Below are positions 1 through 64,000 of a stretch of 64,000 nucleotides of DNA, piece by piece (position 1 is the first letter of the stretch; each line of letters opens with the position of its first letter). The notes below the pieces were generated by a model. The model was not told where the DNA came from, made no database searches, and saw only the letters and a list, made by a program, of their open reading frames with translations. The position numbers were made by a program, and so were the translations under genes. Origin of the DNA: a virus; the IMG/VR virus record IMGVR_UViG_3300035696_000024, positions 26,209 through 90,208 of that record. One strand, written 5' to 3'.

Positions 1-400
1 TTAACGTTTCAAGTTCATCTATGCATTTTTGACAAAGTTTTTTACCCGGTAACGGTGGGTTTGGACATCTACTGCAAGATTTTCTTTTTCTGACAAGCCG
101 ATTTCTGGCGTCCCTAAATGCTTGAAGACACACATCACAATATACAGCCCTTGTTCCATCTGGTTTTATTCTTGTAAAATTTTCACCACATTGAATACAA
201 AGTCCTTTAGCTTTTCTTGCTTGATGAAGTTTTTTTGTTGCAAACGCCTGTCTTTGTCTAAGCGTCATGTTCCTTAAAGATAACTCTTCTTCCGGAGTTA
301 ATGTATATTCCGTGCTCGTTGGGTCGCCTACACTTCTATTGTAAATTCTAGCTTCCTCTATTGCTTCTCTGACAAGTTGCTTTACATCCTCTTTGGTCAT
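1..400 (-). CDS. Zinc-finger protein, partial (runs off window start; not in ORF track)
   Basis: Hand translation MTKEDVKQLVREAIEE...GLCIQCG...YCDVC...SCSRC...LCQKC is open to position 1; four CxxC pairs; TATTTATA 3 nt upstream. Confidence 0.75.
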   Translation of the reverse strand, partial: MTKEDVKQLVREAIEEARIYNRSVGDPTSTEYTLTPEEELSLRNMTLRQRQAFATKKLHQARKAKGLCIQCGENFTRIKPDGTRAVYCDVCLQAFRDARNRLVRKRKSCSRCPNPPLPGKKLCQKCIDELETL

Positions 401-403
401 GAA

Positions 404-411
404 TATAAATA
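404..411 (-). promoter_or_regulatory. TATTTATA putative phage late promoter
   Basis: Same motif recurs just upstream of about 10 start codons in this window. Confidence 0.55.
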
Positions 412-511
412 TACTTAAAATAAGTGTGTGGTGAATTAAAAAAGGGATGAATTGGTATAAAAAGTTTACTATTTAGGGCCATAGTGTAAAGTACCGGAAC
501 AAATAAAATAT

Positions 512-1906
512 ATGGAAGAAACGAACAATCTCAAAAAATACGGTAGTGAATTTCAATCTAAGTGTGTGGCATCATTGGTAACAAACCAGTTGTTTGTAGA
601 ACAGATTTTTGATATTCTAACCTCTGACTATTTCGAGTCGGATGCAAATAAATGGATAGTTCAACAGATTATGGATTATTTTCTGAAATATAAATCATGT
701 CCAACTCTTCAAGTATTTGGAATCGAATCAGAAAAAATAAGAAGTAATGTATTGAAAGCTGCTGTAATTGAACAACTTAAAAACGTTTATACCAATTATA
801 TTGAGTCACAGGATTTGAAGTTTGTGTCGGAACAATTTTTGGAATTCTGTAAGAATCAGAAAATGAAAAATGCAATCATATCATCAACTGATTATTTGAA
901 GTTGGGTGAATATGACCAGATTAGAAGAGTGGTTGACGAAGCATTGAAAGCTGGTATGGAAAGAAATATTGGTCATGAATATCATGTGGATATTGAAAAA
1001 CGTATGTCAGCAATGTGTCGTGATACAATCAAGACCAATTGGGAAGAAATTGACAAATTGTTGGATGGTGGTTTGGCAAAAGGAGAACTTGGTTTTTTTG
1101 TTGGGCCTGCTGGAAGTGGTAAGACGTGGTTCTTGACTAGAATTGGTGCAGAAGCTATGAAAGCTGGAAAAAATGTAGTCCATATTACTATGGAATTAAA
1201 TGAAAACTATGTCGGTTTGAGATATGATAGTTGTTTTACTGATATTGACTTTCAAGATATAAGGATGCATATTGATGAAGTTAAGAATACAATTAACTCC
1301 ATTAAAGGAAAATTATTCATAAAGTATTTTCCAACAAAAACGGTAGCTTCACATGCTATTAAAACATATGTAGAACGCATTCAAATGCTAACAGGTAGTA
1401 AAATTGATTTAGCCATAGTAGATTATGCGGATTTGTTAAAACCTGCCGTGGAAGATAAAAACGCAAATTCTTATAGTGAAGGTGGTTCTGTATATGAAGA
1501 ACTAAGAGCCGTTGCTGGTCAACTTCAAATCCCCATTTGGTCTGCGTCACAAGCAAATAGGAGTGGTCATGAAGCTGAAACTGTTCAGGCTCATAATGTT
1601 GCAGACTCTTACAAAAAAATTATGACAGGGGATTTTGTTGCAAGCATTTCCAGAAGAATGGAGGATAAATTAGCTGGTGTTGCACGGGTTCATATAATTA
1701 AAAATCGTTTCGGTGCGGATGGAATGAGTTGGCCTACAGAGTTTAATGCAAGCAAGGGAACTATTAAAATTCTTGACCCTACAAGTTTTGAAGGTAAAAA
1801 ATGTTTGGAAAAAATGAAAACCGGTGAGGATAAACTTCAAGATGTAGTAAGAGATAATTGGAATCAAATCAAGAAAAATCGCCGTCCAAGTGTTGATGAT
1901 GAATAA
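512..1906 (+). CDS. dnaB: Replicative DNA helicase (DnaB / T4 gp41-like)
   Basis: Walker A GPAGSGKT, ITMEL, IVDYADLL, SASQANR, IIKNRFG motifs. Confidence 0.92.
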   Translation: MEETNNLKKYGSEFQSKCVASLVTNQLFVEQIFDILTSDYFESDANKWIVQQIMDYFLKYKSCPTLQVFGIESEKIRSNVLKAAVIEQLKNVYTNYIESQDLKFVSEQFLEFCKNQKMKNAIISSTDYLKLGEYDQIRRVVDEALKAGMERNIGHEYHVDIEKRMSAMCRDTIKTNWEEIDKLLDGGLAKGELGFFVGPAGSGKTWFLTRIGAEAMKAGKNVVHITMELNENYVGLRYDSCFTDIDFQDIRMHIDEVKNTINSIKGKLFIKYFPTKTVASHAIKTYVERIQMLTGSKIDLAIVDYADLLKPAVEDKNANSYSEGGSVYEELRAVAGQLQIPIWSASQANRSGHEAETVQAHNVADSYKKIMTGDFVASISRRMEDKLAGVARVHIIKNRFGADGMSWPTEFNASKGTIKILDPTSFEGKKCLEKMKTGEDKLQDVVRDNWNQIKKNRRPSVDDE

Positions 1907-2048
1907 TTGAACAGCGCTGTTTTCTTGTACCCATAAAAAATCCAAACCACAAAAAATAATTTTATTTCTTAACACGGCTTAACACTGTTTTAGAAAAATG
2001 AAATCCTAATTATTGCTCACGTAAACGAGACAAAAAATTTTAGGATAT

Positions 2049-4712
2049 ATGAATGAAGATGATATGGTAACAAAAAAGACGGACTTCAATAAGATTACAA
2101 CAAGATACGAAGATGTAAAAAAACAACCCACAAACGAATATTTTAATGGGAATGAATTTTCCATAGACGCCTTTAACAAAAAGTATTCTGCGATAGACGA
2201 TGAAACTTATGTTCAAGCGTTGAAACGAGTTTGTGATTATGTTGCTTCGGTGGAAAAAACAGAGGAACTCCAAAAATTTTGGAGTGAACGATGGTTTGAT
2301 GAAATTTACAATGACTGGTGGCACCCAGCAGGTTCCATTATGCAGGGTGCTGGAACATATCGTAAAATTTCCCTAGCTAATTGCACAACGATTTCTCTCG
2401 GCGCACTTCGTGATGGAGAAGAGTGGGACAGTCTTGAAGCTATCATAAAAAATACGGCTTATACAGTTGCAAAATGTGCAGCTTATCGCCAAGGATTGGG
2501 TGTAGATTTTAGTCGTCTTCGTCCAAATGGAACAAGAGTTTTGAATAGTGCCAATAAATCTACAGGTGCTGTTCATTGGATGAAACACATTGATGGTATT
2601 GGTTATTCTGTTGGTCAGAAAGGCCGTATTCCTGCAATGTTATTTTCTTTAAGTATTAATCACCCTGATGTTGAAGAATTTATAACCGTTAAGAGTGATT
2701 ATACAAAAATTCAAAATGCAAACATATCCGTTCAACTTACGGAAAAGTTTTACAAGGCGGTGGAAGAAGACAAGGATTGGGAATTATCATTTGAAGTTCC
2801 TGCAATCAAGAGAGGCGACAAGGTTTACATTGATGTCCATAGCATAGACATGGATACCAAAACCGACAAGGATGGTAGATTCTACAAGATTGCTACTCAT
2901 GACAAAAAAAAGGAAGTGTTTTCCAAGGTAGTCAAAGCTCGAAAGTTGATGGAGTTGATTGCGAAGAACATGTATCAAAATGCTGAACCGGGTATTCAAA
3001 ATATTGACATCGCTAGAAAATATTCCAATTCAGATTACATGTATGACCCGAAAGATGAATATGACAGTCGCATAATCGGAACAAATGCTTGTTCAGAACA
3101 GTATCTCAGTCGTGAATCTCTTTGTGTTTTAGCTTCACTTAATGTTGGCAGATTTTCAACTCTACCAGAAGTTTATGTTAAACAACTCGAACGGATTGGC
3201 GTGTCCATGAATCATTTTTTGGATAACGTCAATGAATGTGAATTGGTGTATGAAACTTATGCGACTCCACATCAACGATTAGCAATTCAAAAACTTAGAA
3301 GAACGGGGGCCGGTGTCACCAATATTGTTGGTTGGTTGTTTAAGAAAAATCTTGCGTATGCTACCAAGGAAGCCAACGATGCTTTTGAAGAATTTATTAA
3401 ACTTTTTAACTACTGGCTTTATTACAGTTCAGAAATGAACGGAAAAGAAAAAGGTAATTTTGGTCTTTTTGACAAAGAGAAATGGAAGTCCTCCCCGTTT
3501 GTTCAAAGAGTTCTTGAGGAATCAATTAAACTCCACGATAAATATGGTGTTCCCGTTCTTAACGGGAATAGTGCTAGAAATGTGACCAACAGTTCTATCG
3601 CACCAACGGGTACTTTGAGTTTGATGTTCAGAAATTTGGTTATGAGTTACGGTATTGAGGCTGCTTTCTTTCTTTATTTTTGGAAGAGAACAAGAATGGA
3701 AGGTTCGTACAAGTATTATTTCAATGTTCCAAAGGTTGTCAGAGATGTGTTCGAAGAATCTGGTATTCCGATACCTATGAAATCTGATACCATCCGTGAT
3801 GAATGGGATGGTCGTAATGGAAAACCGATAGCTGAATTTATAGAAAAAAATATAAGTAAGGTGGGTATTAAATTCAAAGCTTCAACAGAAATTGATCCTA
3901 TGGATAAACTTGAATTTATGTCACAAGTTATGAAATGGGTAGATTCTTCCATATCAACTACTTATCTTCTTCCGATTGATTCTGATTGGAAATCTGTTTA
4001 CAAATTTATTTTAGCCTCTCATGCAAAAGAGGTAAAATCTATTGCAGCATTTCCAGATAAAAAAATGTATGGTATTGTTTCCAACATTGCATTCAGAGAT
4101 TTAGCGTTTAAATTGAAAGAAGAAAACATTGGGATACACCATCAAAATTTTTCCGATGAAGAACTTAAAGAATTGAATCTGTCCCGCCAAAAAATCAATA
4201 CTGGTTGTGTTGATGCTCCCGAAAGGCTTCCAATATTGGATGCAGATATTTATGTTGTAAATGTTAAAGGGGAAAAGTTCTGTATTGCTATAGGTCTTCA
4301 AAATGGACAACCTTACGAAATCTTTGGTGGTCATCTTAACGGTCTTAGCCTAAAATCCAATTTTAAGAAAGGTAAAATTTCCAAAGTAAAACATCGCCAA
4401 TATGCGTTGGAAATTGATGATATTCTTATTGAAGATTTTAGCAAGCAATTTACTCCAACCGAACAAATCATGTTCAGGCTTGCGTCCACAAGTTTGCGTC
4501 ACGGTGTTCCAATCCAGTTCATAGTTGACCAACTGCAAAAAGCTACAGAAGATATTACTTCAATGGGTGCTGCTGCTGCCAGAGTGTTGAAAAAATACAT
4601 CAAAGATGGTGAAGTTGCACGAGGTCAAGTGTGTCCAAGTTGCGGTAATGGATTGGTCTATCTTGAAGGATGTGTGTCTTGTACAACATGCGGATGGTCC
4701 AAGTGCGCTTAA
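2049..4712 (+). CDS. nrdJ: Class II (B12-dependent) ribonucleotide reductase with C-terminal Zn ribbon
   Basis: SLANC, TNACSEQ, SIAPTGTLS, VDSSIS, C-terminal CPSC...EGCVSCTTCGWSKC; no beta subunit adjacent. Confidence 0.88.
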   Translation: MNEDDMVTKKTDFNKITTRYEDVKKQPTNEYFNGNEFSIDAFNKKYSAIDDETYVQALKRVCDYVASVEKTEELQKFWSERWFDEIYNDWWHPAGSIMQGAGTYRKISLANCTTISLGALRDGEEWDSLEAIIKNTAYTVAKCAAYRQGLGVDFSRLRPNGTRVLNSANKSTGAVHWMKHIDGIGYSVGQKGRIPAMLFSLSINHPDVEEFITVKSDYTKIQNANISVQLTEKFYKAVEEDKDWELSFEVPAIKRGDKVYIDVHSIDMDTKTDKDGRFYKIATHDKKKEVFSKVVKARKLMELIAKNMYQNAEPGIQNIDIARKYSNSDYMYDPKDEYDSRIIGTNACSEQYLSRESLCVLASLNVGRFSTLPEVYVKQLERIGVSMNHFLDNVNECELVYETYATPHQRLAIQKLRRTGAGVTNIVGWLFKKNLAYATKEANDAFEEFIKLFNYWLYYSSEMNGKEKGNFGLFDKEKWKSSPFVQRVLEESIKLHDKYGVPVLNGNSARNVTNSSIAPTGTLSLMFRNLVMSYGIEAAFFLYFWKRTRMEGSYKYYFNVPKVVRDVFEESGIPIPMKSDTIRDEWDGRNGKPIAEFIEKNISKVGIKFKASTEIDPMDKLEFMSQVMKWVDSSISTTYLLPIDSDWKSVYKFILASHAKEVKSIAAFPDKKMYGIVSNIAFRDLAFKLKEENIGIHHQNFSDEELKELNLSRQKINTGCVDAPERLPILDADIYVVNVKGEKFCIAIGLQNGQPYEIFGGHLNGLSLKSNFKKGKISKVKHRQYALEIDDILIEDFSKQFTPTEQIMFRLASTSLRHGVPIQFIVDQLQKATEDITSMGAAAARVLKKYIKDGEVARGQVCPSCGNGLVYLEGCVSCTTCGWSKCA

Positions 4713-4737
4713 TTTTAATTTTAGTGTACATTTTTTA

Positions 4738-4745
4738 TATTTATA
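4738..4745 (+). promoter_or_regulatory. TATTTATA putative late promoter
   Basis: Exact motif in intergenic region upstream of 4772. Confidence 0.5.
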
Positions 4746-4771
4746 AGTCGGTGTAAAGTTCTAATCACAAA

Positions 4772-5152
4772 ATGATAATTGATGAAACATTATTAAATGT
4801 AATTCCACCGTTGATAGCAGCGGTGCTGACATATATTGTCGCTAGTAAAAGGGCTCGTGCGCAACATGCGAAACTTATAGCGGACATTCAATCACACGCC
4901 ATAGAGCAAGTTCGTTTAATCGAAGAGAAAATGAGGGAAGAAATATGGGTGGAATTGCGAAAAGTTCAAAAAGAAAACGCCGAATTCAGAAAAGATATGG
5001 AAGCTCAACGCCTCGAAATTGATGATTTGAAAAAACAACTGGAGGCAGCAACAAACCTTCGCGTAACTCTTACTGAACAGGTTCATTCATTGGAGAGATT
5101 AGTAGAAACCTATAAAACAAGAATTGTTGAATTGGAAAAAAAGGAAAAATAA
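4772..5152 (+). CDS. Membrane-anchored coiled-coil protein
   Basis: N-terminal hydrophobic segment VIPPLIAAVLTYIVA, then long heptad-rich helix. Confidence 0.6.
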   Translation: MIIDETLLNVIPPLIAAVLTYIVASKRARAQHAKLIADIQSHAIEQVRLIEEKMREEIWVELRKVQKENAEFRKDMEAQRLEIDDLKKQLEAATNLRVTLTEQVHSLERLVETYKTRIVELEKKEK

Positions 5153-5163
5153 TATACTGTGTT

Positions 5164-5499
5164 ATGAGTTTGATGGAGAATATTCGGAAAATGTTTTACC
5201 GACCAAAAGTGTTTTTAGTTGATGAAAATGCAAAGGGATGTAAGCATCAAGCGGATGCTATTCGTGCAATGAATGTGGATGTGGATACTTTCACGGATTG
5301 CAACAAATTATTGTATGTTCTTCATTCCTGTAAAACTCAAAAATATGCGGCGGGTATTATTTGTGAAAATGGTAGCAAATATAGGCCGCAAGTTTTATCT
5401 AATTTTATAAAGGATATAGACCCAAAAATTCAACTCATTATTTATAAAAATGGAGAAGAATTAAAAGAAGATGCAACTAAAATATTGTCTTTGACATAA
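5164..5499 (+). CDS. Degenerate receiver (REC)-like domain protein
   Basis: KVFLVDEN...VDVDTFTD...IKDIDPKIQLIIY matches the CheY-fold pattern; phosphoacceptor Asp not evident. Confidence 0.45.
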   Translation: MSLMENIRKMFYRPKVFLVDENAKGCKHQADAIRAMNVDVDTFTDCNKLLYVLHSCKTQKYAAGIICENGSKYRPQVLSNFIKDIDPKIQLIIYKNGEELKEDATKILSLT

Positions 5500-5519
5500 T
5501 CCGCCCATTCAGTTATAAT
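5491..5519 (+). promoter_or_regulatory. Sigma70-type promoter, perfect consensus
   Basis: TTGACA-17 nt-TATAAT, 8 nt before ATG 5528. Confidence 0.85.
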
Positions 5520-5527
5520 CATTTCGT

Positions 5528-6307
5528 ATGTCGGAAGAAAAGTATTTTGACGCTGAAAAAGTAGTTGTCAGAAAAATAGATAAGGCTGTTGCAGAAGAAA
5601 TGATTGTAAAATATCACTATTCTCATAAATGGTCTTTGTGTCAGGTTGCATATGGTGTTTTTTACATTACTGATAAGCAATGCAAATTTTTCAATGCGGT
5701 GGAAGAAAAACTTATCGGTTGTATTGTGTTTGGTCAACCTGTCGGACGTTCTGCGGCTGAATCTGTTTCAAAATTAATAAACGTTTATGAAGTTTTTGAA
5801 CTTACCAGATTGTTTATTCATGATGGATATGGAAAGAATATTGAAAGTTATTCAATAGCAAAATCTTTGGAACTTGTAAGGAGAGATTTTCCACAAATTA
5901 AAGCAATCATTTCCTATGCAGATGGTGAACAGGGTCATAAAGGAACAATATATCAAGCATGTAATTTTTATTACCAAGGAAATTCATCCTTAGCTTTGAT
6001 GCCAAATTATTCTGTTTCCTTGGTGGGTCCGCCGTATCAGTGGATACATTCTAGAACAATTTCATCAACATACGGGTCACATAACGTGGAACATTTAAAG
6101 AAAAAAATAGGTCATACATTTTGGCGGAAAAAGGAGTCTTCAAAACATAGATATGTTTTTTTGTTGGGTAGTAAAACAGAAAGAAGAAAGATACTAAAAA
6201 ACCTTAAGCATCCCTTCGAATCAATCTACCCGAAAGATACAAGTCATACGGATGAAATAGAGGAAATTACGGTGGATACTCCGACAGAAAATCAGTTCTT
6301 TGGGTGA
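5528..6307 (+). CDS. Mom-family GNAT-fold DNA modification protein
   Basis: YHYSH, FELTRLF, ESYSIAKSL, IISYAD..QGHKGTIYQACNF, KHRYVF. Confidence 0.75.
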   Translation: MSEEKYFDAEKVVVRKIDKAVAEEMIVKYHYSHKWSLCQVAYGVFYITDKQCKFFNAVEEKLIGCIVFGQPVGRSAAESVSKLINVYEVFELTRLFIHDGYGKNIESYSIAKSLELVRRDFPQIKAIISYADGEQGHKGTIYQACNFYYQGNSSLALMPNYSVSLVGPPYQWIHSRTISSTYGSHNVEHLKKKIGHTFWRKKESSKHRYVFLLGSKTERRKILKNLKHPFESIYPKDTSHTDEIEEITVDTPTENQFFG

Positions 6308-6328
6308 AATATCCATATTTATAGTAAT

Positions 6329-7903
6329 ATGGAGCACAGTTTATTAATAGACAGAGAAAGAGTAATACAAGGTAGTGGTATTAGTGGAAGAATAATTGTC
6401 GCACTGCGTTTCACAGAATTAGAGGCTACCAGTTTTGAACAGGCCATCGAGAATTACAATAAAACATCACCCAATAAAAATTTGGTGGTCGCATTTATTG
6501 ATTCTCATACAGGTGAAACCATTAAAGGGCCAAAATATGATACTACAACTCAATCTTTGGGTAAATATAACATAAAAAAATTTTTAGAGCCGGGAGTAAA
6601 GCAACAAGCACCAATAGAACCATCACAACACGAACCGAGAGATAGATTTGATGAATGGGGAAAGAAACCAAGATATAGAAAGCAAATTGTAATTAAGAAA
6701 AAATTATTAGGCGGATATTCGATTATTGCTTATGGTGCAGACGGTAAGATAGAAAATAATGGGTTATTACAGTTTATTGTAGATACACCTCGAAAAGCTG
6801 CAGTAACAGCTAATCATTTACATGATAGATACAAGTGGCCTATTGTAGATTTAACCAGAGAAACAATTGCGAAGATGTCAGTATGTAGGTTGTGTGCTGA
6901 TGAATTTAATAACGACGAAGAGTTATTCATTCATTTACACAAAGTTCATCAAGTGCCAGATAATGAAATATTAAATAACGGTTTTTGGGTGAATATAAAT
7001 AAACTCATAAGTAATCATCAATATCTTCGTCAACATTTGCCAAATAAAATAAAACCTATGAATGAAATCAATAAATTCAGAAATATGATCAGAGAATGTA
7101 TCTCTGAAATCAAAAAAGAAAATGACCCAAAGACACGTCTCAAGGAATCTCTTCGTAATGTGGTCAAAGATGTTTTAAGTGAAATGAGCACTCTTACGAC
7201 CAGCGGTAAACCAGACCAAACCAAGGATGAAAAAGAAGCATCGGACAAGCAATATTTTAAAGACCCCAATCCAAGACTTAACAAAACCAATGTCAAACAG
7301 CAAACTGAACTGGACACACTTGTTAAAGGCATTGACCCTTCATGGGAAGCCTATTGGGATGACCATCAACAATTGATAGTCCGAGCGCAAAATCTTTTGT
7401 ACATTCGAATTTGTCAAAGATTTGAAAATAGTTACGATGTGGATGCTATGGTTAAATTAGTTGATAGAGTTCGTGCCATTGCCCTTACATGGGACCAAGT
7501 CAAAGCATTTGTTAAAGCAAATTTCAGTGATTTGAAGAACAAGACCATTCCCGATAAGCAAAGGGAAAAAGCTATCAATAATTACGATGACAAGGAAGTA
7601 ATTAAGAAGGATGCTGGACCGGAAAAGGCCAAAGTTGGTGTCAGATATCAAGACCCAAAACACGGCACAATTAAAGACACCAAGAAAGATGACAAAGACT
7701 ATAATGAACCCCAAACAAAGAGGGATGAGGATATGCCTGACCAACCGATGAAACAGGTCACAGAACCCGGTAAAGACCCTGAATCTAAAAATAAGAACAT
7801 CGAAAAAACGCCCAAGGTCAAACCACCTAAACATAAGAATGACAAGACGTTAAGGGTAAAAGATAAGAAGACTTCCAAATTTGTCTTAAAGAAGAGAGCC
7901 TAA
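6329..7903 (+). CDS. Modular hypothetical protein with C2H2 finger and charged low-complexity tail
   Basis: 524 aa ORF; TATTTATA at 6316-6323; CRLCADEF...LFIHLHKVH; RNMIRECISE and LRNVVKDVLSE motifs. Confidence 0.7.
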   Translation: MEHSLLIDRERVIQGSGISGRIIVALRFTELEATSFEQAIENYNKTSPNKNLVVAFIDSHTGETIKGPKYDTTTQSLGKYNIKKFLEPGVKQQAPIEPSQHEPRDRFDEWGKKPRYRKQIVIKKKLLGGYSIIAYGADGKIENNGLLQFIVDTPRKAAVTANHLHDRYKWPIVDLTRETIAKMSVCRLCADEFNNDEELFIHLHKVHQVPDNEILNNGFWVNINKLISNHQYLRQHLPNKIKPMNEINKFRNMIRECISEIKKENDPKTRLKESLRNVVKDVLSEMSTLTTSGKPDQTKDEKEASDKQYFKDPNPRLNKTNVKQQTELDTLVKGIDPSWEAYWDDHQQLIVRAQNLLYIRICQRFENSYDVDAMVKLVDRVRAIALTWDQVKAFVKANFSDLKNKTIPDKQREKAINNYDDKEVIKKDAGPEKAKVGVRYQDPKHGTIKDTKKDDKDYNEPQTKRDEDMPDQPMKQVTEPGKDPESKNKNIEKTPKVKPPKHKNDKTLRVKDKKTSKFVLKKRA

Positions 7904-7930
7904 TACATACCCCATTTATTGCTTCACAAG

Positions 7931-7957
7931 AAACCGTGCTTTTGCACGGTTTTATTT
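7931..7957 (+). terminator. Rho-independent terminator, possibly bidirectional
   Basis: AAACCGTGC-TTTT-GCACGGTTT hairpin followed by T-rich run, after stop at 7903. Confidence 0.75.
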
Positions 7958-7961
7958 GCGG

Positions 7962-7990
7962 TTGACTTTGTTATGTGGTTGTGGTAAACT
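7962..7990 (+). promoter_or_regulatory. Sigma70-type promoter
   Basis: TTGACT-17 nt-TAAACT. Confidence 0.6.
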
Positions 7991-8093
7991 TATGTATGAA
8001 TAAAAAAATACAGAACATATTGCCGTGGATAACGTTATGAATATCGCTAAACCATCAATAAACTTTTTTTATTCAAAGAAGTATAAATAGATA

Positions 8094-8122
8094 TTGACAA
8101 AACACGCTTTTTACAGTACAGT
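8094..8122 (+). promoter_or_regulatory. Sigma70-type promoter for 8174
   Basis: TTGACA-17 nt-TACAGT. Confidence 0.55.
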
Positions 8123-8173
8123 GCTTAACTTATAAGGCTCTGAATATGAGAGAGCAAACAAGAAGGTATAATT

Positions 8174-8575
8174 ATGAGTATTAGAAAAACACAGCGAAAA
8201 AATAAAACACGACAGGTCATAGCATGGCCATCACACGATTCATATTTCACCATTGACAGTTTGGTGGAAACAAATCCTCACATGCTTACTTCGTCAGGTT
8301 CGGATATAACTCTTAGAGTTCGTCTGAACAAAGCTATAAGTGATGAAAATTTGGTGGCAATAGTTGGGCAAAAAAATTGTGGAAAAGGAAGACCACAGTT
8401 GGTTTTTGCTATGCGACCCGTCAAACAGACTGCCATTGATAAAGCGAAGGCTGATGGTATTTCCTTGGATATGCCAAAAATCATGACAGTAATGGAAATT
8501 TCCACGCAGTCATCACCAACTTCCATTGTAACACCTGTTACAAACATAACATCGAATCAAGGCGTCAACGCTTAA
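8174..8575 (+). CDS. Putative winged-helix DNA-binding protein
   Basis: Recognition-helix-like ITLRVRLNK followed by wing with GKGRPQLVF. Confidence 0.5.
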   Translation: MSIRKTQRKNKTRQVIAWPSHDSYFTIDSLVETNPHMLTSSGSDITLRVRLNKAISDENLVAIVGQKNCGKGRPQLVFAMRPVKQTAIDKAKADGISLDMPKIMTVMEISTQSSPTSIVTPVTNITSNQGVNA

Positions 8576-8610
8576 TAAAACAACCACCGATATCTTAAAA
8601 TATCATACAT

Positions 8611-8805
8611 ATGAAAAGGAAAAAAGTTGCGAAACGAAAATCGCGTCTAATAGACTTACATATGTATGGTATTTTTGATGTCAAGAAAAACACAATTATC
8701 AAAATTAGTCTTGACCCCGCAGAGATACAAATGGAAGTTGCTCTTTCGGGTGGATTAAATGAAAATCTTATCGAATGTGAGTTTGATGTTAAGTTAGCGA
8801 TTTAA
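8611..8805 (+). CDS. Hypothetical protein
   Basis: 64 aa ORF with ATG, in gene-dense context. Confidence 0.55.
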   Translation: MKRKKVAKRKSRLIDLHMYGIFDVKKNTIIKISLDPAEIQMEVALSGGLNENLIECEFDVKLAI

Positions 8806-9307
8806 CACCCTTTCCCTTGTAACTCATAAAAAGTTTGAAAGACTTTTTGACTGCAACATCTTCCTTGTAGTAGAAGATGGTTGCTAAATTATTAATTTTG
8901 TTTAATACCGCTTGAATTTTTTGATTTGACCCATAAGATAAAGGCATGTCAAATCTATCGTCAAATAACACGGACAAAACAGTGCTAATTTTGAAATGAT
9001 GATAGAAGAGTTTGTCTTTTTCCATATAATGATATCTTAACGGCGCTTTTCGATGTTTTCCTTCCCCCTTAATTTCTATATATTTTTCAGGTCCCTTTTC
9101 AAAAAACATACGAGAATTCAATTCGTAGTAGAATACAAAAGAGTTTGGAGGAAGTTTGACCGATTTTATAATAGCTATGGAACCTATTATAAGAGGCATG
9201 TCCATTTTTATATCAAATAGAGCATATTCTGTATCACTGATTCTAAAACAATGGTAATACTTTGGAATTTTTATAGCTTCTTTATCATTGACTTTGTTCT
9301 CAGGCAT
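8789..9307 (-). CDS. Hypothetical protein with internal two-fold repeat
   Basis: YHCFRIS..LFD..DMPL..GS..FYY versus YHHFKIS..LFD..DMPL..GS..FYY; TACTTATA 7 nt upstream. Confidence 0.7.
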   Translation of the reverse strand: MPENKVNDKEAIKIPKYYHCFRISDTEYALFDIKMDMPLIIGSIAIIKSVKLPPNSFVFYYELNSRMFFEKGPEKYIEIKGEGKHRKAPLRYHYMEKDKLFYHHFKISTVLSVLFDDRFDMPLSYGSNQKIQAVLNKINNLATIFYYKEDVAVKKSFKLFMSYKGKGVKSLT

Positions 9308-9321
9308 AATACACTATAAGT

Positions 9322-10638
9322 ATGAGTGGATTAGAATTTATTGCGGGTGAAGTCTGTCCAGATGAAGCCAAAAATCATGCATTGGAAGAAAAGAGAAAGC
9401 TGAATGAGACGGCTGGAAAATATGCTAAAAATGATGCGTTTAAGTCCACTTGGGATGGAGAGGTTTTTGATTTCGAAGAAAATAAGAAAAAATTGATTGA
9501 TGATTTGAATTGGTTGAAATCTTTGTCGGTGGAAGAGTTTACCTTCCGTAAAAAATATGAAGAAATTCAACTTATAAACAAAGATATAAGACAATTTGAC
9601 ACCAGAGCAAAAGCTTGTATTTGGGAACCCACCGATATCAATGATGAAGAATTGACTATCAAGGAAATAGAATCCATTCAACCGAGAGTGGTTGTTGTGG
9701 ATTTATCACAAGAAAGATTATGGACTGCATTAAGAATTTATTGCAGCACAGCCGAATATAATCAGGCTCCGGGTAGATTCATAAAGTTTCTAATGATAGA
9801 TGACGTATCAAAAAAAATATTGGGTATAGCTTCGATTGCCAGCGACGTTATTTCCATTGCTGCCAGAGATAAATTCATAGGTTGGACATTAGAGGATAAA
9901 TTAAAGCATAAAATGTTAAAACATTCAGCCATAGGGACTACCATAGTTCCCACACAACCGTTTGGAAGTAATTTTTTGGGTGGTAAACTTATAGCAACGT
10001 TAGTGACTTCTGGTGTTGTTAGAAATGAATGGGAAGACCAAACCAGAGGCGTATCAAACAGTTGTAAATTAGTTGGTATGACTACAACAAGTCTTTATGG
10101 TGGATTTTCCATGTATAACAGTTTGAAATGGTGGAAGTCCGTAGGAATGTCAAAAGGTAAAATTCCAATAAAGCCTTATGAAGAAGCCTACGGCGATTGG
10201 CATGGTTGGTTAAAACAGCACATGAAAGATGAATATGACGAAGCCATGACGCAGAAAGAAGGCATCAGTGGTCCCGTTACAGGCGCAAAAATGAGGGTAT
10301 TATCAATGATATTCAAAGCTTGTCAAATAAAACAATCTGAATATTGTCATGGATATGAACGCGGTGTTTACTATTCTTGTTTTTATGAAAATACCAAAGA
10401 GTTTCTTTGTAGAAAAATTACAGAAGATAAATTGGTAATGAAGTCACTATTTAAAGATGATACAAAAGCTATCATGGATTGGTGGCGTCCAAAAGCTATA
10501 GAAAGATACAAAAGATTAAAATCAGAAGGACGATTGAATCCAGATAAATTGTTTTATAGTGATATGAATGAACGAGACAATCCGGGCATGACCTACAAAA
10601 AAGCTAAAGACTTATTCTTTAATGATGTAGGACGATAA
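9322..10638 (+). CDS. DUF4338 / DruA-like GNAT-fold protein
   Basis: PGRFIKF, LGIASIASDV..IAARDKFIGW, PFGSNFLGGKL, TTTSLYG..SMYN. Confidence 0.7.
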   Translation: MSGLEFIAGEVCPDEAKNHALEEKRKLNETAGKYAKNDAFKSTWDGEVFDFEENKKKLIDDLNWLKSLSVEEFTFRKKYEEIQLINKDIRQFDTRAKACIWEPTDINDEELTIKEIESIQPRVVVVDLSQERLWTALRIYCSTAEYNQAPGRFIKFLMIDDVSKKILGIASIASDVISIAARDKFIGWTLEDKLKHKMLKHSAIGTTIVPTQPFGSNFLGGKLIATLVTSGVVRNEWEDQTRGVSNSCKLVGMTTTSLYGGFSMYNSLKWWKSVGMSKGKIPIKPYEEAYGDWHGWLKQHMKDEYDEAMTQKEGISGPVTGAKMRVLSMIFKACQIKQSEYCHGYERGVYYSCFYENTKEFLCRKITEDKLVMKSLFKDDTKAIMDWWRPKAIERYKRLKSEGRLNPDKLFYSDMNERDNPGMTYKKAKDLFFNDVGR

Positions 10639-10649
10639 TAAGATTAGAC

Positions 10650-10820
10650 ATGGGAAGAACGTATAGAAAAAACGACAGATGGAAGAAAGATCGAAGAGAT
10701 CAAAACTTTAAAAAAAGTAAAAAATTCAAAGACTTCAAACGTGGTGGTTTTACACCGCCTAAACCAGTTTTACCAGAAGTGGTGGAACCAAAAGATTCTA
10801 TAGATGATTCTGATTCTTAA
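10650..10820 (+). CDS. Small basic protein (not in ORF track)
   Basis: MGRTYRKNDRWKKDRRDQNFKKSKKFKDFKRGG...DDSDS, 56 aa, fills the gap between genes. Confidence 0.6.
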   Translation: MGRTYRKNDRWKKDRRDQNFKKSKKFKDFKRGGFTPPKPVLPEVVEPKDSIDDSDS

Positions 10821-11079
10821 AATTTTGGCATGGTTTTTCAGTTATTTTACGATATATCTTTTATTTCGATGGGTGTTCAAAATATCGAAATCTCTCAACG
10901 AAATAAACAAGGATATCAAACGCATCAATACCAATATAAATTCTTTACATCGTAATCAGATGGTGTTATCATCCTCCATTAAAGAATTGTATAGGGAATT
11001 GAAAAAACATGACAAGACTTTCAGACAAAGACAAGTCAGAGTTGACGGAACCAAAAAAGAGGGGCCGGAAGAAACTTGA
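10804..11079 (+). CDS. Membrane-anchored coiled-coil hypothetical protein
   Basis: N-terminal TM segment then heptad helix. Confidence 0.55.
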   Translation: MILILKILAWFFSYFTIYLLFRWVFKISKSLNEINKDIKRINTNINSLHRNQMVLSSSIKELYRELKKHDKTFRQRQVRVDGTKKEGPEET

Positions 11080-11557
11080 AAATCCAACGGTAAAAGGTAT
11101 AGGTTTATTCGACCATGTTAAGCACATTAGGATAACTCAAGACCCTGATTATTTTAAGAATTTGACGGAACTTGATAAGAAGTCATTTAATCATTTTATG
11201 ATACTCAAAGCGCTGAGTATGAATCCTGCGCTTTTAGAAGATGTCTCCACTCTGTTCAGGTATTTTGATAAAATTCCATCCCCACAATTTTATAAACTTC
11301 TTATTGGTTTGATTCCGCCAGACCATCCAAAGAAATTTTATCCTTGGGTCAAAGCAAAGAAAAGCCCATTTAGTAAAAAACTTATTGAATTGATTTCAAC
11401 ATATTTTGAGATTCCTCAAAGAGAAGCTACGGAGTATGCAACGTTATTGTTCTTGACTAATAATGGAAAAAAAGAATTGGAAGATATTTGCAAAGTCTAT
11501 GGGTTGTCAGACAAGGAAATTGAATTCACCATGAAAGGTAATGATGATGAAGAATAA
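11009..11557 (+). CDS. Clamp loader small subunit (T4 gp62-like)
   Basis: FMILKALSM, FYPWVKAKK, LIELISTYFEIPQREATEY pattern; clamp and gp44-like genes present in window. Confidence 0.6.
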   Translation: MTRLSDKDKSELTEPKKRGRKKLENPTVKGIGLFDHVKHIRITQDPDYFKNLTELDKKSFNHFMILKALSMNPALLEDVSTLFRYFDKIPSPQFYKLLIGLIPPDHPKKFYPWVKAKKSPFSKKLIELISTYFEIPQREATEYATLLFLTNNGKKELEDICKVYGLSDKEIEFTMKGNDDEE

Positions 11558-11954
11558 ACCATTGGCGCCCGATACATCGTCAGTATTTGTGGTAAAAGAT
11601 TCTGGTCAAAGACAGGAGTTTGTAACGGGAGCTCAAAGAGATACCCAAGAAGGAAAAGGAAGATTTGATCTTCTTCCTGTTCATGCTATCACCAGACTTG
11701 CTCAACATTTTGAAAATGGGGCCAAAAAATACAATGATAATAATTGGAGAAAGGGAATTCCATTGAATCGTTATTTAGATTCTGCGTGTCGTCATTTGTT
11801 TAAATTTATGGATGGCGAAAGAGATGAAGACCATGCAATAGCTGCTGCGTGGAATATTCTTTGCCTTGTGGAAACAGAACATATGATTAATCAAGGTATT
11901 CTTCCAAAAGAATTGGACACTCTTAGAAAAGCGCCGGAACCAAAAAAGGATTAA
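11541..11954 (+). CDS. dATP/dGTP diphosphohydrolase (DUF5664-type)
   Basis: GKGRFDLLP, GAKKYNDNNWRKG, YLDSACRHL, EDHAIAAAWN. Confidence 0.8.
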   Translation: MMMKNKPLAPDTSSVFVVKDSGQRQEFVTGAQRDTQEGKGRFDLLPVHAITRLAQHFENGAKKYNDNNWRKGIPLNRYLDSACRHLFKFMDGERDEDHAIAAAWNILCLVETEHMINQGILPKELDTLRKAPEPKKD

Positions 11955-11995
11955 AATATTTTTTAGTTCTTGATAGACAGTATTTATGGAGAGAT

Positions 11996-12748
11996 ATGTC
12001 TATTGCTATGTCCTTTTTTGATATTGAAATAAAAACCAGTTCATCTGTTTATTTGGCGGAATGTTCATCGCCAGCACAAAACAAAATATTCAGAGACACT
12101 ATTAATAATTTCCATAGTTATGTTAAATATACAGATTCGCCAACACGAAATCTTAGATGGTTGGTTTATGAAACCGTTTCAGGAAATCAAATAGGTGCAA
12201 TAGGATTATCTTCCGCTACAATCGCTGTAGCCGTTAGAGACAAATTTATAGGTTGGGACAATCCGACCAAAATAAAAAATCTGTGTCATTTAGCAAATAA
12301 TTCCCGATTTTGTCTGGCTCAACCAAGAATTTCCATAAAAAATGCAGCATCATCAACTCTCAAGCAACTTCGCATAGTGGGTGCTAAGCGATGGAAGGAA
12401 AAATATGGTGATGACCTTGTTTTATTGGAAACGTTCGTTCAGCCTGAAAGAGACGAAGAATACAATAATTATAAACTACGATGTGGCGCGTGTTACAAAG
12501 CCGACAATTGGATATTCGTGGGCGAAACTCAAGGCAATCATATCCGTAAAACACCTATGCGTCTTTGGGCGAAAGAAGATGGTGAAAGAGGTAGATTGGC
12601 TAGGGAAGACCCGGAAGAGTGTTTAAAGAGGTATGCTGGATATTTGGGAGAACATTCAGGTTCAGGTTATAATGTTACCAAAGTGGCTAAAAAAATTATG
12701 TTTGTAAAGCCCCTAGTCAAAGATTGGAAGGAGAAACTGATACAATGA
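11996..12748 (+). CDS. DUF4338 / DruA-like GNAT-fold protein
   Basis: FHSY, GAIGLSSA..AVAVRDKFIGW, LANNSRF, LLETFV, CYKADNWIFVGETQG; TATTTATG at 11981. Confidence 0.75.
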   Translation: MSIAMSFFDIEIKTSSSVYLAECSSPAQNKIFRDTINNFHSYVKYTDSPTRNLRWLVYETVSGNQIGAIGLSSATIAVAVRDKFIGWDNPTKIKNLCHLANNSRFCLAQPRISIKNAASSTLKQLRIVGAKRWKEKYGDDLVLLETFVQPERDEEYNNYKLRCGACYKADNWIFVGETQGNHIRKTPMRLWAKEDGERGRLAREDPEECLKRYAGYLGEHSGSGYNVTKVAKKIMFVKPLVKDWKEKLIQ

Positions 12749-13623
12749 AAATTTTATTATTTGGCAGCAACGGATATATTGGTTCTGAATTTGTTAGTCA
12801 ACTTCTTCAGTTAACCAATATCAAACTTATAAGATTGTTACCTTCAAGACATGCTGATGGTGGTAGCTATCTATTCAAAGAGTTGGATGGTCTTATAAAA
12901 GGAATTAAGCCTTCTGTTATCATCAATTGCGCAGCTTACGTTGGTGGTAACTCCATAGTAAATTGTGAAAATCATAAAGACCAAGCTATTCAGTCAAATG
13001 TTATCTTTCCACGGATGTTGGGAGAAATTTGTCAGGAAAGAAAAATCATTTTTGGTCATTTGTCATCAGGATGTGTTTTTAATGGGTATCCTACTGGTGG
13101 ATATGAAGAGGATGATGTAAGAAATATGACGTTTGATTCCAAATGCAGTTTTTACACTGGTACTAAAGCAATGGCTGAAGATTGCTTAAATGACTTGGAA
13201 AAGAAATATATTTGGAGAATCAGAATACCATTTGATGAAATTGATCATCCTAGAAATTATTTGACCAAATTGATGCAGTTTGATAAATTAGTCGTAGCAA
13301 GTAATTCTATTTCCAATAGAAAAGAATTGGTGACTGCATGCATAGAATGTATTATGAAAGCAGTTCCATTTGGAATTTATCACGTCACAAATCCCGGTGG
13401 AATTCGCACCGATGAAATAACAGCAATGATGAGAAATATTTTGAAAATTGACAAGGATTTTCAATATTTTGAAAGCATCGAAGCATTTGATAAAATAAGT
13501 ACAACACCAAGGTCAAATACCATTTTAAATACGGAGAAATTGGGTAGGGCAGGAATTGTGATGACACCTGTTCATGAATCTGTGGAAAAGGCCCTTAAAC
13601 AGTGGAAATGGGCTACCGCGTAA
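12745..13623 (+). CDS. NDP-sugar reductase/epimerase (RmlD-like, extended SDR)
   Basis: GSNGYIG Rossmann motif, INCAA, SSGCVF, YTGTK; start moved to ATG 12745. Confidence 0.8.
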   Translation: MKILLFGSNGYIGSEFVSQLLQLTNIKLIRLLPSRHADGGSYLFKELDGLIKGIKPSVIINCAAYVGGNSIVNCENHKDQAIQSNVIFPRMLGEICQERKIIFGHLSSGCVFNGYPTGGYEEDDVRNMTFDSKCSFYTGTKAMAEDCLNDLEKKYIWRIRIPFDEIDHPRNYLTKLMQFDKLVVASNSISNRKELVTACIECIMKAVPFGIYHVTNPGGIRTDEITAMMRNILKIDKDFQYFESIEAFDKISTTPRSNTILNTEKLGRAGIVMTPVHESVEKALKQWKWATA

Positions 13624-13900
13624 TCGAAGCAATCATCTGATTGTTAAGATAAAATTGCATACGGTTATCATTTGATTTTGACAACAACAAATACGAAAAA
13701 TTTTGTGCCCTTGATGCAAAAGCTACATAATGTTGTTTGCATTGATTTAATTTTGCTTGTTTTGCCTGTGGCGGGTCACATGCGCACATGCGAACCAAAA
13801 TATCCATACAAGTAACCAAATTTTGAGCTTCTGGACATATTCCTACAATTCCATTGCCAACCAAAAAATGATATAAATCGTTTGGACTATTTATGTTCAT
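13613..13900 (-). CDS. Cys-containing hypothetical protein
   Basis: 95 aa, coupled to 13897..14289. Confidence 0.6.
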   Translation of the reverse strand: MNINSPNDLYHFLVGNGIVGICPEAQNLVTCMDILVRMCACDPPQAKQAKLNQCKQHYVAFASRAQNFSYLLLSKSNDNRMQFYLNNQMIASITR

Positions 13901-14289
13901 GATGACAGTTTATTCAATGAAATTATAAGTCCGTAAAATGTCAATGATAAAACACATACGGTTGGTATAAACAACAAATTTAACCAGCTTGATGACATAA
14001 CGGAAATGAATATACAGGATAATATTGACAACCACACAGACAAGCATAGAGGACATCCTAAAAGTTTGGTAATAAAATTGTGATGATATTTTTCTTTCAA
14101 AAATTCTGGGTAACTAAGAGTAAAAGAAATCCCCTTTATTGCCATTTCAAGTCGTTTATCATAAAATTCGTCAATCTTTAAAAATTTGGACAAGCCAAAC
14201 AATGAACCCCACGCAATAACTGCATCTGATTTAAACCAAATCAGCATTATAAGTGTTACAAAACTTGCTAAAAGAAACAATTCTGTCAT
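13897..14289 (-). CDS. Membrane protein with CPxC motif (DUF1360-like)
   Basis: Multiple TM segments, LLGCPLCLSVWLS; TATTTATT at 14293-14300. Confidence 0.6.
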   Translation of the reverse strand: MTELFLLASFVTLIMLIWFKSDAVIAWGSLFGLSKFLKIDEFYDKRLEMAIKGISFTLSYPEFLKEKYHHNFITKLLGCPLCLSVWLSILSCIFISVMSSSWLNLLFIPTVCVLSLTFYGLIISLNKLSS

Positions 14290-14301
14290 ATTAATAAATA
14301 G

Positions 14302-15636
14302 TTATGACTTATGAAGATTGTTCATTAAAGGATTTATAAGTTGGTTTTGATAATATGGGTCATCTAAGTGTATTAGATGAGGTTCATAGGTATTTAATTT
14401 TTTTATTTCAATGTTGAAAATATTAAATTTCATATTTCCTATTTCTCCACTGTCACTTAATACATCTGATAAAATATATAAAAAATTCATATTTTCTATA
14501 GATTTCTTAGATAATTCTTCTATGCCATATTTTTTTGAATCCAATGGGCCTGTGAAATCAGAAAATTTAAATTTTACTATAATATCATTTGTTTGTTCTT
14601 CGTTTATATTTTTTATTTTTTTATTTAAATCAAAGTCCGTATTTTTTTGTTCTGAATTTATATATTTTTTTACAATATATTGCGGCAAATCTGTGTAAAG
14701 ATTGGAAGATAAAGATTCAATTAATGGCAATGTATGTATAATAAACCATTCATTCAATTCTTCTTTTATGTTTAATATATCTAGTTCATTTTTTAAGAAA
14801 ATATTGTCATCATCAAAATTTGTAACGATACCTATATCATATTTTTTACTAATTATGGGATACGAAAATGAATTATTTTTTGGAGACGTACCCCATTTTC
14901 TGAGGAAATTTTTAAAAGATTTAAGTTGATGAATTTTGAACTCTTGAGTATCTACATTAACTCTTCCTGTCGTCCATCTATGTGACCTACTTGCCCAATG
15001 ATAACAAAAACTATCGCGACTTTGAATAATATTGTAGCCTGCTAAACACAATCTGTTTATAAAATCTGAATCTTCTGCAGGAAATGGTCTGAATAAAGGG
15101 TCCATGCCTCCCATTTCAATATATTCATCACGATACATCGCCCAAGGGGCAAAAAAGCCCTTAGTAATTTGATTTTTAAATTCTAATTCTTTCTCTTCAA
15201 CAAATTTTAAAAACTCTTTCTGCTTAAATTCTTCAATATATATTCCAAAATTTTGTAATATTTTTGCATCATCTGATGGATAGAGGGGAGGTTCTATTCT
15301 AGTTCCACTTACAATCGCTTTGGGTTTTATGTGTTTTAGAATATTTGATATAAAATTTGGAGTACATACCATATCTGAATGGAAGATACATATTATAGGT
15401 TTGGTAGCAAGTTTTGCACCTATATTATATGTTATTGTGTGACCTAATTGTTTTTCTGTATTATACCATTTTATAAGATTATCATCATTTAGTGATTCCA
15501 TCCATTGTATAGTTCCATCACTACTAGCATCATCCAACATTACTATTTCTATAGTAGGATTATATCGTCTGATACTTTTATATGCTAGTTTAGTGTATTG
15601 TAGGGTGTTTCTTGTAGTTAAAATAATACTTATCAT
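14302..15636 (-). CDS. Glycosyltransferase family 2
   Basis: ISIIL, LDDASSDGT, FHSDM, GGMD..F...EDSD. Confidence 0.85.
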   Translation of the reverse strand: MISIILTTRNTLQYTKLAYKSIRRYNPTIEIVMLDDASSDGTIQWMESLNDDNLIKWYNTEKQLGHTITYNIGAKLATKPIICIFHSDMVCTPNFISNILKHIKPKAIVSGTRIEPPLYPSDDAKILQNFGIYIEEFKQKEFLKFVEEKELEFKNQITKGFFAPWAMYRDEYIEMGGMDPLFRPFPAEDSDFINRLCLAGYNIIQSRDSFCYHWASRSHRWTTGRVNVDTQEFKIHQLKSFKNFLRKWGTSPKNNSFSYPIISKKYDIGIVTNFDDDNIFLKNELDILNIKEELNEWFIIHTLPLIESLSSNLYTDLPQYIVKKYINSEQKNTDFDLNKKIKNINEEQTNDIIVKFKFSDFTGPLDSKKYGIEELSKKSIENMNFLYILSDVLSDSGEIGNMKFNIFNIEIKKLNTYEPHLIHLDDPYYQNQLINPLMNNLHKS

Positions 15637-16361
15637 AAAATTTCAATGGATTTTGATTTTCCATTATAGATAATAACTTTGCAAATTAAAAGTTTTTTTA
15701 TTTCATTTAATCTTCTTATATCTTTTTCTCTTAAATTCCCATTTATATCATAATGATGGGGTTCGTTATATTCAAATATGGTATTTTTTCCTTTGTCATA
15801 ACCATCCAACCAATAATTTAATTCTTCAATGTAATATTCACCGCCATTTTCTGCATGTTGAAAATTATATCCATTTTGTTTGTTATACGTGTCTATAAAC
15901 TTACAAGCAATAGGATTATAAAATGGTTTGTTATCATAAATACCTAATTTTTTCTTTCTTTCTATAGCTAATTTTCTCCATAATTTTATTGTTTCTGTAG
16001 AATGTTTTCTACCTGTATTAACTTTAATAGATAATTCCCCAAGTTTCTTTTTTGTTTCTTGTGAATGGTGCTTCCCATAAAACGGGTTTAGATGTCCACT
16101 TTTACCATACATCGGATTATTTTTACCTACAAATAACGCAGATAGCTTTTTTCTAGTTTCATTTGATATTATTCTATTTTTTGCTATAAATGATAATCGT
16201 GTTTTTTCTTTAGGATTATTAGCTCTGATTTTGGTTTTGCAACTTTTACATAAACTTTTGTTTTTCAAAGCTCGACACAAACCACTTCTATAAGAGTATT
16301 TTAGTCTTTTCCTGCATTTAGGACATTTTCTTATCCATTTATTATGTGTTGAGATTTGCAT
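15633..16361 (-). CDS. Free-standing homing endonuclease, NUMOD3 repeats plus Vsr/EDxHD-like domain
   Basis: CPKC..CKSC; NPMYGK, NPFYGKHHSQETKKKL, GRKHSTET; YWLDGYD...FEYNEPHH. Confidence 0.75.
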   Translation of the reverse strand: MQISTHNKWIRKCPKCRKRLKYSYRSGLCRALKNKSLCKSCKTKIRANNPKEKTRLSFIAKNRIISNETRKKLSALFVGKNNPMYGKSGHLNPFYGKHHSQETKKKLGELSIKVNTGRKHSTETIKLWRKLAIERKKKLGIYDNKPFYNPIACKFIDTYNKQNGYNFQHAENGGEYYIEELNYWLDGYDKGKNTIFEYNEPHHYDINGNLREKDIRRLNEIKKLLICKVIIYNGKSKSIEIL

Positions 16362-17251
16362 TTTTCTGAAAACTTGATAATTTCTTGCTGATATGACTTA
16401 GCTGCATTGGCAGCAAATTCTTTGTTTTTGTATAAATTAAATGATATGTGGTTGAGATAAACATGATGTAATTCAAACATGTAACTTTGAGTGACAACCA
16501 AGTTTTTTACAATATATTGTTGAATGTTCATGTTGAAATTTTTCATTATTTTACATGCATCAACAACGAAGGTATCATCCAATCCATAGGGACCAAATGA
16601 ATCGGGTATATCAGTGTATGCTAATAACTTCGATGACAACATATTGAACCATCCACCACCCATTTTAAAGGTATCTATTGGAACCACTTCTATATCGCCA
16701 TAATCTCGTGTAAAGACTTCAAATTGGTCTGTGCAATACAAGTCTTCATGTTTAAGGTGACGATAAGATTCATTGACCAATACATCCCAAGAAGCATCCC
16801 AAAGCATTGTAGATTGTGGTGATATGATATAGTAATCTTTTTCCTTTTCTATTATCTTGGCAGATTCTATCATGTATTTTAAAGTGGTATTAGGATAAAA
16901 CATATCATTATCCAAGTAAATAAAATTGTCACAAGATGAAGCATATTTTCTTATGGCTGTTCTTCTTTTATCATCCACACCCAAACATTTATTATCACTA
17001 TCAACATCAAAAAGAATTGTTGCCCATTTATCATTTACAATTTTCGATTTTTCAAATCGGTCAATAAAGTAATGTTTGTCTATTTTACTCTTACTCCAAT
17101 CAATTATTAAATCATTGATGTTTAGGGTAGCATCAATGACTATCTTATCGTCTTTTTCCAAATATTTACTGTTTTTGTGAAGCTCAAACATTTGGTGTTC
17201 AAACCTGTCAATTTCGAACGGTAATACGTGAATTATGATATGTGTTTTCAT
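16331..17251 (-). CDS. Putative glycosyltransferase (GT-A fold)
   Basis: FIYLDND, GGGWF, FGPYGLDDTF; likely start MKTHIII at 17251. Confidence 0.6.
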   Translation of the reverse strand: MKTHIIIHVLPFEIDRFEHQMFELHKNSKYLEKDDKIVIDATLNINDLIIDWSKSKIDKHYFIDRFEKSKIVNDKWATILFDVDSDNKCLGVDDKRRTAIRKYASSCDNFIYLDNDMFYPNTTLKYMIESAKIIEKEKDYYIISPQSTMLWDASWDVLVNESYRHLKHEDLYCTDQFEVFTRDYGDIEVVPIDTFKMGGGWFNMLSSKLLAYTDIPDSFGPYGLDDTFVVDACKIMKNFNMNIQQYIVKNLVVTQSYMFELHHVYLNHISFNLYKNKEFAANAAKSYQQEIIKFSEKCKSQHIING

Positions 17252-18081
17252 TAGATTACTATCCAGCCTTTGCAATACATATCCTTTGTATCATGAGTTA
17301 TTTCTGGCTTAAACCATGTGGAAGGCGCTATAACTTTTTTATTTTTATTGGTGTTTGTCCACGCTGCCCACCAACTGAAACTACTATTTGATATGATGTT
17401 GTGGTGACATTTACCCATGATACACAAATCAACATAATTGGAGTGATTTTCACTAAAAAATACGTTGTCTTCTTTTTGAAATGCATCTTTACACCAACCT
17501 ATATCATCTGAAACAATTAGGAAATTATAATCCTTGTCGGTAAAATAGTTTAATGCTTTGCCTATGTAGTCCAACCCAACCAATGGAAATGTTGGATTGT
17601 AAACATTATCTCCACGTCGCATGTGAATTGCAACAATTTCTTTGTCATTAATTTGACTAATTATATCATTTGCTTCTTTGTCAATGTGTGGTTTGAATTT
17701 AAATTCTTTTAATATTTCTTCCCTGACATCCATGAAATATTTTTCGCTTTGAAAATAACCTTCGATTGATGTTGAATCTTTTACATTGAATACACTTGGG
17801 TCAAAAGTCCACTCACGTTCATTATACACATGTTTTATTTCATTGAGTTCTTCTTCTGAACACTTTTTTGTTCCAAGGTCAAAACAATTATACAAATCCA
17901 ATTTGTATGAAATCCATCTATTATTGGCAAAATCATAACAACCATCTTGTTTGATGGTTTCGTTTTTAGCAGGAAGTTTTACCACATAACCATTCTTTAT
18001 ACCGACAGAAATCAATGTTGCATGTTGGATTATTTGATTGGCTAGCCTACCTGTATAACCTATTGCCTTGTTTGTTATCAT
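17251..18081 (-). CDS. Alpha-1,2-fucosyltransferase (GT11)
   Basis: GRLANQ, GYFQSEKYF, IHMRRGD, IISNSSFSWWAAW. Confidence 0.9.
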   Translation of the reverse strand: MITNKAIGYTGRLANQIIQHATLISVGIKNGYVVKLPAKNETIKQDGCYDFANNRWISYKLDLYNCFDLGTKKCSEEELNEIKHVYNEREWTFDPSVFNVKDSTSIEGYFQSEKYFMDVREEILKEFKFKPHIDKEANDIISQINDKEIVAIHMRRGDNVYNPTFPLVGLDYIGKALNYFTDKDYNFLIVSDDIGWCKDAFQKEDNVFFSENHSNYVDLCIMGKCHHNIISNSSFSWWAAWTNTNKNKKVIAPSTWFKPEITHDTKDMYCKGWIVI

Positions 18082-19172
18082 GCAATAACATATTTAAATC
18101 TATTGTTATAGATTTTCTTTAATTGGTTAATGACAGATTCACAATCTTTTATAGTAACATCATATCCCGCATATACCAACTCTAAAGCAAATTTTAATTG
18201 TTGTGATTCTTCTATTATTGTGGACCCCTTTTTAAATGCAACTCCTTCGACAACAACAGATTCACCAAATTCATGAGATTTTTTAAATTCTGATATTTGA
18301 TTTTTTAAATGGGATTGATTACTTTCGTCGGTTGCTTGGCTTATGTATGGATGTATATTTTTAGAGACACAAAATAATGCAAATGCTTTGTTATCTCTTG
18401 GGAAACAAGGGCCTCCAAAGCCAAAACCGTATTTCAGATATTTACCACCTATTCTCGAATCTTTACCAACAGCATCCAAAATAACGTCGGGATTGCACTT
18501 AGTTTTCGATGCTACATCACCAACCATGTTAGCGTAAGCAATTTTTGTGGTTAGAAAGCAATTCAAAGCTATCTTTGTTATTTCAGCTTCCATTAAAGAC
18601 ATTTTACAAATGGATGGATTATTTTCACATAGTTTTTTGTAAATTTCTTCAATAATATTTTTTGGTTCTTCTGATTCTGAACCTATTAAGACAATATCAG
18701 GATTGCATTGGTCTTTGATGATTGTTCCTTGAGCAATAAATTCAGGATTATAGACAACTTCATAATTGTATTCTTTTATGTATTGTAACGTAGAACAATA
18801 ACCGGGCATGACCGTTGAACTTATCACCAAATATTTTTTGGTTGGTTGTTTGCCCAACGCTCTCAAACTTTTAATAACATCGTCTATGTGAGAATGGTCA
18901 TATCCGCCTTCTTCCAATGAAGGGGTAGCCACAACAATGAATATGAGGTCATTTGTTAAAGCTTTTGATATGTCTGTGGTAGCTATGAAATTTTTAGATG
19001 ATGCCAAGTATTCTTCCACATTTGGTTCATCGGATTTTAATGTTTTATTGTTGATTTGGTCAACATAAGATAAATTGACATCTACTCCGATTACATTGTA
19101 ACCTTTTCGTTCCAAGTTGAGAGCAAAAGACAATCCCAACTTGCCAATTCCTATAATGCTAATGTTATTCAT
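18078..19172 (-). CDS. ugd: UDP-glucose/GDP-mannose 6-dehydrogenase
   Basis: IGIGKLG, VATPS, YNPEFIAQG, GFGFGGPCFPRD. Confidence 0.88.
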   Translation of the reverse strand: MNNISIIGIGKLGLSFALNLERKGYNVIGVDVNLSYVDQINNKTLKSDEPNVEEYLASSKNFIATTDISKALTNDLIFIVVATPSLEEGGYDHSHIDDVIKSLRALGKQPTKKYLVISSTVMPGYCSTLQYIKEYNYEVVYNPEFIAQGTIIKDQCNPDIVLIGSESEEPKNIIEEIYKKLCENNPSICKMSLMEAEITKIALNCFLTTKIAYANMVGDVASKTKCNPDVILDAVGKDSRIGGKYLKYGFGFGGPCFPRDNKAFALFCVSKNIHPYISQATDESNQSHLKNQISEFKKSHEFGESVVVEGVAFKKGSTIIEESQQLKFALELVYAGYDVTIKDCESVINQLKKIYNNRFKYVIA

Positions 19173-19836
19173 AATTTATGTTTGGAAAAAAGAAATCTTT
19201 TTGAACATCATATCTTTTTGGATAAAAAGCAGTCGTATTTTGTTTATTGAGTGCCGAAGCCAACACAGCATTGCCACTTGAAGAACAAACAAAATAATAA
19301 CAACTGTGTATCATATCACAATATTCAAAAATGGTTTTGCACTCCATCTTTTCGTCGTGTTTTAATCCCTGATATTGTCTATGAAAATATTCTGATGTCG
19401 GTATTACAATTTTTCTATCTCCAAAATTTTCCTTTAATATTTCATCCAAATGGTCTGGTACTTCCCATGATGTGTAACCGCTAAAATCAACCAATATGGC
19501 TTCTGTTAGTGATTCTATGACTGTTGGTTGGTAATATATCTTTGGTAATTCGTTTTTAGGTTCCAACCCGTGGCAATATTCCCAATTATAGATTCGTGTT
19601 TTGCCTGCATAATGGGGAACAAAAGGAACACAAGACCCAACATTATCTGGCTCGCTGGATATTCCTTTTACATATGGGTTTTTTCCCCACACTAAACCAT
19701 AAATTTGAGGATTTCTATATACATTTTTCTCTGAAATATAAAAGTCGTAGCCCAATTCAGCAAACCTTTCAGGCAATGTAGAATATTGTAAATTGTCACC
19801 CAATCCGCCCCACGGTTGATAGAGAATTTTTTTCAT
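19165..19836 (-). CDS. Putative glycosyltransferase (GT9/heptosyltransferase-like)
   Basis: GGLGDNL...NPYV...SSGNAVLASAL. Confidence 0.55.
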   Translation of the reverse strand: MKKILYQPWGGLGDNLQYSTLPERFAELGYDFYISEKNVYRNPQIYGLVWGKNPYVKGISSEPDNVGSCVPFVPHYAGKTRIYNWEYCHGLEPKNELPKIYYQPTVIESLTEAILVDFSGYTSWEVPDHLDEILKENFGDRKIVIPTSEYFHRQYQGLKHDEKMECKTIFEYCDMIHSCYYFVCSSSGNAVLASALNKQNTTAFYPKRYDVQKDFFFPNINYE

Positions 19837-20543
19837 TATAAGTCAGAGGGAATAATCCAGTTGTTGGTTTCATAATTGCGGTCATACCATCCCGCAAGTT
19901 CATATGGTTCGAAATTCGGGCAGGGATGGACAGATTCCCAAGGAATGTTTCTGTCGTCGGGATGAAGACAGTCGGATTGTATGAGAAAAATGTCATCCGC
20001 ATTGATATAAACTGCGGTGTACCCATATTTTTCTCCTAATAGTTTATAACAATAAGGACTCGTTCCCCACCAACCGTTAGAATTGTTATTTCCATAAGGT
20101 TGTTCATACTTTCTTGCTAATTTTTCATATGTGTTGAATCTTACGTTGGTTTCAGCTATTATTACTCTTGGTTTATACTCTTTTAATAATTCTGCTAATA
20201 TCCAATAATCATTGCTGTCAAGATCAATGGATAATAAATCAAACATTTTAGGCATATGATATTGTTTAAAAATGGGGCATATGTTGTCTTTTGTAAGTTC
20301 TATTTGATATAAATTGATATTGGAATTGCTAAAGGCCATATCAAGTAAAATACCGTGCCACCCACAATGTTCTCTTAGATACCAAACTGTGGAATTATTA
20401 ATCCCATCACCTGCACCGACTTCTGCATAACATTTATTGGTAGTGCCTATGCAATCAAAAACGTGTTGTATGAGAGAGTCCTTGTATTTCTCTGCTTTAC
20501 CAACTGTTATAGGCTTAACATTTTTTAAGTCTAATTTTTTCAT
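19836..20543 (-). CDS. FkbM-like SAM methyltransferase
   Basis: AEVGAGDG, FDLLSIDLDSNDYWI, PRVIIAE; likely start MKKLDLK at 20543. Confidence 0.7.
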   Translation of the reverse strand: MKKLDLKNVKPITVGKAEKYKDSLIQHVFDCIGTTNKCYAEVGAGDGINNSTVWYLREHCGWHGILLDMAFSNSNINLYQIELTKDNICPIFKQYHMPKMFDLLSIDLDSNDYWILAELLKEYKPRVIIAETNVRFNTYEKLARKYEQPYGNNNSNGWWGTSPYCYKLLGEKYGYTAVYINADDIFLIQSDCLHPDDRNIPWESVHPCPNFEPYELAGWYDRNYETNNWIIPSDL

Positions 20544-21274
20544 ATTATGCTTACGCCTCTTTCTTGAACAACTTTTGATGCACATTTATTGGCAAATGTT
20601 ATGGATGTTTCAATATCATTGGTTTCATAATACTTACATACCAAACCTGCCATAAAACTATCGCCAGCTCCCGATAAGTCCCATACTTGAACTTTCTTAA
20701 CAGGATACATTTTTTCTCTAAACAAGCAACCTTTATCTCCTTCTGTAACTATAATTTTATTTTCTAATTCTTTTGTAAGAGTTGGTTTTGAACATGTATA
20801 TTCATGGTGATTGATTTTTATGTAAAGAGCGTTATTAGCAAACTTGCTGATATTTTTTTTGGTATCTAAAAATACGGTGGGGTGAGAGGAACAAATATAT
20901 TCAATATCCTCTTCTTTTAGAAATCCTTTGTTATAATCGGACACTACGACAATTTTATAATCCAAATTCAAATCCTTGATGTTTATTCTAGGAACATCAT
21001 GTTGATTTACGTCAATGCGAAAGAACATGTGATTGGTTCTTTTGTGCATGTATCGTGTTTTGGTAATATTATACCAATTATCGTTGGTTACTATGTCGCA
21101 CTCTTTGATTAAACTTTGAATGTTTCTTTGAACATTTTTTGCCATACCTGCGTTTTCCACTTCATTGACAATGTTTAAAACAGGGACAGGAATATCAGGA
21201 CACAAACGTTCAGCTTCACAATAAATGAAAATGTCCCTGCAACTGTCACCTATGACTAAAATTTTTTTATCCAT
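20540..21274 (-). CDS. Heptose-7-phosphate kinase domain (HldE/RfaE-I, PfkB family)
   Basis: VIGDSCRD, RLCPDIPVPV, GMAKNV, SDYNKG, DLSGAGDSF. Confidence 0.8.
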   Translation of the reverse strand: MDKKILVIGDSCRDIFIYCEAERLCPDIPVPVLNIVNEVENAGMAKNVQRNIQSLIKECDIVTNDNWYNITKTRYMHKRTNHMFFRIDVNQHDVPRINIKDLNLDYKIVVVSDYNKGFLKEEDIEYICSSHPTVFLDTKKNISKFANNALYIKINHHEYTCSKPTLTKELENKIIVTEGDKGCLFREKMYPVKKVQVWDLSGAGDSFMAGLVCKYYETNDIETSITFANKCASKVVQERGVSII

Positions 21275-21275
21275 A

Positions 21276-22472
21276 TTAATACAAACTTTTCTTTTCTACA
21301 ATCATGGAGGGCCTGTTTGATGCTAAAGCTAAACTGTAAGATTTAAGGACCTCTCCACCATTCTTTGGCACGTAAATCGGAAAATCCACCAACATTTTGA
21401 ATACATTGGTAAAGTTTTGTGAATGTGTAGGGCCTGCATAAAATAGTCCGCCATCCGTTACTATCGTTCTCATAATAACAGGAACCTTGTATTCTCCGTA
21501 AGAAATTCTTTCTATATGATTCATGTGATTGCCTATAGCATCTGCAGCGACCAACATAAAATCGTGGCGTTCATAATAAATTACAGGTCTGAATCCTTCA
21601 AAAGACATTCCCATAGCTAATCCTGCCATTAAATTTTCAGCAACAGGGGTTTCTATTTTCAAATCGTCTGATATTGGTTCCAAAACTCCCATAGCGTTTC
21701 CATATTTTATATTTTTGACACCATAACCTATGAAAATACCGTTGTTGTTTGATATGTCAACCATAGAATTTACTACAGCATTTTTGAAGGAAATTTTCTC
21801 AGATAGTAAATGGTCAAAATTTGGGAGAGGTTCTGATTGCAATGAAGGAAACAATTCTTCGTTTGTTGGAGCTTTGGACTTACTAAAATCCAACATACCA
21901 TCAACTCTAATATGTGGCCACGTTGAATGATAATAGTATCGTTTAACACATTTTGGAAGAATTGGTGGGGTCGAAGTACCCCAACGGTCTTTTCTTGAAG
22001 TGCTTACTGAATAGTTGTTGTCTTCCAATATAAATGTGCATGGTAAGTCCCATCCATCAACATAACGAGCTGCTTCAAATAAATGTCCATTGTCTTCCGT
22101 TCCATCACCGACAAAACACCATACTTTTTGTGTTGACCCTTTTTGCTTTAGCGCCCAAGCAACGCCAGCAGCTATGGCGACCATCCCCCCTATGATTGCT
22201 GAAGTGAAGAAATTGCGTTTTCTGTCAAAGATATACATGCTTCTTCCTTCAACAATTTTTTCTGTCAATTCCTTTTTTGGAATACCGTGGAGTAATGCAT
22301 GATAATGATTTCGATGTGTGGAAAAAACATAATCTCCTTCCTTGATATCTTTGAAAACATTTAGGAGCTGATCTTCATTTCCTCCCGATAAATGAAATGT
22401 AACTCTTAGATTTTTCTCTTTGTAGATACGGACAATATTATCGCTGAAATCTATTAATTCTTGTTTATTCAT
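21276..22472 (-). CDS. TPP-dependent E1 alpha/beta (transketolase-like) fusion
   Basis: STHRNHYH, GDGTEDNG...EDNN TPP motif, ETPVAENLMAGLAMG, GPTHSQ. Confidence 0.82.
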   Translation of the reverse strand: MNKQELIDFSDNIVRIYKEKNLRVTFHLSGGNEDQLLNVFKDIKEGDYVFSTHRNHYHALLHGIPKKELTEKIVEGRSMYIFDRKRNFFTSAIIGGMVAIAAGVAWALKQKGSTQKVWCFVGDGTEDNGHLFEAARYVDGWDLPCTFILEDNNYSVSTSRKDRWGTSTPPILPKCVKRYYYHSTWPHIRVDGMLDFSKSKAPTNEELFPSLQSEPLPNFDHLLSEKISFKNAVVNSMVDISNNNGIFIGYGVKNIKYGNAMGVLEPISDDLKIETPVAENLMAGLAMGMSFEGFRPVIYYERHDFMLVAADAIGNHMNHIERISYGEYKVPVIMRTIVTDGGLFYAGPTHSQNFTNVFKMLVDFPIYVPKNGGEVLKSYSLALASNRPSMIVEKKSLY

Positions 22473-22475
22473 AGT

Positions 22476-23042
22476 TTATATTTGACATGCAAAAATGACA
22501 AGTGGAAGAGAACTGTTTTTACCAACTGCCATCATTTCTCTAATTTTGTAGTTACATTTTTCGAATTGTTTTAGAAAATTATCATGGATGGACAAAGTAT
22601 GTGTTTCAATGTAATATTCTTTTACTAATTTAAAAACATCATCATTTATGGATAACAAATTGGTTTCATATCCTTCAATATCTGCCTTTACAATTTCAAT
22701 ATTGTATTTGGTTATTAATTCTATTACTTGTTGTGGAGAAGTTATTGTTTCATTGAAAAATAAAGCCCGTTCTGACCCAACGTTGGAAGTTAACCAATTA
22801 ATGTCTTCTTGGTTTGAATCAATACCAATCACTTTTTTGGCACCTAAAGACAAAAAGTATTCGGCGGTAGAAACCATGTTAGGCAATTTAATACCTTCCC
22901 ATTCCATCGTTCCTTTTTTAAACTGGTCTGTCTTACCAAAAAATCCACATCCCAAATCCAAAACAACTCTATCTTTAACACGAATGTATTCTTCTGGCCA
23001 AGCGTGTATTGGGTCTTCATCTATGATTGATTTTATTTCCAT
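22476..23042 (-). CDS. Class I SAM methyltransferase (FkbM-like)
   Basis: VLDLGCG, KADIEGYE, IETH. Confidence 0.7.
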   Translation of the reverse strand: MEIKSIIDEDPIHAWPEEYIRVKDRVVLDLGCGFFGKTDQFKKGTMEWEGIKLPNMVSTAEYFLSLGAKKVIGIDSNQEDINWLTSNVGSERALFFNETITSPQQVIELITKYNIEIVKADIEGYETNLLSINDDVFKLVKEYYIETHTLSIHDNFLKQFEKCNYKIREMMAVGKNSSLPLVIFACQI

Positions 23043-24049
23043 ATGTTTATTATAATTCTTCCCGATTTCCCCTGTTTTACCAATTCAACAGCTTTGTTTA
23101 TATCCTCTAATGGTAAAATATTTGTTATCATTTTGTTTACATTTATTATACCACTTTTTGCTAATTTTATATAGCGTGGAATATCAGTAGCAGGATTAGT
23201 TCTTCCACCTTGAGAAGCTTTTATGATTTTTCCTGTGCCACCAAATAAGTGACAAAAATTTGGAACATGAAGACAATCAAAAGGCGAAGACTGACCAACC
23301 AAAATATATCTTCCACTATCAGCTAACATTTCTGTCGTTATGGCAATAACATTGGTGTCGCCTGTGGTGTCTATAATTACGTCAAATTTTGTTTTTATCA
23401 TTGGTTCAGTTCTAGCGTTTACAAATTTTGTAGCACCCATTTCCAACGCCAAATCTTTTTTACTATCGAAAATATCTGCTGCTAAAATTGGATATGCGTT
23501 ATGCAACTTAGCGCCCATGATTATATTCAATCCGACTCCACCACAGCCAATAACCATCACACTTTCGCCCATTTTGATATTGGCGTCATTTATTACGGTT
23601 CCCAACGCTGTTGTCAGGCAACACCCAAGAAGAGAACACAATTCGGGAGGGGTGTCAGATGGAACAACAGTGAGTCTATTTTCTGACACAATTGAATATT
23701 CATTCAACGTGGTCACTTTTCCACTGGATATTAATTTACCTTTGTATTTGTAATGTGGAAAGTTGGATTCTATACCCTCTGTTTTCATCCAATGCATGAC
23801 TACCCTATCGCCTACTTTGACTCTAGTGACGCCTGTACCAATTTCCACAATTTCACCACACCCTTCATGTCCCATTAAATGGGGAACGAATTTAGCATTG
23901 CCTTTGTGACCACCAATTTCAAGTAGCTGAGAGCCACATAATCCACTTGTAAGAACTTTGACTAAAACCTGACCTACTTCAAGTGGAGTTAATTCGACTT
24001 CATCAATTATAAGAGGAGCATTTATTTTTTCAAGTATGACAGCTTTCAT
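23033..24049 (-). CDS. Zinc-dependent alcohol dehydrogenase (MDR family)
   Basis: GLCGSQ, GHEGCG, GCGGVG. Confidence 0.88.
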   Translation of the reverse strand: MKAVILEKINAPLIIDEVELTPLEVGQVLVKVLTSGLCGSQLLEIGGHKGNAKFVPHLMGHEGCGEIVEIGTGVTRVKVGDRVVMHWMKTEGIESNFPHYKYKGKLISSGKVTTLNEYSIVSENRLTVVPSDTPPELCSLLGCCLTTALGTVINDANIKMGESVMVIGCGGVGLNIIMGAKLHNAYPILAADIFDSKKDLALEMGATKFVNARTEPMIKTKFDVIIDTTGDTNVIAITTEMLADSGRYILVGQSSPFDCLHVPNFCHLFGGTGKIIKASQGGRTNPATDIPRYIKLAKSGIINVNKMITNILPLEDINKAVELVKQGKSGRIIINIWK

Positions 24050-24052
24050 AAA

Positions 24053-25390
24053 TTATATTTTGTGTAATACATCAGATGTATATTCTTTATTGTAAATAGG
24101 AACATGTGATTTTTTTCTGTTAAAAAGATATTCTTTTAACATTTCTCTGTTGATTTCCATTTCTTTAGGAGTTGCAGTAGAAATTCTATGAACGAAAGGA
24201 ACGTGAGATTGCCATTTTATGGAAATATCATAATTTTTCCAATCTTTATCCAAAATGACAACCCCATATTTTGCAGGATGATTGTATATGTCTGAACCCG
24301 GCAAGGGAATGAAAGATGTTAATGTTACCACATCTGGTTGAGTTTCCTCAAGAAAATCAATCATTGCTTTAGCAGAATCTTTCGTTTCACCCGGAAGTCC
24401 TGTCATCATAAAAGCTCTTGTGCGAAACCCGGCGTCCTTGGTTCTAAAAATCCCTCGTCTGTTTAATTCTACTGTAGTTTTTTTGTTCAAAAGTTTCAAT
24501 ACATGGTCTTCAGCAGATTCTATACCAAATCCAACTTCCCTGCAACCACCCCGCCATAAATTATTTAACGTCTTATCATCCACTTGGTCAACTCTCATTG
24601 AGCATCGGTAGTTAATTTTAGATTGTTCTAACAAATCGGTCAATTCCGAAAACCGCTTTTCATTGACGGTAAAACAATCATCTTGAAATCGAATTTCTGT
24701 CACGTTGTAATCTCTTTGAAGTATTTCCAATTCAGCTCTAACGTTTTCTATGGTTCTGAATCTTACTCTTTTATGATGCAAGGCTGGTGAAGCACAAAAA
24801 CTACATAAAAATGGACATCCTCTACTTGTTATCATTGTGGCCGAATTTCCTTTTCTGAACACGTTACCACCAAATGCTTTGCCTTCTCTAAAATATCTGA
24901 TTTTATCCAATACATCTATGGCAGGTAACGGAACTGCATCCAAATTAAGTAATGGAACTTTTTGTGTAATTATGTCTTTTTCTGTTGGGTTTGTGAGTGA
25001 TTTATTTAATGCTTCTTCGATGGTGGTTTCTCCTTCGCCACGACAAATGTAATTTATCGGAATATTTGGTAATTCTTGTTTCCATTCAGTTTCAGAAATA
25101 GCATCAAAGTGTGGGCCACCAGCAATGATAGGTTTGTTATATGTGTCTTTTATTCGTTTGGCAATTTTAATTGTTTCAGGGTAATCCAAAGTACAAGCTG
25201 ATAACGCAAACACATCGGCTGATGAAATTTCTTTTTCATGTGCCATATCTGTAAAAACAACACCAACCGATTCACCATTGATTTTGAGATTTCTCATGGT
25301 GGCTATGACATAAAGCATTCCCAAATTGGGGTCGGAATATGGGTCCGCTCTCCAAGGTTCATTTAATCTTATGAAATTTACGGTTAGCAT
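24053..25390 (-). CDS. B12-binding radical SAM protein
   Basis: GGPH, RGEGE, TSRGCPFLCSFC, FGIES, GLPGET. Confidence 0.9.
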   Translation of the reverse strand: MLTVNFIRLNEPWRADPYSDPNLGMLYVIATMRNLKINGESVGVVFTDMAHEKEISSADVFALSACTLDYPETIKIAKRIKDTYNKPIIAGGPHFDAISETEWKQELPNIPINYICRGEGETTIEEALNKSLTNPTEKDIITQKVPLLNLDAVPLPAIDVLDKIRYFREGKAFGGNVFRKGNSATMITSRGCPFLCSFCASPALHHKRVRFRTIENVRAELEILQRDYNVTEIRFQDDCFTVNEKRFSELTDLLEQSKINYRCSMRVDQVDDKTLNNLWRGGCREVGFGIESAEDHVLKLLNKKTTVELNRRGIFRTKDAGFRTRAFMMTGLPGETKDSAKAMIDFLEETQPDVVTLTSFIPLPGSDIYNHPAKYGVVILDKDWKNYDISIKWQSHVPFVHRISTATPKEMEINREMLKEYLFNRKKSHVPIYNKEYTSDVLHKI

Positions 25391-25395
25391 TTATT

Positions 25396-26265
25396 CTATA
25401 CTTTTATTGGATTATTTGTTCCTTGAATTGGGATAATAAATCCTTCACTATCGAATTGGGGCGGTTGACCCCATTTTTTTATCCATTTTTGAAATCCGTT
25501 TCTTTCGTGATTTGCCAATTCTGGTTTTCTTTGATGTAAATTATCATCTGGAAATCTACTTGCTCTTGAACCAAAGTGATAAACCACAGACCTTGCAGTT
25601 AAGACGAATTTGTAGTTTGCTAACTGCATTCGCACGAATAAATCGTAGTCTTCGTAATAAGCTGGAGCAAATAAATCGTCATTACCGCCTACAGCATCCC
25701 AATCTTTTTTCCGAATCAACCCCGACACGCCTTCTCCTTTTCTTATTTCCGTATCATTGAGCGATGAAAATTGTTCAGCATAATTGATAAAATGTTCTTC
25801 ATCAAAGTTATGATAGTATTCGCCAAACTCTTCTGGCGGAACAACAAGAGTACCCGGTCTACTTTCTTCATGAAAAATGTTTGGTTGAATTCTGTAACTG
25901 GATACCCAAATTGGAATATTGCCGTTTTTGTCTGCAATTCTTAATGCGTTTATATCCCAATCCTTCGATACAAAGAAATCAGCGTGCAGGAACATCATCC
26001 ACGGAGTTTTTACCTTGTTAGCACAAAAATTCATACCACCACCGATACCTTTGGCAACAATGTTGTTTTCTGTGTAAGGTTCAAGTTTGTAAATGTCTTT
26101 TCCCTCTTTTGTTATCCATTCATTTGTTCCATCAGTGGAATTTTCGGAATAAATGATGAATGGAGCATCTTTGAAGTAAGAATACTTCCTCACAGATTTA
26201 ACTGCCAACTTGAGATAATTCAAATTGTTAAATGTTGATATACAAAATGTTATTGGAGTCTCCAT
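25396..26265 (-). CDS. Glycosyltransferase family 2
   Basis: ENSTDGT, FLHADF, GGND..F.PAYYEDYD, VYHFGS. Confidence 0.85.
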   Translation of the reverse strand: METPITFCISTFNNLNYLKLAVKSVRKYSYFKDAPFIIYSENSTDGTNEWITKEGKDIYKLEPYTENNIVAKGIGGGMNFCANKVKTPWMMFLHADFFVSKDWDINALRIADKNGNIPIWVSSYRIQPNIFHEESRPGTLVVPPEEFGEYYHNFDEEHFINYAEQFSSLNDTEIRKGEGVSGLIRKKDWDAVGGNDDLFAPAYYEDYDLFVRMQLANYKFVLTARSVVYHFGSRASRFPDDNLHQRKPELANHERNGFQKWIKKWGQPPQFDSEGFIIPIQGTNNPIKV

Positions 26266-26268
26266 ATT

Positions 26269-27036
26269 TTATAAAAGATTTTTGTAAAATCGCTCGAAAG
26301 CGATTTCTACTACTTGATTTCTAAATTCTGCATCAGCGGTCATATGAACATAATTAACGTTATCAGACATATAAGACTGTGCATCCATATATTTATTTTC
26401 ATGGTCCATATAGTTATTTAGAAAAATTCTCAAAAAGTAATCATGAACCATAAAACTTCTTGGTAGTATGGTGGTTTCAACAGAACTGTGGACTATGTAA
26501 TTGAATATCGTCTGTTCATCTATGGCTAATTTTTTGTTTACCATGATGTCTTCCTTGTGTTTGTTAAAAAATTCGATGGCTTTTTCAAATATGAATTTTT
26601 GTCCTTTCTGAAATATAAAGAATCCACTATTGAAATAATTGTCCCAAGTTACTGCTTTTGGATTTTCAAAATAGTTTCCAACAAACTCCACTCTTTTCAA
26701 TAGAGCGGGAGCATACCCATAGTCCAAACAAATTGTAAATTTGTCGTTTGTGTAATCAAAGAGATTCTTAGCATTGGGCATCGGAAAAGTATCCCAATCA
26801 GCCAATAGACACTGGTCAAAATCTATCCCATTTTTCTCCAAAATTTCATAGGTATAAAATTTTTGAAATGCTGGAATCATTTCAGAAAAATCGTGAATTT
26901 TTTCTGTTGTTACTATAAATTCTATGTTATTTTTTTTACAATAGTAATCCCAGTATTGAATATCCCTGACAGCATAATGAGGCAATTCCTTATTAGGCTC
27001 TAACAGTGCTTGTATGAGAACTACATTCTTTTTCAT
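26269..27036 (-). CDS. Glycosyltransferase (GT8/GT34-like)
   Basis: YCKKNNIEF, LADWD, YFNSG, DEQTIFN. Confidence 0.7.
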   Translation of the reverse strand: MKKNVVLIQALLEPNKELPHYAVRDIQYWDYYCKKNNIEFIVTTEKIHDFSEMIPAFQKFYTYEILEKNGIDFDQCLLADWDTFPMPNAKNLFDYTNDKFTICLDYGYAPALLKRVEFVGNYFENPKAVTWDNYFNSGFFIFQKGQKFIFEKAIEFFNKHKEDIMVNKKLAIDEQTIFNYIVHSSVETTILPRSFMVHDYFLRIFLNNYMDHENKYMDAQSYMSDNVNYVHMTADAEFRNQVVEIAFERFYKNLL

Positions 27037-27039
27037 AAT

Positions 27040-27861
27040 TTAGTATTTTAAGGGCAATCCTGATGACGATTGCATCACAACACCCAAATAATTTTTTGCC
27101 CAATGGTCTTCTGTGTAACCCAGACTTTTGAACTGTTGATATTCAGGCATGTAGTGAAAAAATTTAAATATTGGTTCAACAGGCCATATTTCTATGGGTT
27201 TCCTGACCAACAACCACTCTCCATACCAAGTGAATTCACTAGCTACTGTATTGATAAGCCCTTCAAAAGTCAAATTATTTGGTTTGACATATTCTTCTTC
27301 CAAACTCTGTAATACTTTGTAGGAGAAAACTACAGGCGGAGGACCAAAATCATACAGTCTTCCTTTTCTATCGAATAGTTCCATAATTGGTGTTCGACAT
27401 TCAGCAAACGATTGTTGAGGGTCAAAGCCAAGTATTTCCTTGTATTTTGCCGTCCATGAAAAGAGGTCCTTCTGTTCATGCATCACTGTATATGGAATAG
27501 CATCATCCAACGGAGAATTAAATCCAACCAAGAAATCCTTGTAGTAAAAATCTTTTATAAAATATGAGTCAGAGTCCAATATTACATAGTTTTCAGCTAT
27601 TTCCGTTTTCCAAAACATTAATTTGGAAACCTGTTGGGTGTGCCATGATTGAACAAGATTATTACCTGTTATTTCTTCATCTGTAATAATGGTGTAGCCT
27701 GATGTTCCTAAAACGGTTTTGAATAGTTGAATATCTTCTTTAGGAATGGAAATGTAAAGTGGTATATTATCCTTATTGTGTTTCTTAATGGAATCAAAAA
27801 GAATTTTACATCTATGTACATCTCTACCGAATGATTTACAGTATAGGATTATTTTGTTCAT
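27040..27861 (-). CDS. Putative nucleotide-sugar transferase (DUF6492-like)
   Basis: WHTQQVSKL, YVILDSDSYF, SEFTWYG. Confidence 0.6.
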   Translation of the reverse strand: MNKIILYCKSFGRDVHRCKILFDSIKKHNKDNIPLYISIPKEDIQLFKTVLGTSGYTIITDEEITGNNLVQSWHTQQVSKLMFWKTEIAENYVILDSDSYFIKDFYYKDFLVGFNSPLDDAIPYTVMHEQKDLFSWTAKYKEILGFDPQQSFAECRTPIMELFDRKGRLYDFGPPPVVFSYKVLQSLEEEYVKPNNLTFEGLINTVASEFTWYGEWLLVRKPIEIWPVEPIFKFFHYMPEYQQFKSLGYTEDHWAKNYLGVVMQSSSGLPLKY

Positions 27862-28579
27862 ATTTGTAGCCTATGGACTTCAATTTTAATTGATTTGCTC
27901 TTTCAACCAAATTTTTATCAACGAAATATTGGTCCATTTCTTGTTGTGCTAATATATTGTAATTCGCTAAATTGGGATTGGTTTTAACTGTCACGTTTCC
28001 TATGTGAACAATTGGTGCCCAATCACAGACAGCAATTTTCCATTTGTTGTCTTCACAAATAATACCTGTCATCAGGTCTTGTACCCATCCATAATGACTT
28101 CCAAATTCGCCAATTTTCTCTGCTAATTGTCTTTTCATCAATGCACATTGAAAATCAACAAATGGCACATATCTTAATTCCGTCGCGTTCCAGTTGTGCA
28201 TTTGTTTCCAAAAACATTGATTTGGTATCGGTTGTATCACACATGGAGATACTACCATTAAATCATTATTTGAGAAAAGTAACTTTCTTAATGTGCTGAT
28301 GAAATTGTATCCGTGAACAATCAGGTCAGAATTTAATAACGTAAATGAATCGTATTCCGGGCTATCAATGAATAATTTCAATGACATATCCAATCCACCA
28401 CCGTAACCCATGTTGGTATCTGAATGATATGTAGAATATTTACTGACCTTATCAGAATCACTGCCATTGTTTATCACAACCAAATCATAATTATTGCGTT
28501 CGTAAGGTTTTAGCATTTCATACAACGCATCTGTGTATTGAACTGTATTGTGATGTAAAATGGCTATTAAACTTTTCAT
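27836..28579 (-). CDS. Glycosyltransferase family 2
   Basis: VINNGSD, NMGYGGG, LLNSDL. Confidence 0.75.
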   Translation of the reverse strand: MKSLIAILHHNTVQYTDALYEMLKPYERNNYDLVVINNGSDSDKVSKYSTYHSDTNMGYGGGLDMSLKLFIDSPEYDSFTLLNSDLIVHGYNFISTLRKLLFSNNDLMVVSPCVIQPIPNQCFWKQMHNWNATELRYVPFVDFQCALMKRQLAEKIGEFGSHYGWVQDLMTGIICEDNKWKIAVCDWAPIVHIGNVTVKTNPNLANYNILAQQEMDQYFVDKNLVERANQLKLKSIGYKYEQNNPIL

Positions 28580-28580
28580 T

Positions 28581-29669
28581 TTATAATTTACCAGTAACTA
28601 ATAATGCTTTTTCTATAGTATCATCCATGTCATAGTATTTGTATTCTGCTAAACGACCACCGAATATAACATTTTTTTGTGAATTACACAAGTTTTTATA
28701 ATCACATAATATCTTTTCATTTTTGTTATTATTAATTGGATAATAAGGGTCTTTTGTGATATTCCATTCTTCCGGATATTCTTTGGTAATTATTGTGTGT
28801 GGTTGATTACCAAATTCAAAGTGCTTGTGTTCTATTATCCTTGTATAAGGAATAGATGATTCCGTAAAATTTACTGATGCAACTCCTTGATAATCTTCAC
28901 ACTTTAGAAATTCTTTTTCAAACCTCAAAGTGAGATATTCCAAGTTACCGCATTGATAATCATAAAATTCATCAATGGGACCTGTGTATATGATTGTTTT
29001 TGCTAAAGAATTGAAATATTTTCGGTCATTGAAATAATTTACCCCCAATTTGACTTCTATTCCATTCAATAGATTTGTAAAGATGTTTGTGTAGCTACCT
29101 ATGGGAATTCCCTGATATTTATCAAAAAAGTAATTGTCATCAAAGGTCAATCTTACAGGGATTCGTTTAATGATGGATGATGGCAATTCTTTCGGGTCTT
29201 TTCTCCATTGTTTTGTTGTATATCCTTTTATGAAAATTTCATAAAGTTCCTTACCAACAACCGACAGAATATATTCTTCCAAATTTTGTGGATTGTCGTT
29301 TTTTATTCTAACTGATGCAAGTTTTTCTTTTGCTTCGGTTGGTGTTTTTACTCCAAAAACCTGATATAGAGTAAGAAGGTTTATTGGAAAAGAATAGAGT
29401 TTATTTTTGAATGAAACTTTTGGTCGGTAAGTAAAATTGTTAAATGAACAAAATCTGTTCATGTAGTTCCACACTTGTTCATTTGATGTGTGAAAAATAT
29501 GAGGCCCATACATATGAACATTTATTCCCTCAATATTTTCAGAATAACAATGTCCACCTATATGATTTTTTTTGTCTATTATCAGACATTTATAACCTTT
29601 GTCTGTAAGTTCTCTGGCGCATACAGACCCGAAAAGTCCACATCCAACTATTAAGTAATCATAAGCCAT
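28581..29669 (-). CDS. glf: UDP-galactopyranose mutase
   Basis: VGCGLFG, HMYGPHIFHT, YQGIP, PYTRIIEHKHF, GGRLAEYKYYDMD. Confidence 0.95.
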   Translation of the reverse strand: MAYDYLIVGCGLFGSVCARELTDKGYKCLIIDKKNHIGGHCYSENIEGINVHMYGPHIFHTSNEQVWNYMNRFCSFNNFTYRPKVSFKNKLYSFPINLLTLYQVFGVKTPTEAKEKLASVRIKNDNPQNLEEYILSVVGKELYEIFIKGYTTKQWRKDPKELPSSIIKRIPVRLTFDDNYFFDKYQGIPIGSYTNIFTNLLNGIEVKLGVNYFNDRKYFNSLAKTIIYTGPIDEFYDYQCGNLEYLTLRFEKEFLKCEDYQGVASVNFTESSIPYTRIIEHKHFEFGNQPHTIITKEYPEEWNITKDPYYPINNNKNEKILCDYKNLCNSQKNVIFGGRLAEYKYYDMDDTIEKALLVTGKL

Positions 29670-29678
29670 AATACATCA

Positions 29679-30902
29679 TTAAATGATTATCGGTTGTGGA
29701 AACATCTTGATAAATTTGCCTTTGTAAACAGGTTTGACAGACTGGATAATGTAATCAGCAAAATTGTGTGCCAGAATTATAACATAGTCAGGAGGGTCTT
29801 TGATAAGTCTGTTTCTGTCAACTATTTGTATTCCAATACCCGGCATAAACTTGTTTTGTTTTGTATCAGTATCATCAACGATGTAATCTATGGTTTCGTA
29901 ATTTATTTTGGTGGCGTTTAGAAAAGTGCATCCTTTGGCCGCTGCACCAAATGCTGCAATTCTTTTACCTTCTTTTTTGATGTTTGACAAAAAGGTTTTA
30001 CTGTCTGCTATATGGCTCTTTACATTTTTACCCCAATTTTTGTAAAAATTTTCATCAAATTTTGATTCTTCTTTTAGGAAGTTTGATACGGCTGGATTTG
30101 GAGACCTGTTTCTTCCTATTCTACTGATAACTCTAAGACTACCGCCATGAATTGTTTGTTCTGACACGTCAATAATTTCCAATCCATTTTGTTCAAATAA
30201 ATCACATAACGGTGCCATCAAATAGTAGTATATGTGTTCATGATATACTTGGTCATATTGGTTGGTTTCCAAATCTTTTCTCCAATATGGAAATTCCAGA
30301 CACCAAATTCCATCTTGTGATAAAGCTCGATGAATTCCTTGAACAAACTCTCTTATATTTTCCGTGTGTTGAAATACATTTGTGGATGTAATAACTTTGC
30401 ATTTATGTGGCAGTGATGCCGCTACACGATAATTCCACATCATGTTCCAAGTTTCAACACCAATTCCTTTGCTAATCTTACCTAGATTTTCTGAGGGGTC
30501 TATGTTAAGAACATTAAACTCACATTTTGATTTTTTAAGAAATGTGTGTAATAACGTTCCATCATTACCGCCTATATCAACCACCCAATCATTTTTTCTT
30601 ATGGATGCAAATTTTGATATGTAATTATACATTTCTTTGCAGTGGTCAATGTATGGTTGACTTGTCCCTGATTTATAGACATAATTGCTGAACAATATTT
30701 TGGGTTCTATAGCTATGGACAACATCGAAAGCTTGCTATCGGGATAATAGTTCACAACCAAAGGATAATGAGGACATTCCAATGACGCTTTTTTTGTTTC
30801 ACTAAGATTGTTTACCAAAGGCATCATTCCAAAATCCAAATACGTTGTATTTTTTTCGGAATAACTGATGGGACATTTGGTTAGTGATTTATACTCTTTC
30901 AT
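29679..30902 (-). CDS. NDP-sugar C-methyltransferase
   Basis: LDFGMMPLVN, DIGGNDGTLL, DQVYHEH, HGGSLR, FGAAAKG, LAHNF. Confidence 0.88.
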   Translation of the reverse strand: MKEYKSLTKCPISYSEKNTTYLDFGMMPLVNNLSETKKASLECPHYPLVVNYYPDSKLSMLSIAIEPKILFSNYVYKSGTSQPYIDHCKEMYNYISKFASIRKNDWVVDIGGNDGTLLHTFLKKSKCEFNVLNIDPSENLGKISKGIGVETWNMMWNYRVAASLPHKCKVITSTNVFQHTENIREFVQGIHRALSQDGIWCLEFPYWRKDLETNQYDQVYHEHIYYYLMAPLCDLFEQNGLEIIDVSEQTIHGGSLRVISRIGRNRSPNPAVSNFLKEESKFDENFYKNWGKNVKSHIADSKTFLSNIKKEGKRIAAFGAAAKGCTFLNATKINYETIDYIVDDTDTKQNKFMPGIGIQIVDRNRLIKDPPDYVIILAHNFADYIIQSVKPVYKGKFIKMFPQPIII

Positions 30903-30906
30903 TGGT

Positions 30907-31506
30907 TTATTTTCTGTATATCATCAACACATCATCATATCTGTCTTTTACTTTTCTAAGGTCTATTACTTCTACGTTGGAATCAAGGCTTTTCAATATG
31001 TGCCCTTCTGTGTCCAATGATTGGACATCTTCTATGATGTAAAGGCCACCTTTTTTTAATTTTGAAAAGTAAATTGGAAACCTCACTGCTTGATAATTGA
31101 CTTCATGACTAGCATCATCCATGACTATATCAAATTCAATGTCGGAATAAAATTTGCTTATTATTGATGGGTCATTTGCATCATAAAATGTAACCTTTAC
31201 ATCTTCATCGTATTGTAATACGTCCCTGTTATCTATTCCATATATGTTGGCCTTTTCAAAATATGCTCGCCATAAAGCAAGACTAAATCCAAAATCTGCT
31301 CCTATTTCCAAAAAGTTTATTGGTTCGTTTCTGTAAGGTTCGAACAAGGTTGAATAAGTGTCAATATAACTGTGGGTGGTTCCCTTGTCCGTAGCATAAC
31401 CCAAGGCTAGAACTTCATCGTGAATTTGCTTAAGCGTTTTTTCTTTGCTTTGAAGTGGTTTTACCGAAGGCCTGTATGCTTGTTTTCTGATTATCCATTC
31501 ACTCAT
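30907..31506 (-). CDS. Class I SAM O-methyltransferase
   Basis: TDKGTTHSY, LEIG, DIVMDDASH, GGLYIIEDV. Confidence 0.8.
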   Translation of the reverse strand: MSEWIIRKQAYRPSVKPLQSKEKTLKQIHDEVLALGYATDKGTTHSYIDTYSTLFEPYRNEPINFLEIGADFGFSLALWRAYFEKANIYGIDNRDVLQYDEDVKVTFYDANDPSIISKFYSDIEFDIVMDDASHEVNYQAVRFPIYFSKLKKGGLYIIEDVQSLDTEGHILKSLDSNVEVIDLRKVKDRYDDVLMIYRK

Positions 31507-32177
31507 ATCACATGATGTCCTTTGTTGTCGTCAACACTAAACTGTTGGTTGTATCTTAAATTTGTCTGTATTTGCTTTTCTATGGTTTTGTCATGATAAA
31601 GGGCTATGGTTTCATCAGGAGGGAGAAAAGCATATTCAGTATGACCGGTGATTTTTTCATGTAATTTTCTGTCCCATTTAATTCGGTCTATATCTTTTTT
31701 GTAAATTCTTCCTTGATAATCCGGCCAATTAACCAGCGGTCTGCTTTCATAATCAGACGACGCGGGAGTTAATTTCCACCCCCATTGTTTTGCATGTTCC
31801 AATGTTACTCCCTTGTAATCATTGATTCTTGGAACATACATCAATTCAATATTCAAATTGGTTGATATTATATCTCTTATATTAAAAATCAATGTTTCAG
31901 ATGGTAATTCATCAGCATCAATTTGAAATATCCAATCGCCAGAACATTTGGAATTACCAAAATTTTTATGTGAACCATAATCGTTATTTAACGCATGTTG
32001 AAAAATTATTATTTTTCCAGAGGCTTTGCTTAGAATTTTTTTGGTTTCATCGTTATCTGAAAAATCATCAATAACAATAATTTCATCTTCATCAAACTTA
32101 TCGTTTATCAGTCGTTCTAAAAGTTTGATTAAAGTATCAGTTTCATTGTGAACAGTGATTAGATACGAAATTTTCAT
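31503..32177 (-). CDS. Glycosyltransferase family 2
   Basis: VHNE, DDFSD, WIFQIDADE, WPDYQGRI, LHE. Confidence 0.85.
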   Translation of the reverse strand: MKISYLITVHNETDTLIKLLERLINDKFDEDEIIVIDDFSDNDETKKILSKASGKIIIFQHALNNDYGSHKNFGNSKCSGDWIFQIDADELPSETLIFNIRDIISTNLNIELMYVPRINDYKGVTLEHAKQWGWKLTPASSDYESRPLVNWPDYQGRIYKKDIDRIKWDRKLHEKITGHTEYAFLPPDETIALYHDKTIEKQIQTNLRYNQQFSVDDNKGHHVI

Positions 32178-33571
32178 GTCGAACTTGTTGCATTATTATT
32201 TGAACCTGTTTCTGATGAGCTTGTTTCTGGTAGTGAACTTGTATCTGGCGTTTTGATGGTGGTTCCAAGACCCACTTTGCGTAATTTTGGTAGAACCAGT
32301 TTGGTTTCAGTGGCGAATTTAGGAACGTATTGGTCCAAAAATCCGTGAAACTTTTTGTCCATTGCTTGAATGGAAAATTCCACGACATTTCTTTGACGAA
32401 GTTTTTCTGCTAATTCAAGATGTGGTTTGTAAAAATGAAAACAGTTTTTCATTGATTCCATTGCTTTAAGATAGTTCACAGTAAACCATCCTGATTCCTT
32501 AATCAACCATTCATTTACACAATCTCCCGGAATCTGTTTTACTTCACCATCCAATAATTTACAGAGTTTGGTGTCAAGAAAATCCAAATGACCACTCCAG
32601 TTGGAAACCAACAGGGGCTTACCACTTAGAGTTGAAAGAAGTAGTGGATGACCGAATCCTTCACCATGAGTAAAAGAAATGTGTGCTTTAATCTTTGAAT
32701 GATTATAAAGAGCATTCATTTCTGATTCTGTTAATTCACCATATAAAATATACACATTTGGAAGGTCAGTCGTCTTTCTTTCCTGTTCAACTATGGCTCT
32801 GACGGATTTTAATCTGTTAATCATGTCGTGTTTATCCATATTACAGATTGCTGCACCACTTGTTTTGATTATCAAAGCTGGTTTCTTTTTAAGTCCCATG
32901 TTGGAAAATGTTGTAAGAAAACATTTGATTAGATTGCCTATATCTTTTCTATCACTAAATAATCCACCACTGGTCCATTGACCAACAAACAAAAAACAAA
33001 AATCTTCCTTGATAACGGATAGTTCTTCTTCAACTCTTGCTTCAAATGTTTTGTCATTTCCATAAATTGACAAGTCTGCTCCCCAAAACAACACTTCCAT
33101 TGGTTTCAATGATTTCAACGAAGGTTGTGGTGGTTGATTTGGCTCTTGTTGTTTTTGATAAACTGCTTCCTCAAAAACTTTTTTAGCATGGTTTGAAGTA
33201 ACGATGTTAAAGTTCATTCTATTCAATCCTTCAACCCAATCTGGTCTGGCAATGGTTGTTTCTATTCCAGCGGTTACACCAATGTTATATTTTGCTGGTG
33301 GCTGAAATTCATTAGGAATGGAACATTGAATGAACAAATCTGGTTGACGAGTCACAGGTTGTCTTATGATTTTCTTAAATAATTCCTTTTCCACGGGGTC
33401 GGTCATATCTGATTCCAAATATTTTCGACTGCATCCACCCCAACGAGTAGGAACAATCATCAAGTCATATTTGTCGTATCTTAACAAACTTTTAGCCAAC
33501 GCCATTCCCAAATCGCCATAGCCGCTACGAGTCCACATTGGACTCTGAAATATACACAGTGGTTTACTCAT
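32174..33571 (-). CDS. Glycosyltransferase family 4 (GT-B)
   Basis: TRSGYG, FLFVGQW, RKDIG, THGEGFGHPLL, WSGHLDF. Confidence 0.85.
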   Translation of the reverse strand: MSKPLCIFQSPMWTRSGYGDLGMALAKSLLRYDKYDLMIVPTRWGGCSRKYLESDMTDPVEKELFKKIIRQPVTRQPDLFIQCSIPNEFQPPAKYNIGVTAGIETTIARPDWVEGLNRMNFNIVTSNHAKKVFEEAVYQKQQEPNQPPQPSLKSLKPMEVLFWGADLSIYGNDKTFEARVEEELSVIKEDFCFLFVGQWTSGGLFSDRKDIGNLIKCFLTTFSNMGLKKKPALIIKTSGAAICNMDKHDMINRLKSVRAIVEQERKTTDLPNVYILYGELTESEMNALYNHSKIKAHISFTHGEGFGHPLLLSTLSGKPLLVSNWSGHLDFLDTKLCKLLDGEVKQIPGDCVNEWLIKESGWFTVNYLKAMESMKNCFHFYKPHLELAEKLRQRNVVEFSIQAMDKKFHGFLDQYVPKFATETKLVLPKLRKVGLGTTIKTPDTSSLPETSSSETGSNNNATSST

Positions 33572-33572
33572 A

Positions 33573-34253
33573 TTATGATATTCGTTTCTCTCTTTCTCTT
33601 ACCATCGTTTCATATTTTGGTGGAGTTGGGCTTTCCGATGCTCCTGTTTTCTTCCATTTTTCAACTATATTACTGTTTTCTTTCGGTGATTCGCTTTTTT
33701 TTTCTGTAATGGTTGATGTTGTGCTGCCGAATCCACCTGTTCCTCTGACCGTAGTGGTTAAATCTGCAACTACAATCCAATCTACGTGATTTGTAACTTC
33801 TGATACAAGTTGCCCAATTTTATCGCCTTTCTTGTAGATTTTTTCCATGTTGATTTGACCTCTTAATGTTTTTCTCCCCGTAGTGTCATCAAGTGGAACA
33901 ACACAAGGAAACATGTCGTCAGGTTGCCATATGTATTTAAAACACAAAATTAATTCACCCCTGTAATCATTGTCAATCAGTCCTATGCTGTTTGCTAAAA
34001 CCAAATTATATTTTCTCACACTTGAACGGGGAAAAATAAGAGTGTGATAATCGTGGTAGTAATGGTCTGCTTGTGGAGCAATAAATAATCCCGTTTTATA
34101 TTCGATGTAATCTATTGATTTCCAAATATTTATCCCGTCCTGTTCTCCGACAATTTTTGGGTCTTCCAATGCTACAACATCATATCCAGAGGATTGTGGA
34201 GTAGCGGCTTGTGGTATGATTAAATCTTTTGAGTCTTTAACGTGTATTTTCAT
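33573..34253 (-). CDS. dut: dUTPase (trimeric)
   Basis: SSGYDV, PRSS, GLIDNDYRGE, GDKIGQL, RGTGGFGST. Confidence 0.93.
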   Translation of the reverse strand: MKIHVKDSKDLIIPQAATPQSSGYDVVALEDPKIVGEQDGINIWKSIDYIEYKTGLFIAPQADHYYHDYHTLIFPRSSVRKYNLVLANSIGLIDNDYRGELILCFKYIWQPDDMFPCVVPLDDTTGRKTLRGQINMEKIYKKGDKIGQLVSEVTNHVDWIVVADLTTTVRGTGGFGSTTSTITEKKSESPKENSNIVEKWKKTGASESPTPPKYETMVREREKRIS

Positions 34254-34292
34254 GTAACCAATTATATCGCAACTATCAAATTATTCAACTTA

Positions 34293-34766
34293 TTATAGTT
34301 GTTCTACCAACACTTCGTATTTAAATCCACACAATTTATATCTTATGACATCATACCATTTCGGTATTTCAAGCAAATCAACGCTCACACCTTCTTTTAT
34401 TGTCAATCTGGCTACTGCTGGAGAGGTTTTTATTCCTGCTAACAACCGAAGCCTGTTTTTAAAGTTGGTTCTTTCATTAATTTTTTTCCTATCAAATGAA
34501 GGAGATAAACTTTGATAAAATGATGGTTGTGTGTTTTCTGATTCTGCACTACCACTAACAGAATTGTCACCACTTGCCAATTCATCAATCATTTCATCCA
34601 AATCTCCTGTAGTAACCCCTTCTTCTGCCACTTTTTTGATTATTGTTACATTACGTTCAGGAAATGCTTCTTCAAGTGCTGCTTTAGCTTTGTTTAATGC
34701 GTCTTCTCTTTGTTGTTTTGCTTCCGTTATACAAGACTCCATTAATTTTCGTTCTCTGTCATTCAT
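34293..34766 (-). CDS. Hypothetical protein, scaffold-like motifs
   Basis: EAKQQREDALNKAKAALEEAF, DLDEMIDEL, RLRLLAGIK. Confidence 0.55.
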   Translation of the reverse strand: MNDRERKLMESCITEAKQQREDALNKAKAALEEAFPERNVTIIKKVAEEGVTTGDLDEMIDELASGDNSVSGSAESENTQPSFYQSLSPSFDRKKINERTNFKNRLRLLAGIKTSPAVARLTIKEGVSVDLLEIPKWYDVIRYKLCGFKYEVLVEQL

Positions 34767-36247
34767 ACCGATATTGTATTAAGTTGTTGTTTGAGTTTTT
34801 CTTGGTCAATCTTTGGAATTTCAAATCCCATTCCACCCGGCATCAAATTACCAACATAATCTTTTTCGGTAAATATACTGAAAGGTTTTACAGGTTGAAA
34901 ATTATCCAATGTGTAGTCCATACATTTGATGAATTCATTACACATATTTTCAGAATTGATTCCACCGGTACCCATTGCCCATTCTCTTCCCTTTATTCCG
35001 CATTGTTCTCGTTTTGCTGACCCCATTAAATACCAATACATCATTCCTTCAGCAGCATCTTCCCATCGTGTCATATCGTCAAAAATATATGGCGTTGGTA
35101 TGCTTCCTTGGATGCATTGAACAAGAGGATATACAGGATAGGCCCATATACCATGTTTTTTGTATTTGCCCACATTATTTGAACCAAAGTGTAAATCAAA
35201 CTCAATAGGCGAACCATCATCTTTTGTTTGGCCAATCTGGTCCTGTAATCCACCTGTTACGGCTACAATGATTGGTGTGCCTGCCATCAACGATTCAGCC
35301 GTTGAAAGACCGAATCCTTCATTTGATGATAGGTTGATGGTAATATCAGCAATATTATACAACACATTCAAATCTTCTGGCGTATATTTTGCCGTGGAGA
35401 ATACAACATCATAATTTGGACAAAACGCTTCTTTAACAGCCATCAAGTCTGTTCCAGCATCTTGACGAACTTCGGTGTGTAATACCAGCACACATTTTTC
35501 CGCCTCTTCTTTTGTAAGATTGTCACAAAACGCTTTGTAGGCCAACATAATGTTGCTTGTTCTCTTTCTCTGAACATTGCGTGAATTGTAAAAGATTACA
35601 AAGTCATAATTTTTGTTGTTGAAAATTTGTCTTTTTTTCTCTTTAAGGGCTTTGTCATCATCTGGAATGGGATGAAATATTTTACTATTTATACCATGTG
35701 GGACATAGTGCAATACGGTTTTATTGTCGGTGTCTTTTGAATCAATAGTGGAAACCTTATCAGGCCCCAACACCCACTTGTTGATATTATAGGTCTGTTT
35801 GCTTATTGACATCAATAAATCACATGATTCATAATATGGTCTGTTATACATTGGATATGGAACATCATCCCAAATGTTCAAATAAGTAAGAGGTATTTTG
35901 GACCTTACTTGTCTTTCTATTGCGTAAAGCCAACCCCAGAAACGCGGGTCGGTAAAGTGCATCAATGCATCAGGTTTTTCTCTTTCAATAATATTAAATA
36001 GTAATTCCTCATTACCATAACCATCAACCGGATAAAGAGTGACATGCGCATCTTTAACACCAGTCATTTGTGTAGTTGCTGCATCCATGTTTATTACTTT
36101 ACCTTTGTCAGGGTGTTGAATGGCGCCAGCAATTTGAACCCAATCATAAGCCCTAACCGTTCCTAAAACGAGTTCCCGGCTCATTGTGGCAACGCCACTG
36201 TGCATCCTTAAATCGTCTGATAACAATAGAATTTTTCTTTTACTCAT
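34763..36247 (-). CDS. Glycosyltransferase family 4 (GT-B)
   Basis: SDDLRMHSGV, VPHGI, RNVQRK, SSNEGFGLSTAESL, TGGLQDQ. Confidence 0.88.
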   Translation of the reverse strand: MSKRKILLLSDDLRMHSGVATMSRELVLGTVRAYDWVQIAGAIQHPDKGKVINMDAATTQMTGVKDAHVTLYPVDGYGNEELLFNIIEREKPDALMHFTDPRFWGWLYAIERQVRSKIPLTYLNIWDDVPYPMYNRPYYESCDLLMSISKQTYNINKWVLGPDKVSTIDSKDTDNKTVLHYVPHGINSKIFHPIPDDDKALKEKKRQIFNNKNYDFVIFYNSRNVQRKRTSNIMLAYKAFCDNLTKEEAEKCVLVLHTEVRQDAGTDLMAVKEAFCPNYDVVFSTAKYTPEDLNVLYNIADITINLSSNEGFGLSTAESLMAGTPIIVAVTGGLQDQIGQTKDDGSPIEFDLHFGSNNVGKYKKHGIWAYPVYPLVQCIQGSIPTPYIFDDMTRWEDAAEGMMYWYLMGSAKREQCGIKGREWAMGTGGINSENMCNEFIKCMDYTLDNFQPVKPFSIFTEKDYVGNLMPGGMGFEIPKIDQEKLKQQLNTISV

Positions 36248-36258
36248 AATGGGTAATT

Positions 36259-36477
36259 TTAAGAACCGAATGAGCCCGTTGTATCACTTAGAACTGGAAC
36301 AATAAAATTGTTTACAAGAGTTCTAAATGATGAACTTGCAGAAGTGTCGCCCACGTAAAGATGAACGCATTTATCAACGAATGTTTGAAGAGTAAGATTG
36401 TTTTGAATACCTAATATCTTAAAATTATCATACAGGCTTTTTTCAATCTTAACCGTAGTAGCTGTTTTTGTTTTCAT
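36259..36477 (-). CDS. Ribbon-helix-helix-like regulator heading the glycan operon
   Basis: Beta strand TTVKI, helix KSLYDNFKILG, helix TLQTFVDKCVHLY. Confidence 0.55.
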   Translation of the reverse strand: MKTKTATTVKIEKSLYDNFKILGIQNNLTLQTFVDKCVHLYVGDTSASSSFRTLVNNFIVPVLSDTTGSFGS

Positions 36478-36485
36478 ATGTATGT

Positions 36486-36501
36486 AAACGTTTTAACGTT
36501 T
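36486..36501. promoter_or_regulatory. Tandem 8-bp palindromic operator AAACGTTT-TAACGTTT
   Basis: Lies between a minus-strand TATGTATA (36505-36512) and the RHH ATG. Confidence 0.55.
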
Positions 36502-36532
36502 GACTATACATATTGGCGGTTTATGAAAGTAG

Positions 36533-37078
36533 TTATTTTATTTTCTTAGGATAGGGTCTGTGTGGTAATTTATTTCTGAGAGCTTTTAAATTGCCACGAA
36601 GAATATAAGCATATTTGTGAAATCCTTGTTTGGTTTTACCAAGATAAATTGCGTTGGTTGCTTGATAAACTGTTCCAATGTGCCCGGCTTTCTCATTAGC
36701 ATTAGTTACCACCACTTTTACATTGGGTTCATCCTGTTTTAACATTCTTAATGTCTGCGCAATAACATAAGATTCCAAATTAGGAATACCAACGTCGGCA
36801 ATATACAATCTTTTCAAATCCAATACTTCTTTTGAGATTGCTTCCGGATTTAGAAATTTTGAAATGGAAGGCATGGCAGACCCGTATATAGCCATTCCAA
36901 TTACCATATTTCCCTGATGTGGGCGTTTGTATCTTACAACATATACTCTTTTAATGTGAGATGGAAGGGAACGCAAATAATGTTTTTTCGCAAGTTGTAT
37001 TATTGCTTCTTTTGTGGCAGGAATAACTTCTATTTCATCCTGCAATCTCTCAATAATTATTTGTTTTTTAACTCCCAT
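36533..37078 (-). CDS. Mom-family GNAT-fold protein
   Basis: KHYL, IGMAIYG, LDLKRLY, ESYVIAQTL, GHIGTVYQATN, KYAY. Confidence 0.72.
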   Translation of the reverse strand: MGVKKQIIIERLQDEIEVIPATKEAIIQLAKKHYLRSLPSHIKRVYVVRYKRPHQGNMVIGMAIYGSAMPSISKFLNPEAISKEVLDLKRLYIADVGIPNLESYVIAQTLRMLKQDEPNVKVVVTNANEKAGHIGTVYQATNAIYLGKTKQGFHKYAYILRGNLKALRNKLPHRPYPKKIK

Positions 37079-38408
37079 AATTTTTCATCTGCCGTTCTGC
37101 TACTTGGATAAGTTTTCTGATAATTTCTTCAGCTTTGCCACCACCCAACAAAACTTCTTTTATGTGTGGTATTGGTATTCTGTAAAATAATTTCTTTACC
37201 AAAGGCAGGTATTCTATTTTGTCTGCTGGTATCAATCGTCGCAATCTGTTATCCAATCCCGGTCCTGCTAAAAATTGTTTCATTTCGTCGCTCAATTTTT
37301 CTGTATCTAATTGTTCTTGAGAGGCGACATCCATAGAAATATATTCTCCTATACCTTTAACCAACTCATGAATCAGTAATACAAAATTTCTTCCCCTGAC
37401 TTTAATGGTATATTTGTCACCTGTTGGAATTACTTCTTCACTGCCAACGGCACAACTATTTACAAAATCTCTAGTAAATCCCATACTTGGCATTCTATAA
37501 TTTAGAACTAATGATACAGCCGATAAAAGTCCATATTTTTGTGGTAAAGTTCCATCTATTCTTTGTAATTCCTCATTTACCTCGTTAAAAAGAAAGAATT
37601 TATTCAGAGCATCCCCTTGAGTAATATAATTTGCTAATGCTCGTCTTAATTTACCTTCTGTGTCTATGGACAAAGCTGAATAAATTTGAGTATTGAGATT
37701 TTCAGCTACAGTCAATCCATTGCCCATCAGTTGGTCCAATTCATCTTCAGCAACAGCATTCATAAGGTCAGCAGTATCCAATTTAAGGTCTATGATGATT
37801 TCTCCTGATTGAATGAGTTGTTTTATGAATTTATATTCTCTAAGATTAAGAACTAAGCTTACAGCAAGTCTTTCAAATTGTGTTTTTCTGGTGCTTTCTA
37901 TCTCTTCAACTTGGGTTGCTGTTGCCATGAGCACTTCCAACATGCTCGGTAGGGTTGGAAATAATCTTTGGAGTTCCGATATAGGTTGTCCAGTATAGTG
38001 AGCAAGTCTATCTACAGCTTTTTTATAACCTTCACTCGTAATAATTTCAAGGTATTTGTCTGCATTAGCTCCAAGGTTTGGAAGTATTGATTCAACATAA
38101 TCGGTTTCATTTTCTATTGCTGCTCTTTTTTCAGGATGAATAAAATCAGGATAATCTCCTACATTTATAGTTTCTTTTACACTTTTTCTTGCATTTATAA
38201 ACAGTTGAACGTCGTGTGACAATGCTTTTGGTCTTGGCCGAATTCCCGGTCTTGTTGGTTGAAGCGGGCTGGGTTTTTTTGGAACAGGTGGTGAAGTTGG
38301 TCGTTTGATTGGAGAAGGTTTAGTTGGTGCTGGCACAGTTGTAGGCTCAGTGGACAGTGCTTCTTGAACCATTAATTTGATTATATTTTTCAACTGACAC
38401 CTTTTCAT
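37068..38408 (-). CDS. Hypothetical (putative virion) protein with Pro-rich N-terminus and HExxK motif
   Basis: QLKNIIKLMVQE leader; PxxP run; LLIHELVKG. Confidence 0.65.
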   Translation of the reverse strand: MKRCQLKNIIKLMVQEALSTEPTTVPAPTKPSPIKRPTSPPVPKKPSPLQPTRPGIRPRPKALSHDVQLFINARKSVKETINVGDYPDFIHPEKRAAIENETDYVESILPNLGANADKYLEIITSEGYKKAVDRLAHYTGQPISELQRLFPTLPSMLEVLMATATQVEEIESTRKTQFERLAVSLVLNLREYKFIKQLIQSGEIIIDLKLDTADLMNAVAEDELDQLMGNGLTVAENLNTQIYSALSIDTEGKLRRALANYITQGDALNKFFLFNEVNEELQRIDGTLPQKYGLLSAVSLVLNYRMPSMGFTRDFVNSCAVGSEEVIPTGDKYTIKVRGRNFVLLIHELVKGIGEYISMDVASQEQLDTEKLSDEMKQFLAGPGLDNRLRRLIPADKIEYLPLVKKLFYRIPIPHIKEVLLGGGKAEEIIRKLIQVAERQMKNYGS

Positions 38409-38411
38409 AAT

Positions 38412-39872
38412 ATGTACATGAAATTGTATGAATTAAAGTCATTGGTAGAAGATATTGTTTTTGAAGAAATAAACAAAGACCAGTTGGCTTCTACAGCTAA
38501 AGCATTAGGACTTCCTATTGAAGAATTGAAAAAATGGGTCGAAGAAACCGACCCAACATCAAATAAGTCGTTTTCTACATGGCTACTTCGTGAACTTAAA
38601 AAACGCAGAGTAAGACTTGAGGATAATCGAAGAATAACCAATGATATAAATCGGTTCATAGAACTGAGAAATGCTAGACGAATAGAAGATATAATGCACT
38701 TTCCAACAATTCATGATTTGGAAACACGATTGGACCAATTAGCAGGTCAAGGTTCAAAAAGACAAGGATTTGCTGGAATAGATCCATCAACTCTTCCGGG
38801 TGTAAGTGTGGCAGAAAGTAGACCTGATATAACATTTTATAAAGTAACAAATCCAGATTCTTTAGCTAAAATGGGAGAAGGAACAAAGTGGTGCACCAGA
38901 TTTTCTTATAATAATAGTTCACAAGTTGCAAAAAATTATCTTGAACGTTATCCATATTTGGTTATTGGATATAAAGATGGAAAACCTTATGTTCAGTATA
39001 ATCCAGATTACAGTCAAGTAATGGATGTCAATGACCAAACGTTTCATATTCAAAATCCTGAGCAAGCAAAGTTATTGAACTTACCAAGACCTAATGTTGT
39101 AGTTCCCCCTGTTAGAAAAAGGCCGGTTAGAGGCGGCTTAACTCCAGCAGAACAGAAATTATTACAATGGTCTAAATATACAACAGAACCAGTTATCCTT
39201 CCATCTGATGCAAAAGGCAGAGATGAAGATTATGAAAGACGAGTTGCGCAAGCAATCATGAAAAGCAATGACGTTTCTTACTTAATACGTATTCTCTGTG
39301 TATTTGACCAATACGCTCAAATGTTTCTGAAAGGAAAGCGTTCTCCTGCATTTGAAAATGCTATAGTATCAAAAGATTGGACTAAATCTATTCAAGGTAA
39401 AGCTCCTAAAGCCGGTGGTAATAAATATTATGGAAAACGTTCCAAATATCCGGGATTTGACAGCATTGTTAGTTATGTGAAAAATAGTATTGGTGGCCAT
39501 TGGAGAGAATTTGAAGAAAAAATTAAAAATAATGTTCCTCTTTCTATAATGTATTACATGGGCACGGGTTTAAATCCTGATTACACTGATAATCCGTATG
39601 TAAAGGACATAATTCTATTTTCAAAATTTATTAAAGACAAACACCCTTCCGTTTCAACTTCGGAATTTGAAAAGTCTATTAGAGACTTTATTCTGAGGTC
39701 AAGAAGCAATTTAAAATACGGCGCGTTTTCTCCAGTTTTATACAAGGTACTCCTTCCTTATATGAAACTTTCAAAGAAACCATTGGAAAGTATTGTTGGT
39801 ACTAAATTAGCTAAAGAACTTATGAGGAATGCGTCATTTTCAAGAGAAGTAGGCGATTTAAATTATTCTTAA
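38412..39872 (+). CDS. Hypothetical protein with GTKWC (PcfJ-like) domain
   Basis: LYELKSLVEDIVFEE leader; DPTSNKSFSTWL; LAKMGEGTKWCT. Confidence 0.65.
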   Translation: MYMKLYELKSLVEDIVFEEINKDQLASTAKALGLPIEELKKWVEETDPTSNKSFSTWLLRELKKRRVRLEDNRRITNDINRFIELRNARRIEDIMHFPTIHDLETRLDQLAGQGSKRQGFAGIDPSTLPGVSVAESRPDITFYKVTNPDSLAKMGEGTKWCTRFSYNNSSQVAKNYLERYPYLVIGYKDGKPYVQYNPDYSQVMDVNDQTFHIQNPEQAKLLNLPRPNVVVPPVRKRPVRGGLTPAEQKLLQWSKYTTEPVILPSDAKGRDEDYERRVAQAIMKSNDVSYLIRILCVFDQYAQMFLKGKRSPAFENAIVSKDWTKSIQGKAPKAGGNKYYGKRSKYPGFDSIVSYVKNSIGGHWREFEEKIKNNVPLSIMYYMGTGLNPDYTDNPYVKDIILFSKFIKDKHPSVSTSEFEKSIRDFILRSRSNLKYGAFSPVLYKVLLPYMKLSKKPLESIVGTKLAKELMRNASFSREVGDLNYS

Positions 39873-40780
39873 TCAAGTTCTTCTTTTGGAATATCAGACA
39901 CGGCATCACAATTTTTGCCTTTATGTGGACAGTAACGGCAATTCTTTTTACCTTTTCCGGGATTCTTGAGATAAACCTTAACATCCTCTACAAATTTTCC
40001 ATCGGGTGTAAAACACTCTGTAACAAATTCGGCAAATCTATTTAATGCCCTAGCTACGGATGGTTGATTGTTCTTTGGAATAAAGGTCTGAATACGACTT
40101 TGAGGAAATGCGTAATTCTCCCAAAGCTTTCTTCTAAGAATAAAGAACTCAACGTCAATCATATCAATATTAACATTGTACTTTCTACTGAAAAATGCTT
40201 TATAGAGAAGAATTTGGGAAATTTTAGCTTCATCATCCCTTTGATAATGATTCCATCCACTTGAGGATGTTTTAATGTCAATAATTTTGTATCTACCTGT
40301 TGCTTTTTCTTTTAGAACCACGTCAATATAACAGACAAATTCCACATTATTTTTAATTGGCATTATGATTTCATCTTCAATAGCAATGAATTCATACTTG
40401 CCTGATGGAAAGTGTTTGATGCGATTGGTCATATTGGTGAAAGCTACGATGATGTTATCTCCATCCTCACAATATTCCTTGTGCAAGGCGGGGTCAACCG
40501 TGACTTTTGTATTTTTTAATTCTCTATCAAATGCTGTCTTGAAGACTTCGTGAAGGTCGTGTAAATCAGCATCTTTTGCAGATTTTTTATACAAAGTCTC
40601 AATGTAAAGTTGAATTGCTTCGTGCATCGCTGTTCCAAAGCAGGTATTTACATTATCTTCAAACTCGCGTAATCCTTTTACGTGGTCAAGATACCATCTG
40701 TGCCGGCAATTAAACCAGTTGGAGAACTGAGAGAAACTAACCCGCCTCTTTTCGTTGGTTGGTGTAGAATTTTTTTCCAT
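39869..40780 (-). CDS. PD-(D/E)XK exonuclease (RecB/AddB/Cas4-like)
   Basis: SFSQ..C, FGTAMHE, YIDVV, IIDIKTS, QILLY, CRYCPH...C. Confidence 0.85.
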   Translation of the reverse strand: MEKNSTPTNEKRRVSFSQFSNWFNCRHRWYLDHVKGLREFEDNVNTCFGTAMHEAIQLYIETLYKKSAKDADLHDLHEVFKTAFDRELKNTKVTVDPALHKEYCEDGDNIIVAFTNMTNRIKHFPSGKYEFIAIEDEIIMPIKNNVEFVCYIDVVLKEKATGRYKIIDIKTSSSGWNHYQRDDEAKISQILLYKAFFSRKYNVNIDMIDVEFFILRRKLWENYAFPQSRIQTFIPKNNQPSVARALNRFAEFVTECFTPDGKFVEDVKVYLKNPGKGKKNCRYCPHKGKNCDAVSDIPKEELD

Positions 40781-40786
40781 TAAATG

Positions 40787-40815
40787 ACTTTATCATCATA
40801 AGGAATATCTGTCAA
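40787..40815 (-). promoter_or_regulatory. Sigma70-type promoter
   Basis: TTGACA-17 nt-TAAAGT, 6 nt before ATG 40780; back-to-back with plus-strand TATTTATA at 40817-40824. Confidence 0.65.
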
Positions 40816-40831
40816 ATATTTATAGAGACTA

Positions 40832-41581
40832 ATGAAATACAGGTCTATTTTTATTTCTGATGTTCACTTAGGATTACAATATTCCAGAGTGAAAGAATTG
40901 ATTGACTTTTTAAAACAAAATGAGTGTGATACGCTTTATCTTGTTGGTGACATTGTAGATGGGTGGGCATTAAGAAGAAAATGGTATTGGAACAATGACT
41001 ATAACTTGTTGATTCAGAAGATATTAAGAAAATCAAGAAAAGGAACAAGAATTGTTTATATCCCCGGTAACCACGATGAATTTTTTAGAGAATTTGGAAA
41101 TGCATTCAATTTGGGAAATATAGAAATGGTTGACCGTGTAATTCATATCTCTCCCAATGGGAAAAAATATTTGGTTGTTCATGGGGATATTTTTGATGGA
41201 ATCCTCAACTCAATGAGTTTTATAAGTAAACTAGGTAGTTTTATATATGACATCATTCTCTACATGAATGCTGTATTCAATAAAATAAGACGAAGTATGG
41301 GAATGGAATATTGGTCGCTTTCACATTACATTAAGGTCAACACAAAAGAAGCCGTGAAATATTGTGTCAAATATGAAAAGGCAATGGTGAGCGCAGCGAT
41401 TCATGAAAAAGTTGATGGCGTCATCTGTGGCCACGTTCATTATCCTTGTCAGAAAATAATCAATGGTATAGAATACCACAATACAGGTTGCTGGATTGAA
41501 TTAGCTACTGCTATTGTGGAACATGAGGATGGAAAATTAGAACTAATAGACTTAGATTGTTATAAATTGACTTCCCCTTGA
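40832..41581 (+). CDS. Metallophosphoesterase, UDP-2,3-diacylglucosamine hydrolase (LpxH)-like
   Basis: SDVHLG, LVGDIVDGW, PGNHD, VHGD, CGHVH, NTGCW. Confidence 0.85.
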   Translation: MKYRSIFISDVHLGLQYSRVKELIDFLKQNECDTLYLVGDIVDGWALRRKWYWNNDYNLLIQKILRKSRKGTRIVYIPGNHDEFFREFGNAFNLGNIEMVDRVIHISPNGKKYLVVHGDIFDGILNSMSFISKLGSFIYDIILYMNAVFNKIRRSMGMEYWSLSHYIKVNTKEAVKYCVKYEKAMVSAAIHEKVDGVICGHVHYPCQKIINGIEYHNTGCWIELATAIVEHEDGKLELIDLDCYKLTSP

Positions 41582-41594
41582 GACGTGATATAAT
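41567..41594 (+). promoter_or_regulatory. Sigma70-type promoter of polymerase operon
   Basis: TTGACT-16 nt-TATAAT, 8 nt before ATG 41603. Confidence 0.7.
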
Positions 41595-41602
41595 TCGCCA
41601 GC

Positions 41603-41902
41603 ATGAGAATTAGTCAACTTCAATCGCTAACGGAAGAAGAACTTCAACTTCTTCTTTATGTGGTGAACATAATAGAGCCACTAACCTCTCCAAAAATAGA
41701 AATAGGTCCAAAACAATTGTTATGGTTTAAACATGATGCAATACTTTGGAAACTTTCTCAACAAGAATCAAAATTGACTCCCGAAGGACAGGTTGTATTC
41801 AAAGGATTGATGACTAAGTTAAATAAAACCGCAGTACAAGAAGCAAAAGAATATGAATATACCACAAAGCCAATATTTACACAGTCAGAGTTTCAATTCT
41901 GA
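41603..41902 (+). CDS. Hypothetical protein
   Basis: 99 aa ORF directly after promoter. Confidence 0.65.
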   Translation: MRISQLQSLTEEELQLLLYVVNIIEPLTSPKIEIGPKQLLWFKHDAILWKLSQQESKLTPEGQVVFKGLMTKLNKTAVQEAKEYEYTTKPIFTQSEFQF

Positions 41903-42179
41903 TTTTGTGGAATTTGTTTGGATATTTCCAAAAAAAGAATCGGTAGGGTCATGGCAATTTATTTGCCAATTTAGAAAAGACGGAAGTGTTTACTGTGAAT
42001 TGGGAGAAGTTGGTGACGATGACAGTTATTTCTATGCACACGCAGTGCATTTGGAATTTCCATCACACACTGAATTTAACAAACAGCACTTTATTCATCT
42101 ATTTGATGAATTTTTTCATGAAGGAAAAGATTTGGCAGAATTGGGTGAAGAAGTTGTAAAATATCTTGACAATCTATGA
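41853..42179 (+). CDS. Hypothetical protein
   Basis: 108 aa ORF in operon. Confidence 0.55.
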   Translation: MNIPQSQYLHSQSFNSDFVEFVWIFPKKESVGSWQFICQFRKDGSVYCELGEVGDDDSYFYAHAVHLEFPSHTEFNKQHFIHLFDEFFHEGKDLAELGEEVVKYLDNL

Positions 42180-42439
42180 AAAAGACAGAAAAATTATACG
42201 CTTGGTCAGCATGTGAAATAGAAGGGTCCATAGACTCGTTTATAGCAATGCTTAAGCAATTTAGAGACAATGCTGAAAAGAGAGAATATACAAATCTTAC
42301 AGTGGAATTGGAAACTAAATGGGAATGTGGTATTCAACATACAGTTTTTGTAGTCAAAGGACAAAAAAACGTGGTTGATAAAAAGAAAAGTAAGAAAAAG
42401 AAAGAAGAAGGTATTTTATTTACCAGAATATATACATAA
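42176..42439 (+). CDS. Hypothetical protein
   Basis: 87 aa ORF, ATGA overlap with previous gene. Confidence 0.55.
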   Translation: MKKTEKLYAWSACEIEGSIDSFIAMLKQFRDNAEKREYTNLTVELETKWECGIQHTVFVVKGQKNVVDKKKSKKKKEEGILFTRIYT

Positions 42440-43857
42440 ACAAAAAAGAATGGATTGTTCATCTTTGGGATGATGAAAGGGGTTACAGTTCATTTGCATA
42501 TCCAAAATATGCATACAAGAAAAAAATTGGTGGAACTGAACGCTCAATTTATGGTGATGAACTGGTAAAAGTATTGAACTATAATGAGAATGACCCGGAC
42601 TTATTTGAATCTGATGTTCCTGCGGAAACAAGAATTCTCATGGATACTTACAAAGATTCGGATGAACCATCAAAAGGTCATAAAATAGGAGTCATTGATA
42701 TTGAAGTATCCACCGAAGGTGGATTTCCAAGTATGGATACTGCGAACAAGGAAATTACAGGTATTTCATTATTTGATTATTTGACTAAAACTTGTTATGT
42801 ATTTGTTCTCGACAAAGACCATAAAATCAATGACAAGGAAGAGGAAGTTGAGCCTTGGTTGCCAAAAGATTGGAAAATTTCCACCGATGAAGAAAAGCAA
42901 AAAGTAAAGATTGTCACAAAATCATTTGACGATGAAGATAATCTTTTAATAAGTTTCATGGACAAATGGCAAGAATGTGGGTTTACAATTATTACAGGAT
43001 GGAACGTGGACTACTTCGATATGCCTTATTTGTATCTTCGTTTGAAGAATTGTCTTGGCGCAAAGGCGGCTAAATGTTTGTCACCAATCGGTGCTGCTTA
43101 TGTGAACGGTTTTAGCAAGAAATTGACTCTTGGTGGAATTTCGGTTTTGGATTACATTTTATTGTATAAAAAATTCTCAGGAAAGATGGAACCAACCTAT
43201 GCTCTTGGTCCTATTGGTCAAAAGACGGTTGGTATTGGTAAAGTTCAATATCATGGTAATTTGAATGATTTATACAAGGCAGATATTCAAAAGTTTTTGG
43301 AATATAACATCACAGACGTTAAGATTGTTGTAGCTTTGGATAGAAAACTTAAATTCATTGATTTGGCTAGAAACATTTGCCATGTCGGTCACGTTCCCTA
43401 TGATAATTTCCATATGTCATCACGTTACCTTGATGGTGCAACATTGATGTATCTGAAACGCAATGGTGGTTTCATAGCTCCAAATAAACCTTCACAGGGC
43501 CGACAAGAATATGAAGACCGATTGGAAGAAGGCGAAGAGGGGTTTTCGGGTGCTTTTGTGAAGGAACCCAAACCGGGTAGATACAATTGGGTTTTTGACC
43601 TTGATTTGACTTCCATGTATCCAAACATCATCATTTCTTTGAATATATCGCCAGAAACAAAAGTGGGTAAACTGGAAAATTATTCAACTGAGGCTCATGT
43701 AAAAGGTGAGTTGACAAATTATAGAGTAGGTCAGATTGATTATACACCAGAGGAATTCAATGAATTAATTGAAAAATATAACTATTCAGTAAGTTCCAAT
43801 GGTGTTTTATATAAACAGCCTGAAAAGAAAATTGTTGGAAAAATAATAAAACGCTGA
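42418..43857 (+). CDS. DNA polymerase family B, N-terminal half (3'-5' exonuclease plus motif A); probable ATT start
   Basis: IDIEV, TGWNVDYFD, EYNITDV, DLDLTSMYP, LNISPET; frame extends upstream of track start to (I)YQNIY...VHLWDD...SIYG. Confidence 0.88.
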   Translation: MYQNIYINKKEWIVHLWDDERGYSSFAYPKYAYKKKIGGTERSIYGDELVKVLNYNENDPDLFESDVPAETRILMDTYKDSDEPSKGHKIGVIDIEVSTEGGFPSMDTANKEITGISLFDYLTKTCYVFVLDKDHKINDKEEEVEPWLPKDWKISTDEEKQKVKIVTKSFDDEDNLLISFMDKWQECGFTIITGWNVDYFDMPYLYLRLKNCLGAKAAKCLSPIGAAYVNGFSKKLTLGGISVLDYILLYKKFSGKMEPTYALGPIGQKTVGIGKVQYHGNLNDLYKADIQKFLEYNITDVKIVVALDRKLKFIDLARNICHVGHVPYDNFHMSSRYLDGATLMYLKRNGGFIAPNKPSQGRQEYEDRLEEGEEGFSGAFVKEPKPGRYNWVFDLDLTSMYPNIIISLNISPETKVGKLENYSTEAHVKGELTNYRVGQIDYTPEEFNELIEKYNYSVSSNGVLYKQPEKKIVGKIIKR

Positions 43858-43858
43858 T

Positions 43859-44257
43859 ATGAATAGAGAAATAAAATTTAGAGTGTGGGATGTGAACGAT
43901 AAGAAATATATTAAATGGTGGTTATCATTGACAGATGGCGATACAGAATTAAATGACCTTTTTAAAAAACCACATCCAAATGGAGAATATTTTGATTATA
44001 TTTTTCAACAATATACAGGTGTAAAAGATAAAAACCAAAGAGAAATTTATGAAGGTGACATTGTTAAATATTGTGAACACATAATGAATGGAGTAGAAGA
44101 ATGGCAAACGGGTGTGGTTTGTTTTTACAATGGATGTTTTTGGTTGGGTGAAGATAACGATAGAGACAAAAATGGTAAGGGAAAACCAGCATTAATGTAT
44201 TTTAATAATTTTTATCTTGAAGTTGTTGGAAATTGTTTTGAAAATATTCCATCTTAA
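43859..44257 (+). CDS. YopX family protein
   Basis: REIKFRVWD, QYTGVKDKN.REIYEGDIV, EVVGNCFEN. Confidence 0.9.
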   Translation: MNREIKFRVWDVNDKKYIKWWLSLTDGDTELNDLFKKPHPNGEYFDYIFQQYTGVKDKNQREIYEGDIVKYCEHIMNGVEEWQTGVVCFYNGCFWLGEDNDRDKNGKGKPALMYFNNFYLEVVGNCFENIPS

Positions 44258-44308
44258 TACATTCCTACACACTATTTATTGTTGGTATAAACAACAAAGG
44301 AATAGTAT

Positions 44309-44872
44309 ATGAAAAAAGGAATAAGTAAATATGATGGAAAATTTCAATTGGGAGAAGTTTTTGGAAATTGGGTAGTTACAAATCAACATGCGGTTTTTTG
44401 TAAAGATAGAAAAGAATATTGTGTAAAAGTGAAATGTAAGTGTGACCGACAAACAGAAAGATACGTTTCTTGTAGGAAACTAAAATTGGGGATATCTTGG
44501 GGGTGTGACTGTGTTAGAAGGAAACATAATAGTTGTTTTTGGAAGGGTATAGGTGAAATACCGGGACGTTATTTAAACAGAATAAAACATACCGCTGAAC
44601 TGAAAAATATAAAAATGTCTGTCAACAAAAAATATCTTTGGAAACTATTTTTAAAACAGAATAGAAAATGTTCTTTAAGTGGACTAGATATAGGTTTTGG
44701 TAGTAGTAGAAACGAAGATACTACAGCATCGCTTGATAGGATAGACTCTAATAAAGGTTACATAAAAGGAAACGTGTGGTGGGTTCACAAGAATATAAAC
44801 ATAATGAAGAATGATTTTAGTGTTGAAAAGTTTAAAGAGTTGTGTAAAATGGTAATATCGTATGGCAATTGA
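44309..44872 (+). CDS. Free-standing HNH-like homing endonuclease
   Basis: VKCKCD..GCDC DNA-binding module; KQNRKCSLSG, SLDRIDSNKGYIKGNVWWVHKNINIMK; own TATTTATT at 44273. Confidence 0.8.
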   Translation: MKKGISKYDGKFQLGEVFGNWVVTNQHAVFCKDRKEYCVKVKCKCDRQTERYVSCRKLKLGISWGCDCVRRKHNSCFWKGIGEIPGRYLNRIKHTAELKNIKMSVNKKYLWKLFLKQNRKCSLSGLDIGFGSSRNEDTTASLDRIDSNKGYIKGNVWWVHKNINIMKNDFSVEKFKELCKMVISYGN

Positions 44873-46199
44873 AATAGAATATAATGGGCAATCAAAAACA
44901 TTTCAAACAGAAGAAACGTTTAATGCTTTCTTAATAGAAAATAATTTAGAGATTGATGGTAATGGCAATATTATACAAGAAGTAGGTCGTGGAGTTATAG
45001 CAGAACTACTAAAGCGTTGGTTCCAACAACGCAAAGACATGAGAAAGAAAGCTGCTGAATTCAAAAAAGCTGGTGATATGGAACAGTATAATTTCTATAA
45101 TCAAAGACAAGCGGTTTGGAAAATCTTACTCAACTCATTTTATGGAGTTTTGGGATTGCCTGTGTTTCGTTTTTATGATGTGGATAATGCTGAAGCGGTT
45201 ACTACAACAGGTGTTGATATTATCAAAACAACTGCAAAAGCTATTAATGTTTATTACAAACAAGCATTAGAAACGGATGAAAATGGTGACTGGGTAATTT
45301 ACAGTGATACCGATTCGTGCTTTGTGGATTCAATCCCCATCATCAAGAAAAGATTTCCTGATATGGATTTGAATAATGAGGATGAAATGACAAAAGCTAT
45401 CATGAGTGTAACCACAGAGGTTCAAAGTTATGTAAATCAATTTTACAATGTAATGGCTAAACGATTTTTTAACTTGAATAAACATACGTTTGATGCTAAA
45501 CAGGAAGTCATCAGCAAATCATCATTTTGGTTGGCTAAAAAACGATATGCTCAATGGATTATCCATGAAGAAGGATCATTGTTAAAACAGCCAAGATTGG
45601 AAGTAAAAGGTATTGACGTGGTTCGTTCTTCATTTCCAGCGTCATTTCGCAAGTTTATGGATTCTTTTTTGAGAAAATTATTAACCGATGTTCCAAAAAA
45701 AGAATTGGATGATATGATTCTTAAATTTAGAGAGGAAATGAAAACCTCTGATGTTCTTGATATAGCAAAGAACACTTCTGTAAAATTTGTAAGCCAAGAC
45801 GGAACCAAAAATTATAATCCCGACAGTCGGGCACCGTTTCATTTTGAATTGGCTACTCCAGCCCAAGCTAAAGCAGCTCTGGCGTATAATGATTTGTTGA
45901 TTAAATTGGGATTGGAAAAAGAATTTGAACCAATTCATCATGGTCAAAAAATTAAATGGGTGTATTTACAAACCAACCAATACGGTCTTGAAGCTCTAGC
46001 CTTGAAGGGTGATGGAAACGACCCTGATGAAATAATAGACCTTGTAAATCAATTGGTAGATAGAAAAAAGATGTTCGAACAGGAGTTGCAATCAAAATTT
46101 TCAAATGGTAAAAAAGAAGGAATTTATGATGTATTCAAATGGACATTTCCAAATCCTTCAATGGCAACAGCTAGTAAATTTTTTGATTTTGGAGAATGA
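44862..46199 (+). CDS. DNA polymerase family B, C-terminal half (fingers, palm motifs B/C, thumb)
   Basis: KILLNSFYG, YSDTDS, KKRYA, VKGIDVVRS. Confidence 0.92.
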   Translation: MAIEIEYNGQSKTFQTEETFNAFLIENNLEIDGNGNIIQEVGRGVIAELLKRWFQQRKDMRKKAAEFKKAGDMEQYNFYNQRQAVWKILLNSFYGVLGLPVFRFYDVDNAEAVTTTGVDIIKTTAKAINVYYKQALETDENGDWVIYSDTDSCFVDSIPIIKKRFPDMDLNNEDEMTKAIMSVTTEVQSYVNQFYNVMAKRFFNLNKHTFDAKQEVISKSSFWLAKKRYAQWIIHEEGSLLKQPRLEVKGIDVVRSSFPASFRKFMDSFLRKLLTDVPKKELDDMILKFREEMKTSDVLDIAKNTSVKFVSQDGTKNYNPDSRAPFHFELATPAQAKAALAYNDLLIKLGLEKEFEPIHHGQKIKWVYLQTNQYGLEALALKGDGNDPDEIIDLVNQLVDRKKMFEQELQSKFSNGKKEGIYDVFKWTFPNPSMATASKFFDFGE

Positions 46200-46205
46200 A
46201 GAGTG

Positions 46206-46234
46206 TTGACGAAATTTGGTCATTATGATATGCT
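46206..46234 (+). promoter_or_regulatory. Sigma70-type promoter
   Basis: TTGACG-17 nt-TATGCT, 8 nt before ATG 46243. Confidence 0.65.
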
Positions 46235-46242
46235 GACCAGTT

Positions 46243-46431
46243 ATGAATAATACACCTTTAATCAATAAACAGGCAGTTAAACGAATGGCACTTGAACTTA
46301 GTAAAGCAAATCGTGGCGGTAAATTCACAAGAGTTGGAAGTGAATTTCTGATTCGCATGAATTCGATGCTTGCAGCAATTATTCGTTCAGAAGTTCATCG
46401 TCATCCAAGTATAGGTAAAACATTGAAATAA
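46243..46431 (+). CDS. Putative histone-fold protein with truncated alpha3
   Basis: LINKQAVKRMA (a1), TRVGSEF (L1), long a2, GKTLK (L2). Confidence 0.55.
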   Translation: MNNTPLINKQAVKRMALELSKANRGGKFTRVGSEFLIRMNSMLAAIIRSEVHRHPSIGKTLK

Positions 46432-46433
46432 TT

Positions 46434-46625
46434 ATGAGTGAGCAATACAATAAAGCATGGGAGAAATTCCTTGAAGAACAAGATGAAGAGGAACCTGACC
46501 TCGAAGTAGAATTTGGTGCCGCTTGGAAAGCTTGCAAGCAAGAAGTTCTAAAAATAATCGGCGAGCCAACGAAATATACTTGTTCTTACGTTGAAGAAAT
46601 AAAGAGTGAAATTGAAAAATTATAA
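46434..46625 (+). CDS. Hypothetical protein
   Basis: 63 aa acidic ORF in operon. Confidence 0.55.
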   Translation: MSEQYNKAWEKFLEEQDEEEPDLEVEFGAAWKACKQEVLKIIGEPTKYTCSYVEEIKSEIEKL

Positions 46626-46627
46626 AT

Positions 46628-46978
46628 ATGTCCATAGGAACACCATTCAGTCATTGCCCCAGATGTTGGGAACACTATGACGTGTGTAAATGCACGGAAT
46701 CAGAAATAAAAGAACATGAGGAAGATATAAAAAAGATGAAAGAAACAGATAAAACTTTTACAATCAAATGCACCATGAAAGATAGATGGGTTCCTCACTT
46801 CCTTGCCATGTTGAAGTACATGGCTTATCTTGGTAGAATTGGGTCATCGCGTCAGGTAACTTTGTATTCTGATGGAGACGGTGATTTTCATCCAAAATTT
46901 GAATGGGATGAATCATTACCAGCAGATGCTAAACCGATAATAGACAGGGGTGGCGATAGGACTTATGACGCTGGATGA
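46628..46978 (+). CDS. Hypothetical phage protein
   Basis: CPRC..CKC N-terminus; LGRIGSSR...SDGDGDFHPKF. Confidence 0.6.
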   Translation: MSIGTPFSHCPRCWEHYDVCKCTESEIKEHEEDIKKMKETDKTFTIKCTMKDRWVPHFLAMLKYMAYLGRIGSSRQVTLYSDGDGDFHPKFEWDESLPADAKPIIDRGGDRTYDAG

Positions 46979-47144
46979 AGATAATAAATCTGAAAAGTTT
47001 AATTGTCCTTGGTGTGGAGTAGAAAATATTATAAGGCCACCAGTGAGAATAGACTGGTGCAAAATATGTTGGTATTGTAAAAGAATGTTCATACATTGTG
47101 AAGGAAGAATCATGAAACTGGAGCATGACATACATCTAATATGA
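46950..47144 (+). CDS. Small Zn-ribbon protein
   Basis: CPWC...CWYC. Confidence 0.5.
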   Translation: MAIGLMTLDEDNKSEKFNCPWCGVENIIRPPVRIDWCKICWYCKRMFIHCEGRIMKLEHDIHLI

Positions 47145-55217: not shown

Positions 55218-57023
55218 GTGCGCATCAAAAAATCACAAAAGAAGCTGAGTGCTTACCGTTCCCACATGGGAATACGGGAAGGTCTTAGTTTTAGTGATTA
55301 TTTTGATGATTCTGTTCCATACGAAGTAAAACCTACTTTTGTAACTACTCCAACCGTTGAAGAAGAAATCTCAGGTCAAACAATCACAGGCTTGGGATGG
55401 TTGGATAGAAATGGTAGGTATTACAGAGTGGGTTCGGCTTCCGGCGACCATTATACATGGGGAGCAAATTATTTAACATCTAAAGGCGTACAATTTACAG
55501 AAGACACAATTGAGCAAAAAATGTATGACCTTGGGTTTATACGCATAGCTACAAATAGTCCACTAAAAAAACTTTTTTTCGAATATGATAAAAAAAATCC
55601 TCCGAACGCACTTCAATTAAGAACGTTAAGAAACTACTGCATAGAAAAAGGTTGGGAATTGGAAGATGAAACTAAATCAAGAAATCTTGAATTAGAGTCG
55701 AAAAATTATGGGTTTGTTCAACCTATTGACTATCCCACCCGTGCCAAAGATTTATTCAAAGGTCTTTGGGAAACAGAAGAATTAAAAAGAGCTGGATTTA
55801 CTTCTTTTTGGCTGGATAAAAAAGGAAATTTTATTTCGGCTGGTTCTTCGCATCTTAATTGGGCTAAATCGTATTTGTCAAAAAATCATACGGACTACGA
55901 TGAATACAGAGCATCAGAAAAAATATTTCAATTGGGCTTTATACGAGTTTCATTGTACAGGTCCTCAAAAGAAATGTATTTCGAGTATGATAAAAGGGTA
56001 GGCCCGCCAGATGAGCGTCAAATGGCAGCACTGAAAACTGCTGCAATTGAATTAGGATTTAAACTACAAGATGGAGTAAAAAACAAGGAAATAGACCTTA
56101 CAGAGTCCCTGCTATTTGAAGATATGTTAAAGGAACAATCAAGAATTTTAGCTAAAAACACCGATTATTGGTTGGACCCACAAGGAAAATTTCATGATAC
56201 AAGCATAGAAGGTAGTCACATGAATTGGGCCAAAAAATATGCGGCTTTGAAAGATGTGCCGTATCACAACGAAGGTAGCGCATACGACCCACTATTTCAA
56301 TTAGGCTTCGTTAGAGTTGTAACTGATAATCATCAAATAATGATTCAATATTCAAAACAAAGACCACCTACCAATCTTCAATGGAGAACATTAAAGGATG
56401 CAGCTATTGAGAGTGGATTATTTTTACATGATGATGTTGCAAACAAGATTATAGAACTCAAAGAATCTTTAAATTTAGGTGAAAATAGGGATAATAAAGA
56501 ACTATTTATAGAGAGTATGATGCCCAAAGACATGGATACGTTTAAATCACACTTGGCACAGTTGTTTACTTATTTACAGAAGGAATTACAACTAAAAACT
56601 GTTCCAAAGGTAAAATTGTTGTCGGATGAAAAGAACGCCAGTAAAATCTTGGGCAAAACAGCTTATTATGACCCAGATACCAGAACTGTAAATTTATACA
56701 TTACTGACCGACATCAAAAAGACATTCTTCGTTCTTTCTCACATGAAATCGTTCATCATTGGCAACACGAAAATGAAAAACTTCAAACAAGTACCACTGG
56801 TAGAAAAACAGATAAAAAAGAAGGCGAAGATCCGCAATATGCTCAACACAATCCTTGGTTGAGACAAATGGAAAAACAGGCGTATCTTCTTGGTAACATG
56901 TTATTTCGTGATTGGGAAGATAAAAAGAAAGCTCAAGACAGGAAAAGCAGCAAGAAAATGGTTGAGAAAACCTATTTGATAGGCAAGGAATATCCACCTA
57001 AAAAAATGGATTATAGTGGGTAA
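55218..57023 (+). CDS. Protein with three tandem ~95 aa domains plus C-terminal HExxH domain
   Basis: WLDxxG..H..WA...LGF.RV...PP..Q..L...IE.G three times; TAYYDP...DILRSFSHEIVHH. Confidence 0.75.
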   Translation: MRIKKSQKKLSAYRSHMGIREGLSFSDYFDDSVPYEVKPTFVTTPTVEEEISGQTITGLGWLDRNGRYYRVGSASGDHYTWGANYLTSKGVQFTEDTIEQKMYDLGFIRIATNSPLKKLFFEYDKKNPPNALQLRTLRNYCIEKGWELEDETKSRNLELESKNYGFVQPIDYPTRAKDLFKGLWETEELKRAGFTSFWLDKKGNFISAGSSHLNWAKSYLSKNHTDYDEYRASEKIFQLGFIRVSLYRSSKEMYFEYDKRVGPPDERQMAALKTAAIELGFKLQDGVKNKEIDLTESLLFEDMLKEQSRILAKNTDYWLDPQGKFHDTSIEGSHMNWAKKYAALKDVPYHNEGSAYDPLFQLGFVRVVTDNHQIMIQYSKQRPPTNLQWRTLKDAAIESGLFLHDDVANKIIELKESLNLGENRDNKELFIESMMPKDMDTFKSHLAQLFTYLQKELQLKTVPKVKLLSDEKNASKILGKTAYYDPDTRTVNLYITDRHQKDILRSFSHEIVHHWQHENEKLQTSTTGRKTDKKEGEDPQYAQHNPWLRQMEKQAYLLGNMLFRDWEDKKKAQDRKSSKKMVEKTYLIGKEYPPKKMDYSG

Positions 57024-57432
57024 TCTCATGAAAGAGTCACAATTAAGAAGTTTGATAAAAGAAATAGTAAAAAACTTGATTAAAGAAGGAATCTATATTG
57101 GTTATGATGTTGGAAAAGATTATGAAGATATAGGTCATCCAGACCTAAAAAATTTTAAAAAAAGTATAGCTATAAAAGATACTATTCTGTGGGTATGGTT
57201 GAACAATAAATTGGAAGTAAGAAGGGGTGGATATCATGCAGACCATTGGAATATGCATGAAGCTGAAGATAACTTTCGTGGTAGATACGATTGGAAAACT
57301 AAAGAATTAAGTATTAGTGTGCCTATGGAAATGAGACTGTCAAGAAATTTTAATGAACCAGAGGATATTCCTCCACAATTAATACAAGCTTTAAAACACC
57401 ACTTTGGCGATATTCCGATGTATATTTTCTAA
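57016..57432 (+). CDS. Hypothetical putative virion protein
   Basis: ESQLRSLIKEIVKNLIKE leader; YEDIGH, H.DHW, FRGRYD. Confidence 0.6.
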   Translation: MGNLMKESQLRSLIKEIVKNLIKEGIYIGYDVGKDYEDIGHPDLKNFKKSIAIKDTILWVWLNNKLEVRRGGYHADHWNMHEAEDNFRGRYDWKTKELSISVPMEMRLSRNFNEPEDIPPQLIQALKHHFGDIPMYIF

Positions 57433-57436
57433 CTGT

Positions 57437-57904
57437 ATGCTTCTTACTGAAATCGCCAAGGGAATTTTGTTGGAAGGAAAAGCAAGTTCTTTCATCAAAT
57501 TTTATCAAGAATTGAAACGGGGTTATAATCCAGATAACGCTATTTTGTTTGACTGTCTTACCACACTCAAAGAATACTATGAAGACTATATCAAATGGTG
57601 GAATAAATATCCGAGTAAAAAGAAAATTGATGTGGAAGTGTATCCTCATTTTCAGAAACGATTACAAGAAATAAACACAGCGTTAAATTCAGATGATGCA
57701 AGACTTAAAATAATTGCTATAGATAATGGAATTAGTCAATGGCATATTGATTTTCCCGTTGTTTGGCACTTATGGATGGATTATGGTGGTGACGAAACGG
57801 AAGAAGGAAATAAATGGGAAGAAGTTAGAGATCTACTGATAAATCTTGATAAGTTGCCGAGTGATAGTCCATATAAAAGAAGATTAACTGAAAACAATAT
57901 ATAA
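57437..57904 (+). CDS. Hypothetical protein
   Basis: Likely start MLLTEIAKGILLE at 57437. Confidence 0.6.
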   Translation: MLLTEIAKGILLEGKASSFIKFYQELKRGYNPDNAILFDCLTTLKEYYEDYIKWWNKYPSKKKIDVEVYPHFQKRLQEINTALNSDDARLKIIAIDNGISQWHIDFPVVWHLWMDYGGDETEEGNKWEEVRDLLINLDKLPSDSPYKRRLTENNI

Positions 57905-57917
57905 AAAAGGAACCTTT

Positions 57918-58367
57918 ATGAATGACTTCAATCAAAGTGAAACTCAACTGACTATGGAATTTGAAGAATATCCAGAGTTAAAGACGAGTATCATTCCTGA
58001 TTTCAATCAGGTAATTTCTAAAAAAATAGATACCATCAAACAAAATAATAGTTTTGATCCACATAAATTGATGGTTCAAAAAAAACAAATAAACGATGGA
58101 GAGGTAGAAAATACAACACCAAAACAAACGTGGCTTGAAAAAGATATGAAGACATTGGAAGATTTTTGCAAGCAACATGGAATTGTTGGATTCAATTGTG
58201 GTAGAATGTCACCAATTGCTGCTCTAGCATTTCTAAAACAAAGTCTTGGTATTGTTGACGCTCCATTGGAAGAAAGAGTACCTTATGGATATGAAAAAAT
58301 AGGTGGAAATAATCCAAATTATCCATATACAAATGTGGCAAAGAAAAAGATGATTCTCAATGGTTAA
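57918..58367 (+). CDS. Hypothetical protein
   Basis: 149 aa ORF, AAGGA upstream. Confidence 0.6.
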   Translation: MNDFNQSETQLTMEFEEYPELKTSIIPDFNQVISKKIDTIKQNNSFDPHKLMVQKKQINDGEVENTTPKQTWLEKDMKTLEDFCKQHGIVGFNCGRMSPIAALAFLKQSLGIVDAPLEERVPYGYEKIGGNNPNYPYTNVAKKKMILNG

Positions 58368-58400
58368 ACCTATTTATAGGTAGTTACGGAAAGAAACGTT

Positions 58401-59411
58401 ATGAAAAACATCAAATCCTCAATATTAAAACAAGTAGCTGTTTCACTGATAATTGCATCATTATTAGTGGGATGTTCAACCGTCAAGGGTATTTTTGGCA
58501 AATCTGCAACAGCCGAACAAAAATCTGCACAAAAGATTAATTTGGCGCAGAATGAAATTGCACAAAATACAAGTGACCAATTGTATCAAATATCCGATTT
58601 GTCTTTTGGTGTGGGTTATTCATTGAATCAATCCATCAACGATGACCCTGCTGTTACAGCGGCTGCAGCGTTGAATACCAGAGTTCAAAACATTGCTGGT
58701 CTTCCCGATCTTGACGACCAGAAATCAATGACAGCCTTGGCAGATGCTTTGATAAATGGAAATGGTGCTAAAGCATTGGCAGAAAAAGACAAGGAAATAT
58801 CCGACCTTCAATCCGAAAAGAAGGATTTACTTGCTAACAAGGACAAGGCTATTGCTGATTACATGAATTTAGCAGAAAAAACTGCTTTGAAAACCGATAC
58901 ATTGTCAAGTCAATTGGCTTCTTACACATCATATTGGGGTCTTGGAGCCGTAGCAAAAGGCTTGTGGAGTTTCGCCAGTCATATTTTCTGGGTATTGTTA
59001 ATTGGTGGTGTTTTATACATTGCTTTAAGATTACTAGCAGATACAAATCCAACTGCAGCTGCAGTGTTTAGTATATTTACAAGAATTGGTTCATTGTTCA
59101 TTCAAGCAATTGAATATATTGCTCCAAAGAGCATAGCTGAATTGGAATTGATTTCCAGTGATGCATACAAAGATCTTGAAACCGAATACAATAATTTGAA
59201 GAATTCAATAATAGCTGCTGCTGTGACACCTGTTGCAACAAAAACATCAACAACTTCAGCACCAACAGCTACTTCGACTCCTACAAGTGGAAGTGTGGTT
59301 TCTACTGCTTCTAATGTAGTACCTACCACATCCACCATTGTTGTCACCACTACTGCTAACGCTATAACACCTACGTCAGGAAGTGCAGAAGCCGTGAGCG
59401 GTAGTCATTAA
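58401..59411 (+). CDS. Lipoprotein with coiled coil, TM helix and Thr/Ser-rich tail (spanin-like architecture)
   Basis: Lipobox LLVG-C, TM IFWVLLIGGVLYIALRLL; TATTTATA 58371-58378. Confidence 0.65.
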   Translation: MKNIKSSILKQVAVSLIIASLLVGCSTVKGIFGKSATAEQKSAQKINLAQNEIAQNTSDQLYQISDLSFGVGYSLNQSINDDPAVTAAAALNTRVQNIAGLPDLDDQKSMTALADALINGNGAKALAEKDKEISDLQSEKKDLLANKDKAIADYMNLAEKTALKTDTLSSQLASYTSYWGLGAVAKGLWSFASHIFWVLLIGGVLYIALRLLADTNPTAAAVFSIFTRIGSLFIQAIEYIAPKSIAELELISSDAYKDLETEYNNLKNSIIAAAVTPVATKTSTTSAPTATSTPTSGSVVSTASNVVPTTSTIVVTTTANAITPTSGSAEAVSGSH

Positions 59412-59507
59412 GTTAAAATAAGTTTTTTGACCTTTTTTGATATAAAAACTTGTAATTTACACAATCCTAAGACATAATGGCAATATTGACACTACATATA
59501 GTGTGAT

Positions 59508-59801
59508 ATGAATAAATTCTATATACAGGATTCAACGATAGGTAGGTATGTCACCTTTCCAACGGTGCCAGACCTTGTTAGATACTTAAATGATATGATA
59601 CCCCGTGCGTTTCATATATCAAGGGACCAATATGTTCAAAATCTTTTAGATTTGGGATATGGGTATGATGATAGGGATGGCGTTATGCTTACACGCGCAA
59701 TGGCGGAGCAATTCAACATGGGAGTTATCAAGAATGGTGCCTACGTTAGAACTGATGTTCACACGGTTGCAGCTTTTCAAAAAGAAGAATACGGCAATTA
59801 A
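59508..59801 (+). CDS. Hypothetical protein
   Basis: 97 aa; TACATATA 7 nt upstream. Confidence 0.6.
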   Translation: MNKFYIQDSTIGRYVTFPTVPDLVRYLNDMIPRAFHISRDQYVQNLLDLGYGYDDRDGVMLTRAMAEQFNMGVIKNGAYVRTDVHTVAAFQKEEYGN

Positions 59802-59828
59802 TAACAAGTGTAGGTCATTTGTTATAGA

Positions 59829-61457
59829 ATGATAAACTTGGATATTCAATGGAGCGACCCCTATCAATGGGAAAACAAAGATGGCGAACTCATGTGGCGC
59901 CGTGCGTGGAAAATCCCTGTTGAATATCGTCCTTCATTCTTTGCTTTCTGGAATGGTGCCAAATATAAGATGTGGAATGAAGGGTTCTCCGTGTCCAAGG
60001 TGGACGACCATTGGTATCTTTATGAAACCAAAGTTTGTATAGAAAATTTCAGTGAAGTTGGTGGCCAGAAACCGCCCTCCCCTCCCATAGAGGCTGAAGA
60101 ATTTTGGCTACCCCCCTACAAGGTTGAAAACGAAAACGGTCTTAGGCCTTGGCAAATAGAATCTGTAAGTAAACTGGTAACAGCCATCAATAAAACAGGA
60201 TGTGCCATTGATGGTTCCGATGTAGGTGTTGGCAAAACGTATGTAGCGTGTGCCGTTGCTAGAGAACTTAAAATGAAAATGATGGTGGTGTGTCCAAAAG
60301 CCGTCATAGAACCGTGGCGCCGTGTTGTAATTGACCATTTTGGGTTGAAAGATTCATTGATTGGTATAATTAATTATGACCAAATTCGAATAGGTAAAAC
60401 AGAATCTCCTTTTGCTTCATACGTTGAAAACAGAAAAACACATAAACGAAAGTTTATATGGAAAATTCCAAAAGATACGTTAATTATTTGGGATGAATCA
60501 CAAAAACTTAAAAATTGGAAAACCAAAAATTCAAAAACGTGCATTGAAGCACTCAAGCAAAATTACAAAATGTTATTTTGTTCAGCAACCAATGCAACCA
60601 ATCCTCTTGAGCTTAGAACCGTGGGCACTTGTTTAAAGTTATTCAAAGGTGCTACAGCTTATTATCAGTGGTGCTACGAACACGGTGTCTTTAGAGGTCG
60701 TTTTGGTCTGGAGTTTACCGCAGATATGAAACTTAGGCAAAAGGTTTTAAAGAAATTACACACCGATATTTTTATCAACAGGGGCGTCAGATTAACCCGC
60801 GATACAATTCCTAATTTTCCTGAATCTGAAATTATTGCTGAATGTTATAACATGGATGATTCAGAAGTCAGAAAAATAAATGAATGTCATTCTGAAATGC
60901 AAAAGGAATTGAAGGAATTGGCTAAATTAACCAAAACTGACAAAGCTAGTGAATTGACTGCAATTCTTAGAGCAAGACAACAAATTGAATTGATTAAGGT
61001 CCCTCTATTTATAGACATGATTGAAGAGGGGTTGGAAAATGGTATGTCGGTGGTGGTTTTTGTCAATTTCACCGAAACTCTTCGAGCCATAGCAAAAAGA
61101 ATGAATACTTCATGTATTTTTGATGGTAAGACCAAAGATGAAGTCCGTCAACAAAGCGTGGATGATTTTCAATCTGGTAAAGAGAAGGTAATTTTGGTAA
61201 ATATAGCAAGTGGTGGTGCTGGGCTGTCTCTTCATGATATAAATGGTCTTAATCCGCGTTTAACATTGATTTCACCAAGTTATTCAGCTGTGTTGATGAG
61301 ACAAGCTACAGGCAGAGTATGGAGAGAAAATGCTAAAAGCAAAAGTGTTCAAAAAATAATGTTTGTGGCGGGAACAGTTGAAGAACAAGTTTGTGACAAA
61401 GTAAAGGAGAAACTGAAAAACCTAGACCTTCTAAATGACGGTGACTTGGAGATTTGA
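59829..61457 (+). CDS. Superfamily 2 (SNF2-like) helicase
   Basis: DVGVGKT, VCPK, WDESQ, SAT, SGGAGLSL, QATGRVWR. Confidence 0.85.
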   Translation: MINLDIQWSDPYQWENKDGELMWRRAWKIPVEYRPSFFAFWNGAKYKMWNEGFSVSKVDDHWYLYETKVCIENFSEVGGQKPPSPPIEAEEFWLPPYKVENENGLRPWQIESVSKLVTAINKTGCAIDGSDVGVGKTYVACAVARELKMKMMVVCPKAVIEPWRRVVIDHFGLKDSLIGIINYDQIRIGKTESPFASYVENRKTHKRKFIWKIPKDTLIIWDESQKLKNWKTKNSKTCIEALKQNYKMLFCSATNATNPLELRTVGTCLKLFKGATAYYQWCYEHGVFRGRFGLEFTADMKLRQKVLKKLHTDIFINRGVRLTRDTIPNFPESEIIAECYNMDDSEVRKINECHSEMQKELKELAKLTKTDKASELTAILRARQQIELIKVPLFIDMIEEGLENGMSVVVFVNFTETLRAIAKRMNTSCIFDGKTKDEVRQQSVDDFQSGKEKVILVNIASGGAGLSLHDINGLNPRLTLISPSYSAVLMRQATGRVWRENAKSKSVQKIMFVAGTVEEQVCDKVKEKLKNLDLLNDGDLEI

Positions 61458-61459
61458 TT

Positions 61460-61903
61460 ATGTCTGTAAGAATAGTGGAAATTAAACCAAAATATGCAGA
61501 TTATGTTGGAAACATAATAAGTTTAAGGTGGGAAATTTATAAAGGTGAATACTCACATATTGTTCCCGGTTATTTGTCTAAAAAGAAGGAATCCAAATGT
61601 TTCGTAGCTGTTGAAAATGGAAAACCTATTGGTATGGGAGCATTTCATATCAACAACGATGTTGGAGTGGATTTACATCCGTGGTGTGCTGGTTTGTGGG
61701 TGGAACCTGAAAAAAGAGGAAACGGTCTGGGATATAAGCTGACACTTAAAAGATTTGCATGGGCAAGAAAACTAGGATACAAGATAATATACTTGGACAC
61801 CGTTGATGCAGATGAATACCATTTAAAATTTGGGTGGAGATACACAGGTATCACAGGATTATTTCACGGTGAACCAACAACAATCATGGAGCATGATTTA
61901 TAA
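61460..61903 (+). CDS. GNAT acetyltransferase
   Basis: PWCAGLWVEPEKRGNGLG, IYLDT, YHLKFGW. Confidence 0.85.
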   Translation: MSVRIVEIKPKYADYVGNIISLRWEIYKGEYSHIVPGYLSKKKESKCFVAVENGKPIGMGAFHINNDVGVDLHPWCAGLWVEPEKRGNGLGYKLTLKRFAWARKLGYKIIYLDTVDADEYHLKFGWRYTGITGLFHGEPTTIMEHDL

Positions 61904-61904
61904 T

Positions 61905-62303
61905 ATGAAAAAAGATATGAAAGTGTCAACGCTTAAAAAAGTAGTCGTAAAATGTTCGGACTTCTGGATGGATGAATTTGAAATAGATTCAGAAGTATTC
62001 GATGATATTTACGTTGAAGCAGCCACCCGAGCTATTGAAAAAAGAAAAGATTCACCGGGGTTCAAGGTTACTGTCATTCTTGAATGTTGGGAAAAGAAGG
62101 ATTTTAAAAGACCGGAAAGACACTTTTGTTATAACACCTATCGTGTTTTAATCAATGCTGGAATGCATGACAAAGCTGAAATGCTTAGAATTAATTTTAT
62201 GAAAATGCATGGTATTGACCTTCAAAAAGAAAGTTTGAAAGGAGAAAATGGAAACACAACAGCCCAATCAGGTAGTAATGGTGGCGACACAGACGGAAAG
62301 TAA
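61905..62303 (+). CDS. Hypothetical protein
   Basis: Likely ATG at 61905. Confidence 0.55.
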   Translation: MKKDMKVSTLKKVVVKCSDFWMDEFEIDSEVFDDIYVEAATRAIEKRKDSPGFKVTVILECWEKKDFKRPERHFCYNTYRVLINAGMHDKAEMLRINFMKMHGIDLQKESLKGENGNTTAQSGSNGGDTDGK

Positions 62304-62982
62304 AGTTCTGGACACTGTAGTAAGAGAGTTACAAGAGGTCAAGAAAAAGATTGCAAATCTTGAAAATAAAACTGTTTTGGAAGCATTACAACTTCCGGAA
62401 GAAGATTTGAAATCCATAGGTATAATCAAGGAAGACCCAAGAAGAATTCGCAAAGGCAGAGGTGCCAGACCGCTTCTTGAATCAGAAATAAAAGAAGCTC
62501 AAGAACATTGTAATAATGCTACAGCCTGTGCTAAGTATCTCAACGTAGGATATAATTGTTATAAGAAGTGGGCAAAGACCTACAACATATTCAAAACAAA
62601 TCCTTGGGGAAAGGGCGACAGAAAAAGATATTGGGCTCCAGATAAAGGTAAATATCCACTCAATCAAATAATTGAAGGTAAATTTCCAAATTATCCCATT
62701 TATAGGCTTAAAGATTTACTTATACGGAGTGGCACCAAGAAGGCGGAATGTGAAAGATGCCATCACAACGAGCATCGTATAACCGATAATAAAATGCCAT
62801 TATTGATAAGTTTCAAGGATGGCAATGAAAAAAATCATCTACTTGAAAACATAGAAATATTATGCTACAATTGTATGTTTTTAACTGGACGGGGATACAT
62901 ACGCAGAGGTAAAGTTGAATTTAATTTTTTAGACCCCGACAGAATTCAAGGTTCTTCTCGAAAGATTGAGGCTCGATTTTAA
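62248..62982 (+). CDS. HTH plus degenerate HNH/Zn-finger protein
   Basis: ACAKYLNVGYNCYKKWA HTH; CERC...KDGNEKN..LENIEILCYNC. Confidence 0.65.
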   Translation: METQQPNQVVMVATQTESKVLDTVVRELQEVKKKIANLENKTVLEALQLPEEDLKSIGIIKEDPRRIRKGRGARPLLESEIKEAQEHCNNATACAKYLNVGYNCYKKWAKTYNIFKTNPWGKGDRKRYWAPDKGKYPLNQIIEGKFPNYPIYRLKDLLIRSGTKKAECERCHHNEHRITDNKMPLLISFKDGNEKNHLLENIEILCYNCMFLTGRGYIRRGKVEFNFLDPDRIQGSSRKIEARF

Positions 62983-63004
62983 TTCATTCTATTTATAGGA
63001 CAGA

Positions 63005-63445
63005 ATGCAAACAGCAAATCACATCCTAGCAAAAGAGGGTATTTTAACCACGTTCTCAATAGCTAAAAAAGTAACCGCGAAAGATGTAAAAAAACTTCGT
63101 GAAAAGTTGAAGACTGCGAAGATGGACTCTGACCAATTAAAAGAGTTGTTAAGAAGTGCGGTTATAAAAGAAACACAGGCTGATATTGCATCCCATAAAA
63201 TTCCGGGATTGATACTCGCTGGGGTGGAAGAAAATGAAGAGAAGAAAAGAATAATGGAGTTGACATATTTTGCTTCGGTTATAGCTAAAAAGTTGTCGGA
63301 GAAAAATATAGGAAAATATCACTCCTGTTATATCATTAATGCTATTGTAAATGTATTAGGATTAACGGAGGAAGATTTTGATGAATTCCACAGGAAGTTT
63401 TCAAGATTCAGAGACGGAATTGGCGGTAACGAAGAGTTGGATTAA
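63005..63445 (+). CDS. Hypothetical protein
   Basis: 146 aa; TATTTATA 62990-62997. Confidence 0.65.
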   Translation: MQTANHILAKEGILTTFSIAKKVTAKDVKKLREKLKTAKMDSDQLKELLRSAVIKETQADIASHKIPGLILAGVEENEEKKRIMELTYFASVIAKKLSEKNIGKYHSCYIINAIVNVLGLTEEDFDEFHRKFSRFRDGIGGNEELD

Positions 63446-63620
63446 TTCCGACTGGATGAAAGAATGGAGAACTCTAGCCCTTCACTCTGATTTTGGTAAA
63501 AGAGATGGTTATTGGTATTATGACCTCAATACCAAGACTTACAAGTATGTCAATCTATTATAAATTCAACGAAACACATTATAATTGTATTCTACGTTTA
63601 TCTGTAAATACGTATAATGT

Positions 63621-64000
63621 ATGAAAGTTCATAATATTCATAACATCAATCGTCCAGAAGGGACTGTAGTATTTATAACAGGCGTTACGGGCCAAGATGG
63701 TTCTCACATGGCTGATTATCTTCTTCGAGAAACGAGTGCTTCTGTTGTTGGTGGTGTAAGACGTTTAAGTGTCGAAAATCATGATAATCTCAAACATCTT
63801 GAAAATGAACCCCGTTTTCAAACAATCAATTTCGATTTGACAGATTCTCATTCAATATACAAAATTATTGAGTGTATTCAGCCGGATTATTTTATCAATT
63901 TTGCTGCCCAAAGTTTTGTAGCTTCTTCGTGGGACTTCGCTCGTCAAACATGGGAATGTAATTCTACGGCGGTTTTGGATTGCTTGGAAGCCATCAAACG
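63621..64000 (+). CDS. gmd: GDP-mannose 4,6-dehydratase, partial (not in ORF track)
   Basis: Hand translation: FITGVTGQDGSHMADYLL...FDLTD...NFAAQSFVASSW. Confidence 0.9.
   Translation, partial: MKVHNIHNINRPEGTVVFITGVTGQDGSHMADYLLRETSASVVGGVRRLSVENHDNLKHLENEPRFQTINFDLTDSHSIYKIIECIQPDYFINFAAQSFVASSWDFARQTWECNSTAVLDCLEAIK

Follow-up and report, generated by a model that had tools for sequence, protein, structure and literature searches.

A predicted histone-fold protein family without a third helix in uncultured phages

For a long time histones were believed to be lacking in bacteria and in bacterial viruses. Bacterial short 'alpha3' histones were characterised only in 2023–2025. Phage short histones were catalogued in 2024–2025, in both accounts as described by computation only (PMC11390915, PMC13681535). 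In alpha3-truncated histones, as presented by Schwab et al. 2024 (PMC11390915), alpha3 is cut to 3–4 residues; one of them is HTkC of Thermococcus kodakarensis, a face-to-face (FtF) histone of 59 aa (PDB 9F2C). According to the same account, conserved R48 and N52 (logo numbering) mediate formation of the FtF tetramer, R and D of the RxTxxxxD motif shape loop L2, T of this motif contacts DNA, and the bacterial histone HBb bends DNA. Phage alpha3-type histones are represented by those of Schwab et al. 2024 (example A0A2E7QIQ9) and by the groups VTTHFP, VHHHFP, VFFHFP and BBVHFP of Liu et al. 2025 (PMC13681535), whose survey tallied 289 non-redundant histone-fold proteins in Caudoviricetes.

The protein described here is encoded by an uncultured giant phage. 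The window, the whole stretch of DNA analysed, comprises 64,000 nt (positions 26,209 to 90,208 of IMG/VR record IMGVR_UViG_3300035696_000024). The CDS of the alpha3-less histone-fold protein lies at 46243..46431 on the + strand, stop included, and has an ATG start; it is supported by its open reading frame, homologues, codon-position pattern, HTkC profile matches, structural model and predicted homodimer. The product has 62 aa, a net charge of +9 and a pI of 11.7. Codon positions 1, 2 and 3 carry 175, 115 and 324 differences, respectively, in 10 pairwise comparisons of 5 orthologues; the gene is real and conserved, with changes mostly at the third position. A homologue search with the protein returns 24 others at E ≤ 1 (23 of 59–64 aa, one a 48-aa fragment).

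At E ≤ 0.001 the family counts 1,140 cluster representatives, compared with 289 Caudoviricetes proteins in the survey of Liu et al. The 87 singlets have a median net charge of +8 and a median pI of 11.0. The gene is single-copy, also in a relative of 365,299 bases whose completeness is rated at 100%. No model of Pfam or PHROGs (E ≤ 0.1) or of NCBIfam matches the 62-aa protein; PF00808 (CBFD_NFYB_HMF) matches neither the protein at E ≤ 0.1 nor the window's genome in six frames at E ≤ 10, and the histone families in Pfam match 0 of 67 diverse members at E ≤ 1. Among cultured phages, no match is observed by tblastn of four divergent members against 50,697 GenBank phage records, and blastn of the 7.5-kb region gives only short matches in 4 records. 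The family is abundant in uncultured phages yet invisible to Pfam, PHROGs and NCBIfam, and a family model would allow the annotation of thousands of 'hypothetical proteins' of phage metagenomes.

The AlphaFold2 model (pLDDT 86.3) is a helix, a loop and a long helix, with a one-turn helix at 55–57. It contains the histone-fold core of alpha1, L1, long alpha2 and L2. Helix alpha1 spans residues 9–23 (46267..46311, by DSSP on the model); its residues 12, 15, 16, 19 and 20 contact residues 43–51 of the partner's alpha2 in the predicted dimer. Loop L1, residues 24–32 (46312..46338), carries the motif R24...G-K-F28-T29-R30-V31, is supported by conservation and by alignment with HTkC, and contributes residues 27–32 to the predicted interface. 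Helix alpha2, residues 33–53 (46339..46401, from the model), is gap-free against alpha2 of HTkC. L2 and the C-terminus, residues 54–62 (46402..46428), are supported by conservation and read H54-P55-S56-x-G58-K59-T60-L-K. All four features lie on the + strand. Among both 67 and 125 diverse members, GKT has an invariant G58 and T60, and R30-V31 of FTRV(G/S) is conserved at 90% or more; P55 and S56 are conserved at 90% or more in the family. A third helix after L2 is absent in the 62-aa protein and family-wide. The C-terminus lies 1–3 residues past the L2 threonine in 151 of 180 family proteins, and exactly 2 past it in 112. As the chain stops 2 residues past Thr, alpha3 and the closing aspartate are both missing.

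Sequence comparison points to HTkC. The profile of 67 diverse members matches HTkC (9f2c_A) at E 1.7e-5 with 28.3 bits, profile positions 4–58 aligning to chain residues 4–53, and the next match has E 0.024. For the profile of 125 members HTkC is the sole significant match (E 8.2e-5). The narrow profile A1 gives weak matches to PDB sequences (the unrelated ribosomal protein uL24 at E 0.36, HTkC at E 0.48); the link is significant with the broader profiles only. No sequence match to HBb, HLp or HMf-type histones is found with the 67- and 125-member profiles at E ≤ 10. HTkC and the family protein are of about the same length and correspond in alpha1, in RVS at the start of alpha2, in a gap-free alpha2 and in G-(r)-K-T-L of L2. 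The stretch from RVS to G-KT aligns without gaps except for one residue in L2, the length of the shortened alpha2 being kept. The family differs in an L1 longer by 6 residues with its own conserved GKF motif, in an invariant glycine in place of the R of RxT, in the lack of alpha3, and in being encoded by a phage here and not by an archaeon. The RxTxxxxD motif is not kept, with invariant G58 at the R position and the chain ending before the D position. By our mapping via R41, N45 and T49 of D4GZE0, the positions of the published FtF tetramer residues R and N hold H52 and S56 in the family protein.

Structure comparison leads to the same fold. In an unbiased VIA-align scan of 48,161 chains, the first 18 matches are all histone, nucleosome, TFIID or UAF entries (Z 5.5–4.1), among them TAF4 (Z 5.5, rmsd 2.0 Å, 49 residues aligned), HTkC (Z 5.3, 3.3 Å, 51), HLp (Z 5.0, 3.3 Å, 49) and HBb (Z 4.9, 3.4 Å, 49); the archaeal histone HPhA (1ku5_B) follows at Z 3.5. 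No chain among the 48,161 reaches Z ≥ 8, and a Z below 8 may stem from a helical arrangement that many proteins share. The Foldseek list consists mostly of H3/CENP-A, TAFs, HBb and HLp; neither in the PDB nor among the BFVD viral models does any match reach E ≤ 0.001. In a language-model search the nearest named clusters carry PF00808 (scores 0.86 and 0.84), which serves as a lead only.

By fold and homology, the 62-aa protein is very probably a minimal relative, lacking alpha3, of the archaeal and bacterial short histones. The original prediction, made from the letters of the locus, had named a basic 62-aa ORF as a candidate phage-encoded histone that stops before alpha3; the exact sequence, with its ATG start and net charge of +9, is present, the HTkC profile matches, the fold searches led by histone-fold chains and the handshake-like predicted homodimer bear out the histone-fold reading, and the stop before alpha3 proves to be a family trait. 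The loops that it likened to RVS and RKTIK align, as RVS and G-KT(L), with RVS and GrKT(L) of HTkC; at the R of RKT stands G58. The comparison with Bd0055 by Foldseek that it proposed likewise recovers HBb (Bd0055) and HLp at TMq 0.60–0.62, none at E ≤ 0.001. Position 46206, given as the start, is the first base of a promoter-like element and not that of the CDS.

The family is distinguished from the other described histones as follows. HMfA and HMfB share with it the helix-loop-long helix-loop core, RVS in L1 and KT in L2; they belong to PF00808, to which the family has no match, and the family lacks their alpha3. Its alpha2 is presumably about 5 residues shorter, by count against the HMfB sequence. 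HBb (Bd0055; 8CMP, 8FVX, 9F0E) and HLp (Leptospira perolatii; 9QT0, 9QT1) resemble it in a length of 56–63 aa, a truncated C-terminus and a basic dimer, predicted in its case. As described, they keep RKTxxxD and a short alpha3, whereas the family keeps KT without R and D; they are cellular chromatin proteins, and the family protein is phage-encoded. Against the 3–4 alpha3 residues reported for the alpha3-truncated histones of Schwab et al. 2024, the phage family is reduced further, to none. With the published phage histones it has in common that, by their descriptions, these too are alpha3-type folds of tailed phages, known from metagenomes only and described by computation only. The 'phage histones' of Schwab et al. 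2024 and VTTHFP are described with a C-terminal tetramerisation helix, whereas the family has nothing after L2; VHHHFP is described with a 7-residue C-terminal loop and conserved K8, K9, K47 and R48, whereas the family ends at L2 and conserves other residues; VFFHFP, with a lysine-rich N-terminal tail, and BBVHFP, with a terminal helix, are set apart by their descriptions. On these descriptions the family stands apart from the published viral clusters and may overlap with one of them.

The homodimer prediction scores 0.81 in 3 of 3 runs (contact agreement at least 94%, partner pLDDT at least 89), against 0.01 for the best of 3 controls; the score may be inflated by memory of solved histone dimers. 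When the method was calibrated, 20 of 30 proteins known as pairs from solved structures and 1 of 23 known as single chains attained the mark, counts that are only rough here because our own alignment was used for the dimer prediction. Predicted pairs between the two alpha2 helices are 43-43', 43-39', 47-39' and 46-42'; those between alpha2 and alpha1' are 47-12'/15'/16'/19' and 51-16'/19'/20'. The predicted interface includes residues 27–32 and 58–62, and N-terminal residues 6–8 of both chains are in contact. An AlphaFold dimer had been proposed as a check; the contacts of the predicted dimer fit a handshake. In the model, two copies would interlock in a histone 'handshake', with the long alpha2 helices crossing antiparallel at residue 43, each alpha1 packed along the C-terminal half of the partner's alpha2, and both alpha1 N-termini meeting at the dimer centre. 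This packing of alpha1 on alpha2' would bring L1 (GKFTRV) of one chain next to L2 (HPSxGKT) of the other. Judged from the model, the protein probably forms a homodimer. A paralogous heterodimer partner was considered and rejected: one family match per genome is present in 4 of 5 records, and the two matches of the fifth are the halves of a doublet.

Natural tandem doublets occur in the family. F-x-R-V of L1 is invariant in half 1 (8/8 aligned), S-x-G-x-T-L is invariant in half 2 (8/8 aligned), and both motifs are kept in both halves in 1 of 8 doublets only; such a split would be predicted for a site composed of L1 from one half and L2 from the other. A natural doublet of 113 aa, modelled by AlphaFold2 (pTM 0.51), matches histone folds half by half, with no match spanning both halves, and so lends no confirmation to the expected pseudodimer of two histone folds; its half 1 matches HTkC at Z 5.3 with rmsd 1.7 Å over 48 residues.

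The dimer would carry two composite L1-L2 DNA sites, in which R30, K59 and T60 are the counterparts of RVS and KT in the HTkC alignment. It would bind and bend double-stranded DNA without sequence specificity, like short bacterial and archaeal histones. From its charge, conserved loop residues and homology, DNA binding by the 62-aa protein is fairly probable.

Upstream of the gene lies the C-terminal half of a split family-B DNA polymerase, PolB (44862..46199, + strand; PF00136 E 2.4e-28, phrog_262 E 1.3e-72). Downstream genes on the + strand (46434..49125) are tightly packed, with gaps of 2–3 nt or overlaps, and are possibly co-transcribed. They are, in order, a 63-aa acidic ORF, a 116-aa phrog_10928 protein, a 161-aa protein, Mom (47616..48413, +; Pfam E 9.6e-54), a 57-aa zinc-ribbon ORF and a Macro-domain protein (48559..49125, +; Pfam E 4.5e-9). 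Beyond them are a 261-aa ORF (49166..49951) and an RFC-like ATPase (50161..51144). The 63-aa ORF (net charge −9) was considered as an acidic chaperone or antagonist and rejected, because conservation among relatives does not extend to the first ORF downstream. The predicted place directly after the polymerase is correct, PolB ending at 46199; of the predicted operon with nuclease, Mom and macrodomain genes, Mom, Macro and the tight packing are recovered, and the 'nuclease' (161 aa, 47141..47626) has no significant match in Pfam, PHROGs or NCBIfam.

In the window, as in 17 of 17 loci of its clade, a PolB cluster member is located upstream of the family gene within 3 ORFs. In a second clade the family gene stands, in 14 loci, directly before PolA or with one or two small ORFs between, and a beta-clamp-like gene adjoins it in 4 MAG loci. 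Altogether PolB (18), PolA (15) or a beta-clamp-like gene (4) is near the family gene in 37 of 79 sequences (78 loci and the window), about half of the loci being without a polymerase in the stretch covered. No polymerase is nearby in the remaining 35 non-redundant loci; their 107 same-strand neighbours of 200–800 aa match integrase (5), DNA ligase (5), PD-(D/E)XK (4), DUF2800 (4), DNA methylase (3), ParB (2) and others. The family gene sits consistently in replication or DNA-metabolism modules. Because the family lies among replication, recombination and DNA-modification genes, an architectural job, the organising of replicating phage DNA, appears likeliest for it; a role on replicating phage DNA is nevertheless put forward tentatively, at somewhat less than an even chance. 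The location points to replicating DNA at least as much as to the protection of phage DNA or the silencing of host DNA that had been predicted.

The same neighbourhood bears on a narrower role, in which the histone-fold dimer is a replisome accessory that tethers the phage polymerase or clamp to duplex DNA and is not a general chromatin protein. In eukaryotes the histone-fold pair Dpb3-Dpb4 tethers polymerase epsilon to duplex DNA, and the Dpb4-Dpb3 structure 5y27_B is among the structural matches (Z 3.8). The gene follows PolB directly in the window and stays within 3 ORFs of it throughout the clade, and the PolA and beta-clamp-like neighbours of other loci are also consistent with such a role. 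The partner would, however, vary by clade, being family B, family A or, in the 35 non-redundant loci, none nearby, and the most conserved residues align with the DNA-contacting RVS and KT of HTkC. Since the polymerase varies between clades, a general DNA-binding role fits better than a specific protein contact, and the accessory role is unlikely. Equally unlikely is its furthest extension: that no other phage-specific histone-fold family is as large and no other known working histone fold as small, and that the two-helix protein serves as a duplex-DNA-gripping replisome accessory and viral counterpart of Dpb3-Dpb4, recruited independently of the polymerase family, with the single-site doublets as the minimal functional unit.

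A sigma70-type promoter-like element, TTGACG-N17-TATGCT, TG-extended, is located at 46206..46234 (+ strand), its −10 ending 8 nt before the ATG. In a scan of the single sequence it matches at 9 of 12 positions; 60 such sites occur in 12 kb, against 50.0 ± 7.7 in shuffles, which is not above chance, so that the promoter claim rests on the comparison of relatives. Of 9 distinct upstream regions from close relatives, 8 have preserved the element amid diverging spacers, and in 7 its −10 ends 7–12 nt before the ATG. In the window a stricter pattern is present at 4 sites, compared with 1.0 ± 0.92 in shuffles. By this comparison the original prediction of a sigma70 promoter of the gene's own, with almost no leader, is upheld. 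Host RNA polymerase would transcribe the gene from this conserved extended −10 promoter. With 8 nt between the end of the −10 and the ATG, the mRNA would have no leader or almost none; it would be made early in infection.

Such timing would also suit a host-directed early protein that, instead of acting on phage DNA, binds the nucleoid of the host and compacts or silences it, or dislodges the proteins there. The conserved sigma70-type promoter indicates expression by unmodified host polymerase as infection begins, the protein is very basic, and Mom of the same putative operon could mark phage DNA as distinct from that of the host. Nothing in the sequence, however, discriminates host from phage DNA, and the family is found in replication modules, not among typical host-takeover genes; this function is quite improbable. 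Least probable is a protein that is no histone relative in function, a dimerising basic helical hairpin with loops that bind protein or RNA or a specific transcription regulator, such as a ribbon-helix-helix-like repressor with paired N-terminal segments, for which the modest structural Z scores, the lack of a Pfam histone model match, the touching residues 6–8 of the predicted dimer and the GKFTRV and HPSxGKT loops, conserved more strictly than usual for non-specific DNA contacts, would speak, but two profiles match the crystallised histone HTkC significantly and full-length and match nothing else so, and the predicted antiparallel alpha2-alpha2' crossing with alpha1'/alpha2 packing is the handshake. 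Histone dimers, too, have paired alpha1 N-termini. The best 50 VIA-align matches listed include no ribbon-helix-helix chain, although weakness or lack of a structural match does not disprove a fold, and the sequence match is to a histone; the ribbon-helix-helix reading, considered for the pairing of the N-terminal segments in the predicted dimer, was rejected.

The explanation preferred here, an alpha3-less handshake dimer that binds DNA, is expressed from a host-type promoter and has an architectural role, is likely as a whole. On this explanation the histone fold can shrink to two helices and stay under strong selection. In the window's clade the family stands behind a putatively early, host-type promoter within replication and DNA-metabolism modules, and it offers an easily testable hypothesis on what phage-encoded histones are for. 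Longer forms of the family are represented by 7 proteins, one with a fused RlpA-like domain. Two peat-metagenome DNA runs, one of them a possible source, contain this stretch of DNA.

The family gene occupies 46243..46431 on the plus strand, starts with ATG and encodes 62 amino acids, identical to the sequence given in the original prediction. The interval 46206-46431 proposed there contains the gene; its first base, 46206, opens a promoter-like element, and the CDS begins at 46243. The protein is very basic (net charge +9, pI 11.7). A word-seeded search of 5.8 billion proteins returned 24 others at E≤1, 23 of 59-64 aa and one 48-aa fragment. Third codon positions dominate the differences among five equal-length orthologues (175, 115 and 324 at positions 1, 2 and 3; 10 pairs), and the ORF is a real gene. 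The window's record has one copy, as do three relatives, among them one of 365,299 bases that is rated 100% complete, and the form to expect is therefore a homodimer. The best-supported explanation, and a probable one, is a two-helix histone-fold homodimer without alpha3 that would bind and bend duplex DNA, early, in a replication and recombination context.

Homology and histone fold of the family protein are established by computation. The narrow family profile (A1) reaches HTkC only at E 0.48, ranked under an unrelated ribosomal protein. A profile of 67 diverse singlets (A2) matches 9f2c_A over nearly the whole chain (E 1.7e-5, 28.3 bits; next match E 0.024), and a profile of 125 independently chosen members (A5) gives 9f2c_A as its sole significant match (E 8.2e-5). 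Entry 9F2C is the crystal structure of HTkC, a face-to-face (FtF) alpha3-truncated histone of Thermococcus kodakarensis (Schwab et al. 2024, PMC11390915). The RVS of HTkC is aligned to the family RVS, alpha2 of both is aligned gap-free and GrKT(L) is aligned to G-KT(L); family L1 is six residues longer. The histone-fold reading first proposed for the protein is borne out by these matches and aligned motifs. No other histone, including HBb and HLp (bacterial dimer histones) and HMf, gave a match at E≤10 with A2 or A5.

The chain stops before alpha3, as predicted, and does so throughout the family. In 180 family proteins L2 has a recognisable G-x-T; of these, 19 end one residue after Thr, 112 two, 20 three, 6 four and 23 more than four, so that most end 1-3 residues past Thr and absence of alpha3 is a family trait, not truncation. 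In the account of Schwab et al. (2024, PMC11390915), alpha3 histones are defined by an alpha3 of 3-4 residues and a shortened alpha2, L2 is shaped by the RxTxxxxD motif, and 'phage histones' bear an extra C-terminal helix. RxTxxxxD is not kept in the family: its Thr (T60) never varies, Gly (G58) invariably stands in place of Arg, and the chain stops ahead of Asp. Three defining features are thus lacking (alpha3, RxTxxxxD and a PF00808 match), and the family is therefore not placed among the FtF, bacterial-dimer or published phage histones. It is a new, further reduced variant related to these, set apart by their descriptions from the six viral clusters recognised among 289 non-redundant Caudoviricetes proteins (Liu et al. 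2025, PMC13681535), none of which, as described there, ends at L2 with the family's motifs. These two reports were the only literature found on phage histones. New in parts are the very large unannotated family, alpha3 loss, replication-module synteny, asymmetric doublets and a predicted leaderless early promoter; the histone class itself is already known to specialists, and the family protein is a solid computational example of a class known to exist.

A profile search reading every one of 1.84 billion cluster representatives gave 1,140 at E≤0.001 and 359 at E≤1e-10. The 62-aa protein matches nothing in Pfam or PHROGs at E≤0.1 and has no NCBIfam match; 0 of 67 diverse members match histone families in Pfam at E≤1, and PF00808, the Pfam histone model, finds nothing at E≤10 in six frames of the window's genome. 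On these searches the family is large and unannotated. Median net charge is +8 and median pI 11.0 (87 singlets). By pattern-seeded scans, family loci number at least 68 in IMG/VR viral contigs and at least ten among 185,579 species, each represented by one genome, both lower bounds; the ten are all on MAG contigs, five from Verrucomicrobia or Opitutaceae. Of these 78 loci, 77 yielded a family ORF. Searched by tblastn with four divergent members, 50,697 GenBank phage records gave no match. One member lies deep inside a 1,949,154-base contig of a Verrucomicrobiae MAG (L077) and one relative's record (G002) is flagged provirus, which hints at integrated elements and, for some of the family, at hosts among the Verrucomicrobia.

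The window's gene lies in a replisome cluster with a PD-(D/E)XK nuclease (39869..40780, minus strand), a metallophosphatase, a family-B polymerase (PolB) and an RFC-like AAA+ protein (50161..51144). PolB is split in two ORFs within 42574..46199 (one-piece in relatives, 811-911 aa): the N-terminal ORF (42574..43857) carries the exonuclease domain and the start of the polymerase domain, the second (44862..46199) the rest. Between them stand a YopX-family gene (43859..44257, Pfam E 1.1e-16) and a 187-aa ORF without Pfam match (44309..44872). A very acidic 63-aa ORF (46434..46625, net charge -9) directly follows the family gene; the ORF in this first downstream position is not conserved across the relatives compared. 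Mom (47616..48413, E 9.6e-54), a Macro-domain protein (48559..49125, E 4.5e-9) and a nucleoside 2-deoxyribosyltransferase-like protein (51407..51946, E 1.2e-9) are clustered with the replisome genes, and the phage may modify its own DNA. The window's record runs to 90,208 bases and is estimated to be 26% complete; the closely related G001 has 365,299 bases and is rated 100% complete, so the virus is probably a jumbo phage. The locus is present in two peat-metagenome runs.

Neighbours were clustered and cluster representatives scanned against Pfam. A family-B polymerase precedes the family gene, directly or within three ORFs, at 17 loci of the clade and in the window itself, often with a 116-aa phrog_10928 protein, a 161-aa protein and Mom downstream. 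Members of a second clade are two-stretch forms of 98-264 aa (ORFs called from the furthest-upstream start). There the gene is flanked on one side by a DUF2800/PD-(D/E)XK nuclease, a 283-aa protein and a SprT-like protein; its other side holds a family-A polymerase, a DUF5906 protein and a sigma-like protein. At four MAG loci its neighbour encodes a protein whose N-terminal domain is that of a beta clamp. Of 79 sequences in total, 37 carry a polymerase or clamp-like gene within the fetched stretch, and many of these sequences are near-duplicates. For the remainder, 35 loci once redundancy is removed, the scan took in 107 neighbours of 200-800 aa lying on the same strand and no more than 4.5 kb away, a count that leaves out six duplicate loci, ORFs below 200 aa and opposite-strand ORFs; commonest were integrase (5), ATP-dependent DNA ligase (5), DUF932 (4), DUF2201 (4), PD-(D/E)XK (4), DUF2800 (4), cytosine methylase (3) and ParB (2). 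That the protein is instead an accessory dedicated to the polymerase or clamp, comparable to Dpb3-Dpb4 in polymerase epsilon, is unlikely. The histone-fold dimer would act on DNA in this replication and recombination context.

The promoter-like element starting at 46206 is TTGACG-17-TATGCT with TG upstream of -10. One of 60 such sites in 12 kb (shuffles 50.0 ± 7.7), it means little by itself. Eight of nine distinct clade upstream regions have TTGAC(T/A/G), 16-17 unrelated bases and TAnnnT, mostly with TG before, and the distance from the -10 end to ATG is 7-12 nt in seven and 19 nt in one. The element is a phylogenetic footprint, in agreement with the leaderless sigma70 promoter originally predicted. 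Transcription usually begins 6-8 nt past -10, which would leave a leader of 0-2 nt. A stricter pattern occurs four times in the window (shuffles 1.0 ± 0.92). One of the four, a sigma70-type element (40787..40815, minus strand), stops 6 nt short of the PD-(D/E)XK nuclease ATG at 40780; another sigma70-type element (41567..41594, plus strand, 11/12 match) ends 8 nt before the ATG of an ORF at 41603. The arrangement therefore recurs in this phage, and near-leaderless early transcripts may be its habit. From the host-type promoter we infer early production. An early protein directed at the host nucleoid would share this timing; set beside the replisome neighbours, it is quite improbable.

The AlphaFold2 model of the histone-fold protein, built from A1, has mean pLDDT 86.3, with helices at 9-23 and 33-53, a loop at 24-32 and a single turn at 55-57. 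In the Foldseek comparison proposed earlier, HBb and HLp (both at TMq 0.60-0.62), H3/CENP-A and TAFs dominate the list, with nothing in the PDB at E≤0.001. In a scan of 48,161 chains by an aligner independent of Foldseek, the first 18 rows are all from histone, nucleosome, TFIID or UAF entries, including TAF4 (1h3o_C; Z 5.5, rmsd 2.0 Å, 49 aligned), HTkC (Z 5.3, 3.3 Å, 51), HLp (Z 5.0, 3.3 Å, 49) and HBb (Z 4.9, 3.4 Å, 49). Four chains reach Z≥5 and none Z≥8; values this low can, by the aligner's own warning, arise from a common helical arrangement, and the scan is therefore counted as consistent support, not proof. A non-histone use of the helical hairpin, which such Z values would accommodate, is very improbable beside the HTkC profile matches. 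In the ESM Atlas the 30 nearest clusters are unnamed and mostly viral; the nearest named carry PF00808 (scores 0.86, 0.84), a lead only.

A handshake-type homodimer of the histone-fold protein is predicted, as the original prediction expected. The two-copy prediction scored 0.81 in 3/3 runs versus 0.01 for the best of three controls, with at least 94% of contacts common to runs and partner pLDDT of at least 89. Of 30 proteins solved as pairs, 20 reach the calibration mark, against 1 of the 23 solved as single chains; these counts are approximate here as an own alignment was used, and the pass may reflect the predictor's memory of solved histone dimers. The alpha2 helices pair antiparallel around residue 43 (43-43', 43-39', 47-39', 46-42'); the C-terminal half of alpha2 runs along the partner alpha1 (43-12', 44-15', 47-16', 48-19', 51-20'), which brings L1' (27-32) beside L2 (58-62), both in the interface; the N-terminal ends of both alpha1 meet (7-7', 8-8'). 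This is the geometry of a histone handshake. For a dimer with two such L1-L2 sites we infer non-specific binding and bending of duplex DNA.

About 30 of the best 150 representatives have 99-125 aa and two matched stretches. In eight aligned true tandem doublets, F, R and V of L1 are invariant in half 1 and S, G, T and L in half 2 (8/8 each); only P0026 has both motifs in both halves. The handshake places L1 of one half beside L2 of the other, and the pattern therefore keeps exactly one composite site, which is indirect support for handshake topology. The AlphaFold2 model of doublet P0182 (pLDDT 84.6, pTM 0.51) has no structural match spanning both halves; histone folds are matched half by half (half 1 with HTkC, Z 5.3, 1.7 Å, 48 residues; half 2 with TAF4, Z 5.7, 1.9 Å, 49 residues). 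Two-stretch forms at L038-L066 (e.g. L050:6001-6336, L062:5965-6315) adjoin family-A polymerases. Many are not full doublets: alpha1-L1-alpha2 is joined by a linker to another long helix that bears the L2 motif, as though the second copy had lost its alpha1. The family domain is fused to further sequence in P0177 (180 aa; C-terminal RlpA-like domain, PF03330, precomputed, after a hydrophobic stretch), P0148 (178 aa; similar tail), P0046 (191 aa; HExxH-like motif in the N-terminal domain) and P0140 (hydrophobic tail), some of which may be gene-calling read-throughs.
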